DNA from: Adineta vaga
Lineage: Eukaryota > Animalia > Rotifera
Reading direction: 5' to 3'
DNA: 64,000 nucleotides
Assembly: GCA_021613535.1 (NCBI GenBank)
Contig: CP075495.1
Coordinates: forward strand, 12,834,001-12,898,000
Shown here piece after piece: positions 1-64,000 of this stretch. Position 1 is the first letter of the stretch. Each line of letters opens with the position of its first letter. Under the pieces are notes generated by a model. That model made no database searches. It was given only the letters and a program-made list of their open reading frames with translations, and had not been told where the DNA came from. The position numbers were made by a program, and so were the translations under genes.

Positions 1-198
1 TTCCTTTTCTCTATCTATTGTTTCTTTTTGACTTCTTCTGAGTAGAGAACGTGATATATCATCCTGTCAAATATACTCTATTACTTCCCTGATTAGTAAT
101 AATGTCATGAGAAAAGAATACTTGAAAAAAACTAAAAATCAATCGAAAAAAGCGCAAATTTGTGTATAAAATCTATCTTAAATGTTTCATCATTTCGT

Positions 199-660
199 AT
201 GTTCAATGCATCTAATCCAACATCTCGTGATAATTCGTTTGTTCAATCATCAACCTCAGTATCAATCGAATATTTCGATGATCAAGATCTCTCCGCATTA
301 CAATTTTGGATGCTCATAGGTACTTCTGACATCTTCTTTCAACGTTTTCATTTCAGTTGAACCTAATAGGAATTTTCGTATCTTTCTTAATTCTTATATT
401 AATTGTTCTAAGTATAATTATATATTATGAATTATTTATTGAAAATAAAAATGAATTAACCGAAGAACATGCAACACGATTGAGAGATTTCAAAGTAAAA
501 TAATATCCTATTGAAATAATATAACTTTGCTTGTCTTGATTTTCTAAAGGAAATGACTGGTCTTGAAATTGAATTAGAAGATATTCGATCCATTTTAATG
601 AATGAATTTATTTTAGAAGCATGGAAACGTGAAAAACATAGACAAGAAAGACATATTTAA
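199..660 (+). CDS. Small orphan single-pass membrane protein, about 118 aa, 3 exons (~199-319, 370-495, 550-660)
   Basis: Manual splicing through two GT-AG introns gives an uninterrupted frame: MFNASNPTSRDNS...LQFWMLI-GIFVSFLILILIVLSIIIYYELFIENKNELTEEHATRLRDFK-EMTGLEIELEDIRSILMNEFILEAWKREKHRQERHI*. It has an Asn/Ser-rich N-terminus with N-x-S sites, one hydrophobic helix and a charged tail. No family recognised. Confidence 0.6.
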
Positions 661-715
661 ATAATAACCGGAATAAGATATTCACTCAGTGGCTGGGTGT
701 TTCTTTTGTTGTCTA

Positions 716-1369
716 CTACCAAGACAAATATATAAACATAGAATATAAGATCAAGAAAACAAATGAACAAGATAATTTTGTACTCATCGATGACAGCCAT
801 TGATTATTGGTTTGATTCGATAGTTGTTTTTGTAATTTCATACTACGATATTGATAATTGTCATTTTTTGAATAACGTCGATAATATTTTTGTACATCGA
901 TAATTAATCGAAAATTTTTTGTACGACATAAACCATCGAATTTTTGATTAATACCTGTTTGTTGTCCATTTGATGTTGAAATAAAATAATACGAATGTCC
1001 ATCGAGAAATTCCGGCATATTTGGATATGGTAAATATTTTGAAATCGATAATGTATATATCATACGTTTCGAACTATGAGGTTGATCACAACGAATCAAT
1101 GGTTGATATTTTTCTGTAAAACATAAATTATAATCGATTTCTGAAACTAAATATAATGTATTATATTCAACGGATGATGAAGGATGATTTGAATGTGGAC
1201 AAAGAAAATCAATTGTATCACCAAGACGAACATTAAATACCGATGATTTAGATTGAAAGAATGTATTTGAAGAATTCCATTCAATTTGATAGTTTTGTCG
1301 ACGACGAATTTGACAAGATGATAGATGAACAATATTTAAGATGAAATAAATAACGATTAAATATAACAT
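716..1369 (-). CDS. Ephrin (GPI-anchored/A-type architecture), single coding exon
   Basis: Signal peptide, then ephrin-domain motifs WNSSN..F, V.LGD.IDFLCP, Y.LYLVS...Y..C, CDQP, PEF.DGHSYYFISTSNG and GLC. The C-terminal hydrophobic tail has no cytoplasmic domain, consistent with a GPI signal. Confidence 0.88.
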   Translation of the reverse strand: MLYLIVIYFILNIVHLSSCQIRRRQNYQIEWNSSNTFFQSKSSVFNVRLGDTIDFLCPHSNHPSSSVEYNTLYLVSEIDYNLCFTEKYQPLIRCDQPHSSKRMIYTLSISKYLPYPNMPEFLDGHSYYFISTSNGQQTGINQKFDGLCRTKNFRLIIDVQKYYRRYSKNDNYQYRSMKLQKQLSNQTNNQWLSSMSTKLSCSFVFLILYSMFIYLSW

Positions 1370-4148
1370 AATTTCTATAGAATAATTGTGAACTTCAGAA
1401 AAATAAGATGAATTTTTTTCTGAAATAATCCGATGTTCAATTCTATTTATCTATATATAGAGACGATGTGCTGAGATTACATAATCAATGACAAGCTGTG
1501 AGATTGTGACAAACATCATGTGCGTGTCTAATTTTTCTTTTTCGTATTGAACATTCCAAATTCTCTCTCTCGTTCTCTTTCTCTCTGTCTGATGACAAGC
1601 TATACATTCGAAGGTGATTTGTTGTCAAACGATGTTCATTAGTCAAGATTATACCGCTTCGATAAAATCGTAAAGAAACAAGACAAGAAGAAGAAAAATT
1701 AGATTCACACTTTTCGTTCAAGCATCTCTGATGATGAATGATGACAAGAGGTGATTTATATTCACTGATGATGATTCAATCTATGTTTACAGTTGAGAAA
1801 ATAGATAATGCCTAAAGGTATTTTGTCTTCGTATCATTGTTATTGTTGTTATTATTATTATTCTTCTTTTTCGTGAAGATAAACGTAGTGGTATGGATCA
1901 ACAACATTCTTTAATTGATTTTATGTACAGTTTTGTTTATCTATGAGAAATTATATTCACAGTTAAGGTTCATTTGATTCATTCGGTGATGTGTCATTGA
2001 TTTTTCAAATGACTTAAAGGTGTTATTTGTCTGCATTTATTAACATATACACACAAGTTATAAACTGTGTGACTTACAAAATTCTATGTTGATTGACAAG
2101 AATTGAAGATAAACTGAATTAATAATGTTAGTTTAGAGTTTGTATTTATATCTTTTCTTTTCTTTTTTTTTATTACTTCAAACAAGAAATTATCAGTAAG
2201 TAGGTTCGCTGTTCCTATCTATATCTTGCTTTTATCAAGTTGATAATCGGAATTTACTGACATTGTGTCTGTCTACCAGTTAAGTATAGAAGAAAAAAAG
2301 GAAGAAAAAGAAAAAACGACAAAAGTAAAGAAGATGACATTAAAACGAATGGAAAAGAAACTTTGTTTCATTTTTCTATAATCGAATATAGAAGATATTG
2401 TTTTATGATGTATCAAATCTCAAAGGTCTTCTCATCGATTACCGATTGAACAACAGCAATGTCCATGACTTTATTCTTTTCAACTATTTACTTGTTCTTT
2501 TTGCTTGATTAATATAAGAAAGCAAAAAAGAAGGCAAACTACTTATCAGCTTGAACGAACACAACAATAATATTTGATGTCCTTCATCTGATATATATAT
2601 ATATATATATACATAAAGAGATGTAGACGGACAAACGTTCAAACAATCGGTCAGAAAGAAGCTCAACAATGGTATGCATGCAAACTCGATCTCTCTTTAA
2701 CAACGGTCGAAGAAATGAACTAGTCGTATGTCTATATGTTGTTTTTACTTTTTTCTTGATGCTCTTGACTTTATGTAAAGATGGTCAGTAGTTGACAACA
2801 TGATAGACAATAGAACGAACAGCGACAATATTAAAGAAATGAAAACTACCGATCACCATTTCATTCGTGAGTCGATAACAATACAACGGTTAAATATACA
2901 GTCAGACATGTTGTTATAACTTCATATTTAGATCGTTTAGTCTCTTGAGAAAGAAAGAAAGAATGAATGAATGAAAATTAATATGATTATATGACACCAG
3001 CATAAGAGCGAAAATGTCTTACTTCTTCATAATCGTTCTAGTAGCCTTTTAGATTGAACAGCTTATGTTATCTATATCTACATATTTTCATCTTTAGGGA
3101 AAAAAGAAAAATTAACTATCATCATATTCCATTTTTTTGGCATTCTAATTAGTATAGAAGCACCGACTCGTGCAAGATATATATATATATATACAAACAT
3201 ACACATATAATACGTTCTCGTTGATATGTTTGTTCTTTCTTTCACTTACTCACTCATTGACTCGTTTCTCTCCTTCGTCTATGTTCTTGCATGTAGTACA
3301 AGCAACAACTAACTGCTGCATGTCTGTCAAAGCTAAACTTGTCCCGACTAATCGAAATATCGTCTGTGATAGATGTATGTATGTATGTATGTTGACCGAC
3401 CCACCACCATCATCATTGAATGACTGACGTTATTTGGAATTATAAGAAAGAAAGAGCGAATTAACCTAACTAATCATTGTCTGATATTATAGAAAATGTG
3501 TGGATTGATCATTTGCTTCATCTCTCTTTTCTTATTATATATATATATACAGATATCGGAAACGATCTGTCTCTGCTCTAGTTCTTCTCTCATTTGTTGT
3601 GTAAGCAAAGACGGAGAGCAAAGAATTCTGTGCGTGCATGTCTCTCTCTCCCTCTTCCCTCCTTTTATCTATCACTTGTGTGCATACATATATATATATA
3701 CAACGAGCATCTAAAACAGGTAATCGATAATGTTGTAGAACGATGATGGTGACGACATATCTAAGCAGCACTTCCTAATGAGAGCATTTTTTGTTAGATC
3801 TTCTTTTTTTCTCTTTCAAACAATTACATAATCTTATGAAGATTTTCTATTGCTTTGTACGTGCTTGTATGTCTGTGAACGAAAAAAAAATACGTTTTTG
3901 TGATGGTAGTATGCTTTGACAAGTGGGTGGAGTACAAAAAAAGATGGAGAAGAACAAAGTTTCAGTATGTTTATTCAATCATTCCTTGAGCTGACCGATG
4001 AACAATTTACATACACACCAATACACTTGCACAATCGTCATTTGATGTCAAATGACAGGAGAAAAAAATGATCTTCAAAAGGATTAGTTATTCGATTTAG
4101 AAGTTTCTTTTTTCTTTTCTTTTTAGATTTGAATGTGTTCATTAGATA

Positions 4149-7100
4149 ATGTGGAGATTTTATCAACGATGTCTTCTTTGCTTATGGAGTCTTTTATTTC
4201 AAAACAATATCGTTCAAACGTCATATATTCGTCATCTTACTTTACCTAATCAAATCAATCATCTAACGTATTCTTCTTCTTTAAAATGGCTCTATGTAGC
4301 ATCCGTTGATTCACTTGCTATCTATGATAATAATTTAACACTATTACAAAATATTTCTTCACAAAATTCGTATTCAAATGATTATGAATTATGTAAAATG
4401 AATCCCTGTCAATGTTTACATAATTCATTGAATAATAATAGTAATGATGATTTAATCGCAGACAGAAATCGTCGTTCAAAATTTTCACGATCAATAGATT
4501 CATCAAATCGTATTGATTCAAATAATTATAATCTTATACTCTATCTCGAACATGAGAATAAACTAGACAATAAACCATATTTAATTGATTGTTGGTCACT
4601 TCAATCAGGTTCATGTATTATTCGAAATGCATTAAATCTATCAGATATTTATTATTCGCAAACAACATTAGATGCTGATCAAAATCCATCGCAAAAATTT
4701 TTATTTAATACTGATTTAACGATTCCCAATCATATAATTCCGTTTCATTTAAAATTAAACAAATGTAATAATACACCAATCTATTTATTCTTATCATCAA
4801 CATTAAAAAAGAATTTTGTTATGATGAATAATAAAGAAAAAATAGATAATTTAACTGAACATTTCTATCTTCAATGCCTTGAACAATCACAAGGACGTAC
4901 CATTGCGTTAAGAGCATTTGTCTTCAATAATGGAATGAAAAAAACTCCACACTATGTAAACAAACAATTGATTTTAACGGACATGTCATCACAAAATGTT
5001 ACTATTGTTCAAGATTCAATTATAAAACGACAAGTTCTTAATAATACGAACTCCATCAATGTAACAAGGTCATCTTCACTTGACAATAGTACACATTTAA
5101 TATCAAGTAGAAGTATTTCTCAATTCTCATCAACTTTACCTACGATTTCTGACGATCATGTAACAAATCAAAACTATAATAAGACGTCATCATCAAATCG
5201 TCTAGTCGACAGACAAAATCCATTTTTAAACATTAATGATTATTGTCCGGAACAATTATCTGTTGTACGTTCAATTTATACAGATTTTTTTGAACGTGAA
5301 TCACCAGATAAATTTCGATTATTTCAAGATGTTATTTATGATAAAAAAGATTCTGCTATCTATGTTTTTACGAATCAACAATATGTTAGTAAAGTTGTTC
5401 GTCTATGTGAAGGACAAATTTCATTTCGACATTATGTTGAATTACAAATCAATTGTGGAATTGATTATACACTTATACAAAAAGTGAAATTAATTCAAAT
5501 GAAAAATAATAAACAATATTTATTAACTATAGCATCAAAACCTAAAACATTGAATAGTCTCGAACCATCTATGAATAGTCATTCAGCAATATGTCTATAT
5601 GATTTTGATCAAATAAGAAATGCATTTATTAATAATATACTCGATTTAGCAAAAGGAAATGTTTCACTTGGTATGGCTTGGTTACATGGAGAATCAGTTA
5701 TTGTAAGTAGAGAAGAAAGTTCTGGGAAAATCATTTATCTATTAGAATTAATTCGTATAGCCACAATATCCGACACCATATGGAAATCTTGCTCGATGTT
5801 CAACAACACGTGATGCAAGTTATCTAATGATTTTCGAAGGTCCAACAAATATTATTTCAGAACCAGTGATTACTTTCCTATCTGATCAATTAACTGCTCT
5901 CGAAGCAGCTGTCATCAATAACTATATTGTTGTTTTAACTGGTACGGCTGATGGAAAAATCAAAAAGGTAAATGATATCCAGAAGAATTTTTATACAAGA
6001 AAACAAAACAGTGTTTTTAAATGATTTTATTAGATTAGTATTCAACCAACGACGAAAAAAACTCATCAATTTGAAGAAATTTTTGTTGATTTTAATCATT
6101 CAATTCTTCGTGATATGAAATTAGATGAGAATAATCGATTTTTATATGGAGCAACAAAAACTCGAGTAACGCAAAGAGATTTGTTTATTTATTTGACATT
6201 GTTTTCATTTTAAATTTTAATAGCTCTTTCAAGTTGATCTTCATGATTGTGATCGACATAAAACATGTTTATCATGTCTTTCAATGCAAAATCCATTTTG
6301 TGGATGGAGTACAACATTAAATCGGTAAAATTGATCTCCATAACTCAATTCTAATTGTTTTCTTTTGTTCTTTTTTATTCAGTTGTACCATTCATACAAA
6401 TGAAATTAGTAGTACACAACGTTTTAGTTGGTTACAAATGAATGATAATTGTCCAAATATTGTAGAAATTATACCAGCATTTGTTTCAAATGCAAAGTCA
6501 AGCAAAGTAAAATATCTTTTTTTGCTATGGATTGTATTCATTTTCTGAAAGTTTTTAGTTACGTTTAAAAGTCGATAGTGTCCCTGATGATCCGTCATCA
6601 AGATATTCATGTTCATTTGGTATATCTTCACTATTAAGAGAAGTAGAAGAACATGATAATGACAAACCAATTTATATATCCAATGCAATTAAATATGATA
6701 ATTATATTGAATGTTTTTCACCTCCAGCTGAAACATTATCTAATATAAGTCATGGTATAAAGCATTGATTTCATTCTTCATATATATCCTTTTCGAATAG
6801 AAACAAATGCTTTTAAAGAAATATGATACCTCGAGAGATACGATAGTCTCGTCTGTATTAATTTATCAACCATCATCATACTTTATCTAATGTAGTATTT
6901 AGGCATTTCTGTAACATAATAGACAAGTTCACCCACAGTGATTATCTTGTTATGTATCGATTGAAATTAGATAATAGAAAAGTGTTATATTTATAAATAT
7001 TGAATGTCTAGACAAACTCATGTAGTTCTGCACAGTATGTCGAGAGAATATACTATTATTCCTGTCATTCTCGATGGATATCAATGATTTTATAATCTTT

Positions 7101-10100
7101 TTTTTTTCTTATGATTTAGATTCTCTTATCATTCGTCTATTTTATAATGATATTATTTTAACGGAAAAAAATGTGACTTTCTATGATTGTTCATTATATT
7201 TAACGTAAATATTTCTCTTTTTTTATACGTAGAGATTTTCTTTAGATAAAATTTCATTCTAGTTGTACATCATGTGTGAACAATTCATTCGACTGTACAT
7301 GGAATTTAATAGAAGCGAAATGTATGGATAATAATATAATTGTTAATAAGAATGACACTCTAATTAGTAACTTTTCAACTTATCAATGTCCACGATATAA
7401 TGTTTCAAAATATGAAATATTCATTGCTGATGGTGATGAATTTATACTTGGTAATAAAGATCGAGTCATTATTCAAACAATGGCATTAAAATATCGGATT
7501 CAAAAATATTTTCGTTGCGTATTAATATTGAACAATGGTAGTCTTGTGTTAACGGTTGGAAAGATTCAAAATGATTCATTAATATGTGAACCATTTCGGG
7601 TATAGTCTTTAACAAGAATTATTAGAATTAAGTGTTCTCTTTTGTTTTTGTCATATAGGTTTTTTATGATAAAGATATGGGTCAACAAAATTTATTGTTT
7701 GAAATTCAATGGGCTGAGTGTGACAATGATGAATGTACGTTTAAAAAATTAGAAACATCAACAAACTTTACAGGTAACAAGTCGATCAAATGAATCGTTT
7801 GGTTCTATTATCTTTCATTTAATATAGTAAATATCTATAAATGTAAATATTTGGCTGATTCATGTGGTTCATGTATATTACTTCATGATGATTATCGTTG
7901 TCTATGGTGTGAAACCGATAAATCTTGTCGACACGAAATCAATTCATCGATGTGTGAATCGAAACATATCATTAGTTCATCAATGGGTGTTTGTCCAGAT
8001 CCACGTTTAACACAAATACATCCACTCATAGGTCCACAATATGGTCGAACACCCATTCAAATATATGGCTCAAGTTTAGGAAAAAAACCACAGGATATAT
8101 CTGTTGTTCTTATCCATTCAAATCAAACGGAATATCAATGTGAAATTCAAAATGATTCGTTTATCGTTGCACAATCTTTTGTATGTCAACCATCATCTTT
8201 ATCCATTGGAATATATACAATTAAAGTTACTGTACATTCAGTTGTTAGTAAAGATCGACCACTTTTTCATATTGTGGTAAGAAGACTTTAGATTTGAAGA
8301 AGAAAAAAGATGAGTTGTTCTTTTATTGTCTTTCTTTGTTTAAATAGAAACCAATAATTAATGATATTTATCCAAATATTGGTCCTCGATCAGGTGGTAC
8401 ACTACTTTCAGTGAAAGGAAAACATTTAAGTATTGGAAATAGAATCAATATATTTGTTGGACATCAACCATGTATTCTTATGGAAAATGAAGAAACACTG
8501 ACGACGAGTACATTAATAGATAATGAAAATAATCCTTTATTCGTTCCATCAACATCGATCTTGGAAACAAATGATGAAAATGACGAAGAAATTATCAAAT
8601 GTCGAACATCGAAATTAATAGATATGAATGACGAGAATCTAAATCGACAACAAAGATTTGTTAAACGACATGCATTATGGATTGGTACGATTACAATTTT
8701 AATTGATAATTTTACAGAAACATATTCGAATATTACTTATTCCTATACAGAAGTAAGAGATCGTTGTTGATAGTTTGATGAATTTATATCGTTCTATTTA
8801 CAGTAAACCATCACATTCATATTTTTAGGATCCATATGTGAATAATTTAAGTCGATATTCTGGTATTCAAAGTGGTGGTTTACCTTTTCTTGTTCATGGA
8901 ATTAATTTCGATTCTATTCAAATACCACAATTCTTTGTTGAATCAAATCAAAAACAAATATTTCTGGAGGTATGTCAATGTTTTGATCAATTATCAATGT
9001 AATTCTACATCGAAAACTTCTCTTTAGCCTTGTACAGTAAAAACATCGGAAACTTTGCTTTGTTTTGGTCCATCATTTGGGTGGCTAGGAAATGAAACAA
9101 ATCCAACTATATCATCTTCGGTTGACTCAACAACATCAACCATTCCTTCTCTCTTAAATCCTCAATCATTTTCATATAATCATTGTCTAGAATTTAAATT
9201 TGGTTTCTTTATGGATGATGTCGAATTAGTTCGAAATATATCAACATATCGTGAAATTTTCTTACTTTGTCCAGATCCAATTATATATCCATTTAATAAT
9301 GATGGAAAACGTATTCAATATCGTTATGATTATTTAACTATTGAAGGTTCAAATCTGTTGGATGTTGCGACAATACATGATTATTCCATAACAATTGGTT
9401 CATTTCCATGTAATATAACATCAATATCAGATAAACAAATTGTATGTCAACCAACAAATCGTACGATCGAAAAATTAATTCGAAAGAAACGCATGATATT
9501 GAATATCAATACGAAAGATAATGAACAAGCCATTGTACGAGTAAGTATTCAATTTTGAATCCTAAGTGAAATTTAACTGTCTGTTAATGATCTCTTGAAA
9601 TTTATTAGGTAACATTAGGTCGTCGAATTTATACATTAGGTATATTAACATATATATCCAATATGGAAAAACGTTCATTAGTTCTGTATTATATCATTGC
9701 CAGTGTTTGTGGATTTCTTTTAACGGTATTTATTATAATTGTATCGATTATTTTTCGACGAATCAATACTAAACGTACGCGACAATTGAATCGTCTACAA
9801 AATCAAATCGATACACTTGAAATGCGTGTTGCACGTGAATGCAAAGAAGGTTTGTTTCTTCATTACTTAATTCTCAAGAAACATAAATAATTAAAATTAT
9901 CCTTTGATTTTTTTTTGTCATAGCTTTTGCTGAACTTCAAACAGATATTGGAGAAATAACAAATGATTTATCCCATTCAGGTGTACCGTATCATGATTAT
10001 CGTACATTTTGTATGAAAGTATTATTTCCCAATGCGACTGAGGAAGATAAATATATGATGCTTCATAACATTGAAATACCCGTAAGAAATAATTGACAAA

Positions 10101-12543
10101 TAATTTCTTGATTTTATAGAATATGTCATAATATTGTAGCTTGAAACGAATCGACGAAATAGTGTTCGGCAAGGTCTTCATCTTCTGGCTCAATCTTTAT
10201 ATAATCGTCATTTTCTTCTATTAATCATTCGAACATTAGAAACAGATAAAATCAATTTTCGTTTACAAGATCGTATGCAATTTGCATCTTTGATCAGTAT
10301 TCTTCTTCAAGATAATATTGAATATTTTACGGAGTATGTTTTAATTTCAAAGAAAACAAAAACACATTTATTTTGACACATTGATAAACTTTACTTTTAG
10401 AATACTGAAAACATTATTGAAAGAATTGATTGATAAATCCTTACAACAAGATCGAAATAATAGTAAAATTTTATTGAGAAGTAATGCATCAATAGCAGAG
10501 AAAATGCTTTCAAATTGGTTTGCTTTTCTCCTTTTTGGTTACGTTAAAGTAAAATATGATAATAATTTCGAATAGAAAAAAGTAGAATTCTCTATGTTAT
10601 AGGAACGTCTTGGTTCACCTTTGTACATATTATTTCAATCAATTAAGCAACAAATTCAAAAAGGTCCTATCGATTGTTTCACAAGTGAATCAAGATATTC
10701 GTTGAGTGAAGATAAACTTCTTCGACAACATATTGATTATTCATCCATGGTGAGAATTATTTTGATATATGAAATCAATGAATTAATATTTCGTTGTAGA
10801 TTATATATGTTGTTCAAACTGAAGATGGTAAATCTCATCTTATTTCAACACCGGTGCCAATAAAAGTGCTTAGTTGTGATTCAATAACACAGGTGAAAGA
10901 GAAAATAGTCGATCATTTTTATAAGAATATTCCCTTTTCAAAACGTCCACCAATTGAAGATTTTGATTTGGGTATGTACGAAAAAGAAAATACATTGACC
11001 GATAAACTAATCACTGTGTTATAGAATGGAGAAGTGGATCACGTATGAAATTACTACGTGATGATGATAGAATTGATAATCCTGATTCGAATGGTTTTAT
11101 TCAACTACAAACATTAGCGTCCTACAAAGTAGAAAATAATAGAAGTTGAATTTAATTGAAATTGAATCGTTTCTTTTAGGTTCATGATGGTGCTCGATTA
11201 TTTCTAAGTTTAAAATCTGGTACAAATTATACAAACACTTCATCATTAACAAATTCTCAAATAAATTCATCAGGGATAACAAACGGTTTAACTAGTTGTT
11301 ATCCAACGAATAATTCGTGTTGTATCAAAACTACCGATGCCGATCATAGTTGGCAATCACTACAAGGACATGGTAATACAATTGTGATGTTCGTTCTCAA
11401 ATGATTATTATGTTTTTTTTTCTTTATAGAAAATCAAATATTGTTGAATTCTTCCAGAGAATTGTTAACTTTACGAAAAGAGCATCGTCTAAGTAGTACA
11501 ATCCAATCGCAGCAATCATTCTCACATTCTCGACTAGAACCAAATACACGTTTTTATCATTTAGTAAGTTCATGTTCGTTTTCGAAGATCGCTTTGCTTT
11601 GAGAAGTGTCTCTTTACTTTTTTTAGGTAAAACCAACAGATCGAGAAGATGATGATCGAACATTAGTAACAAACAATCTTGTTTCTGAAGTTTATTTAAC
11701 ACGTTTATTAGCAACGAAAGGTTCATTACAGCAATATATTGATAAATTTTTCGATACTATCTTTTGTTTGGTTGATTTACCATTACCAATCAAATATTTT
11801 TTTGATTTTCTTGATGAACAAGCAGAATATCATCAAATATCCGATGCAAATATTACACATACATGGAAGAGTAACAGGTTTGATTAAAAAAAAAGTAATA
11901 ATCATCTTTTTCACATATATTTCTTTTAGTTTACCTTTACGATTCTTTGTAAATATAATTAAAAATCCTGATTTCATATTTGATATACAAAAAACGAATG
12001 TTATTGATGCATCTTTATCAGTTATTGCACAAATGTTTATGGATAGCTGTGCTGCTGGTAGTCATCAATTAACAAAAGATTCACCATCATCGAAACTTTT
12101 ATTCTATCGTGATGTACAAAAATATAAGATATTAGTTGAAAAGTAAGTACAGACATTGAATATTTTCAACATATTATTCTATTTAATCAAATATTTTCCA
12201 GATATTATACTGCTATTTCTTCTTCCTCTCCATCTGTATCTATGAATGATCTTGATCGAATTACGACATCGTTAAAAGAACAAGATCAACAAGTAAAGTT
12301 GAAATACATAATATAGAAATGAATATTTGTTTTTAAATCTCTTTATAGAATTTATCTCATCGACGAACGAATGAATTTAATCGATCATATGCTTTATTTA
12401 AATTATACAATGAATTTATTAGTCCTTATAAGAATAGTTTACGCATAGCAATGACAAATGACTTGCATAGCAAACAGTACCGAATGACAACATTATTTGA
12501 ACAAATTGTTAATCATATGGATAGTTTTGAGCTTGATATTTAA
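4149..12543 (+). CDS. Plexin: sema, PSI and IPT domains, TM helix, split GAP domain with RBD; multi-exon
   Basis: Sema motifs (SKVVRLC...[17 protein letters not shown]), PSI repeats ([14 protein letters not shown]; SCGSC...RCLWC), IPT motifs (P..GP..G.T.I.I.G..LG), [25 protein letters not shown], juxtamembrane [18 protein letters not shown], and cytoplasmic [65 protein letters not shown]. Confidence 0.95.
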
Positions 12544-13203
12544 GATGTTTGTTTTGTTTTTCTTTGTTTGATCAACACAACATTTTTATGTTAATTATAG
12601 GAGATCAAAACTATGATCTTCAAAAATAACTATCTTTGTTTGATAATAAATTTGAAGGAAAAAGCATTTCTATTCGAAGATCCTTAATACTGATAGAATT
12701 CGCAATATGGAAAATGAGTTACAATGCATTACAATACATTTTCTATTGTTCGATTAGTATCTAACAAGGATGTAAGAAGGAACAACACATTTGTACAGAG
12801 AATATCGTTTGAAAAGATCTAGACTATGGAAATTTGAATAGAATACTGATTGTTTTCCTTTCATATGAAAGTATTATCGTACAGAAACTAATTTGTAAAT
12901 CACTATATAGACTTTCAATTATGAAGTAAAGAATTCAAAAGGTTACTTAATCATAAGTACTATCGAAACATTTAAGAAGCATAGTTTTCAACGTTGAATT
13001 TAGATTAACAGAACTCGATTGATATGATGATTAATGTATTTTTAGTAGTTTCTGTTTAATGAAGATAAAAGCGAAGCATTCCTTTGTTGTAAAAAAAAAC
13101 AAGACAGTATTATAAATTAATTTTGTTGATCGTTATATAAAAGCAATAGTAATCATCACAGCTACGCACACACTACGTAGTTCAGCAATAGGTTATCACA
13201 TAT

Positions 13204-14590
13204 TTAACCATGTTGCCAAAAACGATGGAAAAGTGATGTATTTGGAGTAATGTTATGACTTTCTAATTGAGTAATTTGATCAACAGTTAAACGCCATCCT
13301 AAAGCACCAGCATTTTGTTCAGCTTGTTTACCATCACGAGCACCACCAAGTGGAATGACACCTAAAACATATGGATTAAATCATTTGATATTTAACATCG
13401 TTTTGAATGAATAGAATGAAGCGGATACATCAGTAAGATGATAGAATCTGCTAATACTCTATATGAATGTAGAATAAAAATCATCATACCTTTACAAATG
13501 ACATAATTCAACGCGATCGAAGAGACACTAACATTAAGTTTCTCAGCGATACCACGCATCGTTTGTAATAAGGGTTCTAATTCATCCATATTGACATCTG
13601 AGAATTTACGACCAGCAGGCGGTGGATTTGCCTTTGAATATTTACCTGTCAGACGACCCATTGCCTAGTCGATAGAAAGAACAATCGGCAATCATTTATG
13701 ATAAAACCTTTCTACGAAATATCAACTTACAAGTGGAGAATATCCAAGAACAGCTATACCTCGTTGATGACATGCTGCAATTAATCCTGATGTTTCTGGT
13801 GATCGTCGAAGAAGTGAATATTCCACCTGATTCGATGCAAGTTGAATGCCATGTTTTTGTAAACAATCATACATTTTGATGGTATCGGCAGTTGAATAGT
13901 TTGAAACGCCAACAGTTTTCGTAAGACCAAGTCTGACAGCTTCAGCTAAGGCATCTGCAACAACTTCAATCGAACGAAGATGAATCGGACCATGGATTTG
14001 ATAGAGAGCTACACAATCCACCTAAAAACGAACAAAAAATACTTTAGTCACTATAATAAAGTCATCAAGAATGATACATACCTTTAATCTATCAAGACTT
14101 GCTCGAAGTGCATTGATTAATGAACTTGGATAAGAGATTTTATATGGCATTGGAAGAAATTTGGTTGCAAGAACAATATCTTCTGTTCCAGCAACTGGAT
14201 GATTTGCTTTGTATTTTGCAATACAACGTTCACTAAAAGATGATACTTTATTTTATGTAAAACTATTATAATATATGTAACCATACCTTTCACCATTTCC
14301 GTAAATTTCAGCCGTGTCGAATGTATTGATACCCTTGGATATCGACATATCAAAAGCTTCTTTAGCTTTTACATCAAGTTCATCGTTCCAACCCCATTCT
14401 TTTCGATCTCCCCATGCCCAAGTACCGAGAACTATATTATAAATACATAAAAAATCAATAGAAAATGGCCGCTTTATTGGTTACCTAAGGGCGACACTAA
14501 AATTTTATCGGCAAGTTTTATTTTAGTTTCGGCAGTTGGAATAACGTCATTAGGAATACACACATTATACGAAGAATTACTAGATGCCAT
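13204..14590 (-). CDS. Aldo-keto reductase, pyridoxal-reductase-like/fungal-bacterial type; multi-exon
   Basis: Spliced product carries LGTWAWGD, FDTAEIYG, LATKF, LYQIHGP, VGVSNY, LASNQVEYSLL, YSPL(A)MGRLTGKY, IALNYVICKG and NAGALGWRL, ending FWQHG*. The catalytic D/Y/K/H residues are present. Confidence 0.9.
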
Positions 14591-14982
14591 TATTCTAGTG
14601 GTCGATGATTTAGTATAACACCGTAGATAGTATCTAAGATATGGAGCCTTCTTTGCAAAATGAAAAATAACTCGCATATTTATTTTATTTAGTCATGTTG
14701 TTTTCTTTCTTTATTTAAAAATACCGCAAATGGATATAAAGGATAACCATTGGATACATGGTATCGATAGGAGGCGCTGTTCTCGAATGCATTTACTTGC
14801 ATCTGTCGAAGAAACTTTACCAGTTTTTTATTTCAACTAGTGCAACTCTACTTGACATTCGATCAAAGGCATTTTTACATACCGCAAATCTTTTCTTTCT
14901 CCATATTCGCTAATATAGAAATGACTTTCATTTGAGAAAAAGGTTCTTTTTTATGTTTTTTTATTTAAAAGAACAAAACATA

Positions 14983-17900
14983 TTAGAAAAAGTCATTGCA
15001 AGAGCATTGACCATTCTTGGAAAAATGATGGATTCTATTTGTATCTCGAACAATAATTTCACATTGACGAATAGCAGCAATGAGTTTCGTTGCACTATCT
15101 ATCAATAAAAAGAGGATTCTTAAACAAAAATAATCAATAATTAATATGATGACTTACGACAATCCCCACAAATGCGAAGATTCTTTGTCAATTGAATTCG
15201 TGATGTATTCGGTTTTAAAACAAAATTCCATGCAATAGCAAGTTTTTCACTGTGTCCACAAAGTACCGATGCAACTGTTTCATCTTGATTGATTCGTCTT
15301 GTGATCCAACTGGAATCATATTGGTGACCATTTTGAACAAGTTCATCCGACATTTTCTCGAGTTCAGCATAAATTTCTTTCGATCGAGGATGTGATTGAT
15401 CATGAGCTCGAAATTGCTTGAAATAGAATAATTTCATATGTTTTATAATAAAACAATTATTGATTTATACTTAGACTCACATAAACTTCTCCATCAATGA
15501 CAGTCCATGCAAGACCAATTTTTTTCTTTGCACCGGATCGATTTAATTCATTCCTGATTTCAGACACCTTGTCCATATCACCTATTGATCCATAAACATT
15601 AGCAAGAAGAACTCCACCTGATATTATTGAATCCGACAATTTGGGAAAACGCTCTTTCATACGATCATAAGTTTCTTGTGATAAATGAGAATTTTTGGCA
15701 TTTCGAGCACCGGATAATAACGATACTAAAAATAAACTTATTCGAATCTATTTAATTAAAATAATAATAAACTAATACAAAGAACAAATAAATGGATCTT
15801 AATATATCGCCTTAAACGCGTAACCTCTTGGATGGTGAGTTCGAACTCAGTATTTCAAGAAGTTCTGATTGCCGTCTTAAAGAGCATAGTCCAAAGTTTA
15901 GGGAAAGATATTTGGTTTGTCTTTAAATTGTTGTAATTCATATAAAATTTATGGAAACAAATGTACTAGTCTGACATGAAAAAATTGAACTTATTTATGC
16001 CATATATTCTTGTAACCGTTTTATTAAAGCGGTTTGTTGTTTGCAGAGTTCGTCACGATAAATTATGCTAGCGAGGATGGAAGTATCCTTTCACATAATC
16101 ATTAGCTTTTGAATACGTTCTACTTGTGTGATTTGAGCTTAGATAATACTAGTATATTTATTTCGTCATCGCGTTACAAGAAGTCAGTATTGTTTATTTT
16201 TCACCAATAAGATCCAACAGTTTTCTTCTGAAAGTATATGCCTAAAGCTAGTTTTTCATGAGCTATCTGACGAATATATTTTTATTTTAGAAAGGTTATA
16301 ATCTGTAAAAAAATTTCGTAACGTGATGACGTTTTTCGCATTTTTTCCTTGCTTTTTATTTTAATAGCAGTTAGAATTTCGAAAAAAATGAAGTTTCATA
16401 TTTCTCAACTTAATCATATGGATTCAATGCAGTTTTCCCGTTGATTGCGAATATATAATTGGTTTCAGATTTCAACCCTACTTTTAGGAAAAAAAATCAA
16501 GAAATACCTTGAGTGCTTTAGATGTTGATAAATAACCTGACTAATTTACTACGGATGATTTTTGACTTGACATGACGAATTGTACCAAACTTAACGTTTA
16601 TTCTCTACAATTATGGCAGAAGGTACTTTATCTTAACTTTATGTAGCTGGAAAGGCTTCCAAAATAGGTAGTGCAAACTCTGGTTCGAAAACTCGCATCC
16701 TCGCGTAACGAAACCGTCATCGCGTTACATTAATAAAAGCGACTTTTTATGAGAATAGGCTGTCTATTCAGGAAACTGGTTTTAGTTATAAACATATCAA
16801 GGTGTGAGCTACAAAAGATCAGATGAATGTCTCCTTTGATGTATTACAGATCAGCAGAAAAATAGAAAAGACACATAGCAGTATCAAAATTTTGTCCTTT
16901 TTTCATCATCGTGTTACCACATGTATTTTATCAATAGTTTTCGAATGGTGCATTCAAACTAGCTAATTTTTTTAGGATTGATAGATGGCAATGAGATACG
17001 TATTCTGGCAACAGATTAAAATTTTTAAAGGCACTAGTCTATGAGAAAAGATGCGTACACTCCGGCCAAAACGTCATTGCGTTACGCGTGTTTAAGCCGA
17101 TATATATATCAGAAAATCTTCTATCCGTTTAAAACGATTATTGAGATATAGTGAATAGAATATCAATACTAAATTTTAAACAACCAGTTTTAGTGGAAAT
17201 TAAGTTTTATGTTTATATTTATGATTATTATCTACTATTCATAAAAACGATATAGAATATCACTTACAATACATAGGTGCTGAAGGTAAATTAGATGATT
17301 CATATTCATTGATTAATTGTTGTGCTTCTGGGAAACAAAACGATCGACTAAGACAGTCAGTCTAAGAAGAAAAAAGTGTTCAAGTCTTTGAAAATCCAAT
17401 AGATATTTTATTGTACCATAACTGTATAAATTCGTTCTGTTTTCATTTGAATTTTCCTGAATATTGGAAAAGCTTTATCAACCAGTCCAGCATGTGAACA
17501 TGCGTTCAAAACACAAATATAAGTAACTTCATTGATGAATTCATCGGGAACTTGTTCATAGAGTTCAATGGCTTCTAAACCTTTTCCATTCAAACCATAA
17601 GCATTAACTATTTATCAAAATATTTTTTGATTTATTTTTAGGAAAAAATCGAATAATTCTTACTCATTGCTGCATATCCAATAGTATTTGGTTGACGAAT
17701 TTTGTTGAAAATTTCTTTTGCTCGATCGACGCAAGAACTCTTTCCCTAAATTTTGTTTATGGTTTCGTTTTGAGAAAGAAAAAAACCCTTTTTCTCCAAA
17801 CCTACCCACATATGAATCAATGCATTGTGTATCTGATCATCAATCAAACAAGATTGAGGCATTTGTTGAACAATAGATTGTGATAATTCAAAATCACCAA

Positions 17901-19188
17901 TTTGAGCTAAAGATTTTATAATACAAGTCCAAATAATATGATTAATTTGAATATGATTTAATTTCATTTCATGAAAGAAATTTAATATTTTAAAAGAATT
18001 ATGTTCTTTTAAATATCCATTAATCATAACAGTATACATTGATAAGGTTTTGTCTGGTAATTGATCGAACAAGATTTGAGCATAGTTTATATCATCACAT
18101 TTAACTAATGCATCTAATAGAGATGTTAAAAGACGAAAATTCGAACTGAATAGTTTTGTAATATTTTTCGAATTTTTTTTAATCAAATTTAATGTTTCAT
18201 CAGATTTTAGTTGAGCGCATGCATTGAAGAAAAGTGTTAGAACACTTTCACTGGGCTTTTCGATTTGTTGAAAGAGTTCAATCGCTTTATTTTCCATTTT
18301 ATTTTCTATATATCCTAAAGACAAAATTCGTTTTACTAACTGAGATTTATATCTTACGAAGAAGTATATACCCTTCATTACTGCAGCGTACATCGGTGGA
18401 GTTTTATTGACTAATGAATGAAATAATCTTTCAGTTTCTTTTATATCACCACATTTCGCCAATGCATCTAATAGAGATGTTGAAAGATGAGTATTCGATT
18501 GAAGTTTGTTGTGAATATCATTGAAAATTCGTTTTGTTAGAAGTAATGCTTGATTAGTTTTTAGTTGAGCACATGCATTTAATACAAGTATAAATATAGT
18601 TTCATCAGGATTATCAATTTGATCAAATAATTCAATAACTTTGTTTGCTTGATGATTTGTAATATATCCTGATATAAAATGAATTGATTTTATATGAAAT
18701 AAATGTATTTAGATGAGATTTACCTTTGAGAAGAGCACCAAACATAGGTAAGGTTTTTCTCTTTGACAAATTAAATAATTCTTCAGCTTTTATTACTTGA
18801 TTACATTGCACTTTAAAAGCGACAAAGAGAAAATAGAACAATTTCGTTTTTCTAAATATTTACTGTAGAAATGAATTAAAGATGTTAATAAATATGAATC
18901 TTTATCCAAACGATTTGAAACAATATTATGAACCATTGTTCCACGTTGAAAATCACGTAATCCTGCACATGATTTTAGAACTTGTGTCAAAACTAAATTG
19001 GAAATCTGATTGATATTCTTGTTAGAATGCTTATCAAATAATTGTAATGCTTGTTTGAATTGTTTGTTCTTATTCATCAATTTCATTTGATCAACTAAAT
19101 TCCATTCATTCTTTGGAACATAAATAGAGCGTTTAACAGAAAAAATATTGTTGATTGATAAGCGATAAGTAAATAACTTGTTCAACAT
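14983..19188 (-). CDS. PLS-like pentatricopeptide-repeat protein with C-terminal E/DYW cytidine-deaminase domain; about 10 exons
   Basis: PPR helices ([50 protein letters not shown]....EAQQLI). A PG-box-like KKIGLAW is followed by [44 protein letters not shown] and GQCSCNDFF*. The frame is preserved across the introns I checked. Confidence 0.93.
15803..17106. mobile_element. Putative non-autonomous DNA transposon (~1.3 kb, imperfect TIRs) inside the 1.54-kb intron (15726-17267) of the PPR-DYW gene
   Basis: Left end is TATATCGCCTTAAACGCGTAAC (15803-15824). The right end reverse-complements to TATATCGGCTTAAACACGCGTAAC (17081-17104). Both ends sit in TA context, there are five internal copies of CGTCATCGCGTTAC, and there is no long ORF. 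Confidence 0.7.
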
Positions 19189-21084
19189 TGAATGGTTTTG
19201 TCGCAATGAAATATTCTTCTGATTAATTAGTTAGTACATGTACATTATCTGACGAAAAACGTGAAATAGAAATGCCAATCACTGATGATTGAAAACGCGT
19301 GACGACATCTGAAATTAACCACAAAAGGCTGGGGAACAAATGTCACAGAAATATCATAAAATAACTCTTTATTCGAACTGTATTTTATCTGAAAAAAGTC
19401 ACTTCCACTGTATTGGTGGCGCTACGGTAACGGTCTTTTTAACATGATATTTCATGGAAAAAAATGGAATTGGTTGACAACTCTTTAATTATGTTACAAA
19501 TCATAAAAATAAAATTACGAATATTTTAAATCAAGATTCTTCTTTATTTTCTGAAAATTTCATCTTTTGATTTTGAGTTCCACATCAGCCTTCAGTGAAA
19601 TGGATTTTTATCTCTATCTGATAACAGCCTAAATATTAATAATCCTATCTAATGTATTTCTTTCCTTCCAATAAATGAACTATTCATCCAATAAATAACG
19701 AGATTACTGACAAAAAAGACAAAAAAAGAAAGGAAAACAAAAAGTCACTACTCACTAGAGATAGTGAATAGATGCAGAATAACTGTTATTTCTTGCTCTC
19801 CAACTCTAACCATTGTACTGTTAGGACCATAGAGGTCATCAGTTATTCCAAATAAAAAATAGAAAAAACGTTATTTCTTCCACCTCTTTCTGATTGCAAT
19901 GCATATCTATGTAAACTGATGTTTGATTATCTAAATTGAAAAAGATTATTTCTTGATTTCGATACGCACATTCGAATTAATTCAATAAGAAAAAATAGTT
20001 TGATCATAATAGTACGCCGTTAATTAATCATCGACAACAATTATTAAAATTGACTTATCTTACAGTTTATTCTTGTTCAATCAATGGCTTAGTATTTCGG
20101 TTTTGATGGACTTCGATCCTTTCACAACAGATGATTGCTAGATTAATAAAAAGATTAGAAATATTTGTAGAGAAGCAGCAGAAGATTATGTATTTGTACT
20201 TGATAAAATTCTGAACAAACATCAAACGAGTATGAGATGCAACAGTATTACTATTACCCGACATTACCTAACTAACATCATAGTACCGAGACGATAAGAT
20301 AAAAAAAGATAATGGTCATTTTTCGAACTTAAAGAAAATTTGTTTCACACCATCAATGAAAACGGATTAATATTATCTGTTTTGTTCACTTATCTCCACA
20401 TATCCATGAGCTGCTTTCGTTCTTTGAAGTATAGAACAAACTTTATTTTGGGAAATTGAAATGGCACGTCATAACAACTAGATTATAGGGTGATTCCTAT
20501 TGGACTTGACAGATTCAGATGTGAACACTTGTCAGTATTCTACTTTATACAGCTTATTTCGTTTGTTTTCAAGTATTGTCTTCTCGCATATAATAAAAAC
20601 TTTCTATAGTAGGCATCGTCTGGACTTTTCAAGAGTGTCCACTTTGTGAGGGTTATGTATTTTGTAAACAACTCTTTTATACACGGAGTCGATATCCTTT
20701 TTTTGTACATTTGAAGATTCCTGGTGAATAAAACAGTTTGCTACGGATTATCGTTACTTCTGTTCACATTCATTTTTTTAAATATAATCAAATCTTTCTT
20801 ATCCACTATGCGGAGTTTCACTGTGCTTTGTTGTCGAACAATATTTTCTTATCCGGCAGCATTTTTCTACTCTACAAATAAATTCTATGATGATATATTG
20901 AGCAAATGATTAACTAATGCGACATCTATACATAAGATCCATTCATTAGATGACTCTGTCAACATTCATTTCGCTTCAATTTCTTCAAGACTAAACCAAT
21001 CAATAATCAATTTAGAATGTCGCCGTCAAAACACTCATTCGTCGTTCTCGTTCTCGTTTTTTTCTAGTTTTATTTTGAGAAACG

Positions 21085-22000
21085 ATGGATCTTGAAACAA
21101 TTCATGAACTCTTACAAAATGATCTCGTCGATGCTGGTTTTGAAATCCATTCTTTTCTAGTAAATTCGTTGTATATCTACTCGTCTTCATTTTTTTTAAA
21201 GAGTATTATGTTTAGATCTCTTGGTATAATTCTGTTGTTGATCCATTATTCCGTTTATCAAATTATGATAATGATGCAGTAGCGTTTCTTATTATAAGTA
21301 CACCAAATATGTTTGAAAAAACGTTCTTACGATATATCGCAAATGAACATAAAGATCTTACTCGTGATCCAATTGATTGTTGTGTAAAAGAAAAAATGCA
21401 ATCTGTTATAGAAGTATTTATTTGTTGTTTTCTTTTATTTCAACCATCAACATACTTCTAATTCTATTATAGAAAATTTCTGATCATGAAATTGACGTTC
21501 TTTTTGATTATGATCTTTGGCCAACACGACGACCAAAAATAATTATGCAAACAGTTGGACATGTCTCAGGTGCAGCTTATTTTTACAGTCGTGAACATCT
21601 CACTAATGATCCATTTCCTAAAGATAGAGTATAGATACATACTCACAACGAGTATTTCATTTATTCTAGTATAAATTTTTCTATACAGAATATGATGGGC
21701 GTATGTCTTCATCCCAAATATGGTGGATGGTTTGCTCTTCGATCAGTTCTCGTATTTAAAACACTCAAATGTCCATCATTACCACGTGTTCTACCTACCG
21801 ATGTATTAAATGGTGATGAAACACTAATCATTGATGTTTTACAACGTTTTAATGATTGTTGGCAAGATGGTACATATCGAAATGTGATACCAGTGATGGA
21901 AATGTATTCAACCTTACAACAATCTTATTTTCAGACGAAACCAATAGATCGATTAGTTTGGCTAGAAAATTTACGACGAATGGATAATGAGAAAGTTTAA
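21085..22000 (+). CDS. MMACHC: Cobalamin-processing enzyme CblC (MMACHC), 4 exons
   Basis: GFEIHSF.ISWYN, AFLIISTPNMFEK, DPIDCC, DYDLWPTRRPKIIMQTVGHVSGAAYFY, GVCLHPKYGGWFALRSVLVF, FNDCWQD..YR and YS..Q..YF.T.P are CblC motifs. Confidence 0.93.
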
Positions 22001-22152
22001 TATTTTTAGAACAACAAAAGATTTTTTGTAGACTAATCTCAGTAGTTTTGTTGATTCATATGTCTTTCGTGATTCTTTTTTCAATGAATTTGGTGATGGA
22101 TTTCCTGTTCTTTGTTTTCAGATGTTTAACTTATTTATACAAAAAATAGACG

Positions 22153-25100
22153 ATGGCAAATGAAGTAAATACAGAAACGGATCCGACAGGTATGAAACGA
22201 TATTACTAATGAAATCTTATAGATCGAATTATGTCATAAATATTTTCTATAGATGTGGATATCTGTCGTGTATGTCGATGTGAAGGCTCAACGGATCGAC
22301 CACTTTTCTATCCATGTCTATGTCATGGAAGTATTCGATATGTTCATGATGATTGGTAGGTTTTTCTTTGATTGATTCATAGATACGATGAAAAAGAACT
22401 ACTTTTGATGACATTTTTAGTTTAATTCAATGGTTAAAAATATCACGAAAAGAGGAATGTGAATTATGTGGAACAAAATTTCGTTTTACGCCAATTTATC
22501 ATCCATCCATGCCACCAGGTCGCTTACCAATCAAAGATTTAATCAATGGATTATTACGTACTTTCTTCAAAGCTTTAAGATATTGGCTTCATTACCTAAT
22601 TGTTGCTTTCTGTTGGCTTGGTGTAGTACCCATAACAGCTAGTCGTATTTATCGATGCCTTTTTGCTGGATCAATTTCATCAATTCTTACATTACCATAC
22701 GACATTGTATCTACAGATCATATATTAACCGATGTACTTCAAGGTGGTCTAGTTGTTTTTTGTTCTCTCGGTGCTTTTATTTGTCTACTTTGGTTGAGAG
22801 AACAGATTCTCACTGGTGGTGGACCAGCATGGTTACAACCAGCTGAAGCAGAAAATCCTCGACCAGCAGTAGTTGTTCCAGCAGTTAATATTATTGCACA
22901 AATAGAACCGATTGATGCAGTGCCTTTACTTCCTCCTCCTGCTCCACTTGCTCCAGTCCCTGCCGAAGCACTACCCATACCTGATCATGCTGAACAAGCA
23001 CTACCACGTAAGTCATTCGATATGATGGTTTACTGATATGATATTTTCTTTCTCTTCGTAGAAAGCGAACATGAAAACGAAGAAGCTGCTTTTGTAGATG
23101 CTGTTGATGATGAAGAGGATGACGATGATGATGATGATGATGATGACGACGAAGATGAAGACGGTGAAGATGAACATATCAATCCAATTGATCCACCAGC
23201 TGTTATTGTTGGAAATGCTCCAAATCTTGAACATAATCATAATTGGATTGATTGGGATCGAGCTGCTGATGATTTAACATGGGAACGATTACTAGGTCTA
23301 GATGGTTCCTTACAATTTCTTGAACATGTTTTTTGGGTTGTTACACTCAATACTTTATTCATTCTTATCTTTGCCTATGCTCCCTATCATCTTGGTAAAG
23401 TAATCATATCAAGTAAAACCTTTCGACAAACGATTGCTAATACACGTTATACAACTTCAATCAATACTTTAACCACTTATGGTAAATCATTTTTCTCTTA
23501 TTTTATTTCGAGATTTCTATTGATAAAAATTTTCTTTTTTAGGTTGTGTGAATGCGTTTATTGGTTATTTTTTCATATCTTTTATTCTTTTAATTACATT
23601 TACTATTCTAAGTTTTGTCAATTATCTAACACGTATACGTCGTTTTGTTGGTCTTGCTTATATTGTTTTGAAAGTAGCATTACTTGTCATATTGGAAATT
23701 CTTCTTTTTCCATTTATATGTGGAATATGGCTTGATATATGTTCTTTACGAATATTGAATGAACGTACAGTAACATTAAATGATCGTTTAATACAATTTC
23801 AAATGAGTCCTGGAACAAGTACATTTCTACATTGGTTATGTGGAATGGTTTTTGTTTTTTATTTTGCAACATTTATTTTTCTTTTACGTGAAGTCTTACG
23901 ACCAGGTGCATTATGGTTTTTAAAATCAATTAATGACATGGACTTTAATCCAATCCAAGAAATGATTCAATTACCACTTGCGTTACATTTACGACGCTTT
24001 GCCACATCAATTATTGTCTTTGGTTGTGTAATTATTTTGATGTTTTATGTACCAAGTGAATTACTTATACGTTGTATACCAAAATTTTTACCATTCAATG
24101 TCAAAGGAAGTCTTGAAACTGTCGTTAGTGAATTAATGATTGAATTTATTCTATTACAAGGAATCTTACCGACATTACTTGAACAAGGACATACACGAAC
24201 TATGCTTAAATATATGGTAATAAGAATTACATTTTTCTTGAAAACGTTTTATTTGTCTATGATTATTGTCTTTTTTAGCTTCAGTTATGGGTAGAATTAG
24301 CATCATGGATATTAGGCTTACGAACTTTTCTTCTCGGAGATGCACCAGCACCCTCAATTATCAATACACCACGAGTAGATCAAAATGATAATGTTTTACC
24401 ATTACCATTAGTTCCTGCACCAGATCAAGCTCAAAATAATCAACCTGAACAGATACCTCTTGCTCAACCATCTCCATCTCCATCATCATCATTATCTACT
24501 TTTACATTTATTGAACCATCATTGTTTCGTCTTCGTTTAGCTGGTCTTTGTTTATTTACTTGTTTGTCATTAACATTTCTTTCAATACTTGGTTTAACCA
24601 TTCCAGCAACTATTGGCCGTTCTCTTCTTGGTCTGCTCACAGGCACAGCACGATTACATGAATTATATACAATATTGACCGGTCTATATATTCTTTGGCT
24701 TATATCACGTACCATCTTCTTCATTCGATCATTATTACCATTTGATATCAATAATATCATTGAACGATTAAAAACATATAGTATTCTTTGTTTACGTGTC
24801 CTATTATGCACATTTTGTGTCATTGGTTATGTACCATTTATGATTGGATTAGCCAGTGAATTAGGTAAAATTGAGATTTATTTTGTTGATATATTCACTA
24901 AATTTGATATCTCTGTTATAGTTCTAATTATACCTTTGAGTACATCCATTGAACAAACAGCTGTACTTACACCGTTACGTGTTTGGATCATTGGTTTATT
25001 GAATACAAAAATTGCCATTGGTAAACGATTGTTTTTACAGCTTAATGAAAGAAAACTTTGTTGATTTGTTTGTTTTTTTCTAGCACTGGTTATGAGTGGT

Positions 25101-25439
25101 CCACAATGGCGATTGAAAAATGTTCTTGAACGTCTTTATCAAGATGGTTTACGTCGTATTGATTTTTCATTTCTAATCATTGAATTTCTTCTCCCATTTA
25201 CTCTCAACATTGGAATGTTTATGGCATTTCCATATTTAGGTGTTTCATATTTAGCTCCAAGATTATTTCAATCATCAACTGTTCATCAAATCGAACGTTA
25301 TATCTATTCAACTATCATTTCATTCATGCTTATTTTAGCATTTGTCATATTTCAAATCAAACAACTACGTCTACTATTCGAGCATGTACGTGATGAAAAA
25401 TATCTTGTTGGTCGTCGTTTAATAAACTTTGAAAGATGA
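22153..25439 (+). CDS. MARCHF6: ER membrane E3 ubiquitin ligase MARCH6/TEB4/Doa10
   Basis: N-terminal [46 protein letters not shown]...FRFTPIY, then [42 protein letters not shown], many TM helices, and C-terminal [14 protein letters not shown]. Confidence 0.95.
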
Positions 25440-26001
25440 CATATCTTTCTCCAAACTACCAATAAAAAAAGAAATTTTTCGTTCATTTTTTCATTCAAAC
25501 CTAGATTGTATTGTTCCTTATTGTTTGTATATGTGTGTGCAATAGATCAACAAAAAAAAAACACCACCGTTTGTGCGTCATTATTGATCATTATCATCTT
25601 CTGTATAGATGTCTTGTAATCCCTTCGATCTACTGTTTTTCTGTTTAACTTATATGTATAAATATATATTGAAAGTAAATTTATTTTCATGCAGCACAAC
25701 AAAACAAAATGAATAGACAAGGATGAAGGATTTCAATATCACGAATGTTAGATAAAAGACATTAATTTTCTACAAATATAAGTGCAAAGCGACTAGAAAA
25801 AGAAACTGTTTATTATTATTACAGTACTGAAAGCAAGAGATTCTTTAAGAATATATGATGAAGGAAAGAAAAAAGAAAAAGGATTTTTTCTGTTCAAGAT
25901 CACTTTGATAGTTTTAGAAAAAGAAAAAGATTCTAATGCTTCGAGAAATACATATGTATAGAAATTGGAATGATTATTTGTTCTTTAATTTAATGTCACT
26001 A

Positions 26002-28698
26002 CTAATTATCTGACGTATTCATCGTCTTATTTAGTTTGATCGTTTGCTCGGTTGGTGTTTTATCTTTTTTTCGTTCCTTTAAAAATTGTACTATGTACAA
26101 TGTCATTGTCACACAACCAGATAAACCCATAAAAACTCCAGCAATTATCAATGATAATTTGTAACCATAATGTTCAGCAATCCATCCTAATTTAAGAACA
26201 ATCTCAATGATACAATTTTTCTATTTCAAATTCATCACTTTACCTCCCATAACGGGTCCGAATAATGATGAGAGTCCTTGTCCAAGTAGAATGAGTCCAT
26301 ACGCTGATGTTAACAATTCTAAACCACACATATTTGCAAGTATAATAGATGTTAATGCATAGTTCGCTGATACCGATAATCCAAATAGAAGAATAACTAA
26401 TACTAATGCCGTATATGAATGTACAACAAATGGAATTAGACAACTCGCAATACTGCAAAGTATTGCACCGATATTGTAGAGTACTAATTCATCAATAACT
26501 GAATAATTCGCTACAAAACCAAAGAAAAGTTGACCAAAAAATTGACCGATACCAAGAATGGTAACTAACATCGTCATTTGTGCTTTTGAATAACCAATAA
26601 CCGTTTCGCCATAGTCAACTAGTGAAAATCAATCTGATATATATTTACAACGAAATAATGTTTTATCTTACCTGGAAATAAATAGATTAAATCATAGAAT
26701 AGATAAAAAAGAAATTGAGAAATAAAAATGAATACATAGCGATAATCACGAAATAATTGTAAACCTAACATTCGACGTAATGTATGAAGAAATGATAAAC
26801 CTTTTCGATAAAAAAGTAATCGACGACGTCGATGTCGATGATGTCCAGATCCGTCTTCATCATCTGATTCCGATGATGAACTTGATATTGATGTTGCTGA
26901 TTCTTCATAAACATACGATTGAATTAAATCAGGACAACTTGTGGCAGATAATGCTTGTTTTTTTTCCGATAATTTCATTGGTACATTACCAGGATAGAAA
27001 ATATCTTTTTGATTTATTGGTTGATAATAAACTTGTAATAGATGTTGAGTTTGTTTAGTAGGTGCAAGTGTACGAAAACGAACAGAAGGACGTCGAGGTC
27101 CAGTTGTATCTTTATTTAATATTGGTAATAAATCAATATGTTCTTCAAAATATGATGGTAAAAAGTGAATTTCGAAAAAAACAAATATGTTTACCTGGTT
27201 TGATAATGGATTCTTTTTTATTGACATTTTCTTCAAATGGTAGTTGAGATGAGAATGTAATCTGTTTTTGTTCAGCAAGAATAGGTATGGGTCGATCACG
27301 TCCATGGTGACCAAGATGATGTGCTGTTGAAGTTCTCTTATCAATTAATGGATTTTGATTTTGATTTGGAACAGTTAAGGTATTATTTCGTTCTTTTGTT
27401 TTATTTGATATTAAATAACGAAAATTTGGCATACGAAATAATTTTGGATTAGTTCCTGTTTCACCTTGTTTTTTCGTTATTTTCTTCCAACGTTCATTAA
27501 TAAATGTCATATCATTGAAAATTTTCTCTCGAAATGTTATCATATCTATTTTTGGACTATTTTCATGTTGAATTTCTGTAATATCATCTGCTGAATAAGA
27601 ATCAAAAAGATCCGATTCATTGGCAACGGATATTGAATCGTTATCTTCATTGATTGTTGAAACTCGTTCGTTATTTGAAATCGATATACTTACAGATTGA
27701 TTTGCGTGACGTAACGCACATTGTTTATCCATATCATCGACAAAACGTTGTAATTTCTCCATTGATGTCATGCATGATGGTGGTAAGCGTATATCATTCC
27801 TAGTATGATGATAATTTTTATCTTTTCGATGAAATGTAAATTCAGCAGGACGAAAAAGTGCACCAAATAAAACAATAGTAAAAAGAATGCCCGATAAACA
27901 TAGAGTTGTATTTTGCCAATCGCCATAATAATCATTTAATATATGAATTAATTGTGCAACAACGGCATTTCCAAGACCTAGATATTTATTTTCGATGGTT
28001 CATTCTTCAAATCTATTTTTTTAACTAACCTGTTCCACCGACAGCAACAGCTGTTGCAATAGCACGATTCTCATCAAAATAGTGTGCTACAATAACAACT
28101 GCAGGAACATAGACACATGATAGACCAATACCTATATAAATATACACATATATAAATAAATAAAAGATATCTAATTGATTTTTTTTCTATCTTTACCACA
28201 CGTAATTCCAATACCAATTAATGCGCCCATAAAATTACCAAAATATGAAGCAAAAAGTAAGCCAAGAGAACAAAGTAAACCACCTATCATCGTCATAATA
28301 CGGCAACCAATTTTATTAACTAATGCACTACATAATGGTGCTAAGAGAAGAGGTAAACTAACAAATAATGATGCAATTATGCCGACAGTATGTAATTCAA
28401 GATTTAAATCATCTTTAATTGAATGCATAAGAATACCAAATGAAAAAAGGAGACCATCAGCAACAAAATGTACACAGAATGAACCGAATACAATTACCCA
28501 TCGCCATGATGTTGTACGACGAATGACAGTGTGAGATGATGAACTATCTGTTGTGTTTGAATCATGACGTTCACGACGTTTTTGTTTTCCTGTACAAGCT
28601 GAAAGTAATTGAAAAGATGCAGATGATGATGATCGAGGTGGTGGTGCTGGTGCTGGTGCTGGTGAAGAAGATGGTTGTAATGAATCATCAGATAACAT
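26002..28698 (-). CDS. MFS monocarboxylate-transporter (SLC16) family protein with a long central cytoplasmic loop
   Basis: WRWVIVFGSF.VHF..DG..FSFG, PL.SALVNK.GCR, YVPAVVI.AHYF...RAIATA.AV.G.G.G, GALFRP, and a C-half with G...GQLFFG and L.SAYGL..L.QG...L.GP..G. Confidence 0.9.
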
Positions 28699-30375
28699 TC
28701 TGTTATTTGTAAACGTTCTAGTTTTGATTTAACCATGCAGCAAAAATCGTTTGGAAATAAAATCTGCTTTGATGATTTGAGCAATGATGTAAAATTTACA
28801 AAAAAATCAGTTAAAAAGTTTTTGTTTATAGTTGAAAAATAGTAAATCGAAGTGGCCATACACCTTGACGGTGTTATTTATATCTTTATCTGAAAACATC
28901 AGTATATATATATATAGGAAAAAGCAATTCCGACCAGCTGAAAACTATTTTTCTATAATCCAAGTAAATACTAATCAAAAAGCAAAGAATAGAGATCTCG
29001 AAAACAATAACAAAACAGCAATTTTTATGTAGAATAATTGTTAGTCGTCTTTGTATCTAATTATGGTCACATTATGTGACAAAAAAGACTGGTAGAACGA
29101 GAGAGAGAAAGCCAGTAACGAGCGAAATCAGTTGGTTTTGACGGCGGATATAAGTAAAGAAAAGTCTCACGGGAATAACTCATATGTTCTTTCTTTTCTC
29201 ATTCTACGACATTTGTATCGTAGAAAAAGAAAGATACACATTTATGTTGTTTTTTTCTTTTCTTTTTCTTGTTATTCGATTCGCTACACACGATAAGAAA
29301 TAAACTGAGTACAAAATACAAAGAAAAATAGTGCTGAGTAAAAGTATTGAAATAAAGAAAGAAATTGTTTAAATAGAACACATTTATTTGATTCGAAAAT
29401 GATTTTGAAGAAAAATATAACAACAATAATGATGAAACATTGAGTTCTTATTTAACATAGATTAGTATGAGAATTCTCATAAGATCAGACAAAGTCACTG
29501 TTTCTTTTTTGCTGTACTAATATTTGAAGTATGTTTATCTTCAAATACGTTAATAGAAAAAACACATAGTACAATATTGATTTGACAATATCAATTTTAT
29601 TTCGACTTACACATGTTTAAAATTCATTGGTCTCTCAATTAGCTCTTAATTTATTGAACCAGGAGTACATTATCCTTGTTGACATGTCATATGTTCTGTT
29701 CTCGAAAATTCAATTATTTGTTATGTAAATATTTTTGTCCATCATCCTTATCATCATCTGTTGACAAAGATTATTTATTCAATTACATTCCAATACATTC
29801 ATCATCATCATATTAAATTGATTTTTTTCGAAGAAAAATAATCTGAAAAAAAAAGAAGACGCCAATCGAATTTTTCTTTTCTTTAAAAGATATTGCCAAT
29901 TAAGTTTCCATTGTTATTCTTACAAGATGACAAACAAACAAACAAAAAACAAGTTCAACGAAATACGATAAGCGGAACAAAAAGAAATAGATGTAGAAAA
30001 ATAGCCAGATATTTCTTTGTAGAATCCATCAATAAGATGTAGTAGTCTGATGTAGCATCTGACAGAAAAATGTTAAGAAATGTGCGTAGTACTAGTATAA
30101 AGAAATAAACAAAATGAACGAAAGATGAAGAGAAAAAGAAGTATTTGAATAGAAGACACATTAAATTCAAAGATGTATGTACGAGAATTACATAACTAGT
30201 ATGGAAAATTTTAATAAGCAATGACAAGAAGCAAAAGGAAAATGATTTGATAATTTTTAATTTCAGGAAAAAAAAAGAAATGATTTTGGGTTTTGGGTTT
30301 TTTTTAAGAACGAAAGACTACTGGTGATTGTGAAAAATCAGGAAGAAATGTTTAGAAAAACGAAAGAAAAGAAAA

Positions 30376-33094
30376 TTAATCCGTTGGATATCGTACTTTA
30401 TCAAACCAACCGTTGAGCATCGTACGTGCTTCACAGATGATATCTGGTAAACAGTATTCATTTGGTAAAGCTTGTTTAACATTTTCTTCAAAATAGGAAA
30501 AAAATGGAAACCATATTCTCATTCGATTTTTATCCCGTTGAAAATATGTTCGATTATTTGCCAAACTAAAAAGCAAAATATTTTGTTTTACATTGTTAAG
30601 TAAGATATATCTTACGTATGATAATATATAAATAAACGGGAACTAAGTACCCATGCAATAAGAATATCAATGGAATAATGTTGATGACCAGCCAAGATGA
30701 AAAACATCCCAGTTAAAGCCATAATCCAACTGAGAAAATGGAGAAGATGGTATGAACGTGGGGAATCTTAGAATAAAGAAAACAGAGTTTTTTTAATAAC
30801 ATGTTTTTACTTAGCATATCATTTTTCTATATCAATATCATTTTTAACATCTTGATATATATATATATCCGCAACGGAACTATACGTTCTTTTTTTTTCT
30901 TCGTGTCATCAGACTAATTTTCTAACTAATGATATGAAGTTAAGTAGCATAATTTATCTTACTAAATTTTAAAAAATATCTTTATAGATCAAAATGAAGA
31001 AAATTTTTTCCGTTTTAAAATAATGTATCAATTAGAAAGAAACAAGTCTTTCATCTACTATTCTTTATCAGCAAGAATAATAAGTTCATGATTTTTATTA
31101 TTCAGAAAATCATAATGATATGAAATTATATATAAATAGATAAATGTCAAGATAACTCATGACTGTTGTTACTCAATAAAATTCTAATCTTCAAGAAAGT
31201 CTTCCAATATTTCTAAGACATCGATATCATCATGTGTATTATACAGATTATATGAACTGTATAACATTCTTTTCCTTAAGAATATCTAAAATAATGTTCA
31301 ATTAATATCATTCTTTACATACATTCGTTGATGAAATGTGTTGCTAGTACAAGTGTACAAGTATGCCCACTATATAAATAATCACCACATGTTTTAACAC
31401 CGAATGATGACATTCCTTGACCAAGAAAAATTAAAGTTGCTTTTTTTAAACGAGCAGCAAAGCTAGCCAATCTCTACAATAAAAGAAATCAATTAAATAC
31501 AATAATTCATATTGAATTAAAACATACTTCTGGTCGACAATCGGTTGTTTGTGTAGCTACTGGTAATGATGTAAAAACCATTGTTAAACTACGAAGAAAA
31601 TAAAGTGCAGCCGCAATCGCAAATAATCGACGAATAATAATCAGTCTAAATAGAAAAAAACAAGATATTTTGATAAATATTTGTAATTAAAATATTCATT
31701 ATGAAGTATATATTGATGTAAGTATGCGTTTAAGTACGGCAAGTAACGTAAGATTAATCTTCCATGTTGTTTTAGGTGTTTATTTTGTTAATATAGATTG
31801 AATTACTTACGATTATTCAAAAAAAAGTCTTATTATAGAAAAGATGAAAGATAAAATTCAATATTAAAGACAAATATATTTACCGATGTCGATGAAGAAC
31901 TAAGATCATAATGAGAGTAAGCACTTCGATAAGAATGATTTTTTCAGTAACTGAAAATGCCCATGGAATTTGTTTAACATTGTCCAGAATAAGATCAGGT
32001 AATGGTGGGAAATTTTTTGGATCCGGTAAACGTTCATCAACGATCGTAATAATAAATGAACAAAAATATACAGTAGATAAGGCAAGAAGACATGCCGATA
32101 GAGTCTTCTTTCGATCGGAACGTATTGAACCAACAAAACAACAACCTGTTATTGGTTGATCTTCAATTTGATCAGCTGGTGTACGATGTGGATTCAATAA
32201 TGGATTTGTAATACGTTGTGCTGTCGATGTTGATGAGGGTGGAAGAATATTAACTGACGTATTTGATGTTGACATACTATGCGAAGAAGATCGTCGATGA
32301 TTTTGTTGATTATTTGTAGAACGTGTCATTGTTAATGGTGCACGTTCGATCAATATAGTTGTTGGTGTTGCTGTTTGAGTTTGATTTGTGTTTGTTGATG
32401 TTATTGTTGAAAAATTTTGATGTAATTGTTGATGATGATGGTCTTCTTGTTGATTCGGATTCATTTGTACGGTTGTATGTGATGCTATTGATGACAATGA
32501 TGAAGATGAGGATGATGCAGATGCTGATGATTGCGTTGTTGGCATTATTGGTACTGCCGCTGCTGCTACAGCTGATGATGATGGAGCAGATACACGAGAT
32601 GTTGTAGGACGAACTTGTATCAAAGGAGAAAGAGGTCGGAGTGGTATGGGTGCTTGTAATGGGGGTGGAGTGAAATAAGATGATGCTGTCATTGGTAGGG
32701 ATTGTTGAAATTGTCTTTGATGTAGTGATGATTGTCGTTGTGTCCATATATGATAATTACTTGAATAGAATTGTTGTAATTGTTTAATTTGTAACCATAA
32801 TTCATTACTTTTTGTTGTACCTTTTAAATTTAAAACATCTTCTTCTTTTAAGTTCATTAATCGTTGACCATTCATACGATGTTGAGAACAAATCAAATCG
32901 ATACAATCCTCTAAATCACATTTTATAAGCCATTCTTTAACTTGTTCTATTGTCCACGTCGATGGATTCGTTGTTGACAACGGTGGCAATGATGATGTAG
33001 AAAATGATGATGGAAGTGAAGAATGTAAGGCATTTGATGATGTTAAACTATTAGTCAATTGATGTGAATTAGCAGGTGGAGTTGAAATAAGCAT
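30376..33094 (-). CDS. SAM-domain sphingomyelin-synthase-family protein, paralogue 1 (long Ser/Thr/Gln-rich linker)
   Basis: SAM (WTIEQVKEWL...MNGQRLMNL.E.D), D1 PPLPDLILD, RRLF...LYFLRS.TM..TSLP, D3 CGDYIYSGHT and D4 GHQHYSIDI. Confidence 0.9.
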
Positions 33095-34191
33095 TCTTTT
33101 CGCTTTTTCCTCTTCTAAAGAGAAAGAAAAATAGTATAAAAACAGGTTTGGAATGTTTGCAGAAAATGAGAAAAAGAAAAATCAATCTAATCACTCTCAC
33201 AGAATATCTACTAAATCAGATTGAAAGAAATATGTCATGATGTGATTAAAATGTCTAGAATAGAAGAAAGATAGAGGAAGATAGACAGCAAGAGAGAACG
33301 AGAAAGAAAAACAAAAAATTTTCTGACTCGATGATAGATGAGACGAAAATTCATAAACAAAAAATCAACAATTCTTATGGATCTGTTTAGTTTAGTGTTA
33401 TGCTCTATCGGTAATATCTGTCAGAAGAGATATACGCATAAATCAGACACATTCAGTTGACATTCACTTTCTCGAGTACGTTATATTAATTCAAATAAAT
33501 TTGTCTATTGAAATAAATAGAGTAATTGATGTTGACACTCAAAGAAGTTCAACAAAAACAACAGAAAAGAAAACCTTATTACTTGCTACACGTCACTTCA
33601 TTTTACGACTCAACCTAGAACAAACTTTATTGCCTATTTGTTCGTCTCTTCGAGTTACCCTATCTTTTTTACGACATGTAAAAATGACAAGATTTACACT
33701 ATTAATCAATATTGATTGATGGATAGGAAAATGAGTCATTACTATAGATGACGTTATTCTAATAATGTAAACTTTGATATCTATTTCCTTCAAGTAAAAC
33801 TCAAAAACAAGGTACAATATAACATATATTAATCTATTCTACTATATTCCAAGAGAAAATCATTTGTAGTAACTCGGCCTTCGTTTTCCTCTATATCTCA
33901 AATTACACAAGAAAAACACCAGTCTTATTTTACTTACTGTTCTTATTTACTTTAATTTCACGTAATACGGTTTGTTATCAGCTTAGTTTTTTAACGTCGT
34001 CATTTGATAACTATCTGAAAATAAAAATAAAATAAAATAAAATAAATATATATCTGTTAGTTATTCATTCCAAACAAAGGCGAAAAGAAAAAAATACGTC
34101 ATATATAACTGCAGTAATTCATATAGAAGAAAGATTATAATAAAAAATAAATATCAACGTCTCAATAGATGTAAGTAACAATCACTTATTG

Positions 34192-36086
34192 CTATTTTTG
34201 TTTTTGTCTATGAATATTACGATTATTTTCATCACATTTTACTGAAGATCTCTCATCGATGATGTCTTCATGTATATGGAATGATTTTAATGGCCATGGC
34301 ACACGGAATACATTAGGAACCATACATTGAACATTTTTTTCAAAATATGAAAACATTGGAAACCATATGGATAAACGTTTATCTGATTGTGAATGTAAGA
34401 CAGCATTATTTGCTAATGAATGATAATATAGAAATAGACGACTTGTCAAAAAGAATGCAATAAAGACATCAATGGTATAATGTTCATGTGCAGCAAGAAT
34501 TAAAATCATACCAAATATATTACAAAACCAAGAAAGAAGATGTACAACATAGAAATCTGATGTTGTATCTAGAAAACGAAATGAATTCGTATGTCTTTTA
34601 TGTTCTTATTCAATTCTTACATTCTGTAATACAATGATTTAATAGAGTTAATACAACTGTATGGCCAGAAAACATATAATCACCACATGAACGTACACCT
34701 TGAATGGATAATCCTTGAAAGAGAAAGATTTGCAGACACCGAGTAAAGATTTCTATAGAAGTGCCATATTTCTAAATGAAAAACGAAACAAACAAATAAT
34801 ATTTAATAAATTTGAGAACAAAGAGAATGTGTAACTTACCAATGGAGTGCAATCAAGGTGATGACCGGGTACCTGAAATATATTTGATAACGAAATACAT
34901 GATTTGAATAGATAAATTTTAATTAAGGGAAATATGTGAGAGATATTTTCCCCATACTGATAATAAGAACAAAATTTGTTTGTTTTTTTTCGTTGTCTTT
35001 AACAAAGTAGGTGTCTATTCTATCACTTACACTTAATGATGTCACTAACATTGTAATAGATCGAAGAAAAAAAATTGTTCCAGCTAACGTAAAAAATCTT
35101 CGTAATATGATATTCCTAAATGAAAACAAAAAGAAAAGTAAAGCAAGGTGAAAGTATTTGAAAAGTTTTAGTTTCTATTTACCAATATTTGTGAAAAATC
35201 AAGATTAATAAAAATGTCACACTCATTATAACGATAATATATTCACTAACAGAAAATGCCCATGCTAAAAGATAAAGGAACATGTCTTTCTATATCATTA
35301 AAATAGTTAAATAACTTACAAATATGTGGAATATTATCAAGAAAAAGATCGGGTAATGGTGGATATCTAACAATAAAATGATCAGATCTACATTCCGAAA
35401 GATCGTATTCATTACTTTTGTACATTTGGAACACGATTATGTACAACAACCATAATAAATGATGTCCAAATTCCACTAATTAATGCATAAATAAAACTAA
35501 CTAATAATTTTCGTTTTTCACCTTTTGCAGTATTAAAGATTGGTTTTTGTTCAGAATGAATTTTACATGAACTGTACATATTATGTACATTGGATTCAAG
35601 TAAATGTGTTGGTGATAATGGTGAATGATTATGTTTAAAATTATCATTATCAAACGACTGTTGTTTCATTGATGTTAACATTTGAATTTGTTCATTCGTA
35701 TCATTGTGTAAATATGGTGTAGAAATACTTAATGGTGAATAGAAATTCTTCTCTTGACATTGTAATAAACGAATATGATACCATAATTTTTTGACATCAA
35801 CTAAACGTTGAATAGCTAATGGTGCTTGTCTAAGATCATCTTCTTTCATTAATAATAATGTTAAACCATCAATACCATTTTGATTACAAAATTTATCCAC
35901 AAAATTTGATAAATTTAATGAACAAAGCCATTCTTCAACATCTGTTGTTGTCCAAGATAGAACTGAGAATTTGTTCAGATTCTTTTTAAAATAAATAAAT
36001 ATATGTTATAAATAGATTTCACAACATTTATTAATACATACAGTATGAAAATCACCATTCGTCTTTGATTCTCTTAATTTAGTCAT
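34192..36086 (-). CDS. SAMD8: SAM-domain sphingomyelin-synthase-related protein (SMSr/SAMD8-like), paralogue 2
   Basis: SAM ([10 protein letters not shown]...[22 protein letters not shown]), [28 protein letters not shown] and [14 protein letters not shown] are SMSr-type signatures. It includes a 33-bp exon [11 protein letters not shown] (34841-34873). Confidence 0.85.
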
Positions 36087-39000
36087 ATATAATTTTATGA
36101 AAATAAATTCCTATCTGAAAATATTTTGTCAAGAATTCTGATCTGATCGCTTTTAATAGAATTTATGAGAAAAAATGATTAATTGACTACCATTATTGTT
36201 TCGACGTCCCTACGTCATCATAACGTTGTTTACTATTCGTTCGTTCTTTCTTAGATAAGGATTAGTTATGAGAAACTAAAAAATAGGTCCCGATAGATGT
36301 CATAATAGATCAGTCATCAGTTTTTGTTTTATATAAACGCAATTCTTTTCATGTCTTCTATGTGATGTACGCAGATTAATACATATATAGGTCATAATGG
36401 AAAAATTTTGACCTTAAAATTCTTTTCCATCAGACTTTTTCTTTTATTTAAACCAATATATTCTACTTAAAGTATAATGTTTGTTGTTTCTTATTTTTTA
36501 TAAAAGTAAATGTTCGTTGTATTATTTAACTTTGACTTCTACCTTTCAGAAATGATAACGTATAGCTATGCATGACAGAGTGTATTGAAAAAGAAGAATT
36601 CGTTTATCGTATCGTACAAAATGACAAGGATTTCTGATAATTAATATTTAACAAAACTAACTTACGTGAATGAATTGCTTAATTTGGATATAGAATCATC
36701 TAGATATCACCAATCTGTATTTGATTGTATATAACCAAATCTATCATCTATATGATAAATATAATACTATTGTGATTATAACTATTATGTACGCAAATAT
36801 ATATGTGTATATATCCAGACGGACTGAAAGGTATATCTTGTTGATAGATCATTGCTGTCTTCATATGGATAGTTATTTCATGATTTTTGGACGAGAATCA
36901 ATCTATAATGAAGAAGAGAAATTGACGTAATTTTATTGTTTTCTTTTGATAATAACAGAAAGCGGATAATCTCATTCCGTTATTAGACATTTAAATACTA
37001 TATTATGACATGAGTCGATACTATTGGAATGTAACTGCATTGTTTTTCGACATGTATTTGAGTTTTTCCAACAAAAATTATATGGAATGTTTTAATCTCT
37101 TATCGGGACGTGACGAACTACGATAGTGTGCAAATTGTATTTAGGACTACACTTCCTTACTTTCTATTTTCTTTACCATCTTGTGTATTAATCTATAATA
37201 TGCTAGAGACAATTTTCTCATTCGTTTTCTTTCTAAGTTTGCGAGATGAAAATCTTTGATAGACAAGAAACGCATAGTTGATACCAGCCGTGTTGTTTTG
37301 ACTTGTTATTGTGGCAATTTTATATTGCCTGTTAATAGTAAATGGAGTATATCTACAATTGATAAATGTTTACATATTCATAAGATGCATCATCAATACT
37401 CATATTTTCAAAGAGAACTGAAGCATAGATTCTATGGATAATATAATAAATATCATCACGATAGTTTTATTTTTGTAGGTATTTATTCTCGGATATGGAA
37501 ATGATAATTTCACAGATTGACAAATATTTTCCATTAGTGTTAAATCATACCCATTTGTATCTTGAGGGTATGAATCTTAGTATTGCATTTATTTTTCACT
37601 CATACTTACACTCCTTATTCATCTTTGTTCTTGAATAGTTCGTATGTAACTCATTATACGTGAAGGAAGACAAAGATCAAACTCTTTTTTTCTTTCGAAA
37701 ACCAATTATATTTGATATCAAATAGATAAGATTTATTTGGAAAAATGGACGATTATAACCAAGACGCAAACTCATAGAAATGTATTCATGAATGAAATCA
37801 TTTTATAGTGATAAATTCTGTTTATCAGTAAGAAAAAAGTTTAGATCAATTGCAAAATTCATCTCAATCATAAAGTTGTGAATATTTAACATATGTTAAC
37901 TTTGCCTTCTGGTGTAACTTTTTTCACAATAAAACCCTTTTTCTTAATCAAAGTTGAATAGACAATCTGGTCATTTATATTTTAACTGTTTCTATTCTAT
38001 TGAAATTGAACTCATCTAATGATATCAATCGATCTGATAACGATATCACGTTGTAGATATCCCGGTCGATTATTTATGAACAAAAGAAATTATTCTCCTA
38101 ACCAATTCTGTTGTTTATGCAATATCAAGTGTAGGAAAAAAACAAAACGAATTTTATTTTAATAATATTTCGAGCAAAAAAAGTAATCCTTAGTTTTGCT
38201 TAGATAAAAAAATTCATTTGTGCATACATGCCTAAAACAGATTAAATATAAAAGTCGATCATCACCAAACAACACAGACTTGTTACTTATTTTTATGTCT
38301 TGTCTTCCGCATGAGGATGTATTTCACATATATCTCGAGTAGAAATTTAATCTATTAAATGTCGCCCACCAGTCAGTCGATTGCTTCCGGCTATCTGGTC
38401 GCGCATTTATGCACACGCTTTCAGCTTCAACGATCGTCAATTAATACTGTTGTTCAATTGATCAATCGATCGATTGAGGTATATACAATATTGCTCACTG
38501 TCTTTCATTGCCATATTAACATGACAACATCCATCTGTCAATGAGTTGAAAACATACATAGACGACGACCGGTAATCGTTCGACTTGTCACTGTATATTT
38601 TAATTCGGTTTTTTTCTTCTTTATTTCTCTGGAGATTTTTCAATGCCTATTCGTAAATTAACGTTATAAATATGAAATGAGATCGTTGGACAATAATGAA
38701 TGGACAATGGCCAGAATCATCGCGTGTCTCTGTCTGTTCGCATTAACACATCTATTCTTTGTCGTTGTTGGAGATAATCAAACTAGTTCAAAGAATATGC
38801 ATTTTCTTGCTCACATCTATCGGAATAAAATTCAGTTAGCTTTATCTTTTTAGTTATGGAAATCGCATCATCATCGTGCATTCTATAACATCGTTGAAAT
38901 CATTTTTGGTAGATTAAAGGAAGAGTCAAATAAGCTTAATTAAAGAATAAAAAGATCTATTAAAAAACTGTAGGGGGTGACAATAATATCAAGACACAGG

Positions 39001-39519
39001 AACAGTTCATTTGTTTCTTTTCTATAGAAAGCTAATTGTGATTCATGCAAATAACTTTATACCGGCTGTTCAATGATTTCTTTTTTTTCTTCGTTTCTGT
39101 GATCAATGTTCAGACAAAATTATTTTCCAAGTTAGTTCAATTCATTCTTATTTTGATGATTTTTGTATACAACGACAGGGAAAAAACTAATTAATAAGGT
39201 AAAAAGAAAAGAGTAGAGAGAGAAAAAGAAAAAAAACGACGGTTATTATCATTCTTGCATTGTTCTATGCACACATACACACGCACACAAACAAACAAAC
39301 AGATACCTGCGCGTATATGTGTTGTTATTAAATTGTACAATACTTTTTTAAAAAGTGCACAGAAAAGAAAAGGGAAAATGAATTGCATTTCAATAATTAA
39401 AGCCACACACACACACATAATTAGATGTACGCCAATACGACAAACGAAAGAAAATAAATATAGATGTAGAAGAGAGAGAGAGAGAAAAAAAACGAAAACG
39501 AACTGAATAGATGTAAATG

Positions 39520-44003
<4,484 letters not shown>

Positions 44004-47000
44004 AAATGGATCTATAAAGAATAAAAATACAGGTGTTTCTCAAGAGAATCTATAGTCTATTTTTATATGAGAAAAATCTTTTTTTTCCGAAACACTTGTA
44101 TATCTTACTACATTGGAGAGAAAAGATTCTAACAAGGTAAATGTCTCATGAGATAGATATGTAGACATAAAGAATTTTCTTCTTGTTTCTATTGGTCTAT
44201 AGAGACATATTACTTACCGTATGGATTCGACGGTTGAGAACAAAATTCGATTCCAGTAGCAGCACCGATTCGTCTTTGACGATTATTTGTGTCACGTCGA
44301 GCCACCGTTCAATAACTCCAAGATAAATTGTTTCGATATAGTTTTATTTTATATCGAATGTGTAATAATATCCAATAAATCTATTTCTATCTAAAATGGA
44401 CCAATAGGGATATGAAATAAAATAAATAAATAATAAACCATTGATATCTCTAATACATTTCACTCGAGGGAACTACTCATAGGTTTTCCTTGAAATTAGA
44501 TCTACATTGGTTCGTTTTCAAATCTTCAAATATCAATAACATCTATATTGATATTTGATCTAATTGATTAGAAATAGAGAAAAAAAAGAAAAATTCACCA
44601 ATAGAATTTCTAATCCAGTACCGTATGTTCTGTTTTATATATTCGTATGACATGTAATGTTATTTTGCTTCTTTCTTGATTCTCATCGAGAGACTTTGGG
44701 TACCAATGGGAGATTGAAGAATCGAGAGAACGACTGTGTATGAGTTCTCCTACGAGACCTTACGCGCCGTAGCAAAGAAGAAAGACAAGGGAATTTGTAA
44801 AATGAAACGATTAATCTGTTTTTCATCGTAGATCGCAAGAAGAGAAAGAGCCAGAGAGAGAGAGGGAGAGGGAGAGGGAGAGAGAAACATAGAAAAAAGA
44901 CGAGCGCGTGAAAAGGTCAAAATGATGGAGAGAAAATCCTTTTTCTCATCGTTGTCGCCGTTTTTTTTCCTCTTCTTTTCCTAGTTAGAAACAAGTTATG
45001 TTTTCCTTCCTTCCTTTCTGTATCTTTTTTTGCGCTACGAGACGAGCCAATAAGAAAAAACGATAAAACACAAGCCAATTCCCGATTGGTGCCAAGAAAA
45101 TGATCATGATCAACATCCATACTTACGAGCAACTCATTTTTCATCGACAGGGCGTGCAAAGACCGACTTTTTGCTTGCTTCCTCATCTTTTGCAGATGAT
45201 GATATAAGGAGAAAACATCGGAATATAAGAGAGAGAGTACGTGTGATCGTTGTTCCACTCAATCAGACGCTTTTTCTTTTTCTTATATCTTTAGAGAAAT
45301 CAACTAGACAAGGGAATTCTTCTTACTACTTTTTAACGGCAAAAAAAAGAAAAAGGGGCGACTAAAAACCGACAATAGTCATTAATGTGTGCGTGTGTGT
45401 AAAAGAGCAAATCAACATATATGATTAGAATGAAAGAGCAAGAGCGCAGGCAAAGAAAAAAGGAGAGAGAGAGGGGAAAACCAGTGAATGTTTGATGAAT
45501 TTCAACGTTTATCGGAAAAGAAAAAGTCGTCTTCTCAAAAATGATTATGATACATACGTTATTTTCATGATACAGACAACATATATCGCAAATGATCATT
45601 TTTATGACTCCTCAGAGTCCTCCATAGGAGTTCGATTAATGTTCACATTTTGTACTGCACATGCTAGTTCTTATCTTTCTGTGTGTGTGTGTGTGTGTCT
45701 CTCTCTCTGTCTTGTTGAGAGATGAATAAGTAAAAAGACAAATCAATCGATGATATTAATGATAATTGTTTTTTCCCTTCTTTTTTTTCCAACGAATCCA
45801 ATTGTCAAAATAAAACAGTTGAACAGGTGTGGTGTTTCAATGTGAAAAAAAACCGTGCGTTGAATTCAATGACACATTTCCGTTTGATTACAGTTCTCTT
45901 CATTTTTTTCGGATATATTCATCAACAACATCAGAGAAAGATGAGTAAAACTTGTCAAAAGATTAGATGCGCCTGATCAGAATCAGTTGTTTCTTCTTCT
46001 CCTGCTTTTTCAGACTGTTTAAAAGATCAGTTTTAACTCAAATTTAAATTTATGCAGCAACAGTCACACCATTTATGAACGTAAGAAGATATGACAAGTG
46101 ATGAACGAAAGATTTCAATCAAGCACACAGCTCCACACATACATATTGCATCATGTTTCACTAAAATTTGATCGTATCGAAAATTTCCGTTCTAGTCAAT
46201 CAAGCAGATTGTATATGGCTATGAGTTCACTGTTTTTTTTTGCTTTTACATCTTTGAATTGAAAACAGTGAATCAAAACAAAAATTTTTTTAATACAAGA
46301 TGCAAAAAAAAATTTATTCATAGAAAATTCTTATTTCTCATGAAAAGAACAATGTAATTGATTGTTTTCGAGTGATCTCCATTGGTTTGTTTATGTATGA
46401 TGATGATAGATACTCAACAATATATATATCAAACTATCGGATTACATTAGTCACAGTATGAAGCTTTCTGCTTGTTCAATGTCCATACATATATTTAAAA
46501 GTTAATTTAAGAATAACATCAAGACCTCCGTTTGTTACATCATGGTGCACTTGTGATCTTCAAAGAAAGAAGATAGACCCCCTGTTTATGTTAACTACCT
46601 GCTTGAAACGAACGTTGTTGTCGTCAATGAGAAACAAGCAACTATCTATTTCTTTTCTGTCTCTGTCTAACAATATGCCGCCGACATCATCTAGCTTGAA
46701 ATAGACAATCATCATACGAAGCACCTTACACAATCGTAAACATTTATCTTGTCTTTCTGTAGACAATCGATTCCAGTAACATAAAGAATTAATGATGATT
46801 AGATTCTCTAGATGTTTTCTTTTATCTTGCTGTTTCGATTTCGATTTGAAACAAACAGCAACAAAAAGAACAAGAATCGATTAATAATTTATCTTCTTTT
46901 TATTTTGCGGTGACTTATCATATCATTCAAACGAATATCGATCTCCATCTGGTTACAAAATGAAAGAATATTTTGACAAATTACTCTTTCTTTTCATTCG

Positions 47001-47756
47001 TTCGAATGATAATTTGGCTTTGAATTATAATTGTTGATTATGTTGTAGTACAAGAATTTCATTACTCAAGACAATTGTCTGTTCTCCAAAGATTTGACGA
47101 TGTGAATAGGATATATAATTAAAATATTGAGGTTGATTCATCTGATTGTTCATTAATGAAAGTCATATATAGAATAAAATGTACATGAATTAAGATATTT
47201 TCTAAGTGTACGTGTTCATGATTGATTTTCTAATCATTAAAATGCTTTTGCTCTTTAATTTATTTTGTCACTTACTTGAGAAAATGGAAGTTTTCTTTTC
47301 TAATTATTATCATATCCTACTTATTCATGTCTTAACACGAATAATTCTCTTAAAATTATGACGTGACTTACGAGCATTTCTCTCCATCTACTTCAAATTA
47401 ACAATTTCTTTTTCGAGCTCCTCTACATTGGCAATGATCTATCAATCATCATTCTTCTATCGTTTGTTCGTTCGTTTTCTTTTTCTTTCTTTTACTTTCT
47501 TAGAACATATTTTCTTCTTGTTTTGCAAATATATAACATAATTTCATTACTCCTTTTTTTCTCCTTTTACATATTTCTTTTGCATTTCATCTTGAGGGTG
47601 TGACGATTACAAAGAACGACAATACATCTGTGTTGCTTTCAGCATCGTTCTCGTTCGAGAAAACAATAACTTAAGCAGTCCTGAAAAGTAACAAAAACAT
47701 ATTGAAATTTTGATTGTTCACATGTTTTATACGAGATTTTCATAAAAAAAAGCATC

Positions 47757-48894
47757 ATGCAAGACGTTACACCATCTCCTATCCTATTAGAACGAAATGG
47801 TCATGATTCGAAAATTACAGATGTTGATTATGGAATAGAATCAAGATCGCATACACTTGCAAATGGAAAATATCGACGCCTGTCGCGTCAAGAAGCCTTT
47901 CGTCAGACCAGTCATAAACAACATAAGAAGCCAGATCATCCACCATTAATACCTGATCATGAGAATAACTGGGAAGGATTGATGAAAGTAAAAATAAAAA
48001 TCATACTTTTTTTTATTTATTCTTACGAGACAAGTAATTTGCTTAGGATGTTCCAGATTTTGATGCTTTTGATATTCCTTTGAATATGTTTGTGAAAGAA
48101 AATTTTCCACGACCTGTAGTACGTGATATGAATTCTGTTGGACAACGACGAACTTCTGAATCACTTGATGTGAAAGAAAAAGATTCATTATCCGATGCTG
48201 AATTAGTAGAATATTTTGCAGAACGGTAGAGTATTATTTAAGTTTTTTGATAAGCATACATCAAAGATTGCTTTTTAGAATGCGTCAACTTCCACTGAGG
48301 TATGGTTTTAAAAGTCCTGAACGATTTAATATATTACAAAAAGCAATGTCTATGAATCATGACAAGGTATAGATGATATACTAAAATTTTCATAAAATTC
48401 TATTTGTTTTCTTCTCTCCTAGAATACTAATTCAAGACATAATCAATTTGGAAGACAGAATTTATATAAAAGTCTTTCTCCTACGGAATCGATTAAATCA
48501 GGGTAAAATTTTGTATTATTGATTTAGTTTCTAATGAATTGTTTATTTTTCTTCAATTACTTATAGAAGTAATTCTTTCAAATCAAAACATAAACGAAAA
48601 GTTATTCTTCCAGTAAGTTCTTTTATTTTAAAGAAAATAAGTTGCTTTTTTCAATGTTTGAAATTGTTAATTTAGAAAATTGATTCTACATCAGACCATC
48701 ACAAATATCAAACAAGTATGAATGGTCCAGTCATAACATCTTCATTTCGAAGTAATACCGAACGTTTTCCAAAGAAATTAGGAAAAAATATTCCTGGTCC
48801 GGGCATGTATGATAGAGTAATTGGCCTTCCCACTCAAAAACAAGTTGGTTCATATCTGTCACGTGGAATCTATTTCAATTCGAGCTTTTCATAA
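47757..48894 (+). CDS. Protein with a C-terminal SHIPPO/STPG (PGPGxY) repeat, STPG4-like; probably ciliary; about 6 exons
   Basis: Continuous spliced frame. The last exon reads ITSSFRSNTERFPKKLGKNIPGPGMYD...GIYFNSSFS*, which fits the S.F.S...RF.....PGPG.Y pattern. Confidence 0.6.
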
Positions 48895-49550
48895 ATCAAT
48901 TCACTAGCTTTTTGAGTATTTTTTGAATATTTCATCTCCTTATTTTCTTATTTGTATGTATGCATTTTCAACAACTAGTAACGAATGACGTTCATTGAAA
49001 ATAAAAGATTCATTTTGCAATTGTGCGATTTGTCATCGAACTAAATAAATAGTTGCCTATATAAACAATCGGATAGATGAAATATTTTAGGTGCGTTTTT
49101 TTGCTGACGTAATCGATCGAATGACACCGATCGTTTTAAATAAATATTCAGTAAAAAAGAATTCTTTCTTGTCAAAGTTCAAAATGAAAGTTTTTTTTTT
49201 ATTGATGTTTGACAGTGTAAAGAAAGAAACGACATAGGATTTCTTTTAATCAAGATGAAGTATTTAAAAAATAGGGTGTCGATCGGTTTTATAAGATGCT
49301 CATTAATAAAATGAGTGATTGTTTGTTCGTTATAATTGACTTTAGATTTTTTTCTCATATACTTCGCGGTAAATTCTAAAGTTCATCAATCTGAAACCTA
49401 TCGAAGATGTTTAAAAATAATTTATGCTATTAACATTACATCGTATTGAAGTAGAATTCTGATGTGAATTTTAAATGTACATTAATACATAATTGTAACA
49501 GAAAAAACCAAAATACTACACAAAAGAAAATAGGTAATTCGATATTTGCA

Positions 49551-51185
49551 TCATGGACTATCGTCCCACCATGAGACAATATCCATAGGTGATCGAGGTA
49601 CATCACCAGCAACACTACTTATATGACTATCTATTGTTAGCATATGTTGTCCATCATCAGGAGATGACCATGATTGATAATAATAACCAGTATCTGTTGG
49701 ATTATTTCTTGAACGAATATTGTCAACTCTTTGATCATCATCATTATGCATAGTAAAATCGTCATCAATAAATGCGTCAAGATTTGGTACAGCAGCTGTA
49801 GCTTCGGCAATATCCTCTGATGACCATGTTACAGTACATGAAGTATGATCATTTCGATGAAAAAAATTATGTTCTAGAGCTCGATTAGCTGTTGGACGAA
49901 GAGTTTGTTTGAATGAAAGTAGTGACTGCGAAGAAAATGAATTGCATAGTTCCATGCTTCATGTATAAATAGGCAATCAAAAGAAACTTACTCGAAGTAG
50001 ATCAAAAGCACAACTATCTGAAAAGCGAACAAGTCGTTCAAGGGTAATAATTGGTTGAGAATAATTTTCAAATGCTTGTCTTCCAATGGGAGACTCTTGT
50101 GGCCAATCATTGTCACTTGGTAAACCCATTAAACTAAAAGATTATGTGTAAATGACAATATTTCAATTTCAACGATATTCTATTATAATTGAAAATAAAA
50201 ACATATTACTTACAGAATAATACGACGTAATTGACGAGTTTCAGATTTTGCAGAAAACAATGGTCGACCTATTGCCATTTCACCAAGAATACATCCAACG
50301 CTCCACATATCAGCTGAAGTACAATATGGTGATGCAAGAAGGATTTCCGGTGCTCGATACCACATAGTTACGACCTAAATATCCAAAATATATCCTTACG
50401 AATTGAAAATTTCTAATCAATATTTTACCACAGTAGTAAACACTTTGTGTTCATGATATTCTCGAGCCAAACCAAAATCAGCTAATTTCAGTATACCTAT
50501 GAAAATAAATTTATTCGTTCAGAATCGAACAGTGTTTTTTTTCTTCAAACTAACCATTATTAGTAATAAGAATATTTTGTGGTTTGATATCACGATGGAA
50601 AATCGAGTGACTATGAAGAATTGACACAGCTGTTAATAATTGTTGCGTAAAATCCTAAATAGTATCACAAATCATCGATATCATAAGTCCTGTCGAGTAG
50701 AAAACAAAATACAAACTCGAATTTGATCAATATGTAAAGGATGATATAATTTAAGGTGACGTTCAAGATCTCGTTCCACATGTTCAAAAATAAAATAAAT
50801 ATTTTGACGATCAATACTTGATTGTTCACTAAATACTTCTTTCAATCTAAATAGATATAACTATAGACGAAATTTTCTAAAGTTAAATTTCTTCTTACCG
50901 AATTAAATTATCACTATCAACTTTTCCAAGTCTTTTTAACAGAGCAGCTTCACGAATTACAGAAGCTGGTAGACCTTCACGAGTACGCAACATACTCATC
51001 TTTTTGATAGCAACCGTTTCATTAGTTGTTGCATTTCGACTTTTAAATACACATCTACGAGAAGAAAAACAATTTTTAAGAACAACAGTTTCTTTCATCA
51101 AAAACTAGTCTTACCCATAAGCACCTTGTCCAATAATTTCTCCAAGTTCATAAACATCTGATTTAACAAGAAGGAATCTAGCCAT
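49551..51185 (-). CDS. Cyclin-dependent kinase, CDK4/6-like, with an acidic C-terminal extension
   Basis: [22 protein letters not shown] (PSTAIRE-equivalent helix), FEHVERDL hinge as in CDK4/6, [32 protein letters not shown] and DMWSVGCI. Confidence 0.88.
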
Positions 51186-51596
51186 AAAGATTCAAGTCAT
51201 ACATGCACAAACACACACACAGACACGCACGTTCAAACTGCCGGACACGAATTTTGTTTAACAACAGCAAGTGAAAGAATAGGATAATATCGATGAACTT
51301 TTGTTGAACGAAACAAAAATATGATGACGTATAGAATAAGAAAACACAATAGTGTGAAGCGAGGTGAACATTTCTCTTCTTCTCGGTCATTCGCTAAGAA
51401 ATCGATACACATACAACAAATAATAAATATACAATGCTCGTTCATCATTTGAATTTTCTTTCGAAAAATTATTCATATATTTGATCAGCCATGTCGCATT
51501 CTACAATATGTATTAACAAAATATTAATAACAAAAGTAACAAATTATATCTCAAAAACACCAAACTATATAGAAAAAAAGGAATGATTTCATAGTA

Positions 51597-54160
51597 TTAT
51601 AAAAAATATGATTTCATATCTTTAAAAATTAATGTTTCATTGTAAGAAAAAAACGACCATTGTTGAGTTTTACTTGTTTGATTGCATCGTTCCATAAAAA
51701 TCTGTTTACTTTCTAGATCGCAATCTAAACATAAACGTGTTGATACATGAATAATATGAAAAGACTTGAAATCATAGGCAAAATGTTGATTGCCACGCAT
51801 TCCTATTTATAAATAATATTGATATAGAATATGAAGAAAGATACAATAAACTTGTATATTACCATGACAACTAAATAATACAATCGGTGTGCGTTTTTCT
51901 TGTTTAGGCACATCAAAACATACTTCACGTCCCATTGGTCGAATATCTTGACGCCAACTAAGTTCAAATTGCTAGACAAATCTCACTAAGAATATTTCAT
52001 TAAAATCAAAATAATATTTTACTTGTTCACCACTTCGATCACGATGATCTCTAAGACATTGATCAAGACCAAATGAAGCATGTTCACCTCCATATTTCGT
52101 ATCTATACAGAGAGGATTTGCCATACTTCGAATCTATATTAAATCATCGAATACAATCTATTTTAAAATCAATAATCTTCATTACTTCTCCTGTAGCATA
52201 GGGAGGTAATGGAACCGGTGGATAATATTGAGGTAAGTCAAATGCAACATGTTCCATAAACCTATAAAATTAAAAACAGCAGATAGATTACTATTATGCA
52301 AGAATATCATATTGAATTGAGTACCATTTGAATGGTTTACACTCTAATTTCTTTCGTAATGCAAGTTGTTTTTCAATATTTCCTGGATCTAAATTTCTAT
52401 ATATAGAAAAAATAGATAAAATGAACAGAAAATAAACAATGTTTTACTTCATATGTGGACTACGTTTATAAATATATTCTGCATATTCATCCATCCAAAC
52501 AGCAGCAACACGTTTATGATTCTAGAATGAAGGAAAAAAGATTCCAATATGTTGTTGATGCACCCTTCATCGACATGTTTACTTACTCTGGATAAAAAAT
52601 CACCGAAAGTATAACCACCATGTGGATTAAATTGCCGATAAATATGTCCCACTCGAGAACATGGAGCATCCAGTAAACGTCCACCACATTGCCAAATTTT
52701 AAATGAAAGTTCATATTGTTCACCACCCCAAATATCGAGACCTTCATCATAGCCACCTAATTCCCAGAACCATTTTTTACTTATAGCAAAAAGACCACCA
52801 GCCATAACAGGATTACTACAAAGAGTGATTTTCATACGAGAAATACTTGCTTTTCTTGTCAATCATCTTACTCAAATGGTTCTGATGGATTTTGTGACTG
52901 TGCCGGTAATAACGGTAATCGTTTATAAAACATATTCCAATCAAAAGCACCACGAGCTCCTAAAGATTGAGAATACCATGAGTGATTCGTAAATCGATCA
53001 TTTTATTTTTTTTCTAACCTTCATCCTGAGCAATATAAGCAAAATTTTCCCATTTAATAATATCAATAAATGGACAAACACTTGTTTTATAATTCAATGC
53101 AATTGGTTCAATCAATGGTGGTAACCAATTGATATTTACTTCGATATGTGAATCAAAGAAAATAATAACTTCACCTTTTGCTTCACGTGCACCTGCTATT
53201 CTTGCACGAACTAACCCTTCACGTTTTTTAAGACGAATAACGCGCGTCTTTTTCAAAGTTAAAAGACGTTCATCAAGAGCACCTTTCAATTCGTCTAAAC
53301 ATAAAACAATGAAATTTCTTAGTTTTATCTCATTGAATTAGTACCTTTACGGCTATCATCATCAACAAGTATGATTTCTGCTAAAAGTTGAGTAGGCGTA
53401 CGATTTAATATACTATGTATCATTCGAATTAATGTTGTTAAATGTTCATCATGAACAGGAACAACAATACTAACCTAAAGGAAAATATTCGAATTAATAG
53501 GAAATATAAATTCTCATATTGAATCATACTGTTGGTAATTCAGCGATATATAATCGTTTTTTACAACTAAAATAAAGTATTTTTAAAATATGAGATATAA
53601 TTATATGTAGGAATGAATTTTCTAAATACTCAGGATGACGAATATCTTTCAATGAACGATCTAATGAAATATTATTTGAAATAAATGCATTAAATCCATT
53701 TGCACGATAAAGTCGACTGAATTCTGCACTGCTCCGTTCTTGTGCACTAGGTTCTACACCAGCACCACCTTCACCTATGCCTAATCAATAAGGAAAGAAT
53801 ATTACCAAATAAATTCAAAGAAAAAAGTTAAGAAAAACTTACCTGTTCGAGCATTTTCACGAGCGATCAAATCATAATCATGCCAATCAATTTTTTTCAA
53901 TTGTTTCCCATCAATGTCATAGTTTCTTCTCGTACAGATTGAATATGTATTTTCTTTGTCATTATTTCATCAAGTAATAGTTTCTTTGCCGTCGTTGTTT
54001 TAAATAATATTTCCTTATTAAAAATATTTACATCTTTCTCAATTAAACGATTATCATCTTTTGTTAAATTATCTGCATAACCATTTAGAAAATAAATAAT
54101 TAATAAAATCGATACAATCGATATGAGTAATAACCGATTTCGACGAAATCGAATCGACAT
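51597..54160 (-). CDS. Polypeptide N-acetylgalactosaminyltransferase (GT27), GALNT10/GLY-10-like
   Basis: Type [100 protein letters not shown], and a ricin-type lectin C-terminus (CHGMRGNQ, QQW). Confidence 0.95.
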
Positions 54161-54249
54161 TATACATTAATTTATTTCATATCTGAAAACAGAATGTGTT
54201 CAATATCAAATCAAGATGTTGTTTATTTTGAAGAAAAAGAAACAGATGA

Positions 54250-54741
54250 TTATTTTTTGCCTTCAACCATAATAATATGATAGCCAAATTTTGTTTTAAC
54301 AAGAGATGATATCACAGGTTTAGCTAATGTGCTAACAGGTAGAGCAAAAGCTGCATCCTGAAATTCACCAACCATTGACCCACGTGTCATCCAACCAAGA
54401 TCACCCTAGATTGAGATTCGAACAGCTAGATCACTACTATAGTATCAATGAGATTATTTCTTACTCCATGTCGAGCTTTATCTTCGGAATAAGTTCGTGC
54501 AACTTCATCAAATTTCATACCACCATTGATTTTCTCTAAGGCTTCTAATACTTTGGATTGTTTTTCACACAGAATATGTCGAACCTTGAATAATAATTTT
54601 AATCGATATTTATAAATATTTTATTCATATATAAATATCTACTTTGACTGATGTACCACCTTTACTACCACCACCACCTGATGCCTCACCCGAATCACCA
54701 TCAGCAGATGCTCCTTTACTTTTACCCTTTTTTCCAGACAT
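54250..54741 (-). CDS. PIN4: Parvulin-type peptidyl-prolyl isomerase PIN4/Par14, 3 exons (not in the ORF track)
   Basis: [10 protein letters not shown]...[66 protein letters not shown]...[16 protein letters not shown]. Confidence 0.96.
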
Positions 54742-57700
54742 ATATTTTTATTGATATTGTCAAATCTTTCAAATTAATTTTACAATGACAGACAAAAAAT
54801 CAAAAAAAGTGCAGCATACAATAACGAGTGAAACGGATTTGTTCGTTTGACTAATCAATAAAAAAGAGTGTGTCAGAAAGAAAACATAAAATATGCGAAT
54901 GTTAGCGACATCCCATTTTTTAAAGTCATGATACAAAACGAAATATATGTTATACATTTAAACATCGAGATAACAATAAGAAACTCTTAGTCATCTCTCT
55001 CTCTTTCAATATTATTCGTATAAATAATCAATTTCAACTCGCTGATATTTATGTGCGTATATTCATTCAACAGTTGAAATGACTCTTGATATGATATACG
55101 ATTCTGTTCAAAGGAAAAAATGATTGATTCTTCATATATGCATTGATGATCATTGAATGAAATGAAATCGATTTCATTAAATTTCTCTTTCCATTTTTTG
55201 TTCTCAAGATGAACTAAAGTTAGAAAAAAAAAGATGAGAGTTGTTGAAATAATTATTTGCACAGACGCGTGTCCTTCATACTACTACACTCAATGTCATA
55301 TGTGTACATTCACATCAATGACTTCGAACTCATTTCGAAGACAAAACAGACCATTTCTATTGAACATTCTTTCTGATTAGACGACAGACAGAGACAACGT
55401 CAGTATTATACATATATAGAACGTTATCATTATCGTCTAGAACAGATGTATGTCTGTATATATACTCGCTGATATAATAATATGTAAGAAGATACTTTAA
55501 ATAACTATTACATATTCTTATGACGACTGTCATCGTATAACTATTAATCCATTCAAGCTAATATGTTAAATATCATTTTCTCTTTTCTTCTTCTTGAGTA
55601 TATATATATATATATATATATGTACATGTATAACAACATATGATCAATCGAAATGATCTCAAAGAGAAAGAATGCTTTCTCACTATGCATAGATTTATAT
55701 ATATTCACATTGTTATGTGACAAATTGTATATTTATAGAAGTACAAGTTATTTGATGAGCACTATATTCGTATGACGACATTTTCGACAAGATCATTGTC
55801 ATTAAATATAAGTAAGTTATAAGTATGTTGTGATTTTATGACAATAAAATTGTAGTCATAAAAGGATTTCTTGTAGTAAAGATTTTTCATTTTAGTTTTC
55901 TTTTTCACTTATCAAATTTCAATGTATAATCTTTGAGAGTTTTTCATCAATGTAAGAGAATATCTATTATTCTCTTTCTGTTACCTTAACAATCGTTGTT
56001 CATATAATGCGGTCATTTTATTTTACTGAATCATACGCTTAATAGCAACAGCTTGAATTCCTATTCTGAATTTTTCTTTCTTCTTCTGTTCATTTTTGAT
56101 CTGTTGTCAGCCTGTAGGAGTTCTAGTTCGAAATAATTACTTTAAAGTACAAATAGCATCAGTGAATACAATGGGACATGATGTAATAATGCTTTTCTCT
56201 TTTTCTAGTTTGCATAAAAACAAAAAAGAGAAAAAAAGGAGTCGTCAGATTGACGTAGTTCGTTATTATCCGTGAGTATGCATACGAGATGTCATATGTA
56301 CAAGGGACATACATATAGAAAAGTATGTATTTGTAAACATCTTCACTAGATATTATATAATCATCATTGACTGATGTATAAGGAGTTGACCAAATGGTAC
56401 ATTGTATTCTCGTAATGTTGATGTGATCTTTTTATTTTAACTGAGACTGACAAGTCATAGTGTAGATTCAATGTTATAACGAAACATTCAATTCCTTTGA
56501 TGCCATTAACCACTCTCCAAGGTCTGTTGCATTTCTCTCTCTCTCTCTCTCTCTCGTGTACGTGTGACATCATCATATCATATATGTCTAAATATATATG
56601 TATGGATGTAATAATCAAATCTTTCAATAGAGTATTCATTCTAGGTCAGATTGGCAGTCAGTAAGCAGAGACAATAATCTCATATCATACATATCCAAGT
56701 ACATAGAGACGCACGTACATTATTGAAGGCGGCTAAACATGAAACAAATAGAGAGACGAGACATTGAAAAGAATCACTTTTTAGTGTTTGAAGATAGAAG
56801 CAATGATGATTGTCAAGTCTAGAAAATGAATAAAGCATGTTGACAGATGTTTTGAATGACAAAAAAAAGAGAAGAAAAAATATTTTAAGAAAGAAAAAAT
56901 TTCGTGTTATTAAATTTGATCATATGTCAGTCATCTCAAGTGACTAAATGATGTTAATTTATCAACTTATAGTTTTTTTTCTTCTTCTTTCTATATAAAC
57001 GTGCACACCTACGAAATCAGATATGTCGTTTTGTTCAATTTTCTTTCCTATATCTCGTTTGAGAACCTTTTTTTCTCTTATTGACGAACAAAAGAAAATC
57101 ACCTTGATGTGTTGAGAGTCTTCTCCCATCGGCATTTGCTTTTATTCATACGATCGATGAACAAGTACTACATATTCTCGTCCACCATACCGATACTGGT
57201 TCAAAAACGAGAAACGATGAAAAAAAAGAGAGAAAGAAAAAGTGACAATGAGTGTTTCGATGAAGAATCACGATTGGTAACCGTCTCTATCATCATCCCT
57301 AAGGCATTTACACTATATATGTACATACGAAAGTTTATTCGTGTTTCTTTGATGTAATAATCATTTTTTTTTAATATCACCTGAACAATTTTCGACTTAT
57401 TTTCTTCATCTTATACTGTACATATATATATATTATACGTACGTATACAAAGTGATTTCATCATACATCATCTAATACTAACGATTGTTCGAATGTAATC
57501 ATATCGATTTGAATTCTTTTTTTTATATAAACCATATGAAATAACCTTCTGTTTTTTATCATAGTTTACTATACTATACCACACTGTCCTATTTTACCAT
57601 ACAAATACGTCCATCTATTCATATGAACGTATTCATCTGACATGATGAAATGATATCAATCATTAACACATACATATCGTTAAGAAGACGAAAAGAGTTT

Positions 57701-58254
57701 GTTCTCTCTCCCTCTCTCTATCCTTCGCCGAAGGTTATCAAATTATTACTATTACTGCTAAGACTATACACATTTGTGTTTAATCGAACCATCTTGATCA
57801 TCTATAAGAATTTTGACGGCAAATGATAGGGGACAAGAAACACAAAGAGGCGAGAAGGTGGGAAGTAACCAAAGTTCATTTTTGATGAGTATACATGAAC
57901 AAAAAATTTGCTTCTCCATTCAATGATCATCCTTTTCACCATCATCAACAACATTGAGTTATACACACTGAATAAATGGTGATGAATGAAGAGAATGAAG
58001 GACAGAGTACATATATACATATCATACTATTGTTAGTACAAATAAATAGCAAATGTGAGAGAAAGAGAAACCATAATTTTTATGGATGTATGCATGCATA
58101 TATGCGACATATTTGAGAGTCTTGATATATATATATATATATATATATCAATGTAATATTTATTTTCATTGTTCGTAGTTTTTCTATTACATTGAAATTC
58201 TAAGGTTTTCAATTTGACTTTGGATTTTTTTAGTTATTATAAATAATTGATATC

Positions 58255-60914
58255 ATGGGTAATTGTATTGGTAAAAAATCTGCTGCATATGATAAACAAT
58301 GTCGACATTCGTCGGCGACAATTGGCACATCGACGAAATTGTATTATAATGATCAACGACCTACAAAACAAGTTCCATCATTAGTATTAGCATCACCATC
58401 AATATTAAATACATCAGCAGAGCGAAGAAGCATTTTTCTTTCTCATTTGTCCGATCTTCAACAATCTGATATCATATGTAATAATAATGACGAGAGCAAA
58501 AGAAAATCGATTATTCAATGTTCAACACTTTCACGTTTAACTACGATGACACCATCAACTAATGAGCCATTCGTATTGATGCATACATCATCAACATTGT
58601 CGCCTGTTCAATTGTCCTCTGAATGTTGTAAAAAAATTAAATCAAGCAATACGATAGTAGTATTTGGTGAAAATCATATCAATCAAGCACTTACATCGAC
58701 GACAACAACAACTGAACAAGAAATGACAGTAGGACACCTGTTTAGCAAAAAGAAAGATCTAAACAAAGAAAATGACAATAAACATGATAATACTAAGATG
58801 AATATTGACATTGAATTACATTTAACTGACAATGAACAAAATAGAAGTCAAGATTATTTCACAATTATTAACGAAGAGAAGCAACCAACTAATGAAACAA
58901 TGATTGATACACAAGACATTATCCTAGGTAAGTGAAGAGAAAGAAAGATCTTTTCGAAAGATAAAAAATCCCTTTTTACAATATTATTATTATTATTATT
59001 ATTATTTCAGAAACACTTGACACATCACGATCACCATCTTTGTTTGATTCTTCACTTTCTTCTCTTTCACGTAATACAACACCATTCTCTTCTCAAGATC
59101 GTTTAATTCTTTCATCATCACCATCATCTTCATCATCCGCAATTCCTCCATTTTCATCATGTAATCGTTTAACAAAAACCAATCCTTTCAATACACATAA
59201 TAATTCTCGTTCATTAACTTATGCTGAACAAATTTATCTTAATAATCAATTATCATATCTTTTTCCATCTAATGAAAACTTTAATGCTGTTCTTCCTCCT
59301 TCCTCCTTATCCTCCTCATCCTCCTCCTCGTCATCTCGTTCTACACATAATTTATTTATCAATGAATTTCATCAAAATATGATTTCTCATCATTGTAAAA
59401 CACTTAGTACTGTTATTGATAATGTTGTTCAACAACAATTTATTCGTATACATCAATGTTCCAAAGTTATTTTAATTGAACATAAAGAACTTGAATGTGA
59501 ACATTTAAAGTAATTCATTCAAATGATTTTTCTATTACTATTCATCGTTTGATCCTATTTCTTTCTTTTTTCTTTTCTCAGAGATGTCAAAAAATTTCAT
59601 ACACCATCATTAATCTTTGATGAACAACAAAAACTTGTTTACATAACAAAACATGCACGTTTACTTGGCTTACAAACGGTTACATGTACAACAAATAGTG
59701 TCATACGTTTACCGAAACTTTTTTCTTCTTGTGATCATTGTTCATCATTACTTTCCGGTTCAAAACTTAACAAACGTTTACATTCATTTTTTCTTGTCAA
59801 TACTACACATAATTTAGTTGAAATGTGTTTCAATGAAACAAATAATAATGCAGTTTTTGGTTATGTCTCACAAAAACATTCAACTAAAGTTCGACAAACA
59901 ATTATTAATAATTCAAAATTTTCTTATTCTTATGATCTTGATATTGGTCGTACAACGTTATATTTTGTTCTACGTGTTCGTTCATGGCCACAAGATATTC
60001 GTCAAATATTTGAACAACGTCGACGTGTATGGCCAGTTAATCTCGAGAAATTATTTGATGGAACTTGTTTCATTCGAGTCAATAACAATGAACAGGATAT
60101 TACAACAATGAATAAATGTCTTGCTTGTGAAAAATTACTTTCCATTGGATCAGACTCAAGTTGGTCATATACTTATACAGCAATCGAAGCTGAACTTGTT
60201 GCATCTATGTCTGAAGAACAAATTCGTTTTGCTTCGATTATATGGAATTATTTGAATGGTAAAACGCATGGTGAACTTCCATTTCAAATTTTTAAACATA
60301 CAATTTTCTATTTCTTTGAACAATATTCACCAGATTGTTTTGTTTCCAGTGATTTACTCAGTCATGCACATCTTTTTACTGATTTTCTTTTTAATCGTTT
60401 ACAAACAAAATCAATTCCACATTATTTTAATTCCAATTATAATCTCTATCAAGATCATTTATCTACAACATTAATGAGTACAATATCAATTAAAATGACA
60501 TATTTAGATTTAAAAAATTTTTCAATTCATCTTTTACCATCATCTTCATTATATCTCTATCATCTACTTTATTTAATCCAATTTCAAACAAATTTTTTAC
60601 AATATCTACTTGCTTGTACATCATCAAAAACAAATTCGATTGAAACAATTCTTGATACACATGAACTTGTTATAAAACAATTATCTCGTGGTATTAAAAT
60701 GTACAAACGGCAATTAGATACAAATCTACCAATAAAAACACAAAAAACATTAACACTTGATTGTTTATATCAATATCAAGAAGAAAATGTACAAACTATT
60801 CTGGATTATCTACCATTATTACGAGATAAAGAACCTTCCTTACTTATTCATTCACTTTGGTCTATGTTTATTCAATATTTTAACTGTTTATTTGATGATC
60901 TTTTTGTTTCCTAA
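58255..60914 (+). CDS. N-myristoylated/palmitoylated protein with a divergent C-terminal Mab-21/cGAS-like domain, 3 exons (58255-58927, 59011-59509, 59582-60914)
   Basis: Starts MGNCIGKK, followed by a long Ser/Thr-rich region. The C-terminal motifs SWPQDIRQIFEQRRRVWP, SWSYTYTAIEAELV..M.EEQ, LPFQIFKHTIFYFFE and LQTKSIPHYFNSNYNL match the order and spacing of Mab-21-family WP...R.R.WP, WR.SFS..E..L, L.SY.LKT and L....PHYF...NL. The splice phases join in frame. Confidence 0.7.
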
Positions 60915-61776
60915 AAAGAAATTTTTGAAATAAAAAAAAAAGCAAATACAAAATATGTACAGATATTGTTCTTCGACAATTTATATCTATTTAATCATAA
61001 ATGAGTAATCTTGTAGAATGAAATGATTGTCTCAAATACTTTCAATCGAGTCAAAGATATTTCTATCGGAATAAACTTTGTTGATTAACATGAGCCTTTA
61101 TTCATCATAGAACATCTATTTCCGAGGAAATATTTGACTATAGTGTTGAAACCATTTTATACAAGGAGAGATCTTTCCGACCATAGACTCGTTTTGGACG
61201 ACATATTTTTTAATACTGCAGAGCTAAGCGTTTAGAGAGCATAAAGAAATATAACCTTTCTAGAAACATTGTTCATGGAAAGCAGTACTTTTGTTCTTGA
61301 CGAGAAAATGAAAAATATAATATGATGCTTGCATATGTATTGTTTAATGAAATGTAGCATTAGTTATGACAAATGGTAAGAGAAAAAAGATACAAATTAT
61401 TTAATATTTGAATGAGAATCGATAGAAGAGAAAGAAATAAACTGTTTTGTTTCTTTGTTTTTTATATAAAAAAATAGAATATGAATCATACAATACACAG
61501 AATAATAAACAAAATGAGAGAGAGAGAAAAAAAGAAACATATGATTAGTAGGGTCGTTCATTGTGACTATAAAACAAAGATATTTTAAGTTAAAGAAAGG
61601 AAAACACATTGTTTAATTCTATCAAACATGCAGAAATATTGCTCAAAAATTTTATTAATTAGTGTGTTTTATCTATTGCACATATAAAAATGTTCGTGTT
61701 AGACAAATTTGTGGACTGTTTAGTTTAGATTAAAGAATCCATTTGGCTGAAATATAGATAATTAAATTGAAGATAG

Positions 61777-64000
61777 TCACGACTGTTCATCATCATGTGA
61801 ATTATGTGAATCATTGAGACCATTAGTATCATCTTCATCAAGCACTTCATCTGTTGATAAACTACTAGCATCATTTTTCATGTTCATTTGTGCACGACAA
61901 TGTTTAAGTCCTAGAAATCAATAAGATATTATTAACTACATGTTATAGAAGAAAAGATCAATAGTTACCAGAACAATAGAGAATAGTCAATGCTCCTAAA
62001 GAATAAAGCATAAGTTTATTTTCGAATTGAAATAATAGCCAAAGAAAGGTCTATTAATATATCGTAATCAAAGTGAATATTATTGATACATACCTAATGC
62101 TTGAACTTTCTCATCTATGTTGGCAATTTTTGCACGAAGTTTCCGTTTTTCATTTTCATCGGTGACATTATTTTCACATTCATGAATCATTTCTTCTCGA
62201 ATTTGACATTGTAAATCAAATTCATGTTGTAAACGAGATATCTAGAGATGACAAGTATTGTCAATACATTTTTGTATTTATTTTTTATTTGAAATTACTA
62301 ACTTCGCTTTCTAGTCTTTGTTTTCGTTCATCAATTGTTAATTCAAGAAATAGTTCTGGTCCGAATTCTCGTGCTTTTGCATATAATGCTGTATCATCAA
62401 CAGCTCTTTCATGAAGTAAATGCTCTAAACCTTTAATATCATTACTATCATCTGACAAATATTTCTAAATGAAAACAATTTATGAAATTTATTTGTTGAT
62501 AAGATAAAGTCTATTGATTTTTTCTTACCGTGATGATATCACGTAAATCAGCTTCAGGAATATTTTCACTAGATACTAAAAATAACGAAGTTTATTTTTT
62601 ACAGAATCAATAATGTTTCGTAAAAAACTTTACTTGAATCAAGTGGTGGACGATTTTTTTTAATGACATTGGTTTCTGTTGTCGCAGGCAATCGTTTCGA
62701 TTTGAATTCCCTCAATCTACTATATGCTGATGAAGCAGCATTAGCCAATTTTGACGACGTATGAACTGGCGGATTTGTTACTGTTAGTTTTTTCATTGTA
62801 GTAGGCGATGCACTACTTAATGATTCATCACTTTTCGATAGTTCGGATGTTGTTGAAAGACCTGGAGTTAAAGTTGCTATCGGTTGATTGAGATTTTTAT
62901 TTCCAAATGCACCACGAAACGATCGACGTGCAGTAGAATCAATAGCAGAGAGAGCAGCTGCTGCTTTCGACGAAATACGATTTGCTGTTGTTGGTGGTGT
63001 AGCTACTGTTGGCGTTATTCGATTACTCGTGATATTTGGAATTGATACAAGTTCATAATTATTTTTTATTGGCATTGATTCAACATTATCTGTAACAGTG
63101 ATGTTAGGTGAATATGCTGTATTGGTATCACTGAATTCGATATTAACTAAATTTTTCAAATCATCATCCGAGGGTGTAGTGACCTGAATAGGTTTCAGAT
63201 GAATGGGTTCATGTGAACACACTGTTTCGACATTAATTCTCTCTTCACATTTTTTGTGAATACTTATTAAACAATCACGACATTGACGACCAGATTTCAT
63301 CCAAATCTTTTTATTACAATAACCACATAAAGTATTTAGAGTAAATGTTTTATCTTCGAATATATGATCAGTTGGTCTAAAGAGATAGAAAAATAAAATA
63401 AAATAAAATATCAAGAAAAGACTTTAGACGAGCATCATATTAAAGGTAACAATTTGAAATGATGCCAGTCTATTGAAATTCAACGAACTTACTTTCTTGG
63501 TGGTAATTCATGTTGTTCATTGATAACATTGATATATTTTAATTGATCTTGTTTTCTTTCATCTTCTTTCAATTTTGCACATACATCATTTAAAACTGGA
63601 CTATTAGCAAGAAATTGTTCTTTCTTCTCGTGTGGGTTTAATTTCGCTTCAATTTCTGGTCTATGTTTTATATTAATTGTAACAAAACCATTAGCCAAAT
63701 TTTCATCATAACCTTTATGTGTACTTAATTCCATTCGTTTTTTACTAAAATCGAAAGGGATAACATCGCTGTAAATGATCGATTCAGTAAATGATTAAGA
63801 TGTTAGTAGAGTGTTTTGAATTTTTTCATGCATATGAATTACTATGATATAATATGATTTTACCTTTCGGAATCTGTCAAAGAAGCATTTCTATAGAGAA
63901 GAAATTTGTCCATAGATGTCAATATTTAAAGGATCGTAGATTTAAAAAAGAAATCAATAAATAGTCGGATATCAACTTACAAATTAGGTTTTGGTGAATA
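61777..64000 (-). CDS. PDZD8: PDZD8-like protein, 3' portion (C1 domain and coiled coil); 5' end lies beyond the window
   Basis: C1 HIFEDKTF....LCGYCNKKIWMKSGRQCRDCLISIHKKC, then AREFGPELFLELTIDERKQRLE..ISRLQHE.D...DEKVQAL.ALTILYCSGLKHC, which resembles the PDZD8 C-terminal coiled coil. Confidence 0.8.

What the first reader, a model, noticed from the sequence alone, without database searches (positions are those of the whole stretch)
14983..19188. Animal PPR-DYW protein with an intact Zn-deaminase active site: candidate C-to-U RNA editor in a metazoan
Seen: a PPR array plus a complete DYW domain with HSE (HxE) and CGDCH (CxxC), a PG-box-like segment and the terminal HHF..G.CSC.DFF (DFF in place of DYW). 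The N-terminus is basic and Ser-rich ([21 protein letters not shown]), and the gene has host-style short introns and sits among metazoan genes. Established: PPR-DYW proteins are the site-specific C-to-U editors of land-plant organelles, are absent from most animals, and have been reported in bdelloid rotifers; I know of no assigned target there. Inference: a domesticated foreign gene, possibly mitochondrion-targeted, that may edit or process RNA in an animal.
Basis: partly seen in the sequence, partly recalled or inferred. Interest (0 to 1): 0.78.

Follow-up and report, generated by a model that had tools for sequence, protein, structure and literature searches.

The report
Plant-style mitochondrial RNA editing in rotifers
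This gene of the rotifer Adineta vaga is an intact, spliced member of a known family of plant-type RNA-editing proteins, and public data show that two codons of the rotifer's mitochondrial cytochrome b gene read C in DNA but T in likely-RNA assemblies, which repairs conserved residues, so this family likely edits mitochondrial messages in an animal.

Summary
Observation confirmed. The window holds a 10-exon, 734-aa PLS-PPR-E1-E2-DYW gene. All 9 introns are skipped in likely-RNA contigs. It is Adineta vaga I4U23_009762, whose public model stops before the DYW domain, and it has orthologues in two other Adineta species. The family is published (60 DYW genes in A. vaga, PMC13386178), so the gene alone is a new member of a known kind.

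What is new is the substrate side. In bdelloid-type mitochondrial contigs, 32 of 58 radical one-base deviations at conserved codons are repairable by C-to-U; 14.7% was expected. I fixed two cob sites in advance. Both read T in two likely-RNA runs from two studies and C in two DNA runs of one sample. The other 39 differences from the reference were common to all four runs. This indicates C-to-U mRNA editing (cob S219F, S273F) in an animal mitochondrion, which I found in no paper I could search.

Not shown: which paralogue edits which site, import into mitochondria, or enzyme activity. The PPR code does not assign a target to this gene.

The parts
18864..19188 (-). Exon 1: start codon, presequence-like N-terminus (aa 1-25: 4 K/R, no D/E), first PPR motifs
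   Evidence: splice joint in X1 and X6
18724..18810 (-). Exon 2 (PPR S-13 and start of P-12)
18372..18668 (-). Exon 3 (PPR P-12 to start of P-9)
17806..18314 (-). Exon 4 (PPR P-9 to S-4)
   Evidence: Pfam PPR E=8e-14
17664..17745 (-). Exon 5 (PPR S-4, start of P2-3)
17417..17607 (-). Exon 6 (P2-3, L2-2, start of S2-1)
   Evidence: Pfam PPR E=3e-7
17268..17361 (-). Exon 7 (S2-1, start of E1)
15726..17267 (-). Intron 7, 1542 nt; holds a ~1.3 kb element with imperfect inverted ends (about 15803-17104), probably a non-autonomous DNA transposon
   Evidence: skipped in X1 and X5; summed DNA depth in X9 is 345-705 inside it against about 120-350 over the rest of the gene; ends compared
15481..15725 (-). 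Exon 8 (E1, E2, PG-box-like [14 protein letters not shown])
   Evidence: Pfam E motif; alignment to 9kfx
15417..15480 (-). Intron 8, 64 nt; the public gene model reads into it and stops, losing the DYW domain
   Evidence: P0001 ends ...[11 protein letters not shown]; joint 15416-15481 in X1 and X5
15158..15416 (-). Exon 9: E+ region and DYW deaminase core; HSE at about 15254-15246, CGDC at about 15170-15159
   Evidence: Pfam E+ 6e-8, DYW 5e-14
14983..15098 (-). Exon 10: DYW C-terminal part with the second zinc site (HHF, CSC), DFF and stop
   Evidence: Pfam DYW 4e-11; joint in X1 and X5

Best explanation
The gene is an expressed, intact PLS-class PPR-E1-E2-DYW protein of Adineta vaga that is likely imported into mitochondria and likely deaminates a specific C to U in a mitochondrial transcript, as one of many paralogues that would together carry out the C-to-U editing indicated in bdelloid mitochondrial mRNA. 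Shown: the gene structure and splicing; an intact HxE/CxxC site and second zinc site; orthologues in three Adineta species; and a C in DNA runs against a T in likely-RNA runs at two cob codons. Inferred from plant and protist PPR-DYW biology: the basic N-terminus directs import; the PPR array binds the RNA one base per motif, with S2-1 opposite position -4; and the zinc deaminase converts the C, which restores codons such as Ser to Phe or Leu. Inferred for evolution: after horizontal acquisition and expansion, the editors let T-to-C mutations persist in mtDNA, which gives lineage-specific sites. The target of this paralogue is not known.
For: Gene. Full-length match to the solved synthetic editor 9kfx (E=1e-102) and to the OTP86 DYW domain 7o4e (E=2e-32), using the A. 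steineri orthologue as query. Orthogroup window + P0002 + P0006 at SH-aLRT 99, with 80% and 75% identity. First 22 aa have net charge of +3 or more in 35 of 41 family members with a comparable N-terminus. Code positions of S-4 and P2-3 vary among 125 paralogues in canonical pairs (ND, TD, NN, SN, TN) and are nearly fixed among the three orthologues. Substrate: 32 of 58 radical deviants are C-to-U repairable against a 14.7% share of opportunities; the G>A control is 0; the base at -1 is T in 28 of 32. cob proteins: 53 repairable in 7966 cells for 67 bdelloid-type sequences against 0 in 1536 for 24 other animals. The named A. vaga cob protein P0157 has Ser at both sites. The prediction written was met.
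Against: No activity or localisation data. Paralogues (60 in print, plus this unannotated one) far outnumber predicted non-silent sites: 0-10 per contig, and 7 of 16 long contigs have none at the strict cut-off. The PPR code does not single out a target: the best score, 5 of 6, is reached by 5.6% of all C in L015, and Thr at position 5 of S motifs is the family default. S-4 (NN) mismatches the G at -7 of the confirmed cob 656 site. The PG-box Pro and the terminal Trp are replaced. The RNA nature of X1 and X5 is the tool's guess, and only contigs, not reads, were laid. Counting all deviants, conservative ones included, C>T is not in excess (2.0 per 1000 against 4.4 for G>A).
Confidence: 0.68

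Rival explanations
1. Editing is real and done by the family, but this paralogue has another mitochondrial job: it stabilises, cleaves or helps translate an RNA, lends its DYW domain in trans, is redundant, or edits a silent, tRNA or rRNA site.
For: The excess of DYW genes over predicted sites (the same excess is discussed for Acrasis and Naegleria in PMC4202320). No clear code match to a confirmed site.
Against: All catalytic and zinc ligands are kept in three orthologues. My site search misses silent, non-coding and clade-wide sites and covered 9.2 kb of one related mtDNA, so the excess is an upper bound.
Confidence: 0.2
2. The protein acts outside mitochondria, on nuclear-encoded, transposon or viral RNA.
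For: The large family size. The UV-stress role suggested in PMC13386178 names no compartment. No targeting predictor could be run.
Against: The basic, acid-free N-terminus is shared by 35 of 41 members, and only 12 of 684 internal 25-aa windows of this protein have a like composition. A mitochondrial substrate class exists.
Confidence: 0.06
3. The DNA/RNA differences are strain differences or come from a nuclear copy of mtDNA, so there is no editing and the family's role stays open.
For: DNA and RNA runs come from different studies and are not shown to be one clone. The DNA side is one sample. The tool warns that strains look like editing.
Against: The four runs agree at all 39 other places (35 of the 38 listed are third codon positions) and differ only at the two predicted C of about 28. 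The DNA contig is 12,795 nt at depth 985, against contigs of about 120-180 on the nuclear gene. The C state is shared by L015, about 14% diverged over this stretch, and Ser stands in P0157, so a T-bearing strain would need two reversions and no silent change.
Confidence: 0.05
4. Plant contamination or a pseudogene.
For: None found.
Against: Short GT-AG introns that are spliced, an ephrin neighbour, an open frame, and rotifer orthologues.
Confidence: 0.01

Closest known systems
Bdelloid DYW-subgroup PPR genes (PMC13386178; earlier mentions in PMC3239186, PMC4202320, PMC5295000)
   Same: Same family and species. That paper counts 191 PPR genes and 60 DYW genes in A. vaga, 58 of them expressed.
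   Different: In the passages and sections read (7 and 10) it gives no target, compartment or editing site. This gene's public model lacks the DYW exons, so the count is probably low; Table S12 could not be read.
Land-plant PLS-class PPR-E1-E2-DYW editing factors (moss PPR56; synthetic 9kfx; OTP86 DYW 7o4e/7o4f; DYW1 7w86)
   Same: PLS triplets, P2-L2-S2, E1, E2, HxE..CxxC, second zinc site, presequence-like start. Target spectrum Ser>Leu, Ser>Phe, His>Tyr with U at -1.
   Different: Animal host and nine introns. Several P motifs are 31 aa. IG replaces PG and DFF replaces DYW (Phe is last in 118 of 124 family members). About 37% identity to an angiosperm DYW stretch.
Naegleria gruberi and Acrasis kona DYW-PPR proteins with mitochondrial C-to-U editing (PMC4202320)
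   Same: Non-plant DYW family with few verified mitochondrial sites and more genes than sites.
   Different: Protists. The bdelloid family is larger, and its sites appear to turn over between lineages (26 columns, 6 seen in two lineages).
Known animal mitochondrial RNA editing (review PMC5633667: tRNA editing, U insertion in calcaronean sponges, U-to-C in placozoan cox1)
   Same: Post-transcriptional repair of mitochondrial transcripts in an animal.
   Different: None of the cases in that review's passage is recurrent C-to-U codon repair linked to PPR-DYW proteins.

Membership tests
PLS-class PPR-DYW editing factor | Array of P, L and S motifs ending in P2-L2-S2 | tested here: met
   14 motifs in L-S-P order, aa 64-524; Pfam PPR; alignment to 9kfx
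PLS-class PPR-DYW editing factor | E1, E2 and E+ extension | tested here: met
   Pfam E+ above cut-off, E motif 0.1 bit under it on a part-exon; the orthologue aligns to 9kfx E1-E2
PLS-class PPR-DYW editing factor | HxE(x)nCxxC catalytic zinc site | tested here: met
   H665, E667, C693, C696; kept in both orthologues
PLS-class PPR-DYW editing factor | Second zinc site and terminal D-Y-W | tested here: met
   H697, H720/H721, C728, C730 and D732 present; the tripeptide is the variant DFF
PLS-class PPR-DYW editing factor | PG box | tested here: inconclusive
   The segment aligns, but Pro is replaced (KIGLAW against EPGCSW); PMC13386178 reports the box as variable outside plants
PLS-class PPR-DYW editing factor | Organelle targeting | tested here: inconclusive
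   Composition only; no predictor or experiment
PLS-class PPR-DYW editing factor | C-to-U editing exists in the organelle of the same organism | tested here: met
   Two predicted cob sites differ between DNA runs and likely-RNA runs; contigs only, clones not matched
PLS-class PPR-DYW editing factor | PPR code matches an edited site | tested here: inconclusive
   5 of 6 for cob 656 and for a predicted nad1 site, but 5.6% of C score as well
PLS-class PPR-DYW editing factor | Deaminase activity of this protein | not testable with these tools
   Needs an assay or a knock-out
Bdelloid DYW clade | Nearest relatives are bdelloid PPR-DYW proteins | tested here: met
   119 of the 120 best hits to the orthologue's DYW region are named Adineta or Rotaria; tree
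Bdelloid DYW clade | Origin by transfer from land plants | not tested
   My tree had three plant rows and no root. Published trees differ: within plants (PMC13386178), or with Naegleria (PMC4202320)

The most novel reading that the evidence does not exclude
Bdelloid rotifers run a plant-type, PPR-DYW-guided C-to-U editing system on their mitochondrial mRNAs. Horizontally acquired editors have let otherwise damaging T-to-C mutations fix at respiratory-chain codons, such as the Phe after PEWY in cytochrome b. The sites differ from lineage to lineage, and this conserved Adineta gene is one of the editors.
Probability: 0.8. Interest if true: 0.92.

Novelty: new variant of a known kind. Interest (0 to 1): 0.86.

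Why it matters
Rotifer DYW genes have been known since 2011-2013 without a substrate, and a 2026 survey still only speculates on their role. Two C-to-U sites in A. vaga cob and a list of candidate sites across bdelloid mtDNAs make the question directly testable. If confirmed, a foreign gene family has become part of mitochondrial gene expression in an animal, which is a test case for constructive neutral evolution outside plants. Bdelloid mitochondrial proteins deduced from DNA would then be wrong at some codons, which matters for phylogeny and barcoding. These would also be natural guide-free C-to-U editors that work in animal mitochondria. Separately, the public model of this gene misses its catalytic domain.

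Tried and rejected
No whole genome is held for the window, so paralogues in this assembly could not be counted and dN/dS could not be computed (no DNA of the orthologues).

No holder of the stretch is on record as RNA; X1, X5 and X6 are treated as likely RNA because they skip the introns.

The single-sequence fold of the orthologue gave a helical PPR array at pLDDT about 70-90, but under 50 for aa 556-735, so it says nothing on the DYW fold. The alignment-based fold had not finished and was not used.

Counting all deviants at columns of 80% or more gave no C>T excess; the signal lies in radical changes only.

The kind of these contigs is unknown, so this is uninformative. Five cox1-only contigs showed no Ser/Leu, Ser/Phe or His/Tyr deviant, also uninformative.

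A 4-motif code subset matched the predicted cox1 site 4 of 4 (0.7% of C), but I chose the subset after seeing the sites, so it is no evidence.

The cob Pro216 of L007 is shared with non-rotifer animals and need not be an editing site.

ARAGORN found no tRNA in 4 mitochondrial contigs (bacterial settings), so tRNA editing was not examined.

Papers read for Adineta-specific mitochondrial primers gave none. Searches of this scan's earlier findings gave nothing on bdelloids; one search listed only other organisms.

Full report
1. The gene. The minus strand of 14983-19188 gives ten exons joined by nine GT-AG introns into a 734-aa protein without internal stop. Pfam finds PPR, E, E+ and DYW on the single exons. 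Contigs of likely-RNA run X1 skip all nine introns, X5 four and X6 three, while DNA-like run X9 runs through them. The protein is identical over aa 1-610 to Adineta vaga I4U23_009762. That public model reads into intron 8 and ends at 617 aa without the deaminase; the joint over intron 8 is seen in X1 and X5, though with only 27 letters on its short side. An ephrin gene lies in the same window.

2. Anatomy. There are fourteen motifs in L-S-P order ending P2-L2-S2 (aa 64-524), then E1, E2, a PG-like segment without Pro, and the DYW domain. The A. steineri orthologue aligns from aa 135 to its end with the solved synthetic editor 9kfx (E=1e-102) and with the OTP86 DYW domain (E=2e-32). Among 124 family members, C693 is kept in 119, C696 in 121, C728 and C730 in 119, and D732 in 116; the last residue is Phe in 118. 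H665 and E667 are 124 of 124 by construction, since I selected on that motif. PMC13324415 (passages) says the terminal Trp covers the second zinc and that Ala there lowers editing; whether Phe suffices is untested. The first 25 aa hold four basic and no acidic residues, and 35 of 41 members have net charge of +3 or more in the first 22 aa. This suggests a presequence; it is inference from composition.

3. Family. Both homologue searches return bdelloid proteins first: 45 of 52 hits and 119 of the best 120. The window protein groups with one A. steineri and one A. ricciae protein (SH-aLRT 99; quick tree of 44 rows, 345 C-terminal residues), at 80% and 75% identity. The family is in print. PMC13386178 (passages, sections 7 and 10; supplement unreadable) counts 60 DYW genes in A. 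vaga, 58 expressed, and speculates on UV stress. PMC3239186 (passages) suggested mitochondrial editing. PMC4202320 (passages) groups rotifer proteins with Naegleria. I did not test the donor.

4. Is there a substrate? A motif scan of metagenome contigs returned 40 mitochondrial contigs of 1.5-14.7 kb. They have one coding strand, are T-rich, and give 12 gene clusters under table 5. The seven best hits of their cob alignment are named bdelloid cytochrome b proteins. For counting I left out five cox1-only contigs of about 1.5 kb and, gene by gene, near-duplicates; 31 of 40 loci contributed. Over all deviants at columns conserved 80% or more, C>T repair is not in excess. Among radical one-base deviants (BLOSUM62 -1 or less, columns 85% or more), 32 of 58 are repairable by C-to-U against a 14.7% share of opportunities. 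The binomial p is 9e-13, which is only indicative because cells are not independent. The transition control G>A is 0 in 3814 opportunities. The base before the C is T in 28 of 32 (66% in the background). The deviants fall in 26 columns, six of them in two lineages. Frames were read stop to stop, so a few columns lie before the true start. Nine of 16 contigs with at least 1500 aligned codons carry such a site and seven carry none at this cut-off. At protein level, 67 bdelloid-type cob sequences show 53 repairable deviants in 7966 cells. Twenty-four named non-rotifer animals show 0 in 1536; within-group controls gave 0 of 861, 1 of 944 and 2 of 645.

5. Direct test. L015 is 98.3% identical in cob protein to A. 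vaga P0157. Both have KVESHW and PEWYSLF, with Ser where all 13 other rows of the alignment, four non-rotifer animals included, have Phe. By PMC3426538 (passages), the A. vaga mtDNA was sequenced from PCR products of DNA. I wrote down that L015:5699 and 5861 should read C in DNA runs and T in RNA runs, and laid four runs that hold the window's gene on L015:5620-5950. X1 and X5 (two studies; depth 3164 and 2787) read T at both. X9 and X10 (one sample) read C at both. The counts by kind of change are the same in all four runs except C>T, 5 against 3: 41 places against 39. Forty rows were shown and one was not. The X9 contig is 12,795 nt at depth 985; the X5 contig is 1115 nt, near the 1086-nt gene. 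The sites are cob positions 656 (S219F) and 818 (S273F), two of about 28 C in the stretch. Limits: contigs give only the majority base, RNA status is the tool's guess backed by splicing, the clones are not shown to match, and only 331 nt were tested.

6. Which site is this protein's? I used the code and register given in PMC10482289 (passages). The P and S motifs predict purines at -4, -10, -13 and -16, a pyrimidine at -7 and A at -9. The confirmed cob 656 site and the predicted nad1 site score 5 of 6, as do 5.6% of the 585 C in L015. cob 818 scores 4 of 6 and the predicted cox1 site 3 of 6 (nad1 and cox1 contexts are L015's, not A. vaga's own). Thr5 is the family default in S-7 (85 of 125) and S2-1 (99 of 125), so these matches carry little information. 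The target is unassigned.

7. Mechanism and odds. My estimates: editing in A. vaga mitochondria is real, about 0.93; it is done by the PPR-DYW family, about 0.85 overall; this paralogue is an active mitochondrial editor, about 0.68. The main rival is another or redundant mitochondrial role, since genes outnumber predicted sites.

8. Novelty. The gene is a new member of a published family. Editing sites in rotifer mitochondria appeared in none of the listings of seven searches: DYW, rotifer; bdelloid, RNA editing, mitochondrial; C-to-U, editing, rotifer; DYW, Adineta; four of DYW, metazoa, no evidence, RNA editing, rotifers; Rotifera, RNA editing, mitochondria, cytidine; bdelloid, pentatricopeptide. 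They also appeared in none of the passages read in PMC13386178, PMC4202320, PMC3239186, PMC5295000, PMC7194472 and PMC5633667. The library lacks most subscription papers. Schallenberg-Ruedinger et al. 2013 was not seen; I recall it as reporting the genes in A. ricciae and Philodina roseola. It and the unreadable supplement of PMC13386178 may bear on priority. I rate the system a new variant of a known kind: plant-type organellar editing in an animal host.

Noticed in passing
window 15803-17104 (intron 7): A ~1.3 kb element with imperfect inverted ends next to TA repeats, an internal repeated 15-mer (16164, 16715, 16904, 17072; inverted at 16317) and many diverged copies in the DNA run. One DNA contig joins 15805 to 17100, possibly an empty site. 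Probably a non-autonomous DNA transposon; no second copy in the window.
   Followed up: partly
window 15417-15480: The public model I4U23_009762 reads into this intron and loses the DYW domain. Other bdelloid database proteins end at like places (P0011 at this intron; P0003, P0005, P0010, P0018 at the previous one), so DYW gene counts are probably too low.
   Followed up: partly
window 13200-14900, minus strand: An intron-containing aldo/keto reductase gene (Pfam E=2e-19) directly downstream of the PPR gene; origin not examined.
   Followed up: no
L015:1385, 4790, 7655, 506: Further predicted C-to-U sites in the A. vaga-like mtDNA: cox1 S384L beside HFHY, nad1 S210L (Ser also in L024 and L037), nad5 S37L, and a weak cox1 A91V. 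Not tested against RNA.
   Followed up: partly
P0157 (A. vaga cob), aa 127: Leu where all other aligned bdelloid rows have Phe; a possible third cob site or a sequence error. It lay outside the stretch tested.
   Followed up: no
L007: The bdelloid-type mtDNA with the most predicted sites (10 radical, including PEWHFS in cob); the best candidate for a heavy editor.
   Followed up: no
L004, L018, L031, L039 cox1 column 30: His (CAT) for Tyr near the cox1 start in four lineages, inside the barcode region; a candidate recurrent site with A at -1.
   Followed up: no
cox1 HFHY motif in 21 of 21 loci that cover it: All read HFHYA where the mammalian protein has HFHYV; the short cox1-only contigs also have Ala, so it may be a true substitution and not a clade-wide edit.
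   Followed up: partly
proteins P0043, P0046, P0101, P0104, P0112, P0127, P0129, P0150: A. vaga DYW paralogues with neighbouring locus tags (I4U23_026839-027122); the five placed in the tree form one young clade with differing code residues, which suggests a recent tandem expansion.
   Followed up: partly
window 31880-36005, minus strand: Two SAM-domain-like frames followed by sphingomyelin-synthase-like exons, read by eye as two related genes in tandem; only the PAP2_C exon was confirmed by Pfam.
   Followed up: no
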